Assembly (NCBI RefSeq): GCF_011630105.1
Contig: NW_022715116.1
Location: 64,001 to 77,195, forward strand
Source: Anneissia japonica
Lineage: Eukaryota
Length of the DNA stretch: 13,195 nt
Direction: 5' to 3'
The translations under genes were made by a program, and so were the position numbers. Numbering within the stretch: position 1 is the stretch's first letter; each line of letters begins with the position of its first letter. Positions 1-13,195 of the stretch are shown one piece after another. The notes below the pieces were generated by a model. It worked only from the letters and a program-made list of their open reading frames with translations, searched no databases and was not told where the DNA came from.

Positions 1-190
1 CGTAGGACGCGTTATGAATGACAAAATATTCTCTGTATCTACTGGAACCGAGCCACATAGCTTGTATTCCACTATTTGCATTCACACCTGGGCTGTGTAT
101 ATTGCCTTGGTTTGGCTCTGTAATCGTCAGTGGTCGTGGGACTAGTTTGGGCCCTACCTAAGCTGGTCGAACGTTTAGTTTCGGTCTATA

Positions 191-248
191 CCCTAGCTGC
201 ACTGATGAGGCCTGGAAGGCCGAAACGGATCCGTCTGCAGATATTGGG
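191..248 (+). ncRNA. Type I hammerhead self-cleaving ribozyme motif (helix I open-ended), predicted cleavage 3' of C235
   Basis: Seen directly in sequence. Helix I 5' strand is cTGCA (197-201). Core is CUGAUGA (202-208). Helix II is GGCC/GGCC (209-212 and 218-221) with loop UGGAA. Then GAAA (222-225), followed by C226, the palindromic helix III CGGAUCCG (226-233) and the cleavage-site U234 C235. Helix I 3' strand UGCAG (236-240) is the exact complement of 197-201, with a further possible ccc/ggg extension at 191-193 and 246-248. Every conserved hammerhead core nucleotide is present in the correct order for the type I topology. The very short palindromic helix III is typical of metazoan genomic hammerheads found in Penelope-like elements, retrozymes and satellite transcripts. 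Confidence 0.75.
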
Positions 249-464
249 ATTCCTTCCAGTGGATGCTAGTTAATTTTGTCATTCTTGTTCCGTTTTAATT
301 TTAAATAGTTTTGCATTATGTGGCCGTTTGCTGTTTTATGGGTTTTTCCCATTTGCCTTTTAAAATTTATATATTATTAAAGAATCTCTATTGATTTTCT
401 CTACTGTTCCGTTTTAATTTTATATATACATCTAGATGTTATATATATCATATCATAAGTATTT

Positions 465-667
465 CAATTTGCATATGTATGTTATGTTAATCAAATAAAT
501 AACGACACATTATAGGCGACACGATAGTACAGTAACCGAAAGGTCCACTTATCGTATCGCCATCGTATCGGGATTCAATTGAATCCCGATACGATGGCGT
601 GCATTTCGATACTTGGAGTATGTATTATACTATCTTATCTGAGATTAATCAGTGGACCTTTCGGTTA
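465..667. mobile_element. Foldback / MITE-like repeat, copy 1 (~70-bp leader plus long imperfect hairpin; left arm carries an internal ~50-bp deletion)
   Basis: 465-540 is ~93% identical to 2814-2890. From 533, taaccgaaaggtccac...gggattcaa|ttgaatccc...gtggacctttcggtta forms a palindrome centred at 578/579. The right arm (579-667) is the reverse complement of the left arm, except for a deletion in the left arm. Confidence 0.6.
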
Positions 668-987
668 TTAATTGATGAAACAATACAAGTTAAACAACAA
701 ACTTTGTTTAGAATATTAAAACTTTGTATTATGACGAACGTGCAATATGATCTAATAACAAGGAGAAAATAAAACACTAATAAAAATTTTAAACATCAAT
801 ACTGTATTAATTATTTGGGGGAAATAGATTTAAAAACAGTTTTAATGTGGACATATTTGATTTGTAAATAAAGTGCATGTAATACTGACACCATATACAA
901 AAAATAAACGATTGCATATGTTGACATAATAGAGAATAACATTTACTGTGTGTTCTTAAAGCATTAAACAAACTTCAGAAAAATTAC

Positions 988-1757
988 CTGAAAAGGAGTT
1001 TTTCAGTCGGAGTGAACATTGCTGCTGTCAGTTTATTTGCTAAGCCTAAATTACCCACGTGTCCATAGTATGCAGAGCAGGGCAAGTCCTTAGGTTTCAT
1101 ACAAAACCATGGCTCTCCGGTTATTTTATCAGTGTAGTTGCATAATTCATTTGCAGTCGAAAGTTGCACATGGCATAGTACTTTTCTTTTTGTTTTACGG
1201 AGTTGAAATATCCCAGTGTATGTCATTCGAATCGGATTGGTTTCACGTACACGTTGCATAGCTGCAATTGCCTCACTACTATGTACCAGTTGTACATTGA
1301 TAGTCACAAAACCACTCCATCTCAGTGTAAAATATGCGCTATATGAACCGTTGTTGTGATCAACTACTTCCCCATCTGTAGGCGCACTTGCTTTTAATGT
1401 TGTAGAGAATATTTTGGCGCGAAAATAATCACCTCCTATTTGCTTATTAGTGTTAAACTGGTCACGTGCTTGAATTATTACGTGGATCTTGTCGCATATA
1501 TTATACGAGATTTGCTGATTTTCAATACTGAAAGTACAATGTTTAGGGTCTGTAATGTGCTGGGTTTTTTTAATGTCCCGGTAGACGTCTGTTAAATTCA
1601 GGATCGATTCATTTTGATGAAGTGCTGATGATGTCAACGTTGGTACAATGCGTGAATAATTTCCGTACTTTCTTTTGCCAGAATGATTGTTGATATTATG
1701 GTGAATATGCTTATATCCAGCAATTTTCGGTAGAGTACTGCGATAATCAAATTTTTT
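988..1757 (-). CDS. Internal coding exon of an NXPE-family gene (neurexophilin and PC-esterase domain family), covering the N-terminal neurexophilin-like domain
   Basis: On the minus strand the frame is open from 1763 down to 988. The ORF-track 'M' at 1637 is a TTG, not an ATG; the frame simply continues upstream. Translation is KKFDYRSTLPKIAGYKH...SILNLTDVYRDI...YNICDKIHVIIQARDQFNTNKQIGGDYFRAKIFSTTLKASAPTDGEVVDHNNGSYSAYFTLRWSGFVTINVQLVHSSEAIAAMQRVRETNPIRMTY...LCNYTDKITGEPWFCMKPKDLPCSAYYGH...LTAAMF. I recognise this as collinear with the conserved block of vertebrate NXPE proteins (pattern: YGGDYLQARIHS...VVDYQNGFY..FTLLWPG...LVHPSEGI...[24 protein letters not shown]...LLTAAES). The exon is bounded by a canonical acceptor (minus strand tttttgatttCAG|AAA, AG at 1759-1758) and a canonical donor (minus strand TTCAG|GTAATT, GT at 987-986). 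No in-frame ATG start and no stop are present, so this is an internal exon. Further exons should lie beyond 1760 (5' side) and below 988 (3' side, the PC-esterase part). Confidence 0.7.
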
Positions 1758-1825
1758 CTGAAATCAAAAAGAGTTGATTAATTATATTAACGGAAATACT
1801 TTATAGGCATTTCAATGGAGTGAAC

Positions 1826-1900
1826 ACACGCGCCTGACAGTCGTCGGCCGGAGCGATTCCATAAAGTCCGCAACGCGACGAAAGCGACGCTTGCAATGCA
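1826..1900. repeat. GC-rich conserved block, copy 1 (homologous to 5570-5650)
   Basis: acac..tcgtcggccgg[a/c]gcgattccat.....ccgcaacgcgac.a.g is shared with 5570-5650 at about 80% identity over ~60 bp. It is a GC island in AT-rich surroundings. Its function is unknown; it may be a TE 5'UTR/promoter piece or a small conserved non-coding element. Confidence 0.45.
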
Positions 1901-2000
1901 CTCACCAAGATGGAAAGCGGAAACGCGTTCGTCCTACTACGCAGTCTATGCCCGGCTTTTTAAAATCGATATATCACTTTAATCTTTGATGTTGTGAGAA

Positions 2001-2024
2001 ATATATGCATATACATATACATAT

Positions 2025-2057
<33 letters not shown>

Positions 2058-2086
2058 CATATATATATACATACATACATATATAT
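2001..2086. repeat. Compound microsatellite (ACATAT)n/(AT)n
   Basis: Direct reading: atatatgcatatacatatacatatatatacatatacatat... Confidence 0.9.
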
Positions 2087-2118
2087 CAATGGGTCTAAAT
2101 GAAACATTCCTGTAATGC

Positions 2119-2156
2119 CTGTCTCTTATACACATCTAGATGTGTATAAGAGACAG
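2119..2156. other. Illumina Nextera mate-pair junction adapter (Tn5 mosaic end CTGTCTCTTATACACATCT plus its reverse complement AGATGTGTATAAGAGACAG); library-derived contaminant and assembly artefact
   Basis: Perfect 38/38 match to the circularisation junction adapter. The 32 bp immediately to its left (2087-2118, caatgggtctaaatgaaacattcctgtaatgc) are identical to 3717-3748, which lies inside the satellite array. Confidence 0.95.
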
Positions 2157-2813
2157 GACTACGTGTGTGCACACAGTGTTACAGTGGAATATGTAATTAT
2201 AGTCAGGTTCTAAAAGGACACTATAAAGTAGATGCCAAAGGAGACATTATTTTATAAAGACAATTGCCTGAATCCTTCAGTAAATAGGGCCTACATATTA
2301 TCATCACTTCCATCAACGTCGTCGCCACTGCCGTTGTCATTGTCATTATCGTCAAGATTTTATTTAGATAGGATATTATCTTTTAGCTAAACAGATGGGT
2401 TTTTTTTCATATATTTGAAATTATTTTGCTAATCATTAGCTTACCAAGAAACACTATGGATATATATCCAACATGCCGTTCGTTGTGCATTACGAAAGCA
2501 AGACTGTAAGCAAGACTGACATGGAGGAAAACTAATTCCTCCATGTTTACGGTTAGGGTCTAGGAAGCTCCACCAATCAACATCCTCGGATTAACTTAAG
2601 TTTGTCGGAACAATTTCCACGGCCAAGAAAATTGTACTTATACCCATTAAATTTCTTGCCGCAATTTAATGATTTTTGTTGTAAAACGTCTTTAAATAAC
2701 TGAACATTATTTCTTTTTTATCTGTAGCATAAATACAATTTTTAAAGTTTTATATTTATTTTTTTCCCTTTCGCACGTTAGTTATTTTTTGTGGCAATAC
2801 AGCAGCAGAAGTA

Positions 2814-3078
2814 CAATTTGCATATGTATGTTATGTTAAGCAAATAAATAACGACACGTTATAGGCGACAAGATAGTATAGTAACCGAAAGGTCCACTGA
2901 TTAATCTCAGATAAGATAGTATAATACATACTCCTAGTATCAAAATGCACGCCATCGTGTCGGGATTCAACGGGATTCAATATTGAATCCCGATACGATG
3001 GCGTGCATTTCGATAATTGGAGTATGTATTATACTATCTTATCTGAGATTAATCGGTGGAACTTTCGGTTATAGGCGA
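2814..3078. mobile_element. Foldback / MITE-like repeat, copy 2 (full-length hairpin with ~95-bp arms)
   Basis: The leader at 2814-2890 matches 465-540. The left arm 2883-2980 (taaccgaaaggtccactgattaatctcagataagatagtataatacatactcc...gggattcaa) is the near-perfect reverse complement of the right arm 2984-3071 (ttgaatccc...ggagtatgtattatactatcttatctgagattaatcggtggaactttcggtta). 'ttataggcgac' occurs directly before the hairpin (2859-2870) and 'taggcgac' directly after it (3071-3078). Confidence 0.65.
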
Positions 3079-3523
3079 CGGGTGGGCAAAATTCGGTCCG
3101 AAGATAATTTATGCTAAACCCTCTTTAACGGTCTGATGCCGATCATCAGTAAAAAAAGTAGTAGTAGCAAAACTGAGCATAAAGCTGCATAAAAGCAGTG
3201 CACAAATCCAATTTTATGTGCGACCCATTACATTAATCACTGCATCGGTTACTGATATATATTATATTGATGAAACTTATGAATTGAGTGATTATAATTA
3301 TAATTGGTTTTCCCAGCAGTACTGGGAAAAGTCATTGTTTTTGTTCTTATTTTTTTCCTTTTTTTCTTGCCTATATTTTTTCTATCCATTTGCACTGCTT
3401 TTCTCTGGCCGTCACTTTGGTCGCTTCCCATTCTTCGAATTTTTCCGTGCTTTGCCGAAACATAGGCCATATATATCAAGGATGTTCCTCCTCAACAGTG
3501 TCAATCTATGGTGGGGTGTGCGT

Positions 3524-4324
3524 GTGAGGACCAATTAAAGTGATTTAAGGTCAAACAGTCAACACCGGATATTCCAAAAACCGGTCAGTTGATGTGAATG
3601 AAAAGTTTAATCAAGGAAGACGTTTTTATGCGTTAGTGGCGATCCAGTGAAGGGTGTAAATTGGAGGGTCTTTTCAATTTTTCAGGACCCAGACCTAAAT
3701 ATCTCTTTAAAAAAAACAATGGGTCTAAATGAAACATTCCTGTAATGCTTTGTAAAGGTCTTGTAAAAAATAATTAAATTTTTGTGGCGATCTCCAGTAT
3801 GGTGTGGATCTGAGGACCATTTAAAGGAAAACGTCCCAGACCACATATTTCGAAAACGGATCAACTGATCTGAATGGAACTTTCGGAAAAAGTTTAACCA
3901 AGTTACAGGGAAGAATTATTGTGTGCTGGAGATGAATCAGTCAAGGTTGTAAATGGGAGGGTTATTTTAATGTTTGAGGACCCAGACCTATCTCTTAAAA
4001 AAAAATCAATGGGTATACTTTAAACCTTGTATAACAGTTTGTCAAGGTCGAGTAAAGAAATTATTAAATTTTAGTGACGATCCGGGCAGGGAACAGTGTA
4101 ATTTCACTGTTCGCTGATCCGGGGTAGGGTGTAGTGAGGACCATTGAAAGGAAAACGTCCCAGACCACATTATTTCGAAAACGGATCAAATGATTTGAAT
4201 GAAACATTCGAAAAAATTTAACCAAGTTACAAGGAAGATAGTATTATGTGCTGGCGACGAATCAGTCGAGGGTGTACATTGGAGGGTCATTAAATTTTTT
4301 TTAGATCCCAGACGTAAATATCAT
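3524..4324. repeat. Satellite-like tandem repeat, ~2.6 copies of a ~300-320-bp unit, each unit made of two related ~150-bp sub-units
   Basis: Unit starts are gtgaggacca(a/t)t(t/g)aaag at 3524, 3812 and 4134. Recurrent blocks within units include 'gaggacccagacct...aaaaaaaa(t)caatgggt', 'gtggcgatcc' and 'ggagggtc'. Homology decays at ~4324. Confidence 0.8.
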
Positions 4325-4899
4325 TATTCATTACATTAACATCAATTAAATTCGAGTATTTGCAGTTCATTCAATTATCAATTCAACTACAAATATATAA
4401 TTAGCAATTCCTAAAATGATTTACAAACCATTTAATAACCAGCTGGTGGTGGACGGTGGAACCCGATGATGCTCGCAAGCAAAGGCGGACAAAAAGTACT
4501 ACCGCCGCGATTGGTACTGTCTGTATTCTTATTCTTATTCTTTTATTTCCAATTAAAACAGACAAAACACATAAAATCAACTGGGTGAGCTGGATGGAAA
4601 CACTAAAGCGAACTTAATCACTGTGACTAATGTCAGTGTTTCCCACTCACCCAGTTTCACATAAAATAAATACTATATACAAGATAAACATATAAAATAT
4701 TTAAAAAGATATCAAAATCTATTACATAGAAAATGTGAAAATGTGTTACATTTGTTTAAACACATTAACAATTGCGAATTGCGTATATTTACCGATTATC
4801 ATAAATTGATTTCATTAATTTATAAATAAAACAAATGATAAGGTACCTTAATTAAGTTCAAAATGATAATAAGAGTTGATCCAGTAATAGATACCGTAT

Positions 4900-5252
4900 T
4901 AACCGTGTACACAAAGCGACTTGGCCTAATTTCTAAATCCAAAGAAAAATGTAAAAAAACAAAAAAAACAAAACAAAAAAAAAACAACTTAATTTTCAAT
5001 TCTTTCTAACCTTAAGATTTAATTGTTTTTAACTCACATCAAATATGTTCACTGGAATTAGTAAACATTTCTGTAACACCATCAAAAGAACGACAGCGCA
5101 AATTAGGAAACAAAATATAGTACGGAAATTCAGATATCTTTGTTGATGCATTGTTGACGTTTGCTCGAAAGTCGTGTTCAATAATTATAAGAATATTCTC
5201 TTCTTCGGTGGTATCGCAGTGTTCAATTATACATGTATTACGTGTTACGCGT
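4900..5252 (+). repeat. Dispersed repeat of unknown family, copy A (~350 bp), homologous to 12540-12829
   Basis: aagcgacttggcctaatttctaaatccaaagaaaaatgtaaaaaaa ... aactcacatcaaatatgttcactgg...gaacgacagcgcaaattaggaaacaaaata..gtacggaaattcagat...ttgttgatgcattgttgac...ggtatcgcagtgt...catgtattacgtg is ~80% identical to the block at 12540-12829, in the same orientation. Confidence 0.7.
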
Positions 5253-5569
5253 CATCAAACATAATGAATACACAACGAATTGAGATTCGGACCAAAAATA
5301 ATAATAATCGATACCTCTCGGTCAAAGGACATCCGATCAATTACTCGTGGAACTATCCATTAGGTCAATACTTTCATATACAGTTGGTTAAGCCTTCTCA
5401 GGGTCATTATCGTAATTAATAATTATTTTAACTGTTCCCTGGTTTTACATTGTTTATTTATTAGCCATTCCGACCCTCTTATTGCTGTTAGTTTAGTTTA
5501 TCCACTAAGGGCTACAGTACTGCAAGACAAGAAAATGTTAAAGGGTGGTCTCAATACCTCCATGTTTTT

Positions 5570-5650
5570 ATTGAAAAATATGACACACAAGCGGCCGATG
5601 TTCGTCGGCCGGCGCGATTCCATGACGACCGCAACGCGACAAGGCGCGGG
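5570..5650. repeat. GC-rich conserved block, copy 2 (homologous to 1826-1900)
   Basis: acacaagcggccgatgttcgtcggccggcgcgattccatgacgaccgcaacgcgacaaggcgcgggc versus 1826-1900. It lies within the minus-strand ORF 5498-5872, which has no recognisable protein similarity. Confidence 0.45.
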
Positions 5651-5825
5651 CAACGGACAATTTCCAATTCGCTCATCCTGCCATCGACAACAAGCAGAAG
5701 GCGTCGCACCGATTACTTGATACTTTAAACAAATGTAATATTTTGATGTCAAAAAGTACAATAGCGAGTACTCACAGCAGAATAACAAACGACTTATATA
5801 AATGCACGTAATATAAATAAACATA

Positions 5826-6235
5826 TTGAAGAAAAAAAATCTCAATTTATTAAAACATACAGTTTCTGTCATTGGAATTACAGATACATGGTTAAACGAA
5901 AATTCACACTTACCTGACCTGCAAAACTATGATTTCCCTCATGTAAATAGCCAAAATATAAAAGGGGTTAGTGTTGGCATCTATATGCATGAACATATGA
6001 ACGCTATTGAAAGAACGACATCAAACCCGAAAATAATATCTGTGAAAGTTTATTTATAAATTCCTAGTAAAAATAAAAACATCATACAGTAATAGGAATA
6101 GTATACAGAGCACCTGACCTCTCCGCCAATGAATTTTCAACGGAAATCGACAACATTAATATCTAAAAGTTTCTTAGAAGTCAACGAGAGCACACGTACA
6201 TTGATCGTCTCTCCGATTGTGATTTTTAATCGGAC
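5826..6235 (+). mobile_element. Degraded LINE fragment: APE-endonuclease domain of a non-LTR retrotransposon ORF2 (pseudogene)
   Basis: LLKHTVSVIGITDTWLNE...LPDLQNYDFPHVNSQNIKGVSVGIYMHEHMN corresponds to the APE motifs D(I/V)..(L/I)TETWL, IPGY and GGGVAIYV. It continues after a stop and frameshift with VIGIVYRAPDLSANEF (the YRPP motif) up to ~6235. The order matches the ORF2 N-terminus at 7940-8640. Confidence 0.6.
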
Positions 6236-6344
6236 AATTATGTGCTAACCTTTTATGGGTATTTCTTCGTTGGCTCAACTAATATTGTATTCTCATAGGT
6301 ATTACAATCCATTAGGAAATTAGAATTTTTGTTTCCCTTCAATA

Positions 6345-7083
6345 ATGAGCCATACCAGAAGCCAGACACAAGATCAACAGGCTATTGCAAAACAACAACA
6401 GGCTATCGCAAAACATGTGGTAGTCGAATTGTTGTCTAGCGTGGATTTTAAAAATGTTTTAAAAAGCCATATTGAAGAGGCATTTGCAAGCCCAGCTGTA
6501 TTGAAACAACTTGGCGTTCTTATTAGTAAGCAAATAACTCCAATAGCGGGATGACATCCATTCACTCACCGTCCAAGTTAATAAACTACAAGTGAGTGAA
6601 GACAGCATTATTGATAGGCTTACCGATATTGAAACGTCGATGGACGAACTAGAACTATATAGCCGGAGAAATTGTCTTCGTTTTTTCGGCATTGAAGGAC
6701 AGACCTCTGAGAATACGGATAGTGTCATCATTAAATTGGTTAACTCTGATTTGGATATCAATCTTACTCTAGACGACATTGATAGATCTCACCGTATTGG
6801 AAAGCAGATGGCAGGCAAAGCAAGGCCCATTATCGTGAAGTTTTGCCGCTATCACAAACGCAATGAAATTATTAAGGCTAGAAAAAAACTAAAAGGTACT
6901 CGTAGATCAATCCAGGAAGATCTCACAAGATATCGACGAGACTTAATAATTGCACTCAAAAAGAAGGAATGTGTTACAGCTTCGTGGTCAATCGATGGTC
7001 GTATCTACGCAGCGATTCGTGAGCAAAACGGCAAAGAAAATATGAAAAGAATTATATCCTTGGACGATATTAGGAAACTATAG
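6345..7083 (+). pseudogene. LINE ORF1 (L1-type ORF1p: coiled-coil plus RRM/Transposase_22-like plus CTD) with one frameshift near 6547-6554
   Basis: The N-terminal part (6345-6554) is glutamine- and alanine-rich and coiled-coil-like. After a 1-bp frame change the reading continues ...DDIHSLTVQVNKLQVSEDSIIDRL..ELYSRRNCLRFFGIEGQTSENTDSVIIKLVN...IDRSHRIGKQMAGKARPIIVKFCRYHKRNEIIKARKKLKGTRRSIQEDLTRYRRDLIIALKKKE...WSIDGRIYAAIREQNGKENMKRIISLDDIRKL. The patterns SRRNNLRI.GI.E, ..AHR.G.....RPII.KF and EDL are the L1 ORF1p RRM/CTD signature. The ORF-track 'M' at 6592 is a GTG. Confidence 0.65.
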
Positions 7084-7796
7084 GTCCAGGACTTATGTTC
7101 GGAACTTTAAAATAAAACGTTATATATTTTTTTTCATATTATAGAACATGATGTTAATTTTTTTACTAAGTTCCAGAAATCGTTATTCTGTTTATCTGTT
7201 ATGATGAAAAGTACTTTTTATTGGCATCATTAGTAAAATGTGCACATTCCGTAAGTCACGGTATTTTAATTATTCACCTGTACGCACAGTTCAATCATTA
7301 TGTAATTATTTGCTGCCAAATAGGTGAACTTATAACTTGCTCTTTAATATTTTATTGTGAGAGAATAATGTCCTGTTTCACCTTTAAAAAAAATTGCTTT
7401 TCTTCCATGAAGCATGTCACAATACCCTTCCTTGTTTTTCATGCCTCCCTGTCTCTAAATACTATTATAAGACCATAGGCTTATATCTTGTGAGTCTCGA
7501 AGTAATATTTGCCCGTTAACATTTACTGAACATAAACGGTATTACTGTTTTCAAAAATAATATTTATTATCTTATGTATCTTATCTTATATTTAATAATT
7601 GTTTTAAATTTTTTGTTTAATTTAATTATTGTATTAGATAAATTATGTCATGCTTTATATGCAACATAACTTCTTCTGAGAACATATTATGTCCATCATG
7701 TGTGTTTCCTTTAAACCATTATTATAAGGACAATGAATTTTTATATCAAATAAAAGTTTTTTCGGGGACCAGGTAGACCTCGTTAAGTTAAATGAT

Positions 7797-8688
7797 TTGT
7801 GTTTCAATCCATTTGATATTGATCTTGAGCATTCTAATTCAAACAATAATTTCCTTTTTCCAGATAATAATTACGCATGTAACTACAATTTCATTGACTC
7901 CTTTAATCAGAATTATTCAAATGAAGATTACTCATTTAGCATATTCAATTTAAATACCAGAAGTTTAGTAAAACACTTTGACGAAGTAAATGACTACTTG
8001 GATCTTCTTAAGCACAAATTTTCAGCTTTATGTTTTACAGAAACTTTCTTTAATGAAAACTCAACAAATTATTCTTTTTATCATATTCCTGGTTATAATC
8101 TTATTCATAATTCTAGAAATCAGAGAAAAGGTGGAGGTGTGGCTAAACACGTTATATCGTCATTGCGGACTTATAAAATCCGCATACGCTATAAAACTAA
8201 AAGAAAATGCATACTTTTGGAGTCCGTACTGAGCCCAAAAAATCCGCAATGAAAATATAAAGTATCTTTTTAGAAATAAATTATCAACCTAAAAACATAA
8301 TTCTCGGAGCTATATATCGTTTAGGAGAATTCCCCATCAACTTATTTAGTAGTAACGTCTCTCAAATTCTTCATATTATTAATAGGGAAAATAAGATTGC
8401 GTATCTCGCTGGAGACTTCAATATTAACCTCTTAAACTGCACAGACAATCAAATATCAGAATTTATTAATATAATGTTTAACTCAAATGTTTATCCTCTA
8501 GCAACGAAATCCACGCGAATAACAACAAAAACAGCTACACTTATTGATAACGTATTTACAAATAACATTTTAGACAAAATCTCCCCTGGTATTTTAGTGT
8601 CCGATATATCTGATCATTATCCCATATTTTTTCTTAATACATAATAATAGATTCCAAATATCTAAACCAGCTATAAATAAAAATTCCG

Positions 8689-8722
<34 letters not shown>

Positions 8723-13195: not shown

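Follow-up and report, generated by a model that had tools for sequence, protein, structure and literature searches.

An intact canonical type I hammerhead ribozyme in a probable copy of a metazoan non-LTR retrozyme

The analyzed stretch of DNA (the window, 13,195 nt) contained at 197–240 on the plus strand a motif that is, by its sequence, an intact canonical type I hammerhead ribozyme (HHR). The surrounding segment (approximately 16–284) is probably a metazoan non-LTR retrozyme copy, retrozymes being non-autonomous retroelements whose mobilisation is presumably due to Penelope-like elements (PLEs). The locus is most likely a solitary, dead-end copy; alternatively, it is the final unit of an array starting upstream of the window. 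The coordinates of the ribozyme, its carrier unit, and the neighbouring features are given in Table 1.

Table 1. Features of the ribozyme, the carrier unit, and the adjacent part of the window
Feature	Position	Strand	Remarks
Retrozyme-like non-coding unit with ribozyme	16–284 (~269 nt)	+	Based on fold, GC, and stop codons
Terminal closing stem, 5' arm GAAUGACAAAAU	16–27	+	Pairs with 273–284; 12/12 perfect inverted repeat
Second closing stem, 5' arm / 3' arm	35–47 / 254–266	+	13 bp, two G-U
"Anti-hammerhead" strand	117–132	+	From the minimum-free-energy pair table
Outer stem CCC (191–193) and 5' side of internal loop 1, UAG (194–196)	191–196	+	
Helix I, CUGCA with UGCAG	197–201 with 236–240	+	5 bp
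Catalytic box C3–A9, CUGAUGA	202–208	+	
Helix II hairpin, GGCC-UGGAA-GGCC	209–221	+	4 bp, or 5 bp counting U213-A217
Catalytic box G12 A13 A14 and A15.1 (GAAA)	222–225	+	
Helix III, 10-nt palindrome ACGGAUCCGU	225–234	+	
Predicted cleavage site, between C17 (235) and U1.1 (236)	235–236	+	From its place within the motif
Internal loop 1, 3' side AUAUU (241–245), and outer stem GGG (246–248)	241–248	+	
Terminal closing stem, 3' arm AUUUUGUCAUUC	273–284	+	Base-paired at minimum free energy
Core of the Nextera mate-pair junction adapter ACATCTAGATGT	428–439		Separates the ribozyme unit from the NXPE exon; suspect join
NXPE-like (neurexophilin-domain) exon	987–1637	-	Pfam Neurexophilin, E = 2.7e-23; splice donor AG/GTAAT

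All 13 of the 13 core positions and all helix pairs of the motif were intact, and its arrangement was that of type I, with loops closing helices II and III and helix I left open, according to both the descriptor scan and a full-length covariance model match. An earlier note on this DNA had listed the catalytic-core elements (CUGAUGA, GAAA, the A15.1-U16.1 pair, and C17 at 235) and three helices of the type I arrangement (a 5-bp helix I CUGCA/UGCAG, a GGCC/GGCC helix II, and a palindromic helix III); all were found in the positions it gave, and the observation was confirmed base for base. The arms of helix II are GGCC(U) at 209–213 and (A)GGCC at 217–221, with G10.1-C11.1 intact, and the A15.1-U16.1 pair, formed by positions 225 and 234, encloses CGGAUCCG (226–233). 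In a monomer, helix III would consist of the pairs A-U, C-G, and G-C with the palindromic tetraloop GAUC, and in a dimer, of a 10-bp intermolecular helix. Beyond helix I lies the internal loop UAG/AUAUU, closed by the CCC/GGG stem, and loop 2 (UGGAA) resembles AGAAA of the coral ribozyme. Canonical metazoan type I hammerheads are defined by a helix I of 6 bp, a helix II of 4 bp, and a helix III of 1–2 bp with a palindromic loop of 2–4 nt (PMC4209133); the window motif corresponds to this definition except for helix I, which is one pair shorter, G196 and A241 being unpaired. Cleavage is predicted from the sequence to occur between C235 and U236.

A strict descriptor (helix I of at least 5 bp, helix II of at least 4 bp, and helix III of at least A-U + 2) applied to both strands gave a single match in the window, namely, the motif at 197–240, and 0 matches in 30 Mb of random sequence generated by a first-order Markov model with the composition of the window. 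The analytic chance of the full motif was estimated at ~1e-8 per position and ~2.5e-4 per window, and the expectation for the partial pattern CTGATGA-N6-30-GAAAC was 0.05 per window. Searches of the window by pattern and by BLAST, with repeat finders, and with a covariance model revealed no second ribozyme. The Rfam search returned nothing at the gathering score for hammerhead families, an outcome that the earlier note had named as grounds for rejecting the motif. Permissive E-values brought up only hammerhead matches below threshold; their best scores, among which clan competition masks the value for RF00163, were 22.2 bits for Hammerhead_3 (threshold 48.5), 20.3 bits for RAGATH-1-hammerhead (threshold 56.3), and 17.6 bits for Hammerhead_HH9 (threshold 52). 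It should be noted that the gathering score is a threshold of the curators and not a biochemical criterion. A covariance model (R1) trained only on retrozyme HHRs of coral, mussel, and axolotl that had been cloned and tested in vitro (PMC7229834) matched 195–242 on the plus strand over the full model length with 49.2 bits (E ~ 1.8e-12), the runner-up having 14.8 bits. When the window motif was aligned with the three tested HHRs of coral, mussel, and axolotl, 96.4% of the cells were paired versus 23–40% in the slid controls, and six pairs were changed on both sides. The result of the Rfam search was not taken as decisive because the core is intact and the R1 score reaches 49 bits. The Rfam gathering thresholds appear to miss short metazoan hammerheads of the class to which the window motif belongs, and a small model built from tested retrozyme ribozymes recovers the motif cleanly.

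The closest relative of the motif was the ribozyme of the Amil224 retrozyme of Acropora millepora (Cervera & de la Pena 2020, PMC7229834), with 40 of 47 positions identical over the motif. Both share helix I CUGCA/UGCAG, helix II GGCC/GGCC, a loop 2 of 5 nt that reads N-G-R-A-A, and a helix III in which A-U, 2 bp, and a palindromic tetraloop are parts of a palindrome of 10 nt, the latter having been kept through two double compensatory changes. Both also lie in short, non-coding, highly self-paired units (224 nt in Amil224 and ~269 nt in the window). In contrast to the window motif, Amil224 has a helix I of 6 bp instead of 5, and no similarity was seen outside the ribozyme; the coral unit occurs in tandem arrays, whereas one copy is visible in the window; the predicted rod-like fold of the window RNA blocks the ribozyme, unlike in the Amil224 system; and the hosts are a cnidarian and, apparently, an echinoderm, respectively. 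The identity of 85% to a ribozyme reported to cleave suggests that the window hammerhead is probably active as well. For the Amil224 HHR, self-cleavage at ~0.8 per min was reported with a single-copy construct (PMC7229834).

The earlier note had regarded the palindrome as a hallmark of hammerheads that cleave as dimers or in tandem arrays. The double form was indeed obtained in modelling: the minimum-free-energy fold of the dimer was a double hammerhead whose helix III spans 10 bp (-48.8 kcal/mol versus 2 × -17.6 kcal/mol for the monomers), and the duplex of ACGGAUCCGU had an energy of -16.6 kcal/mol, with 0 kcal/mol for the isolated helix III hairpin. Cleavage as a dimer is therefore possible according to the folding model, yet is not expected to be required, since efficient cleavage of a single-copy construct is reported for Amil224, the closest relative tested, whose helix III is built alike (PMC7229834). 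Satellite-2 of newts and the axolotl and Sm-alpha of Schistosoma resemble the window motif in their type I hammerhead, 4-bp helix II, repeat of a few hundred nucleotides, and short helix III, whose loop is palindromic and permits double-hammerhead dimers. However, helix III is weaker (1–2 bp) in the amphibian motifs, which depend on dimers for good activity, whereas the window motif represents the sturdier "invertebrate" form.

The carrier unit had a GC content of ~48% compared with ~25% to its right, and stop codons were present in all six frames, with no ORF. Folding of the plus-strand RNA of 1–300 gave -114.7 kcal/mol (z = -7.05), whereas the minus strand gave -75.4 kcal/mol (z = -1.96). 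Among 86 background folds across the window, segment 1–300 was extreme in having the lowest energy, the lowest z, and the largest strand difference. In the unit, 73% of the bases were paired, G-U pairs made up 16 of the 107 pairs of the 1–300 fold, and the coral retrozyme used as a comparator had a fold z of -3.7 versus approximately -7 for the window unit. In this rod-like fold, 124–132 pairs with CACUGAUGA (200–208) and 117–121 pairs with ACGGA (225–229), so that the ribozyme is predicted to be blocked; the fold in which the hammerhead was forced had -101.5 kcal/mol, i.e., the active fold lies ~13 kcal/mol higher. Blocking of the ribozyme in a rod is reported to be unusual among metazoan retrozymes (PMC7229834, the paper of 2020). 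A rod RNA in which the ribozyme boxes pair with the opposing strand is likewise found in plant LTR retrozymes and hammerhead viroids; these differ in having type III hammerheads, and the plant retrozymes additionally possess LTRs, a primer-binding site, and a polypurine tract. With the boxes paired in the rod, cleavage would have to occur during transcription.

Metazoan non-LTR retrozymes are defined as non-coding units of ~150–450 bp with a GC content below 50%, and retrozyme RNAs are reported at 170–400 nt, a range that includes the ~269 nt of the window unit. The unit combines a canonical type I hammerhead, the corresponding size, GC content, and non-coding character, and a self-paired RNA of the ribozyme polarity; co-occurrence with an autonomous PLE is represented by the PLE fragment present in the window. 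The proposal of the earlier note that the carrier belongs to the world of PLEs and retrozymes was thus supported, and it was narrowed to a retrozyme by the R1 score, the likeness to Amil224, the fold, and the alignment. Against this assignment stand the absence from the window of a visible tandem organisation, the defining trait of retrozymes, and the lack of any likeness to the coral retrozyme beyond the ribozyme. Further points against it are the Rfam scores below gathering, the 5-bp helix I, the predicted blocking of the ribozyme in the rod, and the lack of a target-site duplication. In none of the collections searched was a further copy of the unit found, so that the family assignment is based on the ribozyme together with the fold and not on a repeat family. 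A GGCC/GGCC helix II is moreover common to many unrelated phage hammerheads (more than 120 were matched by a pattern with looser helix II, and the viral collection contained no match to the specific motif pattern), and part of the likeness to the coral ribozyme may therefore be convergent.

No direct or tandem repeat of the unit was seen in the window, in which only 196 nt are available upstream of the motif; a tandem neighbour of the unit, at least ~270 nt long, would fall beyond the window start. The continuation of the element upstream of position 1, which the earlier note had considered, is probably unneeded given a self-closing unit of ~269 nt within the window, although a tandem neighbour on the left is possible. 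Dispersed monomer copies of retrozymes, many of them intronic, are documented in Xenopus (bioRxiv 10.64898/2026.07.22.740005). With a single ribozyme within reach, the locus would yield one cut and no circle on its own. No target-site duplication was seen around the unit, no tRNA-like or SINE features were present, and a six-frame pseudo-protein query of 1–297, directed at spurious ORFs on sister copies, gave no match. Interpretation of the 12-bp terminal inverted repeat as that of a MITE was rejected as the main reading, there being no target-site duplication and the pairing being strongly strand-specific through G-U pairs.

The NXPE-like exon to the right of the unit showed 74% identity to Anneissia japonica NXPE3-like. 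The ribozyme lies ~750 nt past the splice donor of this exon on the opposite strand, and no further exon was found within the window. The placement of the motif in an NXPE intron, assumed in the earlier note, is accordingly unproven, an adapter sequence at 428–439 also lying between the two. Because it is antisense to the neighbouring NXPE-like exon, the ribozyme is a passenger insertion and not a device acting on the NXPE-like pre-mRNA, and it would best be annotated as a repeat-borne ribozyme antisense to an NXPE-like gene and not as a gene-regulatory element. The PLE coding fragment reported in the earlier note proved to be real: a GIY-YIG endonuclease fragment was identified at 10445–10870 on the minus strand (52% identity to P0002). 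Its nearest relative, P0002, which likewise has a GIY-YIG match, is followed 40 nt after the stop codon by a minimal hammerhead (min-HHR; L003). Since the relative carries this different ribozyme, the PLE of the window is a possible mobilising partner of the unit and not its carrier.

The surroundings of the ribozyme should be viewed together with the state of the assembly. Three adapter remnants were found in 13 kb (428–439, 2119–2156, and 10405–10423), where 0.00 were expected; the second is the full 38-nt adapter, and a remnant breaks the 3' flank of the PLE endonuclease ORF 22 nt after its stop codon. Segment 1–427 may thus have been misplaced by the assembly, in which case the ribozyme would be real and its neighbourhood (NXPE locus, distance, and orientation) wrong; we consider this possible, though not the likelier case. 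In addition to the number of remnants, this is suggested by a 32-nt exact duplicate (2087–2118 = 3717–3748) adjoining the full adapter and by a 22-nt near-duplicate (286–307 and 405–426) adjoining the first remnant. However, mate-pair chimeras link points a few kb apart in one genome, and the ribozyme would therefore still be near the NXPE locus; within 1–404, nothing appears disrupted. An assignment of the motif as the 3'-terminal (pLTR) hammerhead of a 5'-truncated or full PLE with its coding body upstream of the window is rather unlikely, despite a number of points in its favour. Canonical PLEs carry the hammerhead near the 3' end, inside their pLTRs (PMC8557442), and ~45 nt separate the motif from the right end of a block that is richer in GC and begins at or before position 1; motifs of the PLE type mostly derive from truncated elements and occur singly (PMC4209133), a relationship between retrozymes and pLTRs has been reported (bioRxiv 10.64898/2026.07.22.740005), and a PLE endonuclease fragment is present in the window. 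This fragment, however, lies 10 kb away on the other strand, and metazoan PLE hammerheads are typically minimal (PMC4209133), as is exactly the case in its relative L003, whereas the canonical type with a 4-bp helix II and a tetraloop has been assigned in Acropora to retrozymes and not to PLEs (PMC7229834, legend of Fig. S1). The pLTR min-HHRs (Cervera & de la Pena 2014, PMC4209133) share with the window motif the type I fold, the palindromic 15.2–16.2 region, the link to retroelements, and the frequent occurrence as single dispersed copies, but in them helix II is 6–8 bp long, A9 is followed by a bulged base, loop 3 is missing, and helix I is short; none of this applies to the window motif, with its helix II of 4–5 bp, no bulge, a tetraloop, and no adjacent PLE ORF. 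The presence of stop codons in all three plus frames of 1–196, with no coding remnant there, and the closing of the unit on itself at 16–27/273–284 also argue against the 3' end of a PLE.

Exaptation of the ribozyme by the host for processing of the NXPE-like pre-mRNA, as in the amniote intronic HH9 and HH10 (RF02275 and RF02277), is extremely improbable. Like the window motif, these are type I hammerheads near a host exon with a CUGCAG-like helix I; the motif is downstream of the splice donor, and Hammerhead_HH9 was its top clan match in the 58-nt Rfam search. Yet HH9 and HH10 are sense, conserved, single-copy host elements, whereas in the window the pre-mRNA would hold the complement, which contains no hammerhead, and the HH9 score was far below its threshold (17.6 versus 52 bits); the lack of a downstream exon in the window and the adapter-marked join between motif and exon point in the same direction. 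A chance match to the consensus or a decayed inactive relic is very unlikely, too. Although the Rfam search gave no match at the gathering score, the isolated 58-nt segment folded no better than shuffled sequences (z = -0.65) with a minimum-free-energy fold other than the hammerhead, and no stability is predicted for the helix III hairpin of the monomer, these observations are opposed by the zero strict matches in 30 Mb of random sequence, the score with the independent R1 model, the 13 intact core positions with every helix pair, the identity to a ribozyme shown to self-cleave (PMC7229834), and the position of the motif inside a strand-specific structured unit.

For the retrozyme, the following course of events may be proposed, in which the anatomy is that of the window sequence, and the chemistry and life cycle are taken over from the family. 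If the plus strand is transcribed, the hammerhead would fold co-transcriptionally, either alone through the helix III of 3 bp with its tetraloop or as a double hammerhead joined through the palindrome ACGGAUCCGU. Cutting at C235/U236 would leave a 2',3'-cyclic phosphate and a 5'-OH, and in a tandem array, two such cuts would free a unit-length RNA, which a tRNA ligase of the RtcB type could close into a circle. The RNA would then relax into the more stable rod, with the catalytic boxes paired with the opposing strand (117–132 and 73–80), and the circle could serve as a template for a PLE reverse transcriptase.

Retrozymes of such a kind are known from corals, mussels, and salamanders, and invertebrate genomes hold thousands of such motifs each; the window, which apparently stems from a feather-star-like (crinoid-like) echinoderm, adds to this catalogue of animal retrozymes a well-formed, probably active hammerhead together with its carrier. 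No report of crinoid or echinoderm hammerheads was found in the searchable literature, and a search of the literature for the exact motif sequence found nothing. It is doubtful, and at present a speculative suggestion, that the unit represents the first described crinoid/echinoderm retrozyme family, combining a rod-locked ribozyme of the viroid or plant kind with copy ends at a 12-bp inverted repeat closing the rod. Copy ends of this kind would hint that integration both starts and ends in a terminal loop of the RNA, or that the hairpin-ended copy is also able to move as DNA. The sole match in the scan of the metagenome collection (L001) was a hammerhead of the prokaryote type located between ORFs and unrelated to the window motif.

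Positions 191–248 of the window read CCCUAG-CUGCA-CUGAUGA-GGCC-UGGAA-GGCC-GAAA-CGGAUCCG-U-C-UGCAG-AUAUUGGG, in the order of a type I hammerhead; every element listed in the earlier note was found there, and its statements on the sequence were all correct. The motif is a real, complete canonical type I hammerhead, with one small deviation: helix I has 5 bp compared with 6 in the canonical metazoan form, because G196 and A241 are unpaired. Chance is no serious explanation for it. The partial pattern CTGATGA-N(6–30)-GAAAC is expected 0.05 times in the window, and a strict descriptor (helix I of at least 5 bp, helix II of at least 4 bp, helix III of A-U plus at least 2 bp, H17) matched only the motif at 197–240 on both strands of the window and nothing in 30 Mb of first-order Markov sequence of window composition, in which a relaxed descriptor found nine matches. 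The analytic estimate for the strict descriptor was ~1e-8 per position, or ~2.5e-4 per window.

Coordinates of the features in the window
Feature	Position	Strand	Remarks
Closing stem	16–27/273–284	+	perfect 12 bp
Second closing stem	35–47/254–266	+	13 bp
Opposing-strand pairing	73–80 with UGCAGAUA (236–243)	+	predicted rod
Opposing-strand pairing	117–121 with ACGGA (225–229)	+	predicted rod
Opposing-strand pairing	124–132 with CACUGAUGA (200–208)	+	predicted rod
Outer CCC/GGG	191–193/246–248	+	closes internal loop in helix I
Helix I	197–201 with 236–240	+	open
C3–A9 box	202–208	+	
Helix II	209–221	+	loop-closed; conserved G10.1-C11.1 pair present
G12–A14 plus A15.1	222–225	+	
U16.1	234	+	
C17	235	+	
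Partial adapter remnant	428–439		
NXPE-like exon, neurexophilin domain	987–1637	-	Pfam E = 2.7e-23
Complete adapter	2119–2156		full 38 nt (CTGTCTCTTATACACATCTAGATGTGTATAAGAGACAG)
Partial adapter remnant	10405–10423		
PLE fragment	10445–10870	-	52% identical to P0002 (GIY-YIG endonuclease ORF), region C-terminal to its GIY-YIG match

The earlier note had held that the lack of an Rfam hit above threshold would refute a hammerhead, and this was the outcome: Rfam 15, run over the entire window, gave no match reaching the gathering score. At permissive thresholds, the motif region matched hammerhead families only, all far under threshold (Hammerhead_3, Hammerhead_HH9 and RAGATH-1-hammerhead, with 22.2, 17.6 and 20.3 bits against gathering scores of 48.5, 52 and 56.3, respectively). 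This failure was not taken as decisive because of the likeness of the motif to a tested coral ribozyme and its match to a retrozyme covariance model. Constructs of four retrozymes, cloned and assayed in vitro, are given in the supplement of PMC7229834; among them, the Acropora millepora ribozyme Amil224 reads CUGCA-CUGAUGA-GGCC-AGAAA-GGCC-GAAA-CAGUACUG-UC-UGCAG, and a single genomic copy of this retrozyme is reported to self-cleave efficiently (kobs ~0.8 per min). Amil224 and window 197–243 were identical at 40 of 47 positions, with the same helix I and helix II stem, although this identity may be partly convergent, since GGCC/GGCC is a common helix II among unrelated phage hammerheads. Helix III differed by two double compensatory changes (G-C to A-U and A-U to U-A), so that the 10-nt palindrome was kept. 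A prokaryote- or phage-style hammerhead was also observed between two ORFs of metagenome contig Ga0310786_10059013 (2713–2753); its GAAACGGAUCCGUC half is common to the window motif, and the GGAUCCGUC segment recurs immediately after.

The covariance model was trained on coral, mussel and axolotl ribozymes only, with the window sequence left out and the type I structure imposed, and was run with filters off on the window plus three further loci. It matched window 195–242 (+) over the full model length (49.2 bits, E ~2e-12), and the runner-up in these sequences reached 14.8 bits. In the alignment of the window motif with the three training sequences, 96.4% of the cells were standard pairs, a value matched by none of 500 shuffles (slid controls, 23–40%), and six pairs had changes on both sides. 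The hammerhead is probably active.

Helix III as a lone hairpin had zero predicted stability, and the monomeric hammerhead fold (-16.1 kcal/mol) was slightly worse than an alternative (-17.6 kcal/mol). The two-copy minimum-free-energy structure was an exact double hammerhead, joined by an intermolecular helix III of 10 bp (-48.8 versus 2 × -17.6), and the dimer route suggested earlier is therefore plausible. It would be an option rather than a requirement: invertebrate motifs whose helix III is a 2-bp stem plus tetraloop are good as single copies, whereas amphibian ones are not (PMC7229834), and the window stem has G-C where the coral one has A-U.

The ribozyme lies in a strongly folded segment. 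GC content was ~48% over 1–260 and ~25% past ~270; the + strand RNA of 1–300 folded at -114.7 kcal/mol (z = -7.05) and the minus strand at -75.4 (z = -1.96), a difference due to G-U pairing in the + strand fold (16 of 107 pairs). In a scan of the entire window by 300-nt segments, each strand included (86 folds), no segment folded at a lower energy or z than 1–300 or differed more between strands; the sole near rival in z, on both strands, was a MITE-like palindromic element at 458–670. Within 16–284, 73% of the nucleotides were paired, and the interior 48–253 folded alone had z = -3.3, compared with -3.7 for a coral retrozyme. The unit contained no ORF, tRNA-like part or internal direct repeat. 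Metazoan non-LTR retrozymes are repeats of 150–450 bp giving RNAs of 170–400 nt (PMC7229834), a description which this non-coding, highly self-paired unit of ~269 nt, with sub-50% GC and a canonical type I hammerhead, fits. The carrier, which had been thought possibly to run off the start of the window, is instead a self-contained structured unit, as its closing stems and the GC drop indicate; the proposal of a hammerhead with a retroelement carrier is supported and narrowed to a retrozyme-like unit. Elements of this kind are known, and the lineage is apparently undescribed as a host.

Carriage by a Penelope-like element (PLE) would agree with the position of the motif near the right end of the block, as canonical PLEs have a hammerhead near the 3' end (PMC8557442). 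The evidence argues against it: in metazoan PLE motifs, which are "minimal", helix II is long, one base is bulged and loop 3 is missing (PMC4209133), and of the Acropora families, the canonical one is attributed to retrozymes and every minimal one to PLEs or Terminons (PMC7229834, Fig. S1). The nearest relative of the window PLE fragment, ENA metagenome contig k141_20776, has exactly such a textbook minimal motif at 722–775, 40 nt past the stop codon of P0002 (CUGACGA-A-GACUAC-AGUUU-GUAGUC-GAAA-CG-UA, with CUGACGA, bulged A, 6-bp helix II and GAAACGUA), and no coding remnant was found in the 196 nt upstream of the window motif. The PLE fragment noticed earlier is genuine, but it lies 10 kb from the ribozyme on the other strand, and 22 nt into its 3' flank an adapter remnant intervenes; the fragment is evidence of a possible helper element rather than of the carrier.

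As to whether the retrozyme-like unit belongs to an array, no second ribozyme was found in the window and nothing was repeated inside 1–285, so that a tandem unit would need ~270 nt or more and a neighbour's ribozyme would fall left of position 1. Positions 1–15 do not repeat 270–284, which argues against such a neighbour if it had the same boundaries. Dispersed retrozyme monomers are common, with ~44% of copies intronic in Xenopus (bioRxiv 10.64898/2026.07.22.740005).

The predicted rod has the catalytic boxes paired with the opposing strand; the helix II hairpin is the sole part common to the rod and the active fold, and forcing the hammerhead costs 13 kcal/mol. The ribozyme would thus be blocked, unlike in most metazoan retrozyme circles, where it is left free; a blocked ribozyme typifies plant retrozymes, viroids and some mussel copies (PMC7229834). 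Should this prediction hold, the RNA would have to cleave while still being transcribed, ahead of the synthesis of the 3' closing strands.

The NXPE-like exon was 74% identical to Anneissia japonica NXPE3-like, its sole database match, and terminated in AG/GTAAT; no downstream NXPE exon was found within the window. This one match points to a probable echinoderm source, akin to feather stars. Because the ribozyme is antisense to this gene, its complement is what the pre-mRNA would contain. The complete adapter is the Nextera/Tn5 mate-pair junction adapter, and its 12-nt core occurred three times in the window against 0.00 expected. An exact 32-nt duplicate (2087–2118 = 3717–3748) lay directly left of one adapter remnant and a 22-nt near-duplicate (286–307 and 405–426) directly left of another, consistent with read-through of mate-pair fragments during gap filling. 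The adapter copies show where the source assembly was joined chimerically or by gap filling, and together with the abutting duplicates they place one chimeric join between the unit with the ribozyme and the NXPE-like exon. Of the intronic location proposed earlier, nearness to the NXPE-like exon holds, assembly permitting, but the ribozyme is on the opposite strand with an adapter join between. One copy of a 56-nt GC-rich segment (1824–1879 and 5585–5640, 82% identity) lies just upstream of the exon.

The MITE-like element has two copies (458–670, with a shortened left arm, and 2807–3072; 92–97% identical) and forms a long near-perfect hairpin with arms of ~90 nt (93–96% complementary) that folds strongly on both strands (z -4.4/-7.1). 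Approximately three satellite-like tandem units of ~293–325 nt (65–97% identity between parts) occupy 3623–4315, a dispersed repeat occurs at 5014–5243 and 12592–12822 (77–85% identity, ~7.6 kb between), and 11738–12067 is an imperfect (TAT)n/(TTA)n microsatellite of ~330 nt. The ORF fragments 6592–7083, 7797–8252, 9342–9803 and 11092–11397 (+), amid which the PLE endonuclease fragment sits, resemble a decayed non-LTR (LINE-type) retrotransposon, 9342–9803 alone among them having a Pfam match (RVT_1, E = 7e-14).

Follow-up and report, generated by a model that had tools for sequence, protein, structure and literature searches.

The Tn5 mosaic end (ME) is an engineered hybrid of the outside and inside ends of IS50. 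In Nextera mate-pair libraries, the transposase cuts the DNA and adds a 19-bp biotinylated adaptor to each end, and circularisation then produces a 38-base adaptor pair, composed of one forward copy and one reverse complement, at which the reads that cross the junction need to be clipped (NextClip, PMC3928519; Skewer, PMC4074385). Both 19-nt halves are given as the 'left' and 'right' mate-pair junction adapters in bioRxiv 10.1101/443036, and chimeric inserts occur in mate-pair libraries (PMC3928519). The window (i.e. the whole stretch of 13,195 nucleotides of DNA that was analysed) contains a sequence that resembles the untrimmed Nextera mate-pair junctions found in assemblies in having the same 38 bases in the same orientation, the ends of a kilobase-scale fragment as flanks, and the same cut-site profile. 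It differs from the bacterial cases in that only 32 bp of the far end of the fragment is present and the host is an animal and, from many of them, also in that the full tandem 'fragment-adapter-fragment' duplication is missing. An EZ-Tn5 or Tn5 insertion would likewise read genomic-CTGTCTCTTATACACATCT...AGATGTGTATAAGAGACAG-genomic, but a real Tn5 insertion has a payload and a 9-bp direct duplication of its target, and the window has neither. Standard Nextera read-through shares the 19-bp ME, which is then followed by the i7 or i5 primer (CCGAGCCCACGAGAC... or GACGCTGCCGACGA...), whereas the window has no primer; and in an adapter dimer the reverse complement of the ME (ME') precedes the ME, which is the opposite of the order seen here.

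We found a single exact copy of the 38-mer (CTGTCTCTTATACACATCTAGATGTGTATAAGAGACAG) in the window, at 2119-2156, with 0 mismatches; none of 200 dinucleotide-preserving shuffles contained a match, even when 3 mismatches were allowed. The 38-mer is a perfect palindrome (inverted-repeat family I3), the two 19-nt halves of which are mutually reverse complementary and follow each other as ME and then ME' with 0 bp between them and their outer ends toward the genomic DNA. Because this order arises only via ligation of two tagmented ends, the identification of the sequence as a Nextera mate-pair junction in the original prediction is borne out to the last base. The ME in the window differs at 3 positions from what we take to be the outside end of IS50 (CTGACTCTTATACACAAGT) and at 4 positions from what is presumably its inside end (CTGTCTCTTGATCAGATCT). 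In a comparison with the R1 and R2 Nextera oligos, the longest match in the window was the 19-nt ME alone, with no extension into a primer, and no match of 12 nt or more to the TruSeq oligos was detected. The window contains no N characters, and a scan of its whole length against Rfam at gathering thresholds gave no hits. Small open reading frames (ORFs) that run over the adapter translate to MCIRDR... and ...VSYTHLDVYKRQ..., which we assume to be typical spurious products of ME contamination; a literature search for these two adapter-derived peptides found no mention of them.

Table 1. Positions in the window of the junction adapter, its flanks, the inferred source fragment and two further adapter-like sites
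Feature	Position	Strand	Remarks
Imperfect (ATATAC)n microsatellite	2003-2086		TRF period 6, 13.8 copies, 81% matches
Displaced 32-bp copy	2087-2118	+	False at this position; putative fragment 3' end read over the junction
ME, CTGTCTCTTATACACATCT	2119-2137	+	Exact; synthetic; adapter half 1
ME', AGATGTGTATAAGAGACAG	2138-2156	ME on -	Exact; synthetic; adapter half 2
Inferred tagmented, circularised fragment	2157-3748	+	1,592 bp; genuine sequence
Native source of the 32-mer	3717-3748	+	Within monomer A of the ~300-bp tandem repeat
Site 2, CTTATACACATCTAGATGT	10405-10423		Junction positions 7-25, 19/19; adapter outer ends absent
Site 3, TATATACATCTAGATGT-TATA (window string TATATACATCTAGATGTTATA)	423-443		Similar to junction positions 9-30 (1 mismatch, 1 gap)

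The 32 bp immediately to the left of the adapter had been described as a perfect copy of sequence located 1.6 kb away and preceded by a microsatellite. Both statements hold: this 32-mer (CAATGGGTCTAAATGAAACATTCCTGTAATGC, repeat family D13) has exactly two copies in the window, at 2087-2118 and 3717-3748, which match exactly on the same strand and lie 1,630 bp apart, the second downstream of the first; and the period-6 ATATAC tract ends at 2086. The identity of the two copies ends sharply on either side, with 'tatatat|' facing 'aaaaaaaa|' on the left and the adapter facing 'tttgtaaagg' on the right. The 'satellite' in which the downstream copy was said to lie is a degenerate tandem repeat of ~3 monomers of ~293-325 bp with 65-76% identity (families D4, D5, and D12). 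When the three monomers are aligned, 3717-3748 is in register and the homology to the next monomer runs on at either side of it, and we therefore conclude that 3717-3748 is the native copy and 2087-2118 the displaced one; in the same alignment, there are many differences between the 32-mer and its counterpart in the next monomer. The two sequences that abut the adapter are thus not contiguous in the genome, as the original prediction had it, with the left one being native at 3717-3748.

What the present analysis adds to the first reading of the sequence is the geometry of the junction flanks. On its top strand, a circle made from one fragment has the order [fragment 3' end]-ME-ME'-[fragment 5' start], and the left flank of a junction is therefore expected to lie downstream of the right flank in the genome, on the same strand and at a distance of one fragment length. 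In the window, the native copy of the left flank ends at 3748 and the right flank starts at 2157 on the same strand, which indicates that a fragment of the same locus, 1,592 bp in length, gave rise to the junction read. To place this arrangement among the bacterial junctions, we considered as informative those loci with a single junction in which one, and only one, further copy of a flank occurs inside the 8-kb locus, and counted the geometry as the expected one when the copy of the left flank was downstream, or that of the right flank upstream, on the same strand. Among the matches listed, this was so for 54 of the 61 informative junctions (p ~ 2e-25 against a null of 25%), with distances of 73-5332 bp. 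Further, the exact anatomy seen in the window (i.e. unique sequence, a displaced copy of 21-550 bp, the adapter, and the original start of the fragment) was found in at least nine bacterial loci. The structure in the window is thus the ordinary signature of a junction-adapter artefact, and there is support for 2157-3748 being, in itself, consistent with a real fragment. The same flank-copy rule can be used in any assembly that contains this adapter, both to distinguish true chimeras from gaps that were mis-closed locally and to recover the original fragment.

The identical 38-mer also occurs in unrelated bacterial assemblies at scaffold level (at least 120 stretches), which, among the matches listed, include those of Pseudomonas, Enterococcus, Collinsella, Streptomyces, cyanobacteria, and metagenome-assembled genomes, and in 7 IMG/VR contigs. 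The 9-mers flanking the adapter were identical in 0 of the 151 distinct public junctions among the matches listed, and the base composition of these 151 junctions shows the Tn5 target profile, in which position 1 is G, positions 4-6 are Y-W-R, and position 9 is C on both sides. The 9-mers in the window also differ from each other (CTGTAATGC at 2110-2118 and GACTACGTG at 2157-2165), so that there is no 9-bp target duplication, and the fragment inferred from the window fits the Tn5 profile in that its first base is G, its last base is C, and positions 4-5 of each 9-mer are Y-W. The recurrence of the 38-mer in unrelated assemblies, and the lack of either a target duplication or a payload in the window, agree with the earlier view that the adapter is not native eukaryotic sequence. 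Runs of N were found within 300 bp of 28 of 150 bacterial junctions as opposed to 9% of random positions, an enrichment of about 2-fold that is consistent with the junctions being associated with scaffold gaps. We also note that several bacterial assemblies, such as those of Pseudomonas sp. HS-2, Ca. Enterococcus wittei, and Collinsella ihumii, contain many junction adapters each (L001-L120 in our numbering of loci; e.g. L002, L009, L046, and L113). Some bacterial assemblies contain tandem 'fragment-adapter-fragment-adapter' arrays, which indicate assembly around small circularised fragments, and some of the adapters are variants with errors.

We consider it very probable that 2087-2156 is an artefact of the assembly and stems from the middle part of an Illumina Nextera mate-pair read that had not been trimmed and was pasted in when a gap was closed. 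According to this proposal, Tn5 transposase would have cut the genomic DNA and put the 19-bp ME on both ends of a kilobase-sized fragment, circularisation would have joined the 3' end of the fragment to its 5' start through ME and ME' (38 bp), and the sheared circle would have been sequenced over the junction. One read from the 2157-3748 fragment would then have consisted of ...3717-3748, the 38-bp adapter, and 2157.... Such a read would overlap the real sequence that follows 2157 on the right, and a gap closer could have used it to extend leftward into a gap at the (ATATAC)n tract, with the extension being butted to the microsatellite at 2086/2087. The outcome would be a 70-bp false insertion, comprising the 32-bp displaced duplicate and the 38-bp adapter, in place of an undefined amount of real sequence. 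It is the (ATATAC)n tract (84 bp) that probably ended a k=69 de Bruijn contig and would thus have left a gap to be closed. The abrupt left boundary at 2087 would be accounted for because a 150-nt read made up of 32, 38, and 80 nt would start exactly there. The 38-mer is presumably absent from the genomic DNA of the animal.

The source of the window is probably the Anneissia japonica assembly made with Platanus and GapCloser, the contigs of which were built from short-insert reads only with Platanus at k=69, scaffolded with six mate-pair libraries of 2-18 kb, and gap-filled with GapCloser 1.10 (PMC7351957). As the contigs contain short-insert reads only, the adapter could, if this assembly is indeed the source, have entered only at gap closing. 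The cleaned reads were still 150 nt long in three of the long-insert libraries (2-5, 5-9, and 14-18 kb) and had been cut to 45-80 nt in the other three (PMC7351957, Supplementary Table 2); the latter lengths are what junction clipping would produce. The name of the mate-pair kit is not given in PMC7351957. Several observations count against the proposal as it stands: the implied 1.6-kb fragment is slightly shorter than the 2 kb at which the nominal size range of the libraries starts, the proposal does not account for the joining of the extension to the microsatellite at 2086/2087 with no overlap, and the 32-mer belongs to a repeat family, such that an identical copy of it elsewhere in the genome could be the true source.

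The original prediction, that an untrimmed junction read had been used for gap filling, agrees with the geometry, the displaced copy, and the microsatellite. It had left the joint as either 'chimeric or gap-filled', and the evidence favours the second of these terms: both flanks derive from the same locus and strand in the predicted order, and there is no sign that unrelated loci have been fused. It had also regarded 1990-2160 as unreliable, which is accurate for the 70 bp of 2087-2156, the only part that is demonstrably false; for the microsatellite, it is the true length that is uncertain, as is the real sequence between the microsatellite and 2157.

A long-range chimera, in which the adapter would mark a false join of unrelated regions such that the sequences before 2087 and after 2156 come from different loci, is unlikely to explain these observations. 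The known occurrence of chimeric inserts in mate-pair libraries (PMC3928519) speaks for it, as does the fact that nothing in the window ties the sequence up to 2086 to that from 2157 onward: we found no repeat copy in the window that spans the equivalent of the joint, and no gene spans it. A similarly low probability attaches to the events from which such a chimera would stem, i.e. intermolecular ligation at circularisation or an error in scaffolding. An intermolecular product would normally have one flank from elsewhere, but both sequences that abut the adapter are local and have the strand, order, and distance of one circularised fragment; and an abrupt join beside a microsatellite, such as that at 2086/2087, is what closed gaps inside scaffolds typically look like. 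The evidence thus points to a locally mis-closed gap rather than to a fusion of unrelated loci.

It is equally improbable, in our estimation, that the junction read was provided by another identical copy of the monomer, either elsewhere in the genome or in the other haplotype. The 70 bp would still be an artefact if it was, and the fragment inferred at 2157-3748 would, with the same small likelihood, be wrong. That the 32-mer sits in a repeated family lends this some credence, but identity among the monomers in the window is no more than 65-76%, with many differences from the 32-mer in the corresponding part of the next monomer, and an exact 32/32 match in the predicted direction, on the predicted strand, and at a distance compatible with a library is most simply explained by a local source.

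That the 38-mer is truly part of the DNA of the animal, as an in situ Tn5/EZ-Tn5 insertion or a native palindrome, is hardly credible: the presence in the window of two weaker adapter-like palindromes suggests that related short palindromes may be native, but the ME is an engineered hybrid of IS50 ends, the payload is zero, the 9-mers on the two sides (CTGTAATGC and GACTACGTG) do not form a target-site duplication, the sequence to the left is a duplicate displaced from elsewhere in the window, the same 38-mer is scattered over unrelated bacterial and viral assemblies, and its expectation by chance is effectively zero. An in situ insertion was rejected on account of the 0-bp payload and the differing flanking 9-mers, and ordinary Nextera read-through was rejected because no primer sequence adjoins the ME.

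The two weaker sites (sites 2 and 3; Table 1) have the centre ATCT|AGAT in common. In local alignments with the adapter, site 2 scored 38 and site 3 scored 32, compared with at most 26 in shuffles (n=20) and at most 18 elsewhere in the window. The flanks of site 2 are unlike the adapter, and the site is found 22 nt beyond the stop codon of a Penelope-like GIY-YIG ORF on the minus strand. Site 3 resembles the 22-nt core of the junction and also site 2 at 10405 (repeat family D19). It is located outside the adjacent MITE-like repeat, and the neighbouring MITE copy does not reach it. We further note that the 18-mer to the left of site 3 (405-422) is duplicated 119 bp upstream (286-303). A search for a second copy of the flanks of either site gave nothing informative.

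Sites 2 and 3 may be degraded remnants of the adapter. Against this, the outer ends of the adapter, at which real reads cross into genomic DNA, are both missing from each of the two sites, and the right sides of the sites are closer to each other than to the adapter. Further, true double truncations are rare near the 150 intact bacterial junctions among the matches listed, the doubly truncated sequence in its exact form does not occur in IMG/VR, and its one hit in 241 million metagenome records is a full adapter with two errors. The sites may instead be native palindromes, but the chance expectation for the window is ~1e-6, and site 2 is situated inside ~520 nt that are 'extra' in comparison with a related Penelope-like element, within a LINE with an interrupted reverse transcriptase (RT) frame. 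The related Penelope-like loci (L121 and L122) do not contain the site 2 palindrome, but they are only ~55% identical. A further possibility is that read correction with k=17, which was used in the A. japonica project (PMC7351957), pulled native near-matches at both sites toward hyper-abundant adapter k-mers.

The same region of the window contains a degraded LINE (~6590-11400, + strand), with an ORF1-like stretch at 6592-7083, an endonuclease-like ORF at 7797-8252, and an RT at 9303-9890 that resumes at ~11010-11397; ~360 bp of the RT are missing, with ~1.1 kb of other sequence in their place. The best protein identity of the RT is 59%. Nested in the LINE on the opposite strand is a 5'-truncated fragment of a Penelope-like element (10445-11011, - strand, possibly extending to ~9900) with a GIY-YIG nuclease domain. 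The best matches of its ORF have ~53-57% identity, the best named one being a protein of Antedon mediterranea (55%), and a 61-nt 3' segment of the fragment (9917-9976) is conserved with the ENA contig L122 (2300-2358). A MITE-like element is present in two copies (458-668 and 2807-3072; 92-97% identity) and has a perfect 42-bp palindrome at 558-599, CGCCATCGTATCGGGATTCAA|TTGAATCCCGATACGATGGCG; in the second copy, extra internal sequence forms longer inverted arms at 2882-2970 and 2983-3071. We also noted a dispersed repeat of ~230 bp (5014-5243 and 12592-12822; 77-85% identity), a GC-rich 56-bp repeat (1824-1879 and 5585-5640; 82% identity), and an imperfect (TAT)n/(TTA)n/(TATT)n low-complexity tract (11683-12110) that gives long spurious Ile-rich ORFs on both strands. 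Ten ORFs of the window were compared with a collection of 15 billion proteins, and none of them was present verbatim.

The artefact is located ~360 bp upstream, in the sense of the gene, of an NXPE-like exon (neurexophilin domain; 984-1760, - strand), which is open for 258 codons and to which homologues align by tblastn at 1002-1751 (- strand). Its best homologue is an NXPE3-like protein of the feather star A. japonica (68%), followed by one of Antedon mediterranea (58%), and, together with the Antedon match of the Penelope-like ORF, this marks the window as crinoid DNA, closest to A. japonica. The joint had been placed in the intron between this exon and its expected upstream exons, and this placement finds no support in the homologues: tblastn over the window revealed the single NXPE exon at 1002-1751 (- strand) and none to the right of the adapter, and the 251-aa homologue of A. 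japonica has its start in that single exon, which has F where the NXPE3-like model has its start Met. Comparison with the Antedon homologue shows that it is the C-terminal part of the gene that is missing, which would be expected at coordinates below 984 rather than to the right of the adapter. The exon may represent an unannotated paralogue or a pseudogene.

Overall, we conclude that the adapter is a real feature of the file and not of the organism, and that it belongs to a known class of assembly contamination; the 70-bp insertion has no biological function or significance. Its practical value for users of the assembly lies in quality control, since gene models, insertion and duplication calls, primer design, and palindrome scans would be misled at this position, and protein predictors will output spurious adapter-derived peptides. 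If the published A. japonica assembly is the source, the fault could be a systematic one, with unclipped 150-nt mate-pair reads having been given to the gap closer genome-wide, a reading to which we attach somewhat less than even weight. Were it correct, hundreds to thousands of closed gaps would contain 38-bp adapters together with short displaced duplicates, the k=17 correction might have altered native palindromes at 10405-10423 and 423-443, or these two sites might be additional damaged joints, and the genome of this animal would appear to hold local duplications that do not exist, ORFs (MCIRDR... and ...VSYTHLDVYKRQ...) that are spurious, and transposable elements and structural variants called in error.
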